From positions 108,004,001 to 108,068,000 of the forward strand of contig NC_058377.1 of assembly GCF_018350175.1 (NCBI RefSeq): 64,000 bases of DNA. The letters run 5' to 3'. A program made the position numbers and the translations under genes. Below the pieces are notes generated by a model. It was not told where the DNA came from. It saw only the letters and a list, made by a program, of their open reading frames with translations, and made no database searches. The stretch is from Felis catus. Its lineage: Eukaryota. Every line of letters starts with the position of its first letter. The first letter of the stretch is position 1. Shown here in pieces: positions 1 through 64,000 of the stretch.

Positions 1-669
1 CCCACTCCCCCTCACAACCCAATACAAGGGAAACTGGGACCCAGAGCGAGAAAGGGACACCACGAGGCCACTTGCCCAGAAGTACCTGGAGAGGCAGCAA
101 GGCTAGAGCCCCGCTCTTTAGAGTCAGTTCTTTTCACGGACTGACTTACTCAGGTGAAAGTATTTATTGGATACTTAGTGTAGGCCTGCACCGTACTAGG
201 CTCCGGGCAGGGCCTGGGACAGACACAGCCCCGCCCTTGGGGGGACCTCCCTCCCCTGAGCGAGACAAACCACGAGGAAGACAGCACCTGCAGGCGGTGA
301 AGGGGTGTGGCGAGGACACTAACAGGTTGACCTGTAAGAGGACACCTGGTGGCAGATGGGGGGAGGACAGGCCAGGAGTGGCAGGAGCGTGGGGAATGGT
401 GTTCAGGCAGAGGGAGCAGCAAGCAAGTGCAGAGGCCTTGGTTTGGGAATGAGTTCAAGAGAGAGAGGGTGTCTGGAGAGTAGAGGGTGTAGATGAAGGG
501 CGGGTGGAACCCCACAGGGCCTTGTGGCTTCCCCAAAGACAAGGCAGATATTTTGGAGTCAGGGGAAGGTTGGGAGAGAGAAGAAAGGAAAAGGCCAGGC
601 CTTGACGTGGGCAGAGAAGCATACAAGGGAAGAGGAGAGGAGCCTTGAGGAAGCGGGGCCCCACCTCAC

Positions 670-1889
670 CTGTCTGCTGGGAAGTCTCCATCAGGCCGGA
701 AGCCAGGCCCCAACTTGTAGTCACAGCCCAGTGCTCCCTGCCAGGCAGCGGGGGCCAAGGTTCCCTGGAGGTTACTGAGGAGGAGGTGGAGGGTGTGGGG
801 GTTGGAGGTTGGGGGCCACGGGATTGCGGGCAGGGGCCCCCGGGGGGCACCAGAGCTTACCAGAGAAGGATTTTCGCATCCTCAAAGCCAATGGGCTGAG
901 TGGGAATGGGAGGAAATCCAGGGACAGTATCAGGGTTCAGGCGGAAGGAAGAAGGATTGGCCGGAAGGTAGGGAGTCAGAGGATCCCCAAAATACTCATA
1001 GTAGGAGCCTCGCTCCACCCCTGAGGGAGGCAGGCGCCAAGAGTTCGGAAAGGTCTGGCTGGCGGAGCTGTGCCCATCGTTGATGTCTGCGGGGTCCGTG
1101 TACACCAGCACCCCAGCTACCCCGTGCTTGGCCGCATTGACAGCCTGCGGGAGGGGGATGAGGCTGTGTTTAGGGGAAAGGAGAGGGGATGTCATGTCCT
1201 GTTCCGCTCCCTCCCTCACTGCGGCAGCCAGGATGGACCTGTCTTCCCACAGGCAAGATGATGCTCACACAAGTCATTTACTGCAGCCCTGCTCGAGGGA
1301 GCAAAAGACCGCTGGACATAGGCAGGTCGATGCTCATCAGCAGGGCTGTCACGTGATCGGAGGCATCGCACAAGGACACCCTGGGCAGCTGCGTAGGAGA
1401 GCAGGGCCACCGCTCACAGGAGCCAAAAGGCAGAAGCAGCCCAAGTGTCCATGGGCAGAATGAATGGATAAGCCAATGTGTGGTGTACAGCATGCAAGAG
1501 GCAATTACTCAGACTTGAAAGGCAATGAAGTTCTGATACAACATGGATGGGCCTTGAAAACATTATGCTAAGTGAAGAAGCCAGGCACAAAAAGTCAGTA
1601 TTGTGTGATTCCTCTTATATGAGGTTTCTAGAATAGGCAAACTCATACAGCTGGAAGGTAGAATAGAGGTCACCAGGAGCTGGGGAGGGAGAGAGGGGAC
1701 GTTATGTTTAATGGGCACAGAGTTTCGTTTGGAATGATCGAGAGCCCTAGAAATGGACGGTGGTGACGGTTTGCACAACATTGTGAAGCTACTTAATGCA
1801 TCTGCATTGTACCGTTAGAGATGGTTAACACGGTCAGTTTATACTGGTATATTTTAGCACAATGAAAACATAATAGTACACAAAAAAAA

Positions 1890-1945
<56 letters not shown>

Positions 1946-2332
1946 GAACAAGGACACAATTTATGTGCCGATGGAGAATTAATCTCCAGGATGTATTAAG
2001 GTGAAAAAAAGCACACCTTGAAAAGGTGGGTATAGTATGCTGCTTTTATACAAAAAGAGGGAGAAATAAAAATATATATTCATATGCATGTCTTCCAAAA
2101 GAAACTGTGGATAGATTCCTCTTTGGAGGATGGCATGACAGGAAAGCTTTTGCACTCTAAACTTTTTTTCTTTTTTTAACTGGAAATTCTATAATTTGTG
2201 TAATTCCATTATGGCTCTTCCTCTTTTCTCTTTTGCAGATCTTATTATGCGCACTTCTCTTTTTTTTTCTAAGTTTATTTATTTATTTTGAGAGAGAGCA
2301 TGTGTGCAAGTGGGGGGGGGGGGCAGAGAGAG

Positions 2333-2372
<40 letters not shown>

Positions 2373-2989
2373 AATCCCAAGCAGGCTGGGAGCTATCCCA
2401 CAAGGGGCTCAATCTCCCAAACTGTGAGATCAAGACCTGAGCCTGTGACCCCCCCAACCGAAATCTACATGAAATTTACTACCCTAACCATTTTATAGCT
2501 TGCTGTTCAGCGGCAGGGAGGACATCCACATTTTATTGCACTACCATCACCCCCACCCACTTCCAGAATTCTTCGTCTTGCACATCTGAAACTCTGTACT
2601 CGCTAAACCCTAAGTCCCTATTCCCTTCTCTCACTCTATACGTTTAAAAAAAAAAAAAAAATCCCGCATTTTTGAAAAACACACATGTGAACTACTCAGC
2701 CAAAATGTTTAGTTGAAAAGATGCAGGCCGGGAGGGAGGGCAACAGGAGGGACTTAAGTTGAATATTCAGGAGAACTTAGACCCCCAGAATATCAAAGTT
2801 TACCTGATCCATTTATTTCCTAAGGCTCAGAGAGGTTAGGGGAGGCATCCAGGGTCACACAGCACATCATGAGTGGTAACAGCACAAATATAGCTCACCT
2901 CTTGTGCCCCAGCCCAGGGCTCCGCAGGCCACTCAACCCTGCTCCTTCCTCTTCCCCTCTCTTCTTCCTGTCCTCTGCTGACCACCCCA

Positions 2990-3036
<47 letters not shown>

Positions 3037-4203
3037 AGTTTCCTGCACTGGGGGCTGCTGCTCACCTTGGCCCCACGCCCTGTACCCCCATAGCGGGTCA
3101 GCGCGATGGTGCCTTCCAGTCTGATGCCCTGAGTCTGTAGCTCCATAAAGTCTTCTTCCGTTCCCCGGTTGGCGTAGACGAGGAGGCCCTGGTCCCAAGG
3201 GGAGGTGATCCTCAGAGCCAGGCCCAGGAAAGAGGGGGTGAGGAAAGGAGAGAGGGAGGCCGAGTGGCAGAGTGAAGGATTTTGATTCTATTTTCCCCGC
3301 CTCACCCAGAGCTTGTAAACTTCCCAAGAACGGAGTCACATCTCATTTCCTCTGGGTCCAGGTGCCCTGTAGTGGGCCTGACCTTGAACATGGGGCCATC
3401 AGCGTTTGTAAAATGGCTAGGCGATGGGCAAAAAGTGTGGCAGTGGAGTTTAGGGGGAAGGGCCCTGGGTCAGGAAGGGAGAATTTGGGGTGGAGCCAGA
3501 GGGGACTGGGCCTCGGCAGAGGGGAGGGAGTGTCCCAGGCCCACCTGCGGGGTTCCAGGGGGAGCGTAGGCGGCATAAGGTGGCACCACATCGGGGCCCC
3601 CCTGCTCCCCAGTCAGGTTCTGTTCACTCTGGCGGCAGGAGAAGAGGACGGTCCCAGTGGGACCCACTGTGGAGGAGGGGCAGCATCAGAGCTGGCCCGG
3701 CAGGTCCCGCCCCACGGGCATCCCCAGACCTGAGTGGGAGGGACCTCACCGACAGCCACCCGGTTGGGCTGCTCCCGGCTGGGGAAGGACAGCAGCACTT
3801 CATACGTGGGGGCCTCCGCCGCGTCCAGGCCTGACTCCGGGTCCCGCCAGCGCTGCAGCAGGAGCTGTGCCAGCGCCTCATCCCGGGGGCTGGAGGCCAG
3901 GTGAGGCTCCCTGGAGAGTTCTCTGCGGGGAGACAGAGGGCCAGGCCCAGGGTCAGGGAGGCGCCTCTGGTGAATAGGAGGGCAGGGTAGACAACCCTCT
4001 CACCTAAGGTTCTCTCGGATCTTGCTGGCATCCAGCTGCTTCATGACGCTCTCAAGGATCTCCAGATCCAGGTCCTGGGAGACCGAGACGCCGGGAGCTG
4101 GTGCGTCGGCCCCTTTGGGAATGGCGAAGTGGCCCAGGATGATCCCCAGGCCCAAGAGGGCAGAGGCCCCCACCAACCCCCCAAGCACCTTCACCCACTG
4201 CAT
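670..4203 (-). CDS. NAALADL1: N-acetylated alpha-linked acidic dipeptidase-like 1 (ileal aminopeptidase), exons 1-6; gene continues beyond the left edge
   Basis: Coding exons 4203-4004, 3922-3750, 3666-3545, 3188-3066, 1144-861, 774-670, all GT-AG and phase-consistent. Spliced product: [30 protein letters not shown] (type II membrane anchor)...[16 protein letters not shown]...[14 protein letters not shown]...[23 protein letters not shown]...[20 protein letters not shown], typical of the M28B/PSMA-like family with a PA domain. Confidence 0.96.
1435..1945 (+). mobile_element. Old L1 (L1M-type) 3' end fragment with (AAGA)n tail
   Basis: Typical L1M 3' text (CCCAAGTGTCCA...GAATGGATAA...CTTGAAAACATTATGCTAAGTGAAGAAGCCAGGCACAAAA), ending in an A-rich tail expanded to (AAGA)n at ~1889-1945. 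Confidence 0.8.
2260..2460 (-). mobile_element. Can-SINE, degenerate
   Basis: Reverse-complement layout: poly-T/TTTATT, (GA)n, then body GGGCTCAATCTCCCAAACTGTGAGATCAAGACCTGAGC. Confidence 0.8.
2991..3035. repeat. (CA)n microsatellite
   Basis: Perfect CA run in NAALADL1 intron 4. Confidence 0.95.
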
Positions 4204-4233
4204 CCTGTGGAGTCTTGGCCAGCTGGGGTCACT

Positions 4234-4296
4234 CCTTATAGATGGGTGTCAGGTCTAGTTAACCATTACCCCATGGGTGGCCCTGCCCTTTGGCCC
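4234..4296 (-). promoter_or_regulatory. NAALADL1 proximal promoter: TATA box, HNF1-like site and HNF4 DR1 site
   Basis: Minus-strand TATAAGG at 4234-4240; GTTAACCATTACC at 4258-4270 (two mismatches to HNF1 consensus GTTAATNATTAAC); minus-strand GGGCCAAAGGGCA at 4284-4296 (HNF4 DR1). Confidence 0.65.
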
Positions 4297-4994
4297 TCCT
4301 CTGGCGGGGAGAGTCAGGGAGCATCCTGCAGGGAGGGCCGCGAGCTGTTCCCATCCACCTCCATATCTGCATCATTCACCGAAGCGACCCCCAGGGTATC
4401 AAGTCCATTTGGGCACACTGAGGCCCAGAGAGGGACCAGGTCTCAGCCAGAACTGGAACTCAGAGCCACTGTTCAGAGCAAGGCTGGGCCTGCCCCCAGC
4501 CACCCCTGCCTCTGTCTCCTCGGAGCCCTTTGATTTCCAGCGCATTCAGCCCCCGCTGCTTGAGCAGGTTTTGAGTTCAAATGCCGTCCTTGCCGGATGT
4601 AAGCTGTGTGACCCTGAGCAATTCGTTTAGCTTCTCTGACTCTGTTTTGTTTGTTTTGTTTTGTTTTTTTAAAGCTGTCAAACGGGGATAAGAGATCTGT
4701 TTCACAAAACTGGTGCTGTTTTCATTAAACAAGACCACATCTGCAGAAAAATCTAGCCCAGTGTCTGGCACATCATGGGAGCTCAGTACATTTTAGCCAC
4801 TCCTGCCTCATCTGACTCCCTAAAATGCAAAACCTGGGGCTAAAGGAAGAAAGGGGATCCAGAAGAATTCTCTGTGTGTATCCTGCAGGGGTCCCAGCTT
4901 ATGTGAGGAAGTGGAACTCTTAGAAAGGGAAGCCATTTCTTCCTTTGCAAGGTGACTTCCTCCTCCATGCTCTAACCGTATCTGCCCTCTCTGG

Positions 4995-5405
4995 AATCCA
5001 TTCACCCGTTCATCCATCCATCCACTATTTATCCACCCGCCCTCCTATTCCCCCACCNNNNNNNNNNNNNNNNNNNNNNNNNNNNNNNNNNNNNNNNNNN
5101 NNNNNNNNNNNNNNNNNNNNNNNNNNNNNNNNNNNNNNNNNNNNNNNNNNNNNNNNNNNNNNNNNNNNNNNNNNNNNNNNNNNNNNNNNNNNNNNNNNNN
5201 NNNNNNNNNNNNNNNNNNNNNNNNNNNNNNNNNNNNNNNNNNNNNNNNNNNNNNNNNNNNNNNNNNNNNNNNNNNNNNNNNNNNNNNNNNNNNNNNNNNN
5301 NNNNNNNNNNNNNATCCATTTTTCTATCCACGCATCCACCCACCCTCCCATCCATCTATTCCTTTATTCACTCCTTCTCTTATACCTGCAAGAATCCATT
5401 CATCC
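4995..5405. repeat. (CCAT)n-like simple repeat spanning an assembly gap (N 5058-5313)
   Basis: Degenerate CATC/CCAT units on both sides of the N run. Confidence 0.75.
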
Positions 5406-7805
5406 AGCTCTGTGCAAGACCCGTGTTAGGGCCTGAGGAGGAAGAGGTGCCCAAGACTTCAGGTCCAGAGGGGAGACAGGCAGGCTTTGGGCTCAACCAT
5501 GTGGTAAGTGCCCCTATAGAGGGAGGACCAGTGTGTTCCCAGTGGGGAGAATGTGGAATTCTAAGAGGGAACATTTGAGGGGATCTTCCAAGGATGAGAA
5601 GGCATTCAGCAGGCAGAGAAGGCAGGAGCAGGCCATCCGTGCAAATGGCCCAGCATGCGCAAAGGCTGAGAAGGAGAGGAAGATACCAAGTTCTCACTAT
5701 AAATGTTGATTGGGCCCCTTCTGGGCCTCAGAGAGCCAGGCAGGGTGGAAAGATCCTTGGGGCTCAAGCTGTGACTCCTCCTACCCCCATGACCTATCTT
5801 GCCTTGGGCCTCTCCCCAGCCAGGCTGCAGCCCATTGATTGTCCCACAGATGCCCCAAGAGCTGGGCGAGCCGGGCAGGGTAGACTTGGTGTGTGTGTGA
5901 TTTCACAGCCCACTCCCGGAGCAGCCCCCTTCCTGCTCACAACCCTGTTTTGTGGGCACCACCTGCCCCCCACCCTCCTGTGTCCATCCCCCCTGGTGCT
6001 GCTGGTCAGGAGGACAGCATGGGAGGGCTATGGGGGGGTTTAGTGTGATCAGTGGTTCAGGGAGGCACACCAGGAAGCCACAGTTTTTGCAAGGTGGTTA
6101 TCAGCACGCCAGATATGACCTTGGATCTTATCAGAAGCCTGTTAGTGTGGGGAGCGTACACATTCCTGAGGACCAGGAGGACTGTCACCACCTGGCAGGC
6201 AGTGGGAGGGACGTCAAGATCGGCTGATAAGTTGAGAAACAGACACGGTGACGACGGCATGAGGAACAGCCCCACGGTCCCACACCACCCCCTCCTGGAG
6301 GGATTTAGCCGCTTGAACCTGTGAAATTACAGATGCAACACGTGGACAAGGGCGTGTGACATCTCTGTGTGCCATCTGAGAACCCCAGCTCAGGCTGTTG
6401 GAGTCAGCTGGTGTCTACGCTGCATTCTGCACCGGATGTAAACCTGGCCAATTTTCCTTTCCCCATCTTGGCTCGGTGGCTGGTGTGGCCCCTCCCTGAA
6501 CATTTTGGATTGTGGTGTTGATGGAACCACTTAAGGTAGCTACCGCGTTCTCTTTATTTTCCCACCTCACTTGTTGATCCTGCTGCCTGCAGGAGTTCTC
6601 CTGTCCCTCCAGGACCCCTGATCCATTGGTGCCAGCTCTTCCCACTTTCCCTCTCCTCCCTCCTGGCCTCGCCCAGCCCCTTACAAAGCCTCTCCACCAC
6701 CGGCTTCCTCTTCTGCTTTGGTCACATTCGCTGGGGAAAAAAACCTGGCGCTCTGCCCACTCTGCACCTGTACCCTTGACCCTGAATGGGCCTGCAGAAT
6801 CACGTGACCTCACTGGTCTTGCTTTACCTTTATGAGCCCAAACCTCAGGCAGGCTCTCAGCACTGCCCAGCGGTCCTGTTGTCTTTCCCTGGTCCTGGCC
6901 TGCTCACCCTTCCCCACTCCCGGATGGAAGCTTCGCCCTCACTGAATCTCACTGAATCACCCTCGCTGAATCTCCGGAGCCCAGAACAGAGCCTGGTACA
7001 TAGGAGGCACTCAGCACATGCCCGTCGAATGGATGGAAAGCCGCCTTGGACCAACGCACCTCCTCAGCGTCGGGCAATCATGGCCCAGCTATCTGGGATT
7101 TAAGGAGCAGAACGCAGGGGGCCCGGGGCAACCCCAAGGGATACAAAAGGTGGGCTCAGAACCTCTGGGAAACAGACCCCATCTGAATGAGCCCCAGTGG
7201 GATCGCTGAGGTGGCCACGGGTGGGGGCCTGCATGACACAAGTGCCCTCGTGAGACGGGGATGTGGGATCTAACAGTCCTCCAGGGGCGGATGTTTCCAG
7301 AGGGTGCTGCTGCTGGGCCGCGGGATCGACCCAACCTCACAGGCAGGAATAGCAGCCCCTTCAGGTGGGCTGCTGGGAGCCTGCTGGGGTACCCCACTCC
7401 ACCCTGCTTCCACGGGGCCCCCGAAGCCACGTTGGAGGCGTGGGTAGATGCACCAGAAGTAGGCTACTTGCCAACCCTCGCTGCATGCTAACAACTCCCC
7501 GAGCCCGCACTGGGTCACCGGTCCTCGCGGGGGCCTCTGAAGTGGGCATGTTGCAGATAAAAGAAGCACGCGTGGTTACTCGGTCGAGGCCACACGGGCT
7601 GGCACGTGGCGGAGCTGAGGGAGCAGGACCTCTTCTCTCCAAAGCTACACCACCTCTCAGGCTCCAGGCGGAGAGGGGCATCCCATTCTGCTCCTCGCAA
7701 GGCGGAATCACGGGGACGCAGGAGGCTGGTTTGCCAACCCAGCCTCAGTGCCTTGAAGACAGAGAGGCCTGGACGATCCGGGGGCACAGCTTGTGAATGG
7801 CACAG

Positions 7806-7807
<2 letters not shown>

Positions 7808-7838
<31 letters not shown>
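7808..7838. repeat. (GT)n microsatellite
   Basis: Perfect GT run. Confidence 0.95.
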
Positions 7839-7841
<3 letters not shown>

Positions 7842-8592
7842 AAAGACCTGGGAATGTCCCGGGGCCCACATGGCTGTGCTGTGGGACCCCCTCCTTGGGA
7901 AGGCCTCCCTGCCTTGCTGCCTTGCTGTGTCAACAGGAGCGGCTGTAGGGACGGAGCTCAGGGCAGGACAATGCTAGGGCCTCCGGGGCACCTGTCAGCT
8001 CTTCTGTGGTTTGGAGACAAGTGCGCAGAGAGGGCTCTGTGACCGACTCCATTTCCTGCGGTGTTCACGTAGCCGCATACCTTTGCTTTCCCAGGCTGAG
8101 ATGCTGGAGGCTTTGGGGGGAAGCAGGCTCAAAGGGGATCATGCTTCCGGTCTGAGCATCAGATGATTCCCTTCAGGAAAATGGCAGGATTGCTGTTTTG
8201 TAACAGCTGGACCGCCTTCAAGAACTGGTCAGGAAGTGGGGGGGGGGGGGGCGGGGGCGCCTCTCGGACTCCTAGAACCATCCAGGCCCTGAGGGTGGAG
8301 TCCTGGAGGAGGCAGCTGCTAGGTCAGAGCTCAGCTCAGCTCTGATCAAATCAAACCTTCACTAATCAAATCTGTCGGGAGTTACTGGCCTGGGCGTGAT
8401 CCCACCGGGGCTGGTGTAAGTCAAGCTAGGTCTGAAGAGGGGCCGCAAACCTGAATTTCCATCCTCTTGGTTAGTGTTCCCTGCAGTGGGTATGAGGCAG
8501 AAAGATGGCCCCAGTCCTTTCGTGTCATACTAGAGAATTTCTGCCCAGTACATTTTATCACCCTTAGGGGTCATGGGGCTTTGAAAAACATT

Positions 8593-8998
8593 GCTCTTTT
8601 TTTTTTTTAATTTTTTTTCAACGTTTTTATTTATTTTTGGGACAGAGAGAGACAGAGCATGAATGGGGGAGGGGCAGAGAGAGAGGGAGACACAGAATCG
8701 GAAACAGGCTCCAGGCTCCGAGCCGTCAGCCCAGAGCCTGACGCGGGGCTCAAACTCACGGACTGTGAGATCATGACCTGGCTGAAGTCGGACGCTTAAC
8801 CGACTGCGCCACCCAGGCGCCCCGCTCTTTTTTTTTTTTTAATATTTATTTTTGGGAGAGAGAGACACACACAGAATCAGAAGCAGGCTCCAGGCTGTCG
8901 GCACAGAGCCCGACACGGGGCTCGAACTCACAAACTGTGAGATCATGACCTGAGCCGAAGTCAGACGCCTAACTGACTGAACCCCCCTGGGTGCCCCT
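8593..8998 (-). mobile_element. Two Can-SINEs, the younger inserted at the tail of the older
   Basis: Inner copy ~8600-8823 flanked by a GCTCTTTTTT duplication. Outer copy ends at 8998 and is flanked by TGAAAAACA(T/C)TG(C/T)TC. Confidence 0.85.
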
Positions 8999-9089
8999 GA
9001 AAAACACTGTTCTATAGGATATTGACCAATATTGATCTAATTTAGCAATAGCAATCTTATTTCAGGATTCCTCCTGCTTCCCCCGTTGA

Positions 9090-9091
<2 letters not shown>

Positions 9092-9129
<38 letters not shown>
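9092..9129. repeat. (CA)n microsatellite
   Basis: Perfect CA run. Confidence 0.95.
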
Positions 9130-9132
<3 letters not shown>

Positions 9133-9172
9133 TCGATTTCTTGTATCCTCCTTTAAACTGGTTTCATCATCT

Positions 9173-9715
9173 TGATCAGGGAGCACGAGGCAAGCTGACA
9201 GGCCGCAAACACCCCCCTCCCCCACCAAGGTGGGACTTGTGTGACATTCCTTGGGCACTCCTGGCTGCCCGAGAACAAAGGAAAGGGGAAAAACAGATGG
9301 TTAACTGATAGAGATCATAGTCCCGAAGGACCTAAAAGTCTCCATCACCCCTCCATAGTGAGGTGGGGAACAAAGGCAGAAAGAAATGGCAGCTAGAACT
9401 CAATTTCCTTCTAACCAGCAGCCCATTGACAAATAAATACTTGGGGCAGGCAGAGTAAAACGTTTCTCCAGAAACTCCTTACAGTCTTAATGCTAATGAT
9501 TTGCTGGAGAGAAAACCGCCTTAGCTTGACAATAGCTAGGCCTCCGGTAACCTTTGAGTCTTTAGCATATGAAAATCTCACTGGAAACTTCCCCTGGACT
9601 TTAACCAGTCTCTCTTCAGGGTTCCGGGGCAGCTCTTCCTGCCCACGGGTCCTGTCTTTCTTGGTCGTCGGCTCCAGACCCCACGAGCCCCACAGTCACC
9701 CCAAAAACCTCATCA
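9173..9715 (+). mobile_element. Solo LTR, probably ERV1 class, carnivore type
   Basis: Starts TGAT and ends ATCA (inverted termini), with a perfect 4-bp TSD ATCT at 9169-9172 and 9716-9719; 543 bp. Strand is tentative. Confidence 0.8.
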
Positions 9716-9757
9716 ATCTTGCTGGCTCTGTCCTCTTCCTCCTTAAGGAGTTGTTTT

Positions 9758-9931
9758 TCTTTTTTAAATAAGTTTATTTATTTTTGAGAGAGACAGACAG
9801 CACGCAGGAGGGGCAGAGAGAGGGAGAGAGCATCCCAGGCAGGCTCCGCACTGCCCGCGCAGAGCCCGACTTCCGGGCTCGGTCCCAGGAACTTGAGCTG
9901 AAATCAACCCACTGAGCCACCCAGGCACCCC
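9758..9931 (-). mobile_element. Can-SINE, internally deleted
   Basis: SINE body ending CCACCCAGGCACCCC; TTAAGGAGT repeated on both flanks. Confidence 0.8.
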
Positions 9932-10468
9932 TCTTTAAGGAGTCTGAACACCAAACCAAATGAACCATGCTCCTGTCATACAGGAAGGCAGCCAGCCGCA
10001 GCCAGGGCAGGAAGAGTCCCATGGGTGTAGGGCAAGAGGTCTCAGAGTGTCAGGTGTTGGACCCCTGTGGAGCTCCCACTACCAGCCCCCACCCCTGCCC
10101 ATGATTGGCCTTATAAAGGAGAAGAGACTTCTCCGAGGTCGCAAGGTGGGTAGTGGCTCTTCCAGACCTTCCCTAGTCTCTTTCTGCCCTTTGGAGTTAG
10201 ACCTGTGGCCTCCATCCTTGGGGGGGGGGGGGCGCTTCTAGTCCCACCCCAGTGCTTATCACGGGGACATTGCCCTTGAGGCTGACGCCACCAGGCCTGG
10301 AACCTCTTCCGGGGTGATGGGAGTTCAGGGCCAGGGAACCAAGGCGGGGGGGGGGGGTCTCAGAGGGGGCCCAGGGACCAAGCTCATTTTGGAGCTGGTG
10401 ACCTCCCACCCTACCTGATTCCCAGGGCCCACAAACACGCGGGGAGTGGCTGCTCAACTGCGGAGAAG

Positions 10469-10474
10469 TTTATT
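10469..10474 (-). other. Polyadenylation signal of the candidate gene
   Basis: TTTATT on + in otherwise GC-rich sequence, 220 nt after the candidate stop codon. Confidence 0.6.
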
Positions 10475-10694
10475 GCTGGGACCTGCAGAGGAGCTGCTGG
10501 AACGTCTTCCCGAGGAGACGACCAGTTTCCAGCCTCGGGCCTGGCCAGGGCTGACGCTGGTGTCTGTGGGTGGCGGGAGCACCAGGCTGCAGGACGAGTG
10601 CTGTCTCCTGGGAGCTGGGTTGCTACAGGCAAGGACGGCTGAGTGAGCGGCTGGGAAGGCCTGCCCTTGCTCCCCACGTGCCACAGGGGCGCTG

Positions 10695-12464
10695 TCAGGG
10701 CAGCGGGGACAGCGCCACCCCCTGGACGGCCCGGGCATCCTCCGGGACAGCCTGGGCCTCCTCCTCCGGATCGGCCTGGGCTCCCTCCTGGATGGCTTGG
10801 GCTCCCTCGTGGACGGCCTTCACCTCCTCCTGGAGGGCCTCTGCTTCCTCCTGGAGGCTCTTATATGACAAGTTCAGCTGGAACAAAAGGTTGCAGGGCC
10901 CAGAGGTGGGTACGGACCCCGGACAGGACTGTCTGAGGCCCGCTATGAGGCCCTCTAGCTGGGCTGGGAGGCAGGGAGGAGGGGGAGGCACAACGAAGAA
11001 AGGGGGTCCCGGGCTGAGGGGCTCACCAGCCTTTGCAGCTTCTCCCCCAGGGCCAGGTTGTCTGCTTGGATGGTGCTCAGTGACTCCCGAAGTCTAGAAT
11101 GGAAAGGGACCCGCGTCAGCCCCCAGGCTCTTGTCCTAAGCAGCTTCCCCGCAGCGCCCAACACGCGTCTCCTGCCTGGGCTGTGTGACCTGGAAAGGCC
11201 ACCTGGGAACGGGCTTTCACCAAGGGTCCAGTCTTGTCCTGGCAAAGCCATAGGTGGGGGCGGGTCCCCCCCCCCCCCCCAGTGACCGTGACTCACAGCA
11301 GGAGACCCAGACCGAAATGAAGAGTGTGTCTTCCTCTTCTCCAGCAGGAGAAGGGCCGGCTGCTCTGTCCCACAGGCTAGCCATCCCAGCCTGTTGGGCT
11401 GCAGCGGGGACCATGACAGAATTCTGCGTGGTTCCAGGCCAGCAAGAGGGTCGGCCCCGGAAGTAGCCCGGCCCGAGTGCTCTGGGTATGAATCAACGTG
11501 CCCACCCCTCGGATCTCTGCTATGGGAGCCCACGTGCAGCCCGGAGGGAATGTGTCCCCCTGCCCCACCCCCCAAACCTCTGTCTCCAGGCAGAGGTCTG
11601 ACCCTGGCATCACCACGGAGGGCCAAGTGGCCGCGGGATTACACAGACTCCAGAGCCTGGCACCCAGAGAACAGAGCCCCACCCCCGTTGCTCCACAGAC
11701 CAAACTGCTCCCTCCCAAGTTCTTGGACAGTTAAAGGTGGGGGTCCCCTTGCAGGCAGCCTTGCTGACCAGGCATGCGGGCACCCAGTTGCCCGATGGGA
11801 AAGAGCGGTCGCCTCCTGCACCTGTGGGGCAGGTTCCGCTCACACAGAAGGAGGGCACCGATGCTGGGGAGGGAGGGGACCTGCTGGCCAGTGAGGAGGT
11901 CATCCAGTGCAGAACGGTGAGCAGGCAGAAGAGGGGAAGGAGGAGGGGCACGCGAGGGTGCAAACCCACCGCTGTCAAGCCCGAGGCCCTGACCTCAGTG
12001 GGGGGGGGGAGCCCTGTCCCCCCACCCGCCCCCACCTGCCCCGGCCCAGCTCACCTCATGCAATCATTGTGTAAATGGCTGATTTCCTGTGAGGTCCGCC
12101 GGGCCCCCCAGTCTTCCTTGTCCAGGAACTGGTCCCCCTGGATCTCTGCGTCCCTGGGCAGAGTGCGCAGCAAGGGTTGGACCAGAGGGTCTAGAGGCTG
12201 GGGGAGGGCCTGGGGAGGGGGGCAGGCCCGGGCCCAGGTCTGCGCATCCCAGGGCCGAGTCCTGGCCCAGGTCTGAATGTTAACAGAGAGAAGCACCCTC
12301 TGCCTCCCTCCCCTGCACACACTCACTCAGCCTTACCCCTCGGGGTCTTTGGACTCCTTGGGCTCCGCTGTGCTCAGGAGTATAAACAGGAATGTGACGG
12401 TAGGTTCCGGCTGCAAGTTCCGCGGTTGCTCTGAAGAAGACGGCTTTGGCAGAGAAGGCGCCAT
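10695..12464 (-). CDS. Candidate uncharacterised spliced coiled-coil gene (possibly frameshifted or a pseudogene)
   Basis: Exons 12272-12055 (phase 0 to 2), 11093-11027 (2 to 0) and 10877-10695 (0 to TGA) have GTGAG donors and pyrimidine-rich AG acceptors and splice in frame: ...SQEISHLHNDCMR|LRESLSTIQADNLALGEKLQRL|LNLSYKSLQEEAEALQEEVKAVHEG... AATAAA at 10474-10469. An upstream exon 12469-12337 has GTCACCATGG (ATG 12464) but ends 1 nt out of phase. Confidence 0.55.
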
Positions 12465-12844
12465 GGTGACTGAAGGGCAGAAGGCTGGCGGCCAGGGAGA
12501 CTGGGTCCCCTCACACCGTAGAGCAAGACAGCGGGGCTGGTGGCCGGCAGTCCAGAGCTCCTCTCCGGCCGGGGAAGCGTTTCTCCAGCCACCTGCCACC
12601 CTCCCTGCCACCCCTGCCGTCTGCCTTGGGAGGCCCTGGTGCTTCCTGTCACCTCTAAGACTGGCTCCCCGGAGACCTGAGGGTCTTCTGGCTCCTGCTT
12701 CTCAACAGGCTGCACCTCTGGCTTCACCACGGGTGTAGAGTGGGCTCTTCGTCTGCCCCTGAGAGACTGAAGGAGACAGAAGCCCGGTTGGTGAGGCACG
12801 TCCGCCATCCTGCTGGTCTCCCCCTTTCCAGCCTTGTCTGGTTT

Positions 12845-13052
12845 TCTTTTTTTAATTGTTTATATATTTTTGAGAGAGACAGACAGGGAGCTGGGGAGGG
12901 ACAGAGAGAGAGGGAGGCACAGAATCCGAAAGCAGGCTCCAGGCTCTGAGCTGTCAGCCCAGAGCCTGATGCGGGGCTCGAACCCACGAACCGCAAGATC
13001 ACGACCTGAGCCTAAATCGGACGCTTAGCCGACGGAGCCACCCAGGCGCCCC
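12845..13052 (-). mobile_element. Can-SINE
   Basis: Full-length body with TSD CCTTGTCTGGTTTTCTT at 12832-12848 and 13051-13067. Confidence 0.92.
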
Positions 13053-13134
13053 TTGTCTGGTTTTCTTGACGTAGCCTCCGGTCTGGAGAGCCTCCACCAC
13101 CAGTTCTGTCTGGCAAACCAGACCCCTCAAAGTT

Positions 13135-13328
13135 AGGATTACCACATTTAGCAAATAAAGCGCAAGGAAGGGTACCAGTGAAATTTGAATCTCACATGAA
13201 ACCGAATACTTTTAAAAGCGTTAAGTATGGCCCACGCAGTGTTTGGGAAATACTTAGACTAAAAAATGATTCATGGTTTATCTGAAATTCAAATTTTACT
13301 AGGTGACCCGCATTTTATCTGGCAACAT
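13135..13328. mobile_element. MER53-like hAT MITE
   Basis: Imperfect palindrome: GGATTACCACATTTAGCAAATAAA...AAATTTGAAT versus ATTCAAATTT...TTATCTGGCAAC. Confidence 0.7.
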
Positions 13329-13837
13329 GCTACATGCTGGTAATATTTTAGAAACCGAACCCTTGCAAATGCAAGGTATAGGGGGTGGGGGCGTGACGGG
13401 CACCCTGTTGAAAGGAATCCTATAGAAGCTTGTAAAAAAGTGGAGAATCCCTCCCGTTTGGGGCATAGAAATCATCTATCGATGAGACACCGAGAAACAA
13501 ATAGTGTGGCATTCAAGACCCTCTCTTATGTACACCCCTGTTTCCAACCCCCTTAATACGCCACTGTCCCTGAACAGGTCTCTGCTCAGACCGGCCAGGA
13601 GCCTCACTTCCCAACACCAGCCTGAGCTGCCCCCACCGCCACTCTTGCCCGTGCTGTTCACCCCTCTCCTGTTCCCTCCCTGCTCTGTAATCTGAGCTGA
13701 ACCCCACTCTTTTCTCTGCTGAGCAGATGTGCCTCCCCGGGACCCCCGTGGACGGGTTCACATCCCTGAGCCTAAATATGCATCTGTGTCTACGAAGTGA
13801 TGTTACTAGCAGCTTCTCCCCAAGTGACAGGAAGTCT

Positions 13838-14028
13838 TTAAATATATATTTTTCAGTGTTTATTTTTGAGAGAGAGAGAGAGAGAATGCGATCGGGGGAG
13901 CACAGAGAGAGGGAGATGGGCTCTGTGCTGACAGCAGAGAGCCCGATGCGGGGCTCGAACTCACGAACCCTAAGATCATGATCTGAGCCGAAGTCGGATG
14001 CTCAACTGAATCACCCAGGCGCCCCCCG
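13838..14028 (-). mobile_element. Can-SINE
   Basis: SINE body with degenerate TSD CCCA(A/G)GTGACAG(G/A)AAGTCTT. Confidence 0.88.
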
Positions 14029-14069
14029 CCCCCAGGTGACAGAAAGTCTTCAGTCAATAGAGGGAATTG

Positions 14070-14620
14070 TCACCATTTTTCACTTTCAGATTTTCCAGAA
14101 TCTTGCACATCGGCTGGCCTAGTGATAGAGGACAATCCAATGAGAAGGCAAATAGTGACCTCCCGTGTGTCCTTCATACCGAGCTCCGTCTGGGCTTTTG
14201 ACAGGCCCATGGGTCGTGACAGGGATCCTATGTGAAGCCCTCTCTGCCGTCCATCGAGCCTTTCCGGGTGGCCTAAAATATTATAATTCCTGTCCACATG
14301 ATGTAAACAGAACCTTCGTGGCTGGCAATATCCTGCAGGAGTTCCTGTAACTCTCCAAAGTAACACCAGCGCTCCCAAGTGGGTAGCTCTGTCACTGGGT
14401 TTGATTTGTGTCCTGGGGGAAGTTGGCAGCGTAGAACAAGACCTACAAAACTAGCCGGGACCTTTGCCCCTGGTAAGGTTGCTTTGGTAATGAGGCTTAA
14501 AGACACGACTCCCATGGAAATAAAAAATAATTTACACAGGGTAGCCGATTTATACCAAAGAGCGAAACTGGAAGCAGCCTCAAGGGCCCAAGTATAAGAA
14601 AAGGTCAGTAATCAGTGGCC
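14070..14620 (-). mobile_element. Probable fossil LTR-retroelement (ERVL-like) reverse transcriptase fragment
   Basis: Motif-like remnants in the correct order on the minus strand: TDY* (~14612), WYKSATLCKLFFIS (from 14557), QLPPGHKSNP (~14425-14396) and, after a frameshift, LHHVD (~14306-14292). They resemble the RT motifs DYR, WY..IDL..AFF, LPQG..NSP and YIDD. Confidence 0.45.
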
Positions 14621-15564
14621 TGAACGTGACGGAACGCAGGTTACTCTGCAGTTAGTGGTCCCCAGTAAACCGTGTTGAGCTGCTTCCTGCGGGACGGGTC
14701 TCGGCAGGGTCCCCGAGAGCACACAGATAGGTGATCGTGACCCGGGGCTAGGGAAGGTCCCAGGTTCCCAGGTGAGCGCAGCACAGGGGGAGACGTGCCC
14801 TAACAGAAGCCTGTCGACAGCCCCGGCCACGAAAGAAGGGAGCCACACGTTTGGTTCAAAGCTCCAGCTAGATTCCGCCGCGAATGTGATGCTTGACTGT
14901 CCGTACATAGGAAATGGGGTATCTTGGCACGGGGAGAGCGATCCAAAAGAGGGAGCGGCTTGGGCAGGCCGGTGCTGAAGGGCACTCCCACCAGGGCACA
15001 GTGTGAGCTGGCCTGGGCTGTGGCCCCCAGGTGACAAGGAGGCATGGAGAGACCTTTGTGTGTCTGTGGGTCGTCTGGGCCGTAAGTAGGAGTGTGGGGG
15101 GGATGAGGAGACACGGGGGGTGGGGGGGGTGGGGGGTGGCGGGAAGCCAAGGGCCTTGGGAGTGGAGAGGCAGGCGCAACTGACCCCCCTGCCAAGCGTC
15201 TACACTGTGTGGATACCGGGGAACAAGTGCAGGAGACGCTGTGACACCACAAAAGCCAGCCTCTCAATGGTCTGTACGAATGATTATCTTTTATCCCTTC
15301 GAGACCCTACTTTCCATTCTTTTGGGTGTTACACTCAGAAGTGGAGTCGTGTAAAGGGCTTTAAGCAAGGGAGAGACGGGCTATTTTTGTCTTCTAGGAA
15401 ACTGAGTCTGGCCCCAGTGTGGAGTTTGGAAGGGAGAGGTTAAAAGGAACTAGACCTGCCAGGCCAGTGCTGTCCAACGGCCTTGGGACAGAGGGAGGCT
15501 GAGGTTAGGGCTGATGGGATGGGGCAAGGGCGAGCACAGAGTTGCAGATGACCCCCCGGGCCCC

Positions 15565-15662
15565 TTGACAGCAAAGAGCCCGACACGGGGCTTGAACTCA
15601 CAGTGAGATCATGACCTGAGCCGAAGTCGGATGCTTAACCAACTGAGCCACCCAGGCACCCT
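15565..15662 (-). mobile_element. Truncated Can-SINE
   Basis: tRNA-derived head only, ending CCACCCAGGCACCCC. Confidence 0.8.
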
Positions 15663-16286
15663 GAATTTAAGGAGTTAAAGCCCTTAATTTGTTCTAAGGG
15701 CCAGGAGGCAAGGACAAGTCTAAAGAGGAGCTGGAAGGGAGACTAGTTCGCGCCATAGGCCATCAAGCGGCACACGCGTCCCTGGGCGTCCGTGAGCCGG
15801 ATGGGCGAACTGAACCTGTATCTTTGACTAGCCCCCAGGAGGCTCTGCCCCTACTGTCGTAGGGCACGGCGGCTGGGCCAGTGTGAGAAGCTGGCTCCTT
15901 CGCAGGAGCCTCACAGGGGAACAGAGGCCGGCTTCTGTGAGGAGCAGGTCCCCAGGCACCGGGTGAAGCTCTTAGCAGCCCTTCTTTCCTCCTGGGACTG
16001 GAGGGGCTGGGGCTCCCTGGAGGCCCCCTTTCCAGGCAGTCCTGCCTTGAAGAAGCAAGTCCTGCCTTGAAGGGCCTGTTCTTGACTGGACAGAAAAAAA
16101 CAAACGTGAGAGCAGAGCAGTGATCACGGGGCCACCAGAGGCCAGGCTGGCAGTCCCCTGCACAAGGGGACAACCCTGGTGACACAGGTCAAAGGCTTGG
16201 CTTCCTGGGCCTCCCACCCTCGCCTCTGCCTCTATAAAAACAGCAGTCGACGAATGAGCAGAAACTTTGTAATCAAAAAAAATTTT

Positions 16287-16292
16287 TTTATT
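16287..16292 (-). other. CDCA5 polyadenylation signal
   Basis: Minus-strand AATAAA ~1.5 kb after the stop codon, followed by a U/GU-rich tract. Confidence 0.7.
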
Positions 16293-17771
16293 AAAACGAC
16301 AACACAATTTCCCCTTAAACTCTAGTCTTAATTTTTCAGGGACAGCGAGAATTTGCGACGATGCCATCAGCACAGCACCTGGCTACTCTCGACTCTGCTA
16401 AGACACTTCCCACGTGTCCCACCCCACCAGCCAGTGAGGACAAGAATTCTTTAGCTGTCCAGCTCTGGAGCGTCCGGGCCCGTCCGAGCAAGGGGGCTCG
16501 CTTGCAGGGTCTGACGAAGCACGAAGTGTTGAACAGGAGGCCCGGGATTCCCAGGCCTTTTGAGGGCTTTCACGGGTGCCCACCGGGCCCGTGCCGGATC
16601 ATCAAGTACCCTAACCCAGCATGCGTGCATCTCCCCTCTACCTCCACGGCCCCGTAAACGTCAGAAGACGTATGGCAGAAATCGTGGGAGGGCAGCCTCT
16701 GAGAGCATGCTCTTTACCAGCACTGAACCAAGAGAAGCAGGGGAGCAGGGCTCCCAGAAACAATGAGACAACACACCCACGCTCGCGCGCCCCATCTGCT
16801 CCTAACATCTCGTCAGGCGGTGTTCTCGTGTGAGCAGACACTAAGGAAGCTAAAACTGCCTCTGACCCTTGTGCCTTTCTGGCAGGTGAAAAGGCACCTC
16901 CTAGAACTTTATGGGTGTAGCTGCAAGACGCTAGCGGGACTCGGATTCGGATTGCTTGACCCTGTTTTCCCTCTACAGTGGAGTAGACTCTGCACTTTAT
17001 CTTGTAAGAAATAGGCTAAGCGACGATAAGGGCACCTCCCACCACAGCCCCTTCCCGGCCCTGTGCAGGCGTCCCCCAGAGGCCTGGGCCTCAGTTCCCG
17101 TGGCACCTAATGGCCACACCGAAAAACGCACCCTCCTGGCCCCCAGCAGCCTGGCATTTAACTGAACAATCTCAGCAGCAGAGCAGACCTACAGAACAGC
17201 TTTCATAGTAAGAGCTATGGTCTCAGACCCAACCGAGGCTTCCCTCCCTCCTTCACAATGTAAAACTCTACAGCGTCCAGCTTCTTCCTCAGAATTCTCC
17301 TGGACCATCTACAGAATCTGAGAGGGAGCCCAAGCTTCTTGACGCAGATGGGCTCGTGGCCGGGAACCAAACCCCCAGGAGAAGACGATGCAGGGTGGGG
17401 GGGATGCCTGAGGCTCGGTGCGGCTGATGCAGAGCAGCCTCAATCCCCCACAGCGGCCCAGGTCCTCTCTCACCTGCAACCCCAGCCTTTCACCTCCTCT
17501 GGCTGTGCCAGTAATCTCTACTCCCTGGTGTGGAAACTGGCTGGACTCCCCTGGGAGGGAAGGAGAGGCCGGTGGGTCAGAATAGACATGGGACAGCAGT
17601 ACGTTTCCTGAGATGCTGTCGCCGCTGCACAAGCTTTCAGAGGAGGACAGGCTTTGTGTGGTGACGGCAGATGCACAGGTAACAAGACCAGGGGAGGGGA
17701 CCCCAAGTGTCTTCTCTGCAGGGAGGAGGAGCTATGTACAAGGGAGGGGAGAATACGGCCCCCACGACATC

Positions 17772-19739
17772 TCATTCAACCAGGAGATCAAACTGCTCAG
17801 CAGCTTCGAACTCGGCATTCATGGCTGCAGCCCATTCATCCAGCTCTGATTTCTAGAGGAAGAGAAATGGGGGGGGGGGGGGGAAGGAGGGGACAGGTGA
17901 GTGAGGAAAGGGGCACGTTGGCCAGGGCATTTCTACCTATACCCTGCAGGTGCTGAGCCCCAGGCCAGCCTGAGTCCCGGCATGTCTCCCAGTGTGTCCC
18001 GTGTGCCAGCAGAGGAAATGCCCTGCCCCCCACTCACCAGGATCTCCGGAACCTTCTTTTTCTTTCGTTTCTCTTTCACAGCAGGTGGAGAGATTCCGGG
18101 GAGAGTGGTATCTGGGGCCCAGGGCTTCACAGGGACCCTGGGGACTTCGGTTAACTTTGAACACCTCACAGGTGAGACTCTGGCCAAGTCTTCTGACCCC
18201 AGCAGGCCCTCGAAGCCAAAGCAAGACCGGCGGCCTGGGGTGGAGGTGGAGGCAGAGCCGAGGGTCTCCAGCCGGCTGTAGGATCGCCTGACTTTCTTAG
18301 ACATTTCCAAGTCTCTGGCGTCCAGGTCTTCCCTGGAGTTGGACTTGACATTCAGGGGGCACAGCACAGGAGTAGGGGTGGGGGTGATGGGGACACTGCT
18401 TGTCTTGAAGGGCTCCTCCCTAGCAGGCTCCTTGCTAGAAGGGTTGTTTTCCTTCTCCAAGAAAAAAGCAATCTGTACCAGGGCAGAAGAGAGAACAACT
18501 CCTTGTTACTTAGCTGTTATTACTCACTTCCACAAAGGTCCGAGGAGATTCAGTGTGGAAAGACGCATAGAACACTTATAAAGGAAAAGACAGTTCGAGC
18601 AACACATCAGACCTTGAGACAAATTTGGGAAGAACAATCTGCCATCGCTTCTGAGTGCACTTCTGTAACGCAAGAGGACTTATCACCACTTGGTGGTGTC
18701 GGCTCTGTCTCCAAACAACACGTGACCAGAAGCTGGCCAACCTCTACTGATGCAGGCGTCCATCACGGGTCGTCCTGACCAGTGCAGTAACCTCTTGACC
18801 TCTCTTCCTGCTTCTGCCTGTGCCCTCTGTGGTCTACATGTCACACAGCTGGCAAGAGTTTTCCTAAAATGTGCATCCAGTCAGTAAGTACCTATTGGTC
18901 ACGGGCCCCGTTCCAGGCCCCGTTCTAGGCACTGGGAGAACAGGGAGTAGAACAGAGAAAACCCGGTCTCCGTGGGGCTTCCGTTCCCGTGGGAGGAAGA
19001 CAGAGCTAACGAACAGGGAAAAATCATGTAGCACGTCAGAGGTACTAAGCGCTTCGGAAAAAAAAAACAGGACAAGATAGGACTGGGGGTGGGTTGGAAT
19101 TTTAAGTAGGTGGAGCCTGCTTGGAATTCTCTCTGCCCCTCTCCTGCTTCAAAATAAAGAAATAAACTTAAAACAATCAAGAGAGGAAAAAAAAGAGAGG
19201 TCCACGCGTTGGCTCCTTAAAAATTCTACTCTCAGCTCAAACGCGACTTCCTCAGAGAAGGTATTTCTTACCATAGAGCAGAGACCAGCCCCTCCTACCA
19301 CTGCTATTTACTGCTGCCACCCTGACCTATCTCGTCCGGCAGCCACCACTCTCGGATTTTGGCTTGTTCACTGGTCAACCATCACCCCAACTGGAATATG
19401 AGGTTCCTGACAGCAAGGGGTCTTCGTCCGTCTGGGTGACCCTGCCTACATCCAGCACCTTCCGCAAAGCCCTGCGTGCAGCAGGCATTCCATAAATGCT
19501 CAGTGAACAGATGTACACAAAATTCCACACTGAGCTTTCTGGCAGCCAAGACAAGGTAAGAAACAGGACAAATTCCGTCACTCTTGTGGTCTAACAGAAG
19601 TATGTTGGTTATCAAGAGAGATACTTCCTAGCTACAAGCACTAGAAATCTGCCCCAGGAGTCTTAGTAAAGGGGATGCTGAATATGGGTGCCTGGGTGGC
19701 TCAGTCAGTTAAGCACTTGACTCTTATTTAATGTTTATT

Positions 19740-19777
<38 letters not shown>

Positions 19778-22459
19778 CGCTCGCGCACGAGCACACGAGT
19801 GGAGCCGAAGCAGGCTCCAGGCTGTCAGCACAGAGCCCAACGCTGGGCTTGAACCCACAAGCCACGAGATCATGACCTAAGGTGAAGTCAGACGCTCAAC
19901 CGACTGGGCCACTCAGGCGCCCCGCATCCGACTCTTGATTTTGGCTCCGGTCATGATCTCATGGTTGGTGAGATCAAGCCCTGCTTTGGGCTCCACACTG
20001 TCAGCACAGAGCGTGCTGGAGATTCTTGTGCGTGCGTGCTCTCCCCCTCTCTCTCTCCCCCTTCTCTGCCTCTCCCCCACTTGCATTGTCTCTCATATAA
20101 ACTAAAAAAAAAAGGGGGGATGCCGAACAAAATGGGGGTCACCCTAGACTACTTCCTCCTCATCCCCTACAGCCAAACAGCCGTCCAAATCCTTGCAGTT
20201 TTGATCAGTATATCATCAACCTATCATTCAACCAACAAGAATGAGGGATTACCACGGGGAGGCAGAAGTCCCCGCCCTCAAGACCACACGCAAATATTCT
20301 CAGGTATCTGTAAGGCCTAACGAGAACTACGAAGAGAAACACAACAGCGACAGGGTACAAGTGATCAGGGAAGGCTTCCAGGAGGTGTCCTTTAAGCCGA
20401 GTCCTGTGTGATGGGATGGTCATGTGGTGAGCCGAGGGGCAGAGCATCACTGTGCCCTTCCCTCCCTTCAGGCCCCCACCATGTCACTTCAGTCAAGTCC
20501 TCCTACCTGGCCTCGGGTCCCCAGCAGCAGGCTTTTTCCAACCCGGTCTCCACCCAGACCCAGGAGGGATTTTTCTGAAACACGCCAGCATGCCTCGGGG
20601 ACTACCGGCTCCCCAAAGGCTCCTGCGGTGCCAAGGATGGAGCCCAAGCTCCCGAGTGTGGCTTTCATGCTTCAGGAACTGCTCTGTCTTAGCCTGTTCC
20701 ATCCCCTAACAAGATCGCCAAAGGCACACTAAGCAAGCTGCCCTTCTGCACGCCTCGGGATTTTGTGAATTAAGAGGTCGTGGCAAACACAGCTTCCTGT
20801 GCCCAAACACTACTGTCTTTAAAGACTCAGTTGAAACCTTCCTTCTTCTGTGACACAATCGCAGGGACAGCTAGTCTGGGTTAGGTGCCTTCCTGACCTC
20901 TAGTACTTTTCTTATTGCAGTTCTCAGCACACTAGGCTACTATCGCTTGCTCATCGGTCTTTCTCCCCACTTGACTGGGAGTTCCATGTGCTCCTAAAAG
21001 GCAGCTAGCGTTTTCCATTTACTGCATCCCCAGGCACAGGTTTTCTGTTAACGAAACACCCTTAGTAACTCCTGCTAAACCAGTACAAATGCTGTACGTT
21101 TCTCTTACAACAACCAGTACTCACAAACAGAGCAGACTGGAAAGGAGGAGGAAGAGTTGGGACACAGCTCAGTTCTTCAAGGAAAACAATATAGACTATT
21201 AGAACGCCACAAGACCACAATGTATTAAGTCCAGAAGGAGTGCGCAACACGGGCGATGTATGTAGGTTTCCAAAGGCAACCTGTTTCCAAATACAGATGG
21301 TTCCCAACTTACTGATGGTCGGACTCAAAATTCTTCAACCTTATTACCGCGCAAAACTGATACACATTCAGCAGAGATCACATTTCAAATTTTGATCCTT
21401 TCCCAGGCTAGTGATACGGGGTAAGATACTCTCTCTCAGGCAGTTCCCGATACGCGATCACGGAGGGTAAACAATGGATAGAACGTACAACCATCCCATT
21501 GTTCGCTTTCATACAGAACTCAAGAAATTAAGTGGTATCCAACTCTTTGTTATAAACAGGCTTTGCGTTAGATGGTTTACCCAACGGCGCGCTAACGTAA
21601 GTGTTCTGAGCCCGTTTAAGGCAAGCTTCGCCAAACTATGACGTTCAAAGGATTACGTGTATGAAATGCATTTCTGGCTTAGGATATTTTCAACTTACGA
21701 TAGGTTTATTAGGATGTAACCCCGTCCCAACGGGAGGAAGATCTGTACCTCAAAACAGTTACCTGGGCAGATGGGAGCAGCCAGTATGCCCTGCCCCATT
21801 TCTAGAGTGCTCCCCACTCAACTAAGCAGATGAAAATGAACTCACCCTTGGGCTCCTTCGAGGCGTGTGCACAGATGGGGTCTGTGGAGACAGTAATAAC
21901 CGATCACTTAGCCACCCCCAATTTTGGCTCCCAACCCACAACCCTTCTGTTAGCCCTCACCTTTACGGTATGGGCTACGATCTTCTTCAAAACGATGGGC
22001 TTTCTGACAGGAGCCGCAGGGGATGCCTGGAAAAGAGGAGGGAACATGAACTACACATTACTCCACCGGCCTCCGAGGCAGAAACTGAGGAATCCCGGGC
22101 TCACCTTGGGCCAGATTTCAGGGAGGGTGCTGGGGAGATCAGGGCCTGATTTCCGCTGGGACCTCCGCGGAGACTGAGTAGAAGACGGGGTCCTGGGCCC
22201 TGGGAAGAGAAAAAAGTTAGGAGGTAGGGGAGGACTCTAAACCTCCGAGTCTAGAGAACAAGTTCAGGAGAGGGCGAGAGAAAGTTCCCAAACAAGCCCT
22301 TCGGGGCTTCTTCCCGGGAAGGAGCCTCCTAGAGCGGTGGGGGGAGGGCCTTCCTCACGGGGCTCCGTCCCTCAAACGGCTCGGCCCCAGGCTCCCGCGC
22401 GCCTTCCGCTCACCGGAGCGTTGGGCGGCCCCTCCGGACCGCGTTCGCCTCTCGGACAT
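17772..22459 (-). CDS. CDCA5: Sororin (cell division cycle associated 5), 252 aa
   Basis: Exons 22459-22414, 22199-22105, 22026-21961, 21881-21846, 18472-18038, 17852-17772 total 759 nt. Product has MSERRTRSGG, a KEN box (LEKENN), YSR and FGF motifs, and C-terminal KSELDEWAAAMNAEFEAAEQFDLLVE. Confidence 0.97.
19686..20112. mobile_element. Plus-strand Can-SINE interrupted by an antisense Can-SINE (~19727-19923)
   Basis: The head GGGTGCCTGGGTGGCTCAG...GCACTTGACTCTT resumes as GCATCCGACTCTTGATTTTGGCTC after the inner element. Confidence 0.85.
21294..21745 (-). mobile_element. Tigger5/MER47-like Tc1-mariner DNA transposon
   Basis: TA flanks on both sides, CAGAT...ATCTG termini, and reverse complement GGGGTTACATCCTAATAAACCTATCGTAAGTTGAAAATATC. 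Confidence 0.8.
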
Positions 22460-23010
22460 ATTAGCCTTGGTCTCGATCTCCGCCACGGTCTCCGCCGCCA
22501 GGGCTCGCGCCAACCCGGAGGGCCGACGGAGACAGAAACGTTCGAATTACCCGCCTGGCTGGGAGGAAGCGGAAGTGACGCAAGGGGGGAGGGCCGCCGT
22601 GCTCAGTTTTCACCTCTTCAGCCGTCTTCACGTCTAGCGTCAGCAGGGGCGGGGCCAGTGGCACGCTAGCGTCATCAGAGCGCGCCGCACCCGGAAGAGA
22701 CGTGGCAGCGGAGGGATAATCAGAGCGGTCCGGGGTAGAGAGCGCAGAGCTCGGCTGAGCGCGGTGTCTGTCCTTCCGCGCCTCGGGCCAGCTCTCGCGC
22801 CTGTCGGGACCGGTGCGGCGGTCGTTCGGGAACACGAAGAGCGGGGTCTGTATTGAACGTGGGGGCGGGGCTTGGAGGGGGTGGGGCTCAGGCGGAGCCC
22901 CTTGGGGCGGGGCTGCTGGTATCGGAGAGACGCGGATGGAGGGACGTGGCGGGGGGCGGGATCCAGGAGGAATGGGGGGTCGCTAGAGGCGGGATTTGTT
23001 CAGGGGGCGT
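22330..23010. promoter_or_regulatory. CpG-island bidirectional promoter for CDCA5 and ZFPL1
   Basis: CpG-dense. E2F-like TTGGCGCG (22513-22506); CDE GGCGG, 4-nt spacer, CHR TTCGAA (22555-22541); tandem ETS GGAAGCGGAAGTG (22565-22577); GC boxes. Confidence 0.85.
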
Positions 23011-23109
23011 GGCCAGGGATGTAGCGGGGCAGTGGGCAGGAATTGGGGGTTGGGGCGATAATGAGAGGTGTCTAGAGGAGTTCAGAGTGGAAACCATCTG
23101 GGCTTGTGA

Positions 23110-26732
<3,623 letters not shown>

Positions 26733-26973
26733 GCCCTTGCTTGGAGCTGGGCCAGCCTAGGACCCGGGGGCCTGAGGTGGGGAGGTCTGGGGGCTTTTTT
26801 TCTCCGCTCCTCTCCTTCAAGCTTGAGACACTAAGATCCCAGGCCCAGCCAAGTCCACTAGAGTGGCTGCTGGCTGGGCTTGGGGCCCCTGCAGTTCAAA
26901 CGTTTGTCTTGACCTGCTTACCCTGGGTCTCCAGCCTCCCACCCTCCTCCCCACGAAGGAGATGACAGGTGGA

Positions 26974-26993
26974 AATAAATGACAGACTTTATT
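26974..26993. other. Opposing polyadenylation signals of ZFPL1 (+) and TMEM262 (-)
   Basis: AATAAA at 26974-26979 on + and TTTATT at 26988-26993. Confidence 0.8.
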
Positions 26994-27045
26994 AAAACAC
27001 CGAAGCCTCCTTTTCCTTCCCCCTTCTCGGCCCGGTCCTCTGGCC

Positions 27046-27907
<862 letters not shown>

Positions 27908-28914
27908 TCATCTTGCCCGCGCACCGTGTACGCTTCTGCGTACCTTCTCGCTGAGTCCCCTCGACAGTGCCACAGAGGAGGCAGTGTGGGTACTTGTACA
28001 GAGCCGGGGCTCGGGACGGCGGAAGGGCATGTCTCAGGTCCACAGCAAGTCTTCGGCCAACAAGAGACTAGGCCCCAGAAGGCTGGCTGGAGGGCATTCC
28101 CAGGCGAGGAGGCCTGGGCTGAATTGCGAGCCCCAAGTATCTGCTCCATCCCCTGATGGGGAGGAACGAAGGGAAGGGAAGAGGTGAGAGAGTGCCCATA
28201 ACTGTTCTGGCACCTTCCCCGGGCCTTCCGTAGGTCCAGAGGGCACCCGGCTCTTCTATCCTCTTCTTCAGGGGCCTGATGCTGACCAGCTTGCCCTTCT
28301 CTGCCACCTTCAAGCACGCAGCACTTTCACTCCCATCATCTCTGTCCTTTCCCGGAGTCCCAGGTGAGACTCGTGGCAGAAATCCCGTTTTGTGCACAAG
28401 TTCGAGGTAGAGAGAGGGAGTGCCGGCTCAAGTGCTCACGGCCATGAGTGAAGGAGTCAGTACTGAGACTAAGATCCAGTACTGAGACTAAGTGGGCAGG
28501 GACACTTCCAAGCAAGAAGAAAACATTTCCTCCATACGTGTAAGAGGTGAAAACTCCAGGACTCTCAACCACAGAATCCAGAAAAACGGGCAGAAATGGT
28601 GTAGAGGGACATGAACACTCCCAGGAACTAAAGTAGAAGGACAACACGAACTTGGCCACTCCCATGGCCTCCTTCCTGTCTCTCTGCCCCAGAAGTAAGG
28701 TTCAAGGTCTGGCCAAGACACAAAGTCTCCTGCCACACCATGCTTGCTGCCCAGTGTCCTTAATCACGACCGTCCCTGAGACCCCCGTTCTGACACATCA
28801 CAGGGGTGACACCCAGGGCCCAGCCATGGGCCCACTGCTGAAACAATAGTTTGCATCTCAGTTCTCTGGTGAATACACATGAACTTTTATGCATTAGGGT
28901 TTCTGGCTCCATGT

Positions 28915-31900
28915 CATTAAAAAAAATTTTTTTTAATGTTTATTTTTGAGAGAGAGCACGTACTGGTAGGGGGAGCGGGGGGAGAGGATCTGAAGCAGGC
29001 TTTTCACTGACAGCAGCAAGCCCGATGTGGGGCTTGAACTCATGAACCATGAGATCGTGACCTGGGCCGAAGCCAGCTGCTCAACTGACTGAGCCACCCG
29101 GGCGTCCCTGGCTCAGTGCCATTGAAGGAAGTATCCAAGTAGTGTGTGAACTTGTTCTTGTAAAAGATTGGCATGATGGGTCCCTGGGTGGCTCAGTCAG
29201 TTAAGCGTCTGACTCTTGGTTTCAGCTCAAGTCATGATCTCATGGTTCGTGAGTTTGAGCCCTGCTTCCAGTAAAAACAAACCCCACTTCAGAGGAGCCC
29301 CACTTTCTCTCTCTCTCTCTCCTCTCTGCCCCTCGCTCACTTGCACCCTCTCTCTCTCTCTCAAAAAAAAAAACAAAAAACAAAAAACAGATTTGCATGA
29401 TACACAAGCATACAGAGGAAAAGGCAAGAGCCTTCCACCTCCTACGTACCTAACAGGTAACCCCCTCGATAGTTTGGTGAGTGGGTATCTTTTGGGTCCC
29501 TTCTTCAAAAAAATTTTTTTTCATGTTTATTTATTTTTGAGAGGGAGAAAAGACAGAGTGCGAGTAGCGGAGGGGCAGAGAGAGAGAGACAGCACAGAAT
29601 ACGAAGCAGGCTCCAGGCTCTGAGCTGTCCGCACAGAGCCCGATGCGGGGCTCGAACTCACAAACCGTGAGATCATGACCTGAGCTGAAGTCAGACGCTT
29701 AGCCACCTGAGCCACCCAGGCGCCCCTTTTGGGTCCCTTCTTGATGTAACTACATGTGCATACATGTGCATATACATGCATAATTTAAAAAATATGTAGA
29801 GAATCACAGTATATGTATTGTCAGAGTATAATCTTCAAAATGTTAAAAGTCCGATGCTAGATCTGGAATGAACACGTAACCAAGCTGTATTAACCCATCA
29901 GTGAGGGGTTCCCCGTCAGTAAGGTGGTAATACGTCTTGGGGAGCTGGATTTTTTTTTTATTTTCTTTTTTTTAACGTTTATTTATTTTTAAGACAGAGA
30001 CAGAGCATGAATGGGGGAGGGACAGAGAGAGGGAGACACAGAATCTGAAACAGGCTCCAGGCTCTGAGCTGTCAGCACAGAGCCCAACGCGGGGCCTGAA
30101 CTCACGGACCGCGAGATCATGACCTGAGCCGAAGTCGGCCACTTAACCGACTGAGCTACCCAGGCGTCCCGGGGAGCTGGATATTGATAGGCATTTAAAG
30201 AGGAGTGTCAGAGTATGATTCTAGGTTAGACACAAAACTGGTTCATGTCCTATAGGGCGATAAGAAATACAACTTTGGAAGTTATTTTTTCTACTGGATA
30301 TAAATGTTTTGTGTCTGCACAACATCTACTTGTAATGTCTGCATCTGAACACTTAGTGGTAAATTGCAAAATCAAATGTTCATCCCTATGGGGATTTAAA
30401 TAGTCCTTGGATAGCTATGGCACTGGGAGGACATGTTGCATTTTGGGTCTTATTTCCAAATTTTGGGTCATTTTTCTCACCAGTGTTCTGCAACCTATTT
30501 TTTTTTTTTAAGTTTATAGACTTCTTGGAGTAGATCTAAATCTTTATACTCTTTTCTTCATTTTCTTAAGATTATAGCTTCATAGGCCGACACTGTATTT
30601 TTTAAAATATTTTTTACATGTTTATTTATTTTTGAGAGAGAGAGGGAAGGAGAGCGGGGGAGGAACAGAGAGAGAGGGAGACACAGAATCCGAAGCAGGC
30701 TCCAGGCTCTGAGCTCAGCACAGAGCCCCACGCGGGGCTCGAACTCACAGACCACGAGATCATGACCTGAGCCAAAGTGAGACGCTTAACCGACTGAGCC
30801 ACCCAGGTGCCCCCGACACTCACTGTGTTTTTTTAAACAGCCTCTGAACATCCTTCTGAATATAGATTTCAGGGGTCAGCAAACCTCCTTGAAAGGACCA
30901 GATGGTAAACGTTTTAGGTTTTGCCAGCCATATAGCCTCTGATGCAACTACTCAACTCTGCTGTTGTCGTGCAAAAGTGGGCATAAATAAAATGTATACA
31001 ACTGGTCATGGCTGGTGTTGAAATAAAACTACAGACACTAGATGGGGCACCTGGGTGGCTCAGTTGGTTGAGTGACATCAGCTCAGGTCACCATCTTCCG
31101 GTTGGTGAGTTTGAGCCCCACCCACATCAGGCTCTCTGCTCTTGGCCTGTCAGTGCAGAGCCCACTTCGGATCCTCTGTCCCCCTCCCTTGCCCTCCCCT
31201 GCTTGTGCTCTCCCCCAAATAAGTAGATATTTTAAAAAACTATAGACACTGGAATATTTCACATAACTTCGTTAGTTTCAAGCGTACAACACGATGATTC
31301 GCTATTTGTGTATATATATTTTTTTTTAATTTTTTTTTTTTAGCATTTATTTATTTTTGAGACAGAGAGAGACAGAGCATGAATGGGGGAGGGTCAGAGA
31401 GAGAGAGGGAGACACAGAATCGGAAACAGGCTCCAGGCTCTGAGCAGTCAGCACAGAGCCCGACGCGGGGCTCGAACTCACATACTGCGAGATCGTGACC
31501 TGAGCCGAAGTCGGACGCTTAACCGACTGAGCCACCCAGGCGCCCCCTTTGTGTATATTTTCAAACGGATCACAGTTAAGTCTAGTTAACACCCATCACA
31601 TAGCGACACGTTTTTTATGAACTTAAATAATTTTCATGTATCATCAAACATCAGTCTTAATTTTTTTTTAAATTTTTTTTTCAACTTTTATTTATTTTTG
31701 GGACAGAGAGAGAGAGAGCATGAACGGGGGAGGGGCAGAGAGAGAGGGAGACACAGAATCGGAAGCAGGCTCCAGGCTCTGAGCCATCAGCCCAGAGCCT
31801 GACGCGGGGCTCGAACTCACAGACCGCGAGATCGTGACCTGGCTGAAGTCGGACGCTTAACCGACTGCGCCACCCAGGCGCCCCCAGTCTTAATTTTTTA

Positions 31901-32337
31901 AAACCAACGAAAACAAAAAACAACACTCTGAGCTCGCCGGCCATAGGAAAACACATGGTAGGATGCGTTGGGCCCGCAAGACCCCTGCAAGGTGAGTTCC
32001 CTTCCAACACTTCCGCTGCCCTCTCCTCCCCGCTGCGAGCCCACCACAGCCCATCATAAGCAATGTTCCAAGGACCACGACGTGAAGTCGTTTTCTCCGT
32101 TAAAGCTCATCGTTGGGGCGCCTGGGTGGCGCAGTCGGTTAAGCGTCCGACTTCAGCCAGGTCACGATCTCACGGTCCGTGAGTTCGAGCCCCGCGTCGG
32201 GCTCTGGGCTGATGGCTCAGAGCCTGGAGCCTGTTTCGTGTTTCCGATTCTGTGTCTCCCTCTCTCTCTGCCCCTCGCCCGTTCATGCTCTGTCTCTCTC
32301 TGTCCCAAAAATAAATAAACGTTGAAAAAAAAAAAAG
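28915..32337. mobile_element. Cluster of nine Can-SINEs
   Basis: Approximate copies: 28920-29108(-), 29177-29390(+), 29506-29726(-, TSD TTTGGGTCCCTTCTT), 29952-30170(-, TSD GGGGAGCTGGAT), 30600-30815(-), 31043-31240(+), 31320-31547(-), 31660-31885(-, TSD CAGTCTTAATTTTTT), 32114-32337(+, TSD AAAGCTCATCGT). Confidence 0.9.
30870..31032 (+). mobile_element. MER58-like hAT-Charlie element
   Basis: CAGGGGTCAGCAAAC...GGTAAACGTTTTAGG...CAACTACTCAACTCTGCTGTTGT. Confidence 0.75.
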
Positions 32338-32439
32338 CTCATCGTGATCTCAGTTTGAACTTCAAGTCATTACCTGTCCTCTTGTGCGGGCATTTAATAC
32401 TCGCAACCCCACTGTGAAGTCTGTCCCCCAAGTTTAGGA

Positions 32440-33200
32440 ATGGGGGAAACGGAGCCGCCGCCGCCCAGGTAAGGAGCCAGTGCCAGGACGTCCGGCACAC
32501 GCTCTCTGGCTCCGCGGCGGGAGCTCCGTCCCCATATTCCGGGGGTCCTTGCTCGCAAGGGTGCGCGGGGTGGGGAGCCAGGACCCGCCTTCCATCCGGG
32601 AGGGAAGCAACCGGACCAGTTCCACTCACTCCTTCCCTCCACCCGAGAAGCTGGGGGGAGCCCCGGCTTCTCCCGGAACCTCTTCGCTCGGGGAGGAAAG
32701 GTGCGGGGGAACTCTAGTCTCGAAGGACCCAGGGCTGCGGGGGGACGTTTCACCTGCAGGACTGCCTCGTTTCAACAAGAACTTTATGGCTCCCGGAAGT
32801 GCCTCCTCCCGGTCCTCTTCCCAGCCTCACGCCCGTGGGCTGCAGTTGGAGCGATGGCGGCGGCAGCCGCTGGGCCTGGCCCGGGGTCTGGACCCGGGGA
32901 CTCTCCGGAGGGGCCCGAGGCAGAGGCTCCGGAGCGCCGGCGGAAGGCGCACGGGATGCTAAAGCTTTACTATGGCCTCTCGGAGGGGGAGGCGGCGGGG
33001 CGCCCCGCGGGGTCGGACCCCCTGGACCCGACGGATCTCAACGGGGCGCACTTCGACCCGGAAGTGTATCTGGACAAGGTGTGTGTTTGTGTGGTGGGGG
33101 GAAACCAGGCTCCCGATACATTGCACCCCCAGATCGTGCCTTCGACTTTGTTGCGGGGGGAGGGAAGCAGGGGTTCATAAAAAGACGACGACGGTCGGGC
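32440..33200 (+). promoter_or_regulatory. VPS51 CpG-island promoter
   Basis: CpG-rich, with ETS site CCGGAAGTG at ~32793-32801 just upstream of the ATG. Confidence 0.75.
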
Positions 33201-36200
33201 AGGAAGCAGGGGCAGAGCTGGGAGTCTAGGGGGGCATGGGCAGATCTGGACTGGCCTCAAGTGATGCGGAGTCGGAGGTGTCCTGGGCTGACGTTCTGAC
33301 GGGCCCCGGGTAGGGGGCGTGGCCCAGGCGCTGACAGGCATAAGGACTGGGCCTTGGCCGGGTCTGAGCGTTTGAAACGCTGACAAATCCCAAACAGGAC
33401 CGAACCTAGTAACTCCCGACCCGTGCCACTTATAGGCTCTATGTCTAGGATTCCGGACAGGGGTGGGATGCGGGTTTTCGTGCTCTGAAAGCCTGAGGGA
33501 CCTGAGTACCCCCTGACCTGAACACTAACAACCCCATTTACTCCAGCTGCGTAGAGAGTGCCCCCTGGCCCAGCTGATGGACAGTGAAACAGACATGGTG
33601 CGGCAGATCCGGGCTCTAGACAGCGACATGCAGACCCTGGTCTATGAGAACTACAACAAGTTCATCTCAGCCACAGGTGATTCGCACCGGCACCTTACCC
33701 TTCGCAGTCCCGCTGACCTGTTCCTCCTGTGTTGGGGAAACCGGCAGGGGATTCCGGGGGAGAAGACCCAGATTCTAGTCCTTCCCTGACCTTAATCTAC
33801 GCTCACCTCCCGCTCAGAACCTTTGTGGTCAAACGACTATAGGCTTAATAGCTGCTCTCAGAGGATCGTTCTGAGGGTCAAAGGAGAGAAAACTCAAAGA
33901 CATTTTTAAACTGAAATGGATTTATCTTAACCACTCAGAATCCGTGACACTAAGGATGTCTCAGTAAGGATTAGTTTCTGTCATTAGTGGTAGCTTTCTT
34001 CTCTTGTCCAGGTCCTTCTTGAGGGGGGGCTTGTCTCTGTCTCTGTCTCTCCCTCCCTCCTTTCCTCCCTTCCTCTCTCCACCTCCCCCCCCCCCTTTTA
34101 AATGAAGCAAAGAGAATATTTATGACATTAAGGGACACAAAGTTCATGTAAAGGTTTTCTTTTCTTTTCTTTTCTTTTCTTTTCTTTTCTTTTCTTTTCT
34201 TTTCTTTTCTTTTCTTTTCTTTTCTTTTCTTTTTTTTCCCCTCTTGCCCCCTTTATTCTCTGTCCAGGACAGTGCCACACAATGTTTAGCTATCATCCAC
34301 ACTAACTTCTGTCTTATGTTGGTGAGATGCACTACTCAGAGTTTTGTGATCATTTTGGACCCATGTGTACTTAGTCCTAGAGGCAGATCCTGAGGAGTCT
34401 ACCTGTGGTCCATGAGGATGTTGCATGAACCTCTGTGAGGTTCACTGTGACATCGCTTACTGTACTAAGTGTCACAATGCCAGGTGCAGTAACACATAGT
34501 TATTGTTCTTTTATCTGATTGGAAGCAGGTTCAATGATTAGGCACCTCTGTGTTTGCTAATACCAATGTCAACGAGCAAGAAATCATAATTCCTGTGCTA
34601 AGAAATTTCTCACAGGAACTTTGCAAACATTACATTTTCCATTTCTTAGAATTTGTATAGTTTTGACATTTAGCTCTTGCGTAAATAAGGATGGTTTGCT
34701 GTCTTATCTTTTTCCTACGAAGGGGAGAGAGCTATAAACTGAGCGTTGGAATCAGGGGTCCTAAATCTATAAATACTGTAAAGTTTTGTATCCATTCAAG
34801 AAGTTTTCATTGAATGCCCCTTCCTTCCTGCCTTCTTTGCTTCCTGGCTGGCTTTTTTTTTTTTTTTTTTTTTTTTTTTGCCAAGAGCTGTTCTGCATAT
34901 TGGAGATACAGCAATGAACCAGCTAGATCAAGCTCCTTCCTGGAGCCCACATTCTAGTTGGGGAGACAGACAATAAGTGAATGTACAAATAAAGGTGTAG
35001 TAAGTACTAGAAGAAGGACATCGAGTGGGGAGAAAAGAGTAATATATCTTGGGGTCTGCCTTTAGCTAGGGTAAGTATGAGAAGGCCTCTTGGAGGTGGT
35101 GACATTTGAGCAGGGCTTTGATGAGAAAGAACCAGCTACTGTGGGGGAGGAAACAGCGGGGGCAAAGGCTCTGAAGAGAGGGGCATGTTGGGTATATTCA
35201 GAGTGCAGCAGGGAGTTTAGGGGGAGGCAAGGGAGAAGAGTGGTAGGTGACTGGGGTAGATAGTTAGTGGGAACCAGATTTTAGGGACTTATAAGTGGTT
35301 ATGGGGATCCTGCACTTTACTCTGAGTGAGATGAAATGACAAGAATGGGGTGACCTGACCGTGGTTTTAAAAGGACGCTCACTGTCCAGTGAATGAACTC
35401 TAGGGAGGCAGGGGTGGCAGAGACATGCATTAGGAGGCTACTGGAGTGGTCCAGGCAAGATGCTGGTGGCAGGGACCAGGAAGCATGTCAGCAGTGGAAA
35501 AGTAGAATGATTCAAGATTTTTTTTTTTTTTTTTAATTGATTAGGTGAAGGGTCTGGAGTTCAGAGAAGTCTGGACCTCGAGGTCCCCTGGAATAAGATG
35601 AGATCTCCTAGGGAGGAAGTATACAGAGAGAAGAGAAGAGGTCTAAGGACTGAGCCCTGCAGCAGCCTGACGTTCGGAAAGTCACGAAGAGAAGGGAGAT
35701 CTCACAAAGGAAGCAAGCATTTGGGGAGGTTTGAGGACAGTCAGGAGCACGGGTGTCTTCGAAGCCAAATGAAGAAAGCATTCCAGGAAATAGAATTGAT
35801 CAGCATGGGCTAAACGTTAGTGTGGGGAGTGCTTATCCGTGGTGCAAGAGCCAGGGAGAACCGCAGGAGCCAAGCCCTCAGGGAAGGGAGAGGGGACGAG
35901 AGCAGGCCAACTACTGTAGAAGGGGAAGCAGAGTGTGGGCGGAGCCAGTCAGGTGGTCAGACACGGTAGAGTGTAACTTCCTAGAGCGTATTAAGGAATT
36001 TTGCCTTTATCCCTCCTAAGCGCTAAGCCACACAAAGGTGATTAGATACAGGAGTCATGTGGCAGATTTGTGTTTTGAGAAGATCCCTCCAGCTGCACTG
36101 GGAGGAATGGGTTGGAGAGGTGGCTGGAGAGAGGTCTTTTCACTAGTCCAAGCCAGAGATTTGGGGAGTTTACCCCAGGATGGGAGTGGTGGAGAAGGAC

Positions 36201-39200
36201 CGTGCTGGGCCAGCTGAGAAGTATTTGCAGCAACTTGATGGGACACGGTGTTGAAGAGCTTTGGCCATAAAGAATGACCCCTAGGTTTCAGGTGACCCCT
36301 GGATGGTGGATCTGGTGCTCCAGAAACTACAAGAAGATCAGGTGTGGGAACAGGGACAAAGTGAGCTAGGTTGGTGTTTTTGTTTGTGGTTTTTACTTTC
36401 TGAAAGGGAGCCAGACGTGAAACAAACCTGGAGGACCCTGTGGCCCTTGTATCATGAAGGCTCTTGTAGATCATGAGAAGGATTTTGGTCTTCATCATAA
36501 CTCTGGAGATCCATGTCAGATGACAACAGTGTCTCAGGTTAGAAGGAGCCTTGACGGATCTAGTCCAGTCCATCTCTTCTGTCCTCCGAGTACCTCTAAG
36601 GGGTGGCCTTCTGACTCACGCTGGAGGTGGGGAGCCTTTATCGAGGGGTGGGATCTCAGAACTCGGAGGATAAGGGAGTTAGGTTTTGAGGTGCTAGGAG
36701 CTGACGAGACGGCAGATACATGTGTGGGTCTGGAGCTCAGAGGGGAGAGCTAGGCTGGAGGGATAAGCCTGGAAGTCTGCTGTGAAGAGGAGGAGGTTTT
36801 AAAGGGAAGTGTGGGTGGGACTGCCCAAGGACAGGATAGAGCCTGAGAAGAGGAGAGAGCCCAGAACAGGCCTCTGAAGAGTGCATGTTTGATGGCCGTA
36901 CAGAAGAGGGTGAGCCTGTAGCAGAGAGAGGAGCGGTCACAGAGGGAACGTGGTATCAGCACGAATGTACATCCATTCGGCTGATTCCTTCGTTCGTTCA
37001 CTTACTTGCCAAGTATTGGATTGCCTGTGCGCCGGGCACTATTCTAGGCCCAAGGATATAGCTGCAAACGAGACAATTGCTCAGCCATCACAGAACATAC
37101 ATTCTAGAGAAAGAGACAGAAGATAGGATCGTTTTCCCTGTCAGGAGCTCTGGAGAAAATGAAACAGGATAGTATAGAGAGAGTGGGCGGTTGGGAGTGG
37201 TTTCGAACGGGGTGGCAGAGAAAGGGTTTTGTGAGGAGGGGACAATGAAGGTGAATGTTGAAGAGCCGACCGTGGGAGGATTTGGAGGCAGAGTGGCTCA
37301 GGCTGAGGAAGCGACCTGTGCAGAGGCCCTGACAACTCTATGACCAGAGTAAGAGTGACGGGATGATGGGAACAGGACCCGACTGCATAGGATGTACATG
37401 GGGGGGGGGGGGGGGCAGGCATTTTCTGGGTGGAGTAAATATTTTAGGCTTTGTGGGCCACCTGGTTTCTGTCCTCATCTCTGCTATTGTAGCCTGAAAT
37501 CAGCTATAGACGCCGGGTAAGCGTATTCATGGTTGTATTCCGGTGAAACTCCTTTCCACCAACAGCTGTGACATCCAGAATATCAGCGAAAACAGTGGAG
37601 CAAGTGTATTTGGACATCTCCTTTCCATAAAAGGAACCGAAACACTGGCCAAAACGGTCAGAGTCAACTTTTTCAGACTTCTAGAAATCAACCAAATGTT
37701 TGTAGCAATCTTACGAGCCTTTATTCACGAAAAACAGCCGAATCTTGGTCAAAGTAGTGAATTCTTTGTAGTGGTGATGTTTTAACTTGGCCCACCATTT
37801 CCTCTCCAGCTCAGCAGCAGCCTTGGAAAATAGCCTCTATTTCTAGTTCTGGAGGGACCAGAACAGGACTGGACCTGTTTCAAAGCCTCATGCTGAGAGA
37901 ATTGTCATTATGTAACCTGTCTGGTGCTTTCCTGAAAGATTCTACTCCCTAGATTTGTCTTTATTTGTCCTGACCCTGAGGTCACCCAGTACTAAAAGCC
38001 TTTCACCAGGGGGTGTTTGTCAAAAACAATTACAGACAGGTATTGTGTCTGCCTGAAGTGATGGATAATATTTGGGGCAAAAAATAGACTTAAAAAAGCT
38101 TAAAAAGAAAAAGCTTAAAAGAAAAGCTAAGAAATGAGACATCCATATTGGGAATCTTGAAGGTCACATATATATAAGACATGCTTTTTTTTTTTTTAAA
38201 GTTTATTTATTTATTCTGAGAGAGAGGGGGAGAGAGAGTCCCAAGCAGCCTCTGCACTGTCAGTGGAGAGCCTGACATGGGACTCGAACTCATGAACTGC
38301 AAGATCACGACCTGAGCTGAAACCAAGAGTCAGATGCCTAACTGACTGAGTTACCCAGATGCATGCTTTTAAGAAAGACCTCAGGATGCCCTATGCTCTC
38401 ACCTCTGGCTCATCTTCGGGCTCTGCACATGTAGTAAGTGAAGGCTGAGGCAGAGTTGTAAGCTGCCTGGTTGANNNNNNNNNNNNNNNNNNNNNNNNNN
38501 NNNNNNNNNNNNNNNNNNNNNNNNNNNNNNNNNNNNNNNNNNNNNNNNNNNNNNNNNNNNNNNNNNNNNNNNNNNNNNNNNNNNNNNNNNNNNNNNNNNN
38601 NNNNNAGGAACTGGGGAACAAAAAAGAACATAAGACAGAAAATGAGTAACAAAAAGACAAATGCACGTCTCACATTATGAGTAGTTACAATAAACGCAAA
38701 AGGATTAAACTCTCCAATTAAAGCAGAGATAAGCAGAATAGATTTGAAAACCTCACATGATTCAAGAGTGTCTCCAAGAGACACTCTTTCTTTTTTTTTT
38801 TCTTCTTTTTAAGTTTATTTATTTTTGAGACAGAGAGAGACAGATCATGAACGGGGGAGGGGCAGAGAGAGAGGGAGACACAGAATCGGAAGCAGGCTCC
38901 AGGCTCTGAGCCATCAGCCCAGAGCCCGATGCGGGGCTCGAACTCACGGACCGCGAGACCGTGATCTGAGCTGAAGTCGGACGCTTAACCGACTGAGCCA
39001 CCCAGGCGCCCCAAGAGACACTCTTTCAATTCAAATACATAAATAGCTTGAAAGAAAAAGGGCTGATAAAGACATTCTATGCAAACAATAACCAGAAGAG
39101 AATTGGAATTGTGGTACCAATGTCTGACAAAATAGCATTTAAGGCAAATATTGTTACTAGAGACAAAGAAGGGCATTTTATAATGATGACAGGGTCAGTC

Positions 39201-42200
39201 CATGAGGAAGATTTAACAAATGTAAACATTTGTACACTTAGCAACAGAGTCCCAAAATACACAAAGCAAAAATAGACAGAATTAAAGGGAGAAAAAGAAA
39301 TTCAACAATAATAGAAGCACTAATATCCCACTTTTAAAAATGAATAGAACAATTATATAGAAAAACAAGTAAACAGAAGACTTAAAAGATCACTTGAACC
39401 AAATAGACCTAACAGACTCCACCAAGCAACAATAGAAGACACCTTATTCTCAAGCATAAATGGAGCATTCTCTAGGATAGACCATACGTCAGGTCATAAA
39501 CAAAGCCTCAATAAATTTAAAAGGATTGAAGTCACATGAAGTGTGTTCTCTGATCATGGTGGAATTAAATTAGAAATCAGTAACAAAGGAGTCTGAGAAG
39601 TTCACAAATATGTGAAAATTAAATAGCATGCTCTAAAATGACCAATGGGTTACAGAAGAAATTGCAAGGAAATTAGAAAATACCTTGAGATGAGTGAACA
39701 TGAAAACACAGCATTCCAGACCTTATGAGATGTAATAAAAGCAGCGCTCAGAGGGAAATTTATAGCTATAAATGCCTGCATTAAAAAAGAGAGAGAGATG
39801 GGGCACCTGGGTGGCTCAGTTGGTTAAGCATCCAACTTTGGCTCAGGTCATGATCTGGTTTGTGAGCTCGAGCCCTGTGTCGGGCTCTGTGCTGACAGCT
39901 CAGAGCCTGGAGCCTGCTTCAGATTCTGTGTCTTCCCCTCTCTCTACCCCTCCCCTGCTCACGCTCTGTGTCTCTCTCCTTCAAAAATAAATAAACATGA
40001 AAAAAATTTAAAAAGAGAGAGAAAGAGGGAGGGGCACCTGGCTGTGGCTTAGTTGGATGAGCATGGGACTCTTAATCTCAGAGTTGGGTGTAGACATTAT
40101 ATACATACAGACGCAAGGAAAGAAAGAAAGAAAAGATCTCAAATAAATAACATACTACCTAAGAAACTGGGGGGGGGGGAGTACAAACAGAACCCAAAGT
40201 GTGTCAAAAGGAGGGAATAATAAAGATTAGAACAAAATAAATAATGTAGAAAATCAATAGAGAAAATAAATGAAGCCAAAAATTGGTTCTTTGAGGAGTT
40301 CAGCAAGATTGACAAAACTTTAGCTAGACTGGCCAAGAAAAAAATGAGAGAACATTCAAATTACTAAAATGGAATGAGAAAGAAGATGTTACTACCAATT
40401 TTGCAAAAATACAAAGGATTATAAGAGCACACTGTGAGGAGTTGTATGCTCACATCTTAGAAAATGAGGTGAAATGTACAAATTCCTGGAGAAATACAAA
40501 CTTCCAAAACTTTCTCACGAAGTCATAAAATATCTTGGAAGATGTATAACAATGAAAGACATCAATATTGAAAAAAAACTCCCCACCAAGAAAAGCCTGG
40601 GACTGAATGGCTGCACCACTGAATTCTACCAAACATTGAAATAGTGCACAAGCTCTTCCAGCAATTTGAGGAGGCTAACTAATTCTATGAGGCTAGTATT
40701 AGTCGAACGCCCAAACCAGGGAAAGACAACATAAGAAAACTACAGACCAATATCCGTTATGAATATGGATGCCAAGCCCTCAACAAAATACTAGCAAACT
40801 AAACCCAGCAACACAGAAAAAGGATTACATACAATGACCAAGTGGGATTTATTCCAGGAACGCAAAGTTGGTTCAACATGCAAATCAATCAGTGGAATGC
40901 ACCATATTTGCAAGGCATCTTCTGTAATAATATTTAGTTTTGTTTCCAGTTCCTGAAATAACCCCAGATCAATAAAGGCAACATAGATGTCTTTTGTTAT
41001 TCATATAACAGACCCCTTTCAACCACACCTAAGTTTATGTTAATGAGATGATTTTCGGAAAGCCCCTTGATAACCAGAGGATAGGGGCAGGTTGCTAGGG
41101 GAACCAACCATGTGACTAATCAGAGGTTTGGAACTTTCAGCTCCACCCCCTAGACCTCCCGGATGTGGAAGTGGAGAGGGGCTGGTGATTGAGTTCAGTG
41201 ACCAATCTTTGATCAGTCGTGCCTCATCGGTGACGCCTCCACTAAACTCCAAAAGGAGAGAGTTTGAGAGCTTCCAGGTTGGTGAACATGCGGAAGTTGG
41301 GAGAGTGGCATGCCCAGAGAGGTCATGGCAGCTCTGTGCCCCTCCCACATATGCTGTCCTATGCCTCTCTGCCATCTGGCTGTTTCTGAGTTGTATCCTT
41401 TTGTAATAAACCGGTAATCTAGTAAGTAAACTGTTTTCCTGAATTCTGTGAGCTGCTGTAGCAAATTAATTGAACCTGCAGAGGGATCATGGGTGGGAAC
41501 CCTCCAATTTACAGCCAGTTGGTCAACAGTACCAGTGACAACCTCAACTTTGGACTGACGTTTGAGGTGGGGGTAGGGTAGTCTTGAGTGACCGAGCCCT
41601 GAACTTGTGAGATCTGACACTAACTCCAGGCAAATAGTGTCACAATGAAGTTAAATCGTAGGACACCCAGCTGGTGTTGCAGAATTGCTTGATGTGTGGA
41701 AACCCCACACACGTGGTGTCAGATATGAAGTTGCGTTGGAGTATCGAGAGTGGAGGAGAGGCACCAGAGTGTCTTTTCCCCTTACAGACACCAAAAGCAC
41801 AAGTAACTAAAGGAAAAAAAAAAAAAAAAAAAAAAGGTAAATTGGACTTCATCAGAATTAAACTTTTGTGTTTTAAAGGATACTGCCGGGAAAGTTAAAG
41901 GACAACTCACAGAATGGGAGAAAGTATTTGTAAGGCATATATCTAAAAAGGGTCTAATGTCCAGAATATATAAAGAACTTTTGCAACTCAGNNNNNNNNN
42001 NNNNNNNNNNNNNNNNNNNNNNNNNNNNNNNNNNNNNNNNNNNNNNNNNNNNNNNNNNNNNNNNNNNNNNNNNNNNNNNNNNNNNNNNNNNNNNNNNNNN
42101 NNNNNNNNNNNNNNNNNNNNNNNNNNNNNNNNNNNNNNNNNNNNNNNNNNNNNNNNNNNNNNNCCAGCAAATGGGATATAACAAATGTTGGAGATGTGGA

Positions 42201-45200
42201 GGACTTGGAACTCTCACACGTTGCTGGCAGGAATACAGAATGGTGCTCCTGAAAATAGTCTGGCCGTTTCTCAAAGAGCTAAGCACAGAGTTCGCCTATG
42301 TTCCAGCAGTTCCACTCACAGGAATATACTGAAGAGAAAATGTTTGCACAAAAGCATGTACATGAATGTTCATGGCAACATTATTCATAATAGTCAAAAG
42401 AAGCCAAATGGCTACCAACTGGTGGATAGAACAACAAACGTGGACCCGCACAGTGTAAGATTACTCAGCCATAAAAAATATAACATACCGATGTCATAGA
42501 CTCTGGGTCTGGAGTTCTGTCTTGTCCAGCAAGAGAGCAGACACAGGATTAAAGTGAGAGAGAGGCCAATGTCCGGGAGGAGACAAGCCCCGAGTGAGGG
42601 TCCTTGCTCTGTTTTTATTAGGATCAGGAAAGCTTACGAGCCTGAAGGATGTGCGCAAAGAGACCATGAAACTGTGAACATTAACTCATGGGTGTGAGGG
42701 AAAGGGGGTTTTGAAGATCGATGTGCAGTGTTAGGGGTTTGGGTCAATACAAAACAAAATCCTGGCCAGGGGGGGATGGTTGTTTAAGGCAGGCATGAGG
42801 CGCCACCTCTGTTTATCTTAACTTGACTCAGGGACAAGACAGCTGGCTACCTCAGGGTCAACAAGGCACCTGCTTTCTTTTGCTAATTGGCCCCACTGTC
42901 CTGCTGTGGTCTATAGCCCTGTTTACCTGTTTACCTATTTTGGCCCTTCCTTCCAGTAAAAGCAGCTTTCTGCTATTGTACTAAATTGGGGGGGGGGTCT
43001 GCCCTGAATACCTAATCTTGCCTACCTAATCTTGGATGCTTTTATCCTGGGGCTTCCTATTCCTGTATGCCTTGTTAACCCATGAGTGCAAGCTCAGGGA
43101 ATTCCTAAGCTTACTCCCCACATACGGATACATGCTAAAATGCAGAGAACCTTGAGATCATGCTAACTAAAAGAAGCCAAGCTCAAAAGGTCACATATTG
43201 TATGATTCCATTTATGTTAAATGTACACAATGGGCAAATTCATACAAGCAGAAGACAGATTTGTGGTTGGCAGGGACTGAGGCATGGGGAGAACAGGAAG
43301 TGACTGCTGAGGGTCTTTTTGGGGTGATGAATGTTCTGGAAACAGATTGTGATATCGGTTGCACAATCTTGTGAATATACCAAAAATACTAAAACCCACT
43401 GAATTTTATGGTATGTTGATTATATCCCAGTTAAAAACCAGCCAAACAAACAAACAAACAAAAACCCAACCAGGGATCAAGTCAGGTTTGGCCTGCGGGC
43501 TAAACTTTGCCAGCATCTGGCCTCAACCTTGAGTTTATGTAATAATGCGTTTATCTGTTTCAAAATTGAAAAGATCTCTCAAAGGTTGTGCAATGAAAAG
43601 CCTCTTCCCATTCCTTTCTCCAGGCAAAGACAAAGCAGTCTTTGATGGTAAACTTGACTGAAGATTCACAGACATACAGAAAAGCACACAGGCCATAAGT
43701 GGACAGCTCCATGAATTTCACAAACAGAACAGGTCTATGCAGTCAGCACCCAGGTCAGTAAGCTGCAGGCTAGCAAGGCCCCCTCCAGTCTCCTACCAGT
43801 AACCAGTTACCCCCCACTCCTCCCCCAGGCTGGTATATTGGTGTCCAAACAGCTAACCATTTGCCCTAGCCCAAGCTGGTTCAGTTAACAAGCTTGAAAT
43901 AGTTCAAAGATACACAGTGTAGTATTTATTACTTGGTGGTATGAAGTTGTTTTTGTTTTGTTTTGGTTTTTTTTTGACATGGTAGAACTTTAATTTCTAA
44001 TTTTGTGGCTCTGGGCCTGTGAAATCAGGAACAATGACACTAGTGGTAGGTTTTCTTTTACTCTGTTTTTTTTTTTTTTAATGTTTATTCATTTTTGAGA
44101 GAGAGCGTAAGTGGGGGAGGGGAGGAGAGAGGGGGAGGCAGAGGATCTGAAGCGGGCTCTGCGATGACAGCAGGAGCCCAATGCGGGGCTCGAACCTGCG
44201 AACTGTGAGATCGTGATCTGAGCTGATGCCGGACGCGCAACCGACTGAGTCACCCAGGTGCCCCTCTTTTACTCTGATAACGTAGTTTGGGGATTTTTCC
44301 CCCCTTTGGAAGTCAGATTCAAGTTTCCTTTTTGAGGTAGCACCTAAGTATCATGGGCCTAAACACCTAATCCAAAAAAGAATCTGCTCTTTTGATGGTA
44401 TGATTTGACAGACCTGGGAGGAGGTTGTGTCACAGGTTAAACTGTTAACAAGCAAGAACAAGAACTGGGGGGGGGGGGGGGGATGAAATGCCTCATGACC
44501 TTCCAAGGACCCCCATGACCACTGGCCCTGCATTCTCTCCCCAAGTTGGGTTGCTACTCCAGTCCTGCTCCGAGAATATTCCCCTGGCCCAGGAGCCACA
44601 CACAAACCAGCGGTGGGTGTGCGAAGGCTCACAGATGACCGCAGTTAGACGTTGCCAGGTTCCTTTCCGTACATATTGGTCAGTTTGTGCAACCACCAGC
44701 AACTAAGAGAAGAGCTCTTTCTATACACCCTGGCCAACGTTGCTGCCAAAAGTTTTCATCTTTGGCCATCCTATAGGTGAAAAGTGGTATCTCTGTGGAG
44801 TTTCAGTGTCTCTTGTGAGGTTGAAAGTCTTTTGCCTGTTTAAGAGCTGTTTGGTATCCTTGTCTGTGGACTGCCTGTTCATGTCCTTTTCCTATTTTTC
44901 TATAGACTTGTTCTTTTTCATAATGATTTATTTTTTTCATGTTTATCTATTAATTTTGAGAGAGAGAGAGAGAGTGCAGGTGGGAAAGGGACAGGGGGAG
45001 AGAAAATCCGCGCTGTGAGCTCTGAGCCTGACGCCACTGGGCTCGATCCCGAGAACTGTGAGATCCTGACCTGAGCCAAAATCAAGAGTCGGGCGCTCAA
45101 CTGAATAAGCCACCCAGGCACCCCAATGATTTATTTATTTATTTAAAATTTTTCAATGTTTATTTATTTTTGAGAGAGAGAGAGACAGAATGTGAGCAGG

Positions 45201-48200
45201 GGAGGGGCAGAGCGAGAGGGAGACACAGAATCTGAAGGAGGCTCCAGGCTCTGAGCTGTCAGCACAGACCCTGACATGGGGCTCGAACTCCACGAATTGG
45301 GAGGTCATGATCTGAGCCAAAATCAAGAGTCAGATGCTTAACCAACTGAGCCACCCAGGTGCCCCATGATTACATTTGAAATCACATTTAAACTTTGATC
45401 CGTTTGGGGTGTGTGTGTATGTGTGTGTGTGAGAGCATGTGGTCTGAATCCAACTATATTTTGTTTCTTTGTATTAACTCCATACTTAATCACCTTACTA
45501 AATTCTCTTATTGTTTGTTGTAATGTTTTCGGTGATTCTTTAGGGTTTTCTATTTATACAAGTCTATCGTCTGCAAATATTGATAATTTCACCTCCTTTT
45601 CAATTTGTGTATCTCTATAATATATTTCTTGAGTCCAATCGAATTGGCCAGTATCTTCAGAACAACGTTAGATAGTAGTGGTGATCATGGTTATCCTTGT
45701 TATCTTTCTGATTTTAAGAGGAATGCTTCTAGCATTGCTTCATTAACTTGATGCTGGGTTTTGGAGGTTAGAGAAATACTCAGCTGTTCATATTTTTTAA
45801 TTTTCATTTTTTAACGTTTATTTATTATTGAGAGACAGAGAGACACAGAGCGTGAGCAGGGGAGGGGTAGAGAAAGGGGGAGACACAGAGACTGAAGTAG
45901 GTAGGCTCCAGGCTCTGAGCTGGCAGCACAGAGCCCGACGCGGGGCTCGAACTCATAGACTGCAAGATCATGACCTGAGCCGAAGTCGGTCGCCTAACCA
46001 ACTGAGCCACCCAGGCGCCCCTGTTCATATTTTATTGAGAGACTTTTTTTCAAATTCAAGAATAGATGTTGAATTGGCCCTCTTTCACCTTTTATATGGG
46101 TGAATTATTATTGAAAGTTCTTTTTTAAAAATTTTTCTTTAATGTTTATTTATATTTGAGAGAGAGAGAGAATGGGCAGGGGAGGGGCTTCTAATGTTGA
46201 GCTGTCTTTACATTTATGAAATAAAAAACATTTGGACATATTTTGTCAATTATTCTTTTAATCCACTGCTGGATTATGTTGGCTAATTTACCTACACATC
46301 TCCATTTATTAATTTATGCATCTCTATTCATAAGAGACATGAATGTACCATTTTCATCTTTGAACTTTTTATTAACATTCTCATGTCAGTGTTAGGTTTG
46401 TTCCACAAATTAACGTGAAAGATTTTCTAATGTTTTCTGTTTGAGCATTGCTTACACAGAGCATTGGAACGAACTGCCCTTCTGAGCTCTGGTAGCCGCC
46501 CCACAACATCCCCTGGGCCTGGTGCCTTTGTGTGGAGGGGAGGGAGAATCTTTGATTGACAACACTCTCCCTCCCCTCCGTTTGTGTTTTCTGTTCTTCT
46601 GGAATCCACTTAGGTAACTTCTGTTTTTGTAGCAAATTATTCATTCACCTTTTCAATTCTTTTATGTGGAATCGAGCAAACTTGTATCTTGTGATTATTA
46701 TAATTTGTGTATTTATGATTATTTCACCCCTTATTTCTTATTTTGTTTTTTTCCCCTTAAAAAAAATTAGGTTTGCTAACATTTTATAAATTTTATTTTT
46801 TATCCTTTTATTTTCAGTGATCCTGATCTTTTTTATCTATATTGCAATAAACTTACTCACTGTCAGCGAGTAACCTGATGCAGGGCTCGATCTCATGAAC
46901 CGCGAGATCATGACCTGAGCCGAAGTTGGATGTGTAACCAACTGAGCCACCCAGGCACCCCATTTAAAAAGTGTATTAATTTCTGCTTTTAGCTTTACTA
47001 ATTTCTTTCTGCTTTCTTTTGTAGTACTTTTTCTTCTAACTTCTTGAGTTGAATGTTTATTCTAATTTATTAATATAGGGATTTAAAACTGATTTCCTCT
47101 GAACATTGCTCTAGAGAGCTATAGCCTATAGGTTCTGATTTCTAGTGTTCTCGCTGTTATATGCTGCAGTTTAGTTTGATTTCCCTTTTGACCCACTAGC
47201 CGATTAAGAATGAAGTTTTCTTTTTTTCTCCAAATGATGGGGTCTCTTTGCTTTCTAGTTTTGTTATTAATTTCCAATTTAATTGCATTGTGATTCTGTG
47301 TCTCCCTCTCTCTCCACCCCTTCCTCCCTCCCTCCCTCTCTCTCTCTCAAATAAATATTAAAAAAAATAAAGGGAGGCAGTTGGCATGATCTTGTGGCGC
47401 GGTTTTAGCTGTTCCGATGCATGGGATAGGTGGCTAGTTGGGCTTAACCTGCGGTAGAGTTTCACTAGCAAGTAATGGAGGGAGTGGACAAGAGAGGCAA
47501 GGGGGCTTGTAAACATGTGATGACACTGGTGGGGGGTCAGAGTTCCTGGGGAATGAGTAGGGAATTGCAGCTGTGAGAAGTGTGATGAGTAGTGACCCTG
47601 AGCTAGGGGCAGGGGTCCAGAGTTCCTGAAAAGGCAAAGGATCGTTAGAGTGGGTAGACAGGGTGAATGATCAGGATTACAGAAGGTGCGAGGCTTGAAG
47701 GCTGAGATTGACAGGTCTTGCCGAGGACCAGGAGAGGTGGCACAGATGAGGCAGAGGCAAGGGTGGGTGGGACCGAGGAGATTGTGAACGGAGAGTCGGG
47801 AATGTCTGAAGCCTCATTCACGTGGATGGTCATGTCCACAAGGAGGTGACAGTGACCAGGCACTGAGAGGTGAGGCAAAGAGGACAGGAGGGGCAGCAGC
47901 AAGAGGGATGCCGTTTGACGGCACAGTCTTCGAAGAAGCTGGGGTCTTTAAAAGGGAAGAAGAGTAGAAACTATCTAGAAGTGTAAAGATGCCAGGCCCT
48001 GAGGCACCGGTTGTGAAAAGAAGAACTCTTAGGCAGGTTTCCCCTGAGACAAGAGAGCTAAAGGACCCTTCAGAGAAGAGAGGACATGTTCCAGAGAGTG
48101 GAGTGAAATGGTTTGGGAAGTCTGCGAAGGAGATAAGGGCGAACAGATATTTATTGTCTCCTCTGTGCCACATAGTGCGCTGGGCGCGGAGGATGCCCCT

Positions 48201-48440
48201 GGGAAGGAGCAGACAGGCTCCTGCCAAGTGCTCTGTGCCCCCTTTTGGCATCTTCTGAGCGCAGGGACTGTGGCTCCACGGGCTGTCTCCGCACCAGGGC
48301 ACTTGTGCTCAGAAGATGCGGCCTTCCCTCCCATTTACTGTGACCAAACACCATTGCTTTTTGCACTGAATCGTCAACGTGACCCTTAAGGAGCTGGCTC
48401 AGGGGCATTTGGGAAGGAGGGTTGTGCGCGTGCGCGCGTG

Positions 48441-48479
<39 letters not shown>

Positions 48480-51400
48480 TGGGGGGAGCAGTCGGACCCT
48501 GTCGCAAGCTGACAAGTCTCCTCCTTTCCCCTCCCCCGCGCCCCTGCCCCGCCAGACACCATCCGGAAGATGAAGAACGACTTCCGGAAGATGGAGGACG
48601 AGATGGACCGGCTGGCCACCAACATGGCGGTGATCACCGACTTCAGTGCGCGCATCAGCGCCACCCTGCAGGACCGCCACGAGCGCATCACCAAGCTAGC
48701 AGGTGGGCCCTGCCCCCGAGCGGGTGCTGGAGCGGCCCACCCCGAGGCTCTGGGGCTGACACCACCTGTCCCCGGCCCCCAGGGGTCCACGCGCTGCTGC
48801 GGAAGCTGCAGTTCCTCTTCGAGCTGCCCTCGCGCCTCACCAAGTGCGTGGAGCTGGGCGCCTACGGGCAGGCGGTGCGCTACCAGGGCCGCGCGCGGGC
48901 CGTCCTGCAGCAGTACCAGCACCTGCCCTCGTTCCGCGCCATCCAGGATGACTGCCAGGTCATCACGGCTCGCCTGGCTCAGCAGCTGCGGCAGCGCTTC
49001 AGGTGTGGCCCCGGGACCCTCTCCCACCCCCAGCCGGGGCCCTGGGCCCGCCAGTTGCGGTCCAGACTCGTCCCCCTCCGCCCTCCCGCCCGAATTCCAT
49101 CAGCCTGCCCTTGACCGCCGCCTCCCACTTTGCAGGGAGGGCGGCTCCGGCGCCCCCGAGCAGGCAGAGTGCGTGGAGCTGCTGCTGGCCCTGGGCGAGC
49201 CAGCGGAGGAGCTGTGTGAGGAGTTCCTGGCGCACGCCCGCGGGCGGCTGGAGGCCGAGCTGCGGAGCCTGGAGGCAGAGCTGGGGCCTTCCCCTCCGGC
49301 TCCCGACGTCTTAGAGTTCACGGATCGCGGAGGAAGTGGCTTTGTGGGTGGCCTCTGCCAGGTGGCCTCGGCCTACCAGGAGCTCTTTGCGGCCCAGGGC
49401 CCGGCGGGTGCCGAGAAGCTGGCAGCCTTCGCCCGGGAGCTGGGTGGCCGCTACTTTGCGCTAGTGGAGCGGCGGCTGGCGCAGGAGCAGGGTGGCGGTG
49501 ACAACTCCCTGCTGGTGCGGGCGCTGGACCGCTTCCATCGGCGCCTGCGGGCTCCTGGGGCCCTGCTGGCCGCTGCTGGGCTGGCCGAGGCGGCCACGGA
49601 GATCGTGGAGCGAGTGGCCCGCGAGCGCCTGGGCCACCACCTGCAGGGCCTGCGGTCGGCCTTCCTGGGTTGCCTGACCGATGTGCGGCAGGCTTTGGCT
49701 GCCCCTCGCCTGGCTGGAAAGGACGGCCCGGGCCTGGCCGAGTTGCTGGCCAACGTGGCCAGCTCCATCCTGAGCCACATCAAGGCCTCGCTGGCAGCTG
49801 TGCACCTCTTCACCGCCAAGGAGGTGTCTTTCTCCAACAAGCCCTACTTCCGGGTATGGCCTACCTTCGGGCTTTTATCTCCCTGCCCCACCCCCCATTC
49901 TGGGCATTGTTTCATTCATCCCGTAGATTGGCAGCTGTCGGGGCACACAGTCCTTGCCCCAGGCCCTCTGGGTGTGCTTTGAGGGAGTCACGAGGAAGGC
50001 TGGCACTACCCGGGGGGGGGGGGGGGGGGGGGGGGGGAAGGCTCCGAGGACATCTGCCAGCAGGGTCCCCAGTGCTGGCTTTGTCCCCTTTGCATTCCTG
50101 CCCCCCCTCCCCCCCGGGGGGAGCTGCTCTTGGGGACCGGAATGCAGGACCAAGCTGTCCCTTGGAGAGGGGCTAGGGCACGTAGGGTCTCAGTAGAGGG
50201 TCGCTGTTGGCCCCCGCCTGGAAGAGGGGACCTGCTGTGTATCTGCGGCCCTCCTCCTCACAGGGCGAGTTCTGCAGCCAGGGTGTTCGCGAGGGCCTCA
50301 TCGTGGGCTTCATCCGCTCCATGTGCCAGACGGCTCAGAGCTTCTGTGACAGCCCTGGGGAGAAGGGGGGTGCCACGCCACCTGCTCTGCTCCTGCTGCT
50401 CTCCCGCCTCTGCTTGGACTATGAGACAGCCACCATCTCCTACATCCTCACCCTCACCGATGAACAGTTTCTCGTGCAGGTGAACCGCTCACTCATAGCA
50501 GGGAAGGGGACGGTGGTACCGGGAGTCCAGGCGGCTGGGCGGTGCCCTCGCGGTCAGACCCGGGCCAGCTGCCCGTGCCCAGCCCGTGCCCTGCTCCTGC
50601 TTGGCGGTGGCCCCCGAGCTGCCCACCCCGTACTCACTGCCCCTCTGTCCTCTGCGTCCCTGGCTCAGGACCCGTCTCCAGTGACCCCCGTGAGCACACT
50701 GTGCGCAGAGGCCAGGGAGACGGCGCGGCGGTTACTGACCCACTATGTGAAGGTGCAGGGCCTCGTCATATCACAGATGCTGCGTAAGAGTGTAGAGACA
50801 CGGGACTGGCTGAGTACCCTGGAGCCCCGGAACGTGCGTGCTGTCATGAAGCGGGTGGTGGAGGACACGACGGCTATCGACGTGCAGGTGCTGGCCCTGG
50901 GCTGGCCAGGAGGGGTCCTGATGCAGGCTCGGGGGGTTGGAAGATAGCCGCCCTCAGAGGATCAAGACAGCAGGGCCGAGCAGTGCCTGCGTCCGTGGCC
51001 TCGTTCCCCCTCAGCCCTGGGTTGTGGCATCATTGCCCGCACATCACCTGTGAGGGGGCTGAGCTCTAGAGTCACCCAGGGCATCAGGACAGGGTTAGCA
51101 CTGAAGATTGAGCCTCAGCCCCAAGTCTGATGTCCTACCCTTGCCCCACTCCACCGGTTCTATGAAGAGCGACCGGGTACCAACCAGATGCCAGGTCCCC
51201 ACTACCCTGTGGTGCTTCTAACAGATGAGTTTGTAATTTATTTTTATTCTTCTTTTGTTTAATGCGTATTTATTTTTGAGAGAGACGGAGCGTGAGTGGG
51301 GGAGGGGCAGACAGAGGGAGGACCAGAAGGGGGCTCCGTGTCAACAGCAGAGAGTCTGATGTGGGGACCGAACCCACAAACTGTGGGATCACGACCCGAA

Positions 51401-52933
51401 CCCCAAGTCAGAAGCTTAATCCGCTGAGCCACCCAGGCTCCCCAGAGTTTGTAATTTAGAGTGTCCTTGGCCCTCACCCTGGGCACCTGGTGGGCTAGAG
51501 GGTCCCCTTGCTCTGGCCTCCTTACAGTGAGTGCCTCCTTCCACCACCAGGTGGGTCTTCTGTACGAAGAGGGTGTCCGCAAGGCCCAGAGCAGTGACTC
51601 CAGCAAAAGGACCTTCTCCGTGTACAGCAGCTCTCGACAGCAGGGCCGCTACGCCCCCAGCTACACGCCCAGGTCTGGCCGGTCAGGGTAACCCCAGGGG
51701 AATGGACAAAGGAGGATGTGGGTGCAGGGTGGGCTCTGACTGCTTGTCTCCCCCCATCCAGTGCCCCGATGGACACCAATCTCTTGAGCAACATCCAGAA
51801 GCTGTTCTCTGAACGCATCGACGTGTTCAGCCCTGTGGAGTTCAACAAGGTCTGAAGTCCCCTGTGACCCCACCTTCTAGGGGCCCTTGGGAAGGTTGGC
51901 TCAAGCATCTGACTCAAGGAGTCTAGGACTCCTCTGCTCCCCTGCCCCCTGCCACCAGGCTCTATCTCTGGGCTGTTGCTAGGAGTGAATGGTCATCTAC
52001 AGCCCCGCCATTGCCATATCCCATGGCCCTCTGCCCTGACCTTGGTGCCCCCAGCCTGGGTCTCGATGCTGATCTGGAATGCCTCTTTATCCTTGTCCTT
52101 GTTGCCACAGGAGTTCTGGGTCCTCATCAGGGATTCCTGTCCACACGATAGGCCCTGCCCCAACCCAGCCCACACTCGGGGACCTGGTGTTCTTCTGCCT
52201 CTAACTCAGCAAGCCTTCCCGCTCCTGGTGTCAGTGCTGACTCCCATCTCTGCTTGCCTTTTCTTTTTGAGAGCGAGAGTGAATGGGGGAGGGGGCAGAG
52301 AGGGGGAGAGAGAGAGAATCCCAAGGAAACTCTGCACTGTCAGCACCGAGCCCTATGCGGGGCTTGAACTCACGAACCATGAGATCATGACCTGAGCTGA
52401 AACCAAGAGTTGGACACTCAACCGACCAGGCGCTTCTCCCATCTCTGCTTCTGACTGTTGGGTTTTCCCTGTCTGTTCCCCCTCCGGATGGTGGTGCTAA
52501 CCTTGTATCCATCCCTCCCTCTCAGATGGGTCCTGGGACTTTTGCACCCCGTCACAGCTACTGGCCTCTTACTGTCTCTCTGGCCCCTGCCCCGAACGTG
52601 GGTGCCCTCCGGGATCCAGTGCCCTTACCCAACACCTGCTGTCCCAGAGCAGCCTCCTCTCCTTGCCTGCAGGTATCGGTGCTGACCGGCATCATCAAGA
52701 TCAGCCTGAAGACGCTGCTGGAGTGTGTGCGGCTGCGCACCTTTGGGCGCTTCGGCTTGCAGCAGGTGCAGGTGGACTGTCACTTCCTGCAGCTCTACCT
52801 GTGGCGCTTCGTGGCCGACGAGGAGCTTGTGCACCTACTGTTGGATGAAGTGGTGGCCTCAGCCGCCCTGCGCTGCCCGGACCCAGTGCCCATGGAACCC
52901 AGTGTCGTCGAGGTCATCTGCGAGCGCGGCTAG
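32854..52933 (+). CDS. VPS51: VPS51 subunit of the GARP/EARP tethering complexes, 781 aa
   Basis: Exons 32854-33078, 33547-33676, 48556-48702, 48783-49002, 49136-49853, 50264-50479, 50669-50887, 51551-51672, 51762-51849, 52673-52933 total 2346 nt. Contains [36 protein letters not shown] and C-terminal [18 protein letters not shown]...VEVICERG. Confidence 0.97.
34155..34230. repeat. (TTTTC)n microsatellite
   Basis: About 15 perfect units. Confidence 0.95.
34790..37340. mobile_element. Degenerate L2-like LINE fragments
   Basis: Purine-rich ancient-repeat phrases (GGAGCCCACATTCTAGTTGGGGAGACAGACAATAA, GGTGACATTTGAGCAG, GGACTGAGCCCTG). Boundaries are approximate. Confidence 0.55.
38185..40020. 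mobile_element. Three Can-SINEs inside the L1
   Basis: 38185-38362(-), 38790-39012(-, TSD AAGAGACACTCTTT), 39799-40020(+). Confidence 0.88.
40909..41786 (+). mobile_element. MER21-like LTR inserted in the L1
   Basis: TG...CA termini; GTCTTTTGTTATTCAT...CCTTTCAACCACACCT..GTTTATG; GGAACCAACCATGTGA; AATAAA at ~41405. L1 sequence resumes after 41786. Confidence 0.75.
42492..43122 (-). mobile_element. Solo LTR with a 6-bp TSD (ERVK/class II-like)
   Basis: TG...CA termini, flanks TACCGA and TACGGA, minus-strand AATAAA near 42615. L1 text is continuous across the insertion. Confidence 0.75.
44065..46961 (-). mobile_element. Further Can-SINEs within antisense old L1 fragments
   Basis: Approximate copies 44065-44264, 44925-45124, 45130-45365, 45790-46021, 46860-46961, embedded in T-rich antisense L1-like sequence (~44640-47300). 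Confidence 0.8.
48444..48477. repeat. (GT)n microsatellite
   Basis: Perfect GT run ~80 nt upstream of VPS51 exon 3. Confidence 0.95.
50012..50037 (+). repeat. G26 homopolymer
   Basis: 26 consecutive G in VPS51 intron 5. Confidence 0.9.
51245..51443 (-). mobile_element. Can-SINE
   Basis: SINE body with TSD GAGTTTGTAATTTA. Confidence 0.88.
52260..52432 (-). mobile_element. Can-SINE
   Basis: SINE body flanked by a CTCCCATCTCTGCTT duplication. Confidence 0.85.
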
Positions 52934-53034
52934 GCCGGGCCGCTGCCAGGCACAGGCTCGCCCAGTTGCCCCAACCCGCCCATCTCCTGGTCTCCCGCCG
53001 GGCGGCCCTTCCCCTCCAGCCTCAAAACCTGCCA

Positions 53035-53376
53035 AATAAAGACGCGCTGCCTCCTCCTCCTCCTTGTCGCTTGCGGGGGCGGGGCTTGCCCGGGGTGGAG
53101 TTGTGAGGCTACGGAGGTGGCTTCGGAGGCCCTCGCGTCAGGCCCGCTCCCGAGAGCCGATTGGCTGGATTGCTGGGCCTGGAATGGGCCGGGGGCGGGT
53201 CCATTTAAAGACCTCGGCACTCGGGCGCTTGTAGTCCGAGCTCGGGGACCAAGCAGGTGCTTGCGTGAAGCGGGCCGATCCTCTGCGTCACCAAGCTCAT
53301 CTCCTGGGGGATGGGGTGGACGGTGTTCCTTTGACGGACGCTTGTGTACCCCCCGGCCCCGGGTGGAGTGGAGACC
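53035..53376 (+). promoter_or_regulatory. VPS51 poly(A) signal immediately followed by the TM7SF2 promoter and 5' UTR
   Basis: AATAAA at 53035-53040; GC box at 53075-53084; SRE-like CGGGGTGGAG at 53091-53100; inverted CCAAT at 53160-53164; TTTAAAG at ~53203. Confidence 0.65.
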
Positions 53377-56300
53377 ATGGCCTATCCTCAGGGCTCCCGG
53401 GCTCCGCTGGAATTCGGGGGACCCCTGGGTAATGGGGCAGGCGGGGCTGGGACCAGAGGCTCGGCGGGTACGGGGTGAACTGAGAGATGGGGGAGGGTGC
53501 AGGGTCTGAGAATGGAAGGCTTTGAAGGGTATCCCGAGGCAGAGGGGTCCGGTGGGGGGTGGGGGAGTGTCTGGGGAGACGGCTGCAGAGTGCGGCATCT
53601 AAGGAGTGGAGGATTGGACGGAGGATGGGGAGCAGGGGGAGGGTCCTTGGGCGAGCGTGGGGGCGGGGACCAAGGTGGAAGTCAGGGAAGGGGCTGAGGG
53701 CTGAGGACGGGATATGGAAGAAGGCAGTGGGAATGCTGAGGGGGCCCTGGAGGCAACAGGGCGCCTGCGGGTGCCGTGGGCGAGTTGCGGAGCGGACCCC
53801 CGACGCGACCGCCCCCTTCCCCAGGCGCCGCGGCGCTGATGGTGCTGCTCCCCGCCACCATGTTCCACCTGCTCCTGGTGGCCCGCTCGGGCCCGGCGCG
53901 CCTGCTGGGCCCACCCCCCTACCTGCCGGGTCCCGACGTGCTGTGGAGCCCGCGGGTGCTGCTGCTGTGGCTCACCTGGCTCGGCCTTCAGGCGGCTCTC
54001 TACCTACTGCCGGCGCGCAAGGTGCGGACTCGGCGGGCGGAGGGAGGGGGCGCCCCCAGAGAGAAGGCACACTCCCCCCCTTACAGAGTCCCTTTGTGCC
54101 TGCAGGTGGCCGAGGGGCTGGAATTGAAGGACAAGAGTCGCCTGCGCTACCCCATTAACGGTGCCTGGGGGATCCTTGCGCCGGACTTGCGCCCGGTGGG
54201 GGTGGAGATCCAGGCCCAGTGGCGATTAGCCCCCGACCCCAAGCTCCGATAGATGCCTATTTCATGCCATGTGCCCAGGCCGACGTGGGGGATCTCACTG
54301 TCCCTCTGCACGTCCCTTGTTCCTCCACCCCTACCCGCAGCATTTGCTGCTACTCTGTGCACCAGAGCAGTGGTCGGTGTGACCCACTGAAAGCCAAGGG
54401 CAAGGTCCCTGACCTCCCTGGGCTTTGGACTGTGTGTGTGTGTTGGGGTGGGGGTGGGGGTGGCATGGAGGGGGAGAGCAGGGGTGTAGGGGCGCAGCCC
54501 CCAGGACTCACTGTGGACTGCGGTTCAGGCTTCCAGGCCCTGGTGCTGACGGCCCTGTTGGTGGGCTTGGCAGTGTCCGCGGGGCTGCCTCTGGGGGCGC
54601 TCCCGGAAATGCTCGTGCCCTTGGCGTTCGCGGCCACCCTCACCGCCTTCATCTTCAGCTTCCTTCTCTACCTGAAGGCTCTGGGAGTCCCTCCCTCCGC
54701 CCTGGCACCTGGGGGGACCTCAGGTGAGAGGGGGGCCCTGGAGGGAGCGGATGGGGGCAGGTGGGGGTGCTTTCGCGTGCGCCTTCATCCCTCGGCTGTT
54801 CTCCAGGCAACCCCATCTACGACTTTTTCCTGGGACGGGAGCTCAACCCGCGCATCTGTTCCTTTGACTTCAAATATTTCTGCGAACTGCGGCCTGGCCT
54901 CATCGGCTGGGTATGCTGGGCCCGGCTAAGGGGAGGGGTGGGATGGATAAGCTTGCTGAGGCAGGCAGGGCCAATGCTGTGCAGATGTAAACCATTAATC
55001 ATCCATTCCACAAATATTTGTTGAGTCCACTGTGTGCCCTGGGCACTGCTCTAGGTCCAAGGAGACAAAGGAGAAAAAGTTACAGGAAAGCATGGAAAAA
55101 AAAAAAAAAATCTGTGTCCCCATGGAGCCTACCCTCTATTGGGGAAGGCAGACAAAACAGAAGTAAAAAATATATAGCACGGCTGGGGAGAAAAGGCACG
55201 GAACGAGTTACGTGAGCAGGTGCAACTTTCAATAAAGCAGTCAAGTTCAAGAGCTATTTTGAGGACAGGACAGGGTGATGCTATGCTGCCTGCCGGTCCA
55301 AGCGGTGCCCAACTTAAGACTGGTCACTGGGTGCGGCAACCTGGTCGTCACCAGTGGCCTTGATGACATGCCAACTGTGGTTTTCGGTTGTAATCCCCCA
55401 TGCTGGACTGTGGTCAAGATTTCCCAAAGGGTCTCTCGGGCGAGGTCTCTCTGGCCTCTGAGGCCATTTCCTCATGTGTGAAATGGAATAAAGTCAGAGA
55501 GCTTCCTGCTGAGGTTCTTGTGGGGATTAGAAGCGGGGACGTTAACGGCGACACCAAAGCCACCGCTACCAGAATGGGGCGCTCGGCACAGGCTGGCTAC
55601 CAGCCAGCCGTCACTGAGTGTTTCCTGGGTGCCAGACTCATCGTGCTTCGTGCTGTCCGTGCGTCAGGTCCACTGGTCCTCAGCTCCATAAGGCGGGTCC
55701 ACGATCATTTCCCACATGGGGTGGGGGAAAGGAGGCTTTGAAGAGGGCCAGCAGCCTGCCCAAGTCGCAAAGCTGAGATTCAAAACTAGGTCTGTTTTAA
55801 AGAGTTTGTGTGTGTGTTTTAATGTTTATTTATTTTTGAGCGAGAGTGAGCGGGGGAGGGGCAGAGAGAGAGAGAGAGAGGCAGAGAGAGAATCCCAAGC
55901 AGGCCCCGCCCTGTCAGCGCAGAGCCTGACGTGGGGCTCGAACTCACAAACTGTGAGATCGTGTCCTGAGCCCAAATCAAGAGTCAGACGCTTAACCGAC
56001 GGAGCCACCCAGGCGCCCCCAAACCACATCTGTTCTAATCCTTGTCTGTTGCTCTCCCAAAAGGAATATTATAGGATGAGGCAAGAGTCAGCCAACAGGC
56101 AGGGAGCACTTCCAGAAACATCTATTGCAGTCTTTCCCCTGGGTACAGGGCCTGGATCCATTCAACGAAGGCCTGAGGACTGAGAGCTGTAAGGGGAAAG
56201 GCTGGCTCCTCTCCCATGTAGGTGCTGCCACCTCTGTAGAGACGGGCTGGGGACACACTGCCCTGTTCTCCTTCCCCCACGACCCCAGGTCCTCATCAAC

Positions 56301-57642
56301 CTGGCCCTGCTGATGCAGGAAGCGGAACTTCGGGGGAGTCCCTCACTGGCCATGTGGCTGGTCAACGGCTTCCAGCTACTCTATGTGGGTGATGCTCTCT
56401 GGCATGAGGTGAGGCCCGACTGGGCGGAGAGGCGGGGAGGGCATTTGAGGACCTCGTGGGGACTGAGCCAGTGTGTCTGGGTCCCGTCCCTGCAGGAGGC
56501 TGTTCTCACCACCATGGACATCACACACGACGGGTTTGGCTTCATGCTGGCCTTTGGGGACCTAGCCTGGGTACCCTTCACTTACAGCCTGCAGGCCCAA
56601 TTTTTGCTGCACCACCCGCAGCCCCTGGGGTTGCCCATGGCCTCCGCCATCTGTCTCATCAACGGTCAGTCTGCAAGGGGCTCCTCCCCCTGTCATTCAT
56701 TCATGTCACGTTTATTCAGCACCTGGTAGGTGCTAAGCCTCAGGCGCTTCTCTAAAGCCGGGGCTTGGGGAGGACTGGGTCCGAGGTCTCCGGGGCTGTG
56801 CGGGGAGGGTCAGGGTCAGGTAGGCTACAACCCTCAGCCCTGACCACTTGGTGCTTTCCCCTAGCTCTTGGTTACTACATCTTCCGAAGAGCCAATTCCC
56901 AGAAGAACACCTTCCGAAAGAATCCTTCTGACCCCAGAGTGGCTGGTGAGCTGGGTTCCCGGGCTGCCATGAGTGAAGTGTCAAGGACAGCTGGGCTTCC
57001 AGCAGTCCCCCCGCCCCCTCATGCCCTGTCTCTCCCCAGGCCTTGAGACCATCCCCACGGCCACGGGGCGGCAGCTGCTGGTGTCCGGGTGGTGGGGTAT
57101 GGTCCGCCACCCCAACTACCTCGGGGACCTCATCATGGCTCTGGCGTGGTCCTTGCCCTGCGGTGAGCGGCTCGGGTGGGCACAGGGCGGGCACCACGCG
57201 TGCGAGGGGCAGAGATGGTGAACACAGGAGGCCCAGTCTGGGTGTGGAATGCAGAGCAGGGGTGCGTCCCGGTGGAGGGAGCCGTCAGGGAGCTGGGGAT
57301 GGACTGAGTGGCCGGGGCCGACCTCCATCCAACCTAAGCTGTGCCAGCGCCTTGCTGCAGACCTGGACCTTTCACCATAGAGCCCCGGGGTCCCCGTGAG
57401 CCAGTGGGTGTGGAAACCTCTGTGAACTGGGGCGGGGAGGGGGGGCGCTGCTGAGGGATCACAGCCTCCCCTTCCCCTCAGGGGTGTCTCACCTGCTGCC
57501 CTACTTCTACTTCCTCTACTTCACGGCGCTCCTGGTGCACCGGGAGGCCCGGGATGAACAGCAGTGCCTACAGAAGTACGGCCTGGCCTGGCAGGAGTAC
57601 TGCCGGCGCGTGCCTTACCGAATCCTGCCCTACGTCTACTGA
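53377..57642 (+). CDS. TM7SF2: Delta(14)-sterol reductase (DHCR14A), 418 aa
   Basis: Exons 53377-53428, 53825-54021, 54106-54160, 54529-54723, 54807-54910, 56289-56408, 56496-56664, 56865-56945, 57040-57162, 57482-57642 total 1257 nt. ERG4/ERG24 motifs [32 protein letters not shown] and [18 protein letters not shown]. Confidence 0.97.
55815..56020 (-). mobile_element. Can-SINE
   Basis: Full SINE body in TM7SF2 intron 5. Confidence 0.88.
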
Positions 57643-58069
57643 GGCAGCTCCACCGACCCCGGGTGGGGGCACGTGCCCACCCGCCCGTCAGCGCACCCAG
57701 CACCGGGAGCCTGGACCCCTCCCCTGCTCTGAGCTCCCACAGGCAGGGGTGAACAGCCTCAGGGAGGTGCTCCGGAGAGAGGAGAAATGAAGCCGGTGCC
57801 CCCAAAATGGGGGGGTGGAGGGGCTGCTCGTCCTCCTCGGATAAACATCTGGAACCCTTGGTACCACTTCTCTCCCTTTCTGGGGTTAGGGTGTTTAAAA
57901 ACCGGCTGGGTCAGCCCTGATCTGGGAGAAGCTGAGAGGTGGTTTGTGGGCCCCAGGGTTGGGGGTGGGGGAGGGGAGAGGGGGGCGGGACAACAGCTGT
58001 TACTCAGAAATGGGCACCGCTGCCAGGGCACACCAGTCGCGGCTTTATTCATGACAAAGAGATCCCAGT

Positions 58070-59266
58070 TCAGCCAGGGAGTTCCTCAATGAGAATTCTT
58101 GGAGCAGGTGGCAGGGGGCCTCCCCAAAGCCGCTCCAACTCCCCAGTGAGGGCTGCCACCTCCTCGGCGGCCACAGCGTGGGCTCGGTGGGCCCTGGCAC
58201 AGTCTAGAGCCAGGGGCGTGAGGGCCACCTCATTTTCATTGGTCCAAGCCAGCAGGAACTGGCACTTCTTCCGCGCCCGATAGAGGCGATCTCGCTCTTC
58301 GGTAGCCACAGCTTGCCTCCGGGCCCGGCCCAGGGTCCGCGCCAGGTGCCCCAGTGCCGCCAGCGTGTAGCCTTTCTGGTTGGCCGGGCCCTCGCCCATC
58401 AGGATGCGGGCGGCCTCGCGCATGGCGCCCCGTGTGCCCAGGGGCCCAGGAGGATGCTCGCCGGCTTCGAGCACCCGGGCTGCGGCCTGCAGGGCTTCCT
58501 CGGCCGAGGCGAAGACCTGCTGCGCACCCAGGGCGCCGGAAACGCCGAGCAGCGTGGCACAGAAGTCGGAGAGCAGGGCGTCGTCGCCGCCGCCGTGATA
58601 CAAGGCAAGAGCGTGTGCGTAGGCGAACAGCACGTTGGGCAGCTGGAAGCGCACGAGCGGCGAGGCCGGGCCACGGCTCAGGCTGGCCAGCGTGGGGATC
58701 CGGGTGGGCACGGTGGGCGCGCAGGCCTCGGGGGCGTCTCCGAGAAATGGCTCGGCGGCGGCCTCCTTCACGGGTTCCGGTGGCGCCCTCGCGGGGGTGG
58801 GCTTCGGCCCCACGGGGTCACCGCCCGCAGCATCGCCCACCTCCTCCAGGAGCCGCGGCCCGGCCCCGCGTCCCCACCACCACGGCCGCCATGGGGGCAG
58901 CAGCCGCCCGGCCTCGCCCCGGCTCAGCAGCCGCTCGAAGGCCGCCTTCTCGGCCGGGGCCAGGAGCTCCCAGAGCCCCGAGAGGCCGCCGGGCGCCGGG
59001 CCAGGCCTGAGGCCTGCGTCCTCCGGGTCGTCCTCGGTCTCGCGTTGCTCACGCAGCCGCCGCAGGGCGCTGGCCAGGCGGCTGGGCGAGGCGCTGCGGC
59101 CGCGGAGCTCCCCCAGCACCTGGTCCCGGTAGAAGTCTTCGGCGCAGGTGCCGTGCGCCCGGTAGCAGCGCAGCGAGCAGTAGGGCACATTACAGCGAGG
59201 GCAGGTGTAGCGCGCTGGTTGGGCCTCCCCCGCCGGGCAAAAACCGCACGGCCCGGCCGGCTCCAT
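58070..59266 (-). CDS. ZNHIT2: Zinc finger HIT domain-containing protein 2, single exon, 398 aa
   Basis: Kozak GCCATGG at 59266. MEPAGPCGFCPAGEAQPARYTCPRCNVPYCSLRCYRAHGTCAEDFY (zf-HIT), ending RILIEELPG. AATAAA at 58049-58044. Confidence 0.96.
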   Translation of the reverse strand: MEPAGPCGFCPAGEAQPARYTCPRCNVPYCSLRCYRAHGTCAEDFYRDQVLGELRGRSASPSRLASALRRLREQRETEDDPEDAGLRPGPAPGGLSGLWELLAPAEKAAFERLLSRGEAGRLLPPWRPWWWGRGAGPRLLEEVGDAAGGDPVGPKPTPARAPPEPVKEAAAEPFLGDAPEACAPTVPTRIPTLASLSRGPASPLVRFQLPNVLFAYAHALALYHGGGDDALLSDFCATLLGVSGALGAQQVFASAEEALQAAARVLEAGEHPPGPLGTRGAMREAARILMGEGPANQKGYTLAALGHLARTLGRARRQAVATEERDRLYRARKKCQFLLAWTNENEVALTPLALDCARAHRAHAVAAEEVAALTGELERLWGGPLPPAPRILIEELPG

Positions 59267-59543
59267 GGCAACCGGCGCCCGGTGCCACTGGCGAACACGC
59301 GCAGGCGGCGCGGGGCGACTTCCGGCGCTAAGCGGTTGCTTCCGCCTCCAAGGGAGGCCAACGGGGCGTAGCCAAAGCTCCCGAGGACTCTCGGCAACTT
59401 CCGCCCACACTCGGGAGCCAAACCCCACCTCTCGGTCAAGTAGGGCTCGGGCAGGCGCAGGAGAGGGTTCCTGACGCACCAGCCCGGCCTGAGCGGTGGG
59501 GAGGGAGCGCAAGCGCGCTCGGCGGGAGCTCCGCTGGTACCAG

Positions 59544-59560
59544 CTCGCCCCCTAGTGGCT
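59544..59560 (-). promoter_or_regulatory. Predicted CTCF site
   Basis: Minus-strand AGCCACTAGGGGGCGAG matches the CTCF core CCASYAGRKGGCR. Confidence 0.7.
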
Positions 59561-59761
59561 CCCTTTTTGGCACCAGAAAGCGCGGTGGCGGAAATTCATC
59601 CTCGGCGAGGCACCTACTCTAGGCGGCTAATTGCCCCAGGCCCTCGGGGGATGAGATGCGGGATGAGATGCGTCCCAGCGCTGGGAGGGTAGCCATTCTA
59701 ACTAGGGGACACAGACAAAGCGGAATAGAAAAAGAATGAAGATAGATTACTTGGCCTACAA

Positions 59762-59784
59762 TGTGTGTGTGTGTGTGTGTGTGT
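59762..59784. repeat. (TG)n microsatellite
   Basis: Perfect short run. Confidence 0.9.
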
Positions 59785-60812
59785 TGGAGGCGTTTCCCCT
59801 CTGGAGAAGAAAGCAGTTTTTAAGACTGAACTTACTTGATTCCCCCTCCTAATCTGTGGTTTATCCAACTTTTAAGGGCAGAATCCACAGCAGGTTCCAA
59901 AATCGCATTGAGGGGCAGAGATGTGGTCCCTGTCCTAAAGGAGCTTATTTGTGGTAGAGTGGGCGTGATAACCCACACAAACCGTGGCAAGTGTCCTGAA
60001 GACCATCCATGGCACCCATCAAGGTGAGCTCTGGTTCTTCAGCCCCTCACCCCCATCTAGTCCCAGCCTCAGTAAGTTGTATTTATCTCAGTGTGGGTCG
60101 CTTCGTTCCCTACCAAGATCTGGATGGATTTGAGGCCCTTTGAGTCTGCTCTTTCTCTCCATCCCCACGACCACTGGTCTAAGCTACCGGTCCCTTAACT
60201 GGTTTCTGTTCTTGCCAGCTGTCCGGAAAAATCAGGCAGAGAAAGTACTGGATCACAAGTCAGATCACATCAGGCACTTGCTTAAAACCTTTCCCTGTAC
60301 TCGGGCGACGTTCCACTGGCACTTGGACTCAAACCCAAACTCCTGCATGTTAACAATACCACATAGCTTTGCACACTGTTCTGGCTGGAACTCTGGTCAT
60401 CTCACTTGGCAGGTTGCTTCAGGTGTCACACATCCCATCTTCAGAGCCCTTCCCTAGGATGTTATGTCTGCCCACCACCCCCTGCCCCTCTTTCATTACA
60501 ACACCCTGCTGACTTTCTTTGAGGCTCTAGCACTTGAAACTAACTAGCTTCTGCACTTAGCCCAGGAGAATCCAAACTCCTAGAAGGGAGGGGACGTCTT
60601 TTTTCTAGAAAGATTACTGGAGATAAAAATAGCCAATATACTTGCACACTTTCTATCTGGCAAGTACTGATCTCAGTCTTTCACATCCTTTATTAGTCTC
60701 CACAGCAACTCCGATGATGACAGAGATTAAATAAGTAGTTTGTCAGAAAATAAATGCAACGAGGATTAAAACTCAAGGCAGTCCAAGTCTAGATCCCGAG
60801 GTCTTTACCTCA

Positions 60813-61270
60813 TGTTATACTGTATTCCAAGAACAAGCAGATTGAAAAACCTTATCAAAACAAGTGGGTACCCACATAGCTAAGGGACCTTGAAATGAAT
60901 CCCAGAGAATTCCGCTTCTGGGAACACAGAAACAACCCACCTGACCTGTGATTAGGTGAGCAAAGTTACACAATGCCAAAGTAATCAGGCAATGCTTTCT
61001 GTACAAGCCGCTTTTGGGCAACAAACAGGCCCATCAGACGACCCAGCTCAAAATATCCATACGTCTTGGCTGACCAGTGGGCTACTTGCAGCCAGGCACA
61101 GGTACCAAAAAAAGAACATTCCATACATTCCCCTACCTCCTCACCTTATCCCAGCCCTCCCTCCCTTGCACTGTGTTCAATAAACTTCTATCTCCTTTGT
61201 TCTGCCTGGGGTGAATTCTTTACACTGCTTTGCCCAAGTCACTGGCCTCCACCCAATCGGGTCACCCCAC
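60813..61270 (+). mobile_element. Probable solo LTR
   Basis: LTR-like organisation with TTCAATAAACTTCTATCTCCTTTGTTCTGCC...GAATTCTTT in the R/U5 position. TSD not resolved, so ends are approximate. Confidence 0.6.
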
Positions 61271-61691
61271 CTTTCTAAAGTGGGGACAGGCCCGACCCTT
61301 GCCAAGGACTCCACTAAGGCCATACATGGCTGGTCCCATCTCCAAGGGAAGGTCAGAATGGCCCTCCTGATAGATCTACTATTCAAACCCCTCTCCTTTA
61401 CCACGGCCTCCATAATCCTCCCACGATTCTTGCCACCTTCTGTTTAAAGAACAACAACAAAAAAGGACTCGGGAGAATTACCGAGTTATTTTCACGGCAA
61501 GCCTTTTCTTGTAGTTTATCACTTTTTGCCCATGCCAGCCCAAGGGTCCCTGCCTCTTCCAACTAGACGGTGCCAAGAAGCTAATGAACACACCACCGAC
61601 CCTGGGAGCCACGTATCCTCCCGCAGCCCTGCAAGTGAAGGTGAAACTATGAGATGTCTGGACTAAGTGGCTTTATTGGGGAATGCCGGGA

Positions 61692-62651
<960 letters not shown>

Positions 62652-62917
62652 GTCGGCGACTGAAGAAAGAAAGGCTTGTATGAGAAACAATGCTCTAGAG
62701 GGGTCGGGGGATGGGTGGTGGGCCGGGGCCGATCGCTCTGGGATTTAGGTGGTCGCGGGATCTCACGTGGGTAAGGCCGGGCCTTTCAGGGAGATCGGGT
62801 GGGGAACAGAACTTGGCCCTCAGAACAGCCCCTCTGCCTCTACTTTTCCCGTGCCCTCTGATCTCGCGGCCAACCTACTGTTAAGCTCCCCAGATCCAGC
62901 GGGGACCCAAATCTTAC

Positions 62918-63187
62918 CTGAACTACGGCCACCGCAGCCGCAACCACGAAGATGGAGTCGAGAAAGAGGAAGGAGGAAGGGCGCGCACGTCCTCACCGCC
63001 TGCTGCGTGCTACGTCACTGCTGAGCGACCGCGAAGGTCTCTGGTTTTTGTACGGCCCACCGCAGTCCTAGCTCCGCCTCTTTACGCTTTGCGCAGGCGT
63101 TCTTTCGGTCCGGGGCGGTGCGCTCCCGAAGGGGCGGAACCAGGCCGGTTGCGCGCGCAGAAGGCCAGCGTACGGGAGCGGTGCAAG
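62918..63187. promoter_or_regulatory. FAU/MRPL49 bidirectional CpG promoter with the FAU 5' TOP tract
   Basis: Minus-strand CCTTCCTCCTTCCTCTTTCT at 62980-62961; YY1-like AAGATGG at 62949-62955 and over the MRPL49 ATG; CRE-like TACGTCA at ~63011. Confidence 0.8.
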
Positions 63188-63265
63188 ATGGCAGCGTCCT
63201 TGTTCCGAGCTTCGCTGAGGGGCGGGAGAACCGGCGTCCAGCCGGGCTGCGGGCTACGGTGGCTG
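63188..63265 (+). CDS. MRPL49: Mitochondrial ribosomal protein L49, exon 1; gene continues beyond the right edge
   Basis: MAASLFRASLRGGRTGVQPGCGLRWL followed by a GTGAG donor. Arg-rich, acid-free mitochondrial presequence; head-to-head with FAU as in other mammals. Confidence 0.88.
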
Positions 63266-64000
63266 GTGAGGGCGCTGAGCCTGGAGGTGGGGGAAGAGGG
63301 CTGCGTGTGAGTCTGGTTGTTACTCCTGTAACCCTGGAGCTCACATACAAGGTTGAGAGGCAAGGTGCAGGGCTGACGACGCGCCCCTGTGTGTGGGGCT
63401 TGGATCCTGATTGGTGGACAGCTCGGGTTGGTCAGAACTGGGAGAGGCTACACATCAACGCTTGCTGCCTAATTTTAAAAAGGGATAGCCGTTTCACAGG
63501 GTAGGGGTCGGCCCCAGATCTTTGGCGACACTTAGGGAACCTGGGGTTCATGATATACAGGCCACTTCATTCTGCTTGTAACCCCGGGGCCCATCAGGAC
63601 TCCAGGATTATCTGTTGGAGGATGGAGAGACAGCGGAGAGTTACCTTAGGTAGACTGTTTATTAATGTCTTAATTTTTCCTAGGTGGAAAAAGGGGGTAA
63701 TAAAATACCTTACTGTGTCATTGTAGGAATTAACTCAAAACAATACCCATAATACATTTAGTCCAATGCCTGGCGGTGTTTATATGAGGCCAAAACGTTC
63801 CAGGTAAGCGAGGGTCACGTCAGATGATTGTGAGTGGCATCATCAAGATTGCTGAAAGTGCCTCATCCAGAACTAGAATATTTCAGCAGGATGTTTAGAG
63901 GAAACTTTAAAATACTGAAAAATGCTGTATTGGCCAGACTGACAGTGATTTGGCTTTGGGTTTTGAGTCCCACAGAAATCCCGAGAGAGGCAGATGCTTC

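What the first reader, a model, noticed from the sequence alone, without database searches (positions are those of the whole stretch)
10469..12469. Hidden spliced coiled-coil gene between CDCA5 and NAALADL1
Seen: three minus-strand exons (12272-12055, 11093-11027, 10877-10695) with canonical GTGAG donors and pyrimidine-rich acceptors. Their phases match (0-2, 2-0, 0-stop) and they join into a continuous amphipathic heptad pattern, QEISHLHNDCMRLRESLSTIQADNLALGEKLQRLLNLSYKSLQEEAEALQEEVK. A lone AATAAA lies 220 nt after the stop. The ORF track shows these only as unrelated fragments. Knowledge: I know of no named protein-coding gene at this position in the human cluster, though an uncharacterised LOC model may exist. 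Inference: a lineage-restricted, fast-evolving gene of about 200 aa, possibly germ-cell expressed. The zipper RLRESLSTIQADNLALGEKLQRLL loosely resembles the Chibby-type zipper RLRRRNQQLEEENNLLRLKVDILL, but that pattern is generic to leucine zippers.
Basis: partly seen in the sequence, partly recalled or inferred. Interest (0 to 1): 0.85.

Follow-up and report, generated by a model that had tools for sequence, protein, structure and literature searches.

The report
Cat ortholog of mouse Gm550
The three exons are real and belong to a small leucine-zipper protein gene found in all placental mammal groups (mouse Gm550), which cat RefSeq already annotates as extra 3' exons of CDCA5 ("sororin isoform X2") and which nobody has studied.

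Summary
Reader exons 11093-11027 and 10877-10695, the donor at 12055, the TGA and the AATAAA (10474-10469) match an existing Felis catus RefSeq model exactly (XP_023095812.2, "sororin isoform X2"; 100% exact mapping).

The exon starts at 12153. Two further coding exons lie upstream (12808-12653 and 12443-12337), which removes the "1 nt out of frame" problem. The standalone ORF is 203 aa.

The gene is not hidden. Orthologous models exist in all four placental superorders, including mouse Gm550 (52% identity, E 6e-33). They are named "uncharacterized LOC…" or are fused to CDCA5 as "sororin isoform X1/X2/X3".

There is no Pfam family, no solved relative and no dedicated paper. One mouse proteomics list mentions Gm550.

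The protein is mostly disordered. It has a conserved hydrophobic helix, an FLDxEDWG motif and a 4.5-heptad leucine zipper with invariant Cys and near-invariant Asn at 'a' positions, followed by a fast-evolving 7-aa repeat tail.

It is probably a self-associating adaptor co-transcribed with CDCA5. It is real but already annotated, so interest is modest.

The parts
12653..12808 (-). Coding exon 1 of the standalone gene. ATG at 12808-12806 in the context GCAGGATGG. It encodes MADVPHQPGFCLLQ|SLRGRRR…EPVLE and ends at the donor GAG|GTGACA (phase 0). It contains an internal acceptor (ctccttcag|TCT, exon start 12766) that the CDCA5-fused RefSeq isoforms use.
   Evidence: Exact mapping of P0072 residues 82-119 to 12766-12653. 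Splice contexts. The ATG-proximal peptide M[VA]D[MV]AHQPGF is conserved in seal, whale, deer, cattle, pig, rhinoceros, titi monkey and guinea pig models. Open frame 12374-12808.
12337..12443 (-). Coding exon 2 (107 nt, phase 0 to 2). It encodes PSSSEQPRNLQPEPTVTFLFILLSTAEPKESKDPE plus the first two bases (GG) of the Gly codon completed by exon 3, and contains the conserved hydrophobic helix motif. An in-frame ATG at 12464 (caccATGG) lies just upstream of the acceptor. It serves as the start in the Iriomote-cat, wolverine and pangolin models.
   Evidence: Exact mapping of P0072 residues 120-155 and of P0024 residues 1-43 to 12464-12336. Acceptor ctgccaaag|CCG and donor GAGGG|GTAAGG. F137, L138 and L142 are 100% conserved in 45 sequences.
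12055..12153 (-). Coding exon 3 (99 nt, phase 1 to 2). It encodes DAEIQGDQFLDKEDWGARRTSQEISHLHNDCM(R).
   Evidence: Exact mapping of P0072 residues 156-188 to 12152-12054. All spliced orthologs join …DPEE|DLEIQE… here. Exon versus upstream intron: 0 versus 12-25 gap columns in six non-felid mammals.
11027..11093 (-). Coding exon 4 (67 nt, phase 1 to 0). It encodes LRESLSTIQADNLALGEKLQRL, the centre of the leucine zipper.
   Evidence: L189, L193, N200, L203, L207 and L210 are 93-100% conserved.
10695..10877 (-). Coding exon 5 (60 codons plus TGA). It encodes LNLSYKSLQEE… and a heptad-like 7-aa repeat tail built from 21-nt tandem repeats.
   Evidence: Tandem Repeats Finder reports period 21, 4.7 copies at 10763-10859. 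Tail length and repeat number vary widely between species.
10450..10694 (-). 3' UTR with the poly(A) signal AATAAA at 10474-10469.
   Evidence: It is the only AATAAA/ATTAAA on this strand between 10300 and 12850.
21846..22459 (-). CDCA5 (sororin) 5' coding segments, as mapped blocks 22459-22412, 22197-22105, 22026-21961 and 21881-21846. The donor after 21846 (CCAAGG|GTGAGT, phase 0) is spliced to 12766 in cat RefSeq isoform X2.
   Evidence: Exact mapping of P0072 residues 1-81. Donor context.
18038..18472 (-). CDCA5 large exon (Sororin_middle, ending …KKKKVPEIL). In the felid 'sororin isoform X1' models its donor is spliced to 12766 instead of to the normal last exon 17852-17775.
   Evidence: PF09666 at E 5.9e-21. 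Mapping of P0090 (fishing cat, 414 aa). Canonical last exon KSELDEWAAAMNAEFEAAEQFDLLVE found.
11306..11390 (-). Optional 84-nt, frame-preserving cassette exon (LGWLACGTEQPALLLLEKRKTHSSFRS) used in one Iriomote-cat model. It would interrupt the zipper between C186-M-R and L189. It has a weak donor (GG|GTCTCC). Its status is uncertain.
   Evidence: P0024 residues 77-104 map exactly to 11389-11306. No other species' model contains it.

Best explanation
The stretch 12808-10450 (minus strand) is the cat ortholog of mouse Gm550. This is a five-exon, placental-wide, uncharacterised protein-coding gene lying directly downstream of CDCA5.

Shown:
- Exon structure, reading frame and identity to an existing cat RefSeq model.
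- Orthologs in all four placental superorders.
- A conserved core and a predicted long helix.

The 203-aa product has, in order:
1. An acidic, Pro-rich disordered N-terminus.
2. A short, strongly conserved hydrophobic helix (TVTFLFTLL).
3. An acidic Trp motif (FLDxEDWG) followed by a basophilic RRTS/QRTS site.
4. A 4.5-heptad leucine zipper. The 'a' positions are I179, C186, L193, N200 and L207. The 'd' positions are L182, L189, I196, L203 and L210 (numbering of P0072).
5. A variable Ala/Gln/Glu 7-aa repeat tail.

Inferred:
- The zipper forms a parallel in-register dimer. This rests on the buried Asn at 'a', which favours dimers in classical zippers. In such a dimer the invariant Cys186 residues face each other, so a disulfide is possible.
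- The conserved N-terminal motifs recruit partners. The protein would then act as a small dimeric adaptor, not an enzyme or a DNA binder.

The same exons are also reached from two CDCA5 donors through a conserved internal acceptor at 12766. The locus is therefore at least partly co-transcribed with the cell-cycle gene CDCA5. Expression is probably highest in proliferating or germ cells.
For: -: the exon peptide finds spliced mammalian proteins with identical junction positions.
- cat XP_023095812.2 maps to the window residue for residue. All sites are GT-AG.
- a profile search gives 82 hits. All that carry an organism name are placental mammals: carnivores, ungulates, whale, bats, pangolins, mole, primates, tree shrew, lagomorphs, rodents including Mus Gm550, sloth, anteater and elephant.
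- cat versus mouse Gm550 is 52% identical over 121 aa, E 6e-33.
- Logan contigs of only 1.0-1.5 kb carry uninterrupted ORFs of 169-207 aa spanning the junctions (horse-like P0023/P0038, camel-like P0028). Such contigs can only come from spliced RNA.
- the exon has no indels, whereas the adjoining intron has many.
- AlphaFold2 with 46 sequences gives helix 172-244 with pLDDT above 90 over 180-230, helix 133-143, and disorder elsewhere.
- a/d positions are 90% conserved on average, other zipper positions 74%. C186 is invariant and N200 is 98% conserved.
- Gm550 is listed among quantified proteins in a mouse microglial-line proteome (PMC12977177).
Against:
- No codon-level dN/dS was computed, because no orthologous DNA was available.
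- In cat and other felids, every NCBI model I saw for these exons is a CDCA5 isoform, not a separate gene. The putative 5' end has no CpG island, and a SINE sits about 55 nt upstream of the ATG. An independent promoter in cat is therefore unproven.
- Dimerisation is inferred from the heptad pattern only. The complex prediction gave no verdict.
- In 87% of species a Pro follows the zipper, so the single long helix of the cat model may not be general.
Confidence: 0.8

Rival explanations
1. The exons are not a gene of their own in cat. They are alternative 3'-terminal exons of CDCA5. The biologically relevant products would be sororin-zipper chimeras. One would carry the sororin N-terminal 81 aa. 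The other would carry sororin without its C-terminal cohesin-binding domain. Either would be fused to the zipper module.
For: - Cat, cheetah, tiger, lion, jaguar, clouded leopard, fishing cat, hyena, dingo, sea lion, camel, bat, baboon, macaque, orangutan, tree shrew, beaver, pika, deer mouse and anteater models are all named 'sororin isoform X1/X2/X3'. They join CDCA5 donors to the same acceptor.
- Both CDCA5 donors and the acceptor at 12766 are phase 0, so the fusion stays in frame.
- There is no CpG island at the putative standalone 5' end.
Against: - Many species have standalone models with a conserved start peptide upstream of the shared acceptor (MVDMAHQPGF…). That peptide would not be conserved if it were only intron.
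- Mouse Gm550 and the pig, cattle, deer, ferret, seal, hare, guinea pig and sloth LOC genes are annotated as separate genes.
- Gene predictors report only in-frame fusions, so the in-frame property is partly a selection effect.
- Read-through models are a common annotation artefact for closely spaced same-strand genes.
Confidence: 0.17
2. The ORF is not translated. The locus would be a spliced non-coding or read-through transcript, its open frame kept by chance or by GC-rich composition, and the protein models would be prediction artefacts.
For: - No direct cat expression or peptide evidence was obtained here.
- GC content is 62-71%, which favours long spurious ORFs.
- An older cat model (P0037) reads the last exon in a different frame.
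Against: - The frame is intact in more than 60 species across about 100 My of placental divergence, with position-specific conservation: invariant C186, D169, G171, E178, L182, L203 and L207.
- The conservation follows a heptad periodicity.
- The exon is free of indels while the flanking intron is not.
- Gm550 protein was reported in a mouse proteome.
Confidence: 0.03

Closest known systems
Mouse Gm550 (predicted gene 550, LOC225852) and the mammalian 'uncharacterized protein LOC…' orthologs
   Same: Same conserved core: EPTVTFLFTLL, FLDxEDWG, RTSxE, and the zipper with Cys and Asn at 'a' positions. Cat and mouse are 52% identical over 121 aa, E 6e-33. Junction positions are the same, and fusion models show the same position next to CDCA5.
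   Different: - The cat protein has a longer N-terminus. Mouse starts at the equivalent of Val99 of P0072.
- Felids have Leu instead of the usual Pro after the zipper.
- Felids end in exon 5 (…ALSPLP*). Most other mammals splice from …ALFQ| to a further exon (QPSSQ…).
- The repeat tail differs in every lineage.
Felis catus RefSeq XP_023095812.2, 'sororin isoform X2' (CDCA5)
   Same: Residues 82-270 are encoded letter for letter by window exons 12766-12653, 12443-12337, 12153-12055, 11093-11027 and 10877-10698.
   Different: The RefSeq model starts at the CDCA5 promoter and carries 81 aa of sororin. The module has no sequence relation to sororin: Pfam PF09666 and every other Pfam family were absent from the four cat exon-encoded peptides scanned. 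The name reflects transcript structure, not homology.
   Same: Small, mostly disordered protein with a C-terminal leucine zipper. A language-model search lists a 'chibby homolog 2' cluster at score 0.89.
   Different: There is no Pfam Chibby match at E up to 1 in the four cat exon-encoded peptides or in 18 orthologs. The atlas score is below the tool's own 0.9 line for anything more than a lead. The resemblance is generic to zippers.
bZIP and other classical dimeric leucine zippers (GCN4-type)
   Same: Leu at successive 'd' positions and a conserved Asn at an 'a' position. In GCN4-type zippers (established knowledge) this specifies parallel dimers.
   Different: There is no basic DNA-binding region. 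The segment before the zipper is acidic (FLDKEDWG). No bZIP Pfam hit was found. The only matches are weak and generic: ZapB, HALZ, GAS and CASP_C, all far below their cut-offs.

Membership tests
Gm550 / uncharacterised placental LOC family | Significant full-core sequence similarity to family members | tested here: met
   Exon peptide against 1.84 billion representatives: E down to 3e-39. Profile search: 82 hits, cat-like sequences among the best. Cat versus mouse Gm550: E 6e-33.
Gm550 / uncharacterised placental LOC family | Position immediately downstream of CDCA5 on the same strand | tested here: met
   In the window, Sororin_middle lies at 18472-18038, the last CDCA5 exon at 17852-17775, and the gene at 12808-10450. 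In other species this is shown only indirectly, by CDCA5-fused models, including the rodent Peromyscus.
Gm550 / uncharacterised placental LOC family | Same exon junction positions and phases | tested here: met
   The junctions …DPEx|D.E.Q…, …DC.R|L.ESL… and …LQNL|P..LY… coincide with GT-AG sites in cat.
Sororin (CDCA5) family | Sororin middle region (PF09666) or C-terminal Sororin domain within the exons in question | tested here: not met
PF09666 appears only in fused models that include the CDCA5 exons.
Chibby (PF14645) | Match to the family profile | tested here: not met
   No PF14645 match at E up to 1 in the four cat exon-encoded peptides or in 18 orthologs. Only an atlas lead at 0.89.
bZIP transcription factors | Basic DNA-binding region directly N-terminal of the zipper, and a bZIP profile match | tested here: not met
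   The preceding segment is acidic (DAEIQGDQFLDKEDWG). No bZIP_1 or bZIP_2 hit.
Parallel dimeric leucine zipper (structural class) | Four or more heptads with hydrophobic a/d positions, and polar Asn at one 'a' position | tested here: met
   The 'a' positions are I179, C186, L193, N200 and L207. The 'd' positions are L182, L189, I196, L203 and L210. They are 50-100% conserved in 46 sequences. Helix pLDDT is above 90.
Parallel dimeric leucine zipper (structural class) | Actual self-association | tested here: inconclusive
   The complex prediction returned 'no answer'. This needs biochemistry.

The most novel reading that the evidence does not exclude
CDCA5 and the Gm550-like gene may form a conserved conjoined unit. 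Its chimeric product would be sororin that has lost its C-terminal cohesin-binding domain and gained a dimerising zipper. In the short form, it would be only the sororin N-terminal 81 aa plus the zipper. This chimera would be a regulated, functional variant that modulates cohesin or WAPL antagonism in placental mammals. The shared in-frame acceptor would have been kept for that purpose.
Probability: 0.1. Interest if true: 0.6.

Novelty: already known. Interest (0 to 1): 0.3.

Why it matters
As a discovery of a gene it does not matter much. The exons are already in cat RefSeq, and orthologs, including mouse Gm550, are in public databases.

What remains open is biology. This protein is conserved across placental mammals, has a sharply conserved zipper and two conserved short motifs, has no Pfam family, no solved structural relative and no dedicated paper, and is physically and transcriptionally coupled to the cohesion regulator CDCA5.

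It is also a useful annotation lesson. The 'sororin isoform X1/X2' names hide an unrelated protein module, and felid annotations lack a separate gene record for it.

Tried and rejected
I therefore have no orthologous DNA, no dN/dS and no check of splice sites in other species.
- Metagenome scan. I did not scan metagenome contigs for host DNA, because some hits could be human.
- Joined model. For folding I used the database protein P0072, which the window encodes exactly.
- Human proteins. P0051, P0054, P0056, P0089 and P0091 appeared by name. I did not fetch, align or use them.
- Complex prediction. Two copies of residues 125-246 gave no verdict (score 0.06, controls not run). This is no evidence either way.
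- Pfam. The four cat exon-encoded peptides gave nothing above cut-off. The 18 orthologs gave only weak generic coiled-coil hits.
- PDB. A profile search found only designed coiled coils and one viral stalk, at E 0.004 or worse.
- ESM Atlas. It returned unnamed clusters at 0.91-0.92, and named families (Takusan, Chibby-2, CEP128) at 0.89 or below. I treated these as leads only.
- Rfam. No family in 9500-13500.
- Literature. No hits for 12 LOC identifiers, for CDCA5 isoform/splice/read-through phrases, or for CDCA5 + NAALADL1 + uncharacterized. 'Gm550' gave 22 papers. Of the three I opened, one uses it as the gene name (PMC12977177) and two as an equipment model. Most of the rest look by title or DOI like glucose meters or a DOI string.
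- Acceptors. The ortholog models point to 12154/12153.
Full report
**1. The observation**

- Donor CATGAG|GTGAGC after 12055.
- Acceptor ccattctag|A before 11093.
- Donor AGGCTG|GTGAGC after 11027.
- Acceptor ttttgttccag|C before 10877.
- TGA at 10697-10695.
- One AATAAA at 10474-10469.

The phases fit. AG plus A gives the Arg that joins …NDCM to LRESL…, and the next junction falls between codons. The quoted peptide is correct.

The 5' edge of the first exon (12272) is the weak point. I confirmed that arithmetic from the sequence.

**2. What it is**

I searched the model exon by exon by reference. The joined cat sequence was never built or sent.

The peptide of 12272-12057 was scored against 1.84 billion representative proteins. 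It found 18 mammalian proteins at E down to 3e-39.
- Several are spliced models of 176-254 aa.
- They enter the first exon much further downstream, at …DPEE|DLEIQE….
- In cat that entry point is the acceptor ctctgcccag|G, so the exon starts at 12153.
- With this acceptor the ATG exon, which ends in phase 2 at GAGGG|GTAAGG, is in frame. The '1 nt out of frame' problem disappears.

Names from the databases show that these are NCBI, Ensembl or submitter models. They are called 'uncharacterized protein LOC…' in ferret, seals, zebra, pangolins, bats, camel, pig, deer, cattle, lemur, bonobo, hare, rabbit, guinea pig, squirrel, mole-rat, sloth and elephant. The mouse model is 'predicted gene 550 (Gm550, LOC225852)'. 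In felids, dog, sea lion, camel, several primates, tree shrew, beaver, pika, deer mouse and anteater they are called 'sororin isoform X1/X2/X3'.

One of these is Felis catus XP_023095812.2 (P0072, 270 aa). Every one of its residues maps exactly to the window:
- CDCA5 blocks: 22459-22412, 22197-22105, 22026-21961 and 21881-21846.
- The exons in question: 12766-12653, 12443-12337, 12153-12055, 11093-11027 and 10877-10698.

The window is therefore domestic cat, and the 'hidden' exons are already in RefSeq as an alternative 3' part of CDCA5.

Felid 'isoform X1' models (P0090) join the large Sororin_middle exon (18472-18038, …KKKKVPEIL) to the same acceptor at 12766. They do so instead of using the normal last exon 17852-17775.

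**3. Gene model**

Upstream of the shared acceptor the frame stays open to an ATG at 12808 (GCAGGATGG). It encodes MADVPHQPGFCLLQ. The same start peptide (MVDMAHQPGF.LPQ) heads standalone models in seal, whale, deer, cattle, pig, rhinoceros, titi monkey and guinea pig. This argues that it is a coding first exon and not merely intron of a CDCA5 read-through.

| Exon | Coordinates (minus strand) | Length |
|---|---|---|
| E1 | 12808-12653 | 156 nt |
| E2 | 12443-12337 | 107 nt |
| E3 | 12153-12055 | 99 nt |
| E4 | 11093-11027 | 67 nt |
| E5 | 10877-10695 | 183 nt, including the stop |

The total is 612 nt, or 203 aa. All introns are GT-AG. The 3' UTR is about 220 nt.

A shorter 158-aa form would start at ATG 12464, as in the Iriomote-cat, wolverine and pangolin models.

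Context:
- CDCA5 ends at the poly(A) signal 16292-16287.
- NAALADL1 begins near 4248, with [12 protein letters not shown]….

**4. Evidence that it is coding and expressed**

Frame and conservation:
- (a) The frame is intact in more than 60 named species from all four placental superorders. Cat and mouse are 52% identical over 121 aa, E 6e-33.
- (b) Conservation is position-specific. D169, G171, E178, L182, C186, L203 and L207 are invariant in 46 sequences. F137, L138, L142, W170 and N200 are 98% conserved or better.
- (c) Gene callers working on unspliced genomic contigs of other mammals translated exon 3 together with the intron upstream of it. Against cat, the exon part has 0 gap columns and 58-73% identity. 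The intron part has 12-25 gap columns and 37-60% identity.

Transcript and protein evidence:
- (d) Logan assemblies hold contigs of only 1.0-1.5 kb that carry uninterrupted ORFs of 169-207 aa across all junctions (horse-like P0023/P0038, camel-like P0028). That is possible only for spliced RNA.
- (e) Gm550 is named among quantified proteins in a mouse microglial cell-line proteome (PMC12977177).

What I could not get:
- As a consequence, no junction counts and no dN/dS.

**5. The protein and how it probably works**

AlphaFold2 on P0072 with a 46-sequence alignment gives three features:
- Disorder up to residue 130.
- A short helix at 133-143 (TVTFLFILLST, pLDDT about 74).
- One long helix at 172-244 (pLDDT above 90 over 180-230).

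Column statistics give a clean heptad register.
- The 'a' positions are I179, C186, L193, N200 and L207.
- The 'd' positions are L182, L189, I196, L203 and L210.
- Mean conservation is 0.90 at a/d positions and 0.74 elsewhere in the zipper.

From established knowledge of GCN4-type zippers, a buried Asn at 'a' favours parallel in-register dimers. In that geometry the invariant Cys186 residues would face each other.

After L210, 87% of species have Pro, which would act as a hinge. Felids have Leu.

The rest of exon 5 is a weaker heptad (L218, L225, V232, I239, with Ala between them). It is built from 21-nt tandem repeats whose number differs greatly among lineages.

Before the zipper lie the conserved motifs EPTVTFLFTLL, D.E.QE, FLDxEDWG and R-T-S-x-E. 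In cat the last reads RRTS, a basophilic kinase-type site.

My best reading is inferred, not shown. The protein would be a small self-associating adaptor whose disordered arm carries two docking motifs and a phosphosite.

It is not a bZIP, because the segment before the zipper is acidic. Pfam gives only weak generic coiled-coil matches. A PDB profile search finds only designed coiled coils. The homodimer prediction gave no verdict and counts for nothing either way.

**6. Relation to CDCA5**

Two CDCA5 donors (after 21846 and after 18038) and the acceptor at 12766 are all phase 0. Both fusions therefore read the zipper module in its conserved frame.
- The short fusion keeps only the sororin N-terminus.
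- The long one keeps the Sororin_middle region but replaces the C-terminal exon 17852-17775.

From my knowledge of sororin, the middle region holds the KEN and FGF motifs, and the replaced C-terminal exon encodes the domain needed for cohesin binding.

Such models recur in many orders. However, predictors report only in-frame fusions, and read-through models are common for close same-strand genes.

The putative standalone 5' end has no CpG island (CpG o/e 0.3-0.57). A carnivore SINE lies about 55 nt upstream of the ATG.

I therefore keep 'CDCA5 alternative 3' module only' as a live rival at about 0.17. The functional-chimera idea is the most novel reading not excluded, at about 0.1.

**7. Comparison, novelty and verdict**

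This is a member of the Gm550/LOC family by sequence, by synteny in cat and by junction positions. It is not a sororin, Chibby or bZIP family member on the profile tests made here.

No paper in the searched library studies it.

I classify it as already known, with an uncharacterised function, and score interest at 0.3.

Noticed in passing
The frame stays open from here into exon 3 in felid and several non-felid genomic ORF calls (P0001, P0003, P0006, P0009). Rhinoceros, elephant and gray-whale models use acceptors upstream of the main one. The cat equivalent is ccccag|CCT at 12198/12197. This may be an alternative acceptor or a splicing control element.
   Followed up: partly
window 10695-10720 and 11027-11030 (felid-specific changes): Felid proteins end …GVALSPLP* in exon 5. 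Most mammals have …ALFQ followed by a donor and a further exon (QPSSQK…ILQPD…). Felids also have Leu where 87% of species have Pro directly after the zipper. Felids have apparently lost the last exon and the hinge.
   Followed up: partly
P0045 (ENA contig, felid-like, 228 aa), corresponding to window about 12054-12046: In this sequence the in-frame TGA formed by the GTGAG donor of exon 3 is replaced by an Arg codon, and the ORF runs on into the intron (…CMRRAGPGQVG…). The contig therefore carries a changed donor, or a sequencing error, at this site.
   Followed up: no
window 12464-12336, 10860-10459, 8756-8703, 6191-6060 (minus strand): An older cat model (UniParc UPI0005AC3F01, P0037) shares the ATG-12464 exon. 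It reads the last exon in another frame and continues past the poly(A) signal into two further exons towards NAALADL1. This hints at read-through transcripts beyond 10469.
   Followed up: partly
window 12860-13050, 13880-14030, 8530-8840, 9770-9930: Carnivore tRNA-derived SINE copies (GGGGCGCCTGGGTGG… heads, …TCTCTCAAAAATAAA tails) flank the gene. One lies about 55 nt upstream of the ATG at 12808.
   Followed up: no
window about 5050-5320: A run of N (the window holds 699 N in all) lies upstream of NAALADL1 exon 1.
   Followed up: no
window 4003-4248 and 860-1264 (minus strand): NAALADL1 first coding exon ([30 protein letters not shown]…) and an exon resembling the PA (protease-associated) domain, by eye, not scanned. 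The gene runs off the low end of the window.
   Followed up: partly
window about 7800-7930, 9100-9170, 2980-3040: Dinucleotide (CA/GT)n microsatellites, seen as HTHTHT or VCVCVC runs in translation.
   Followed up: no
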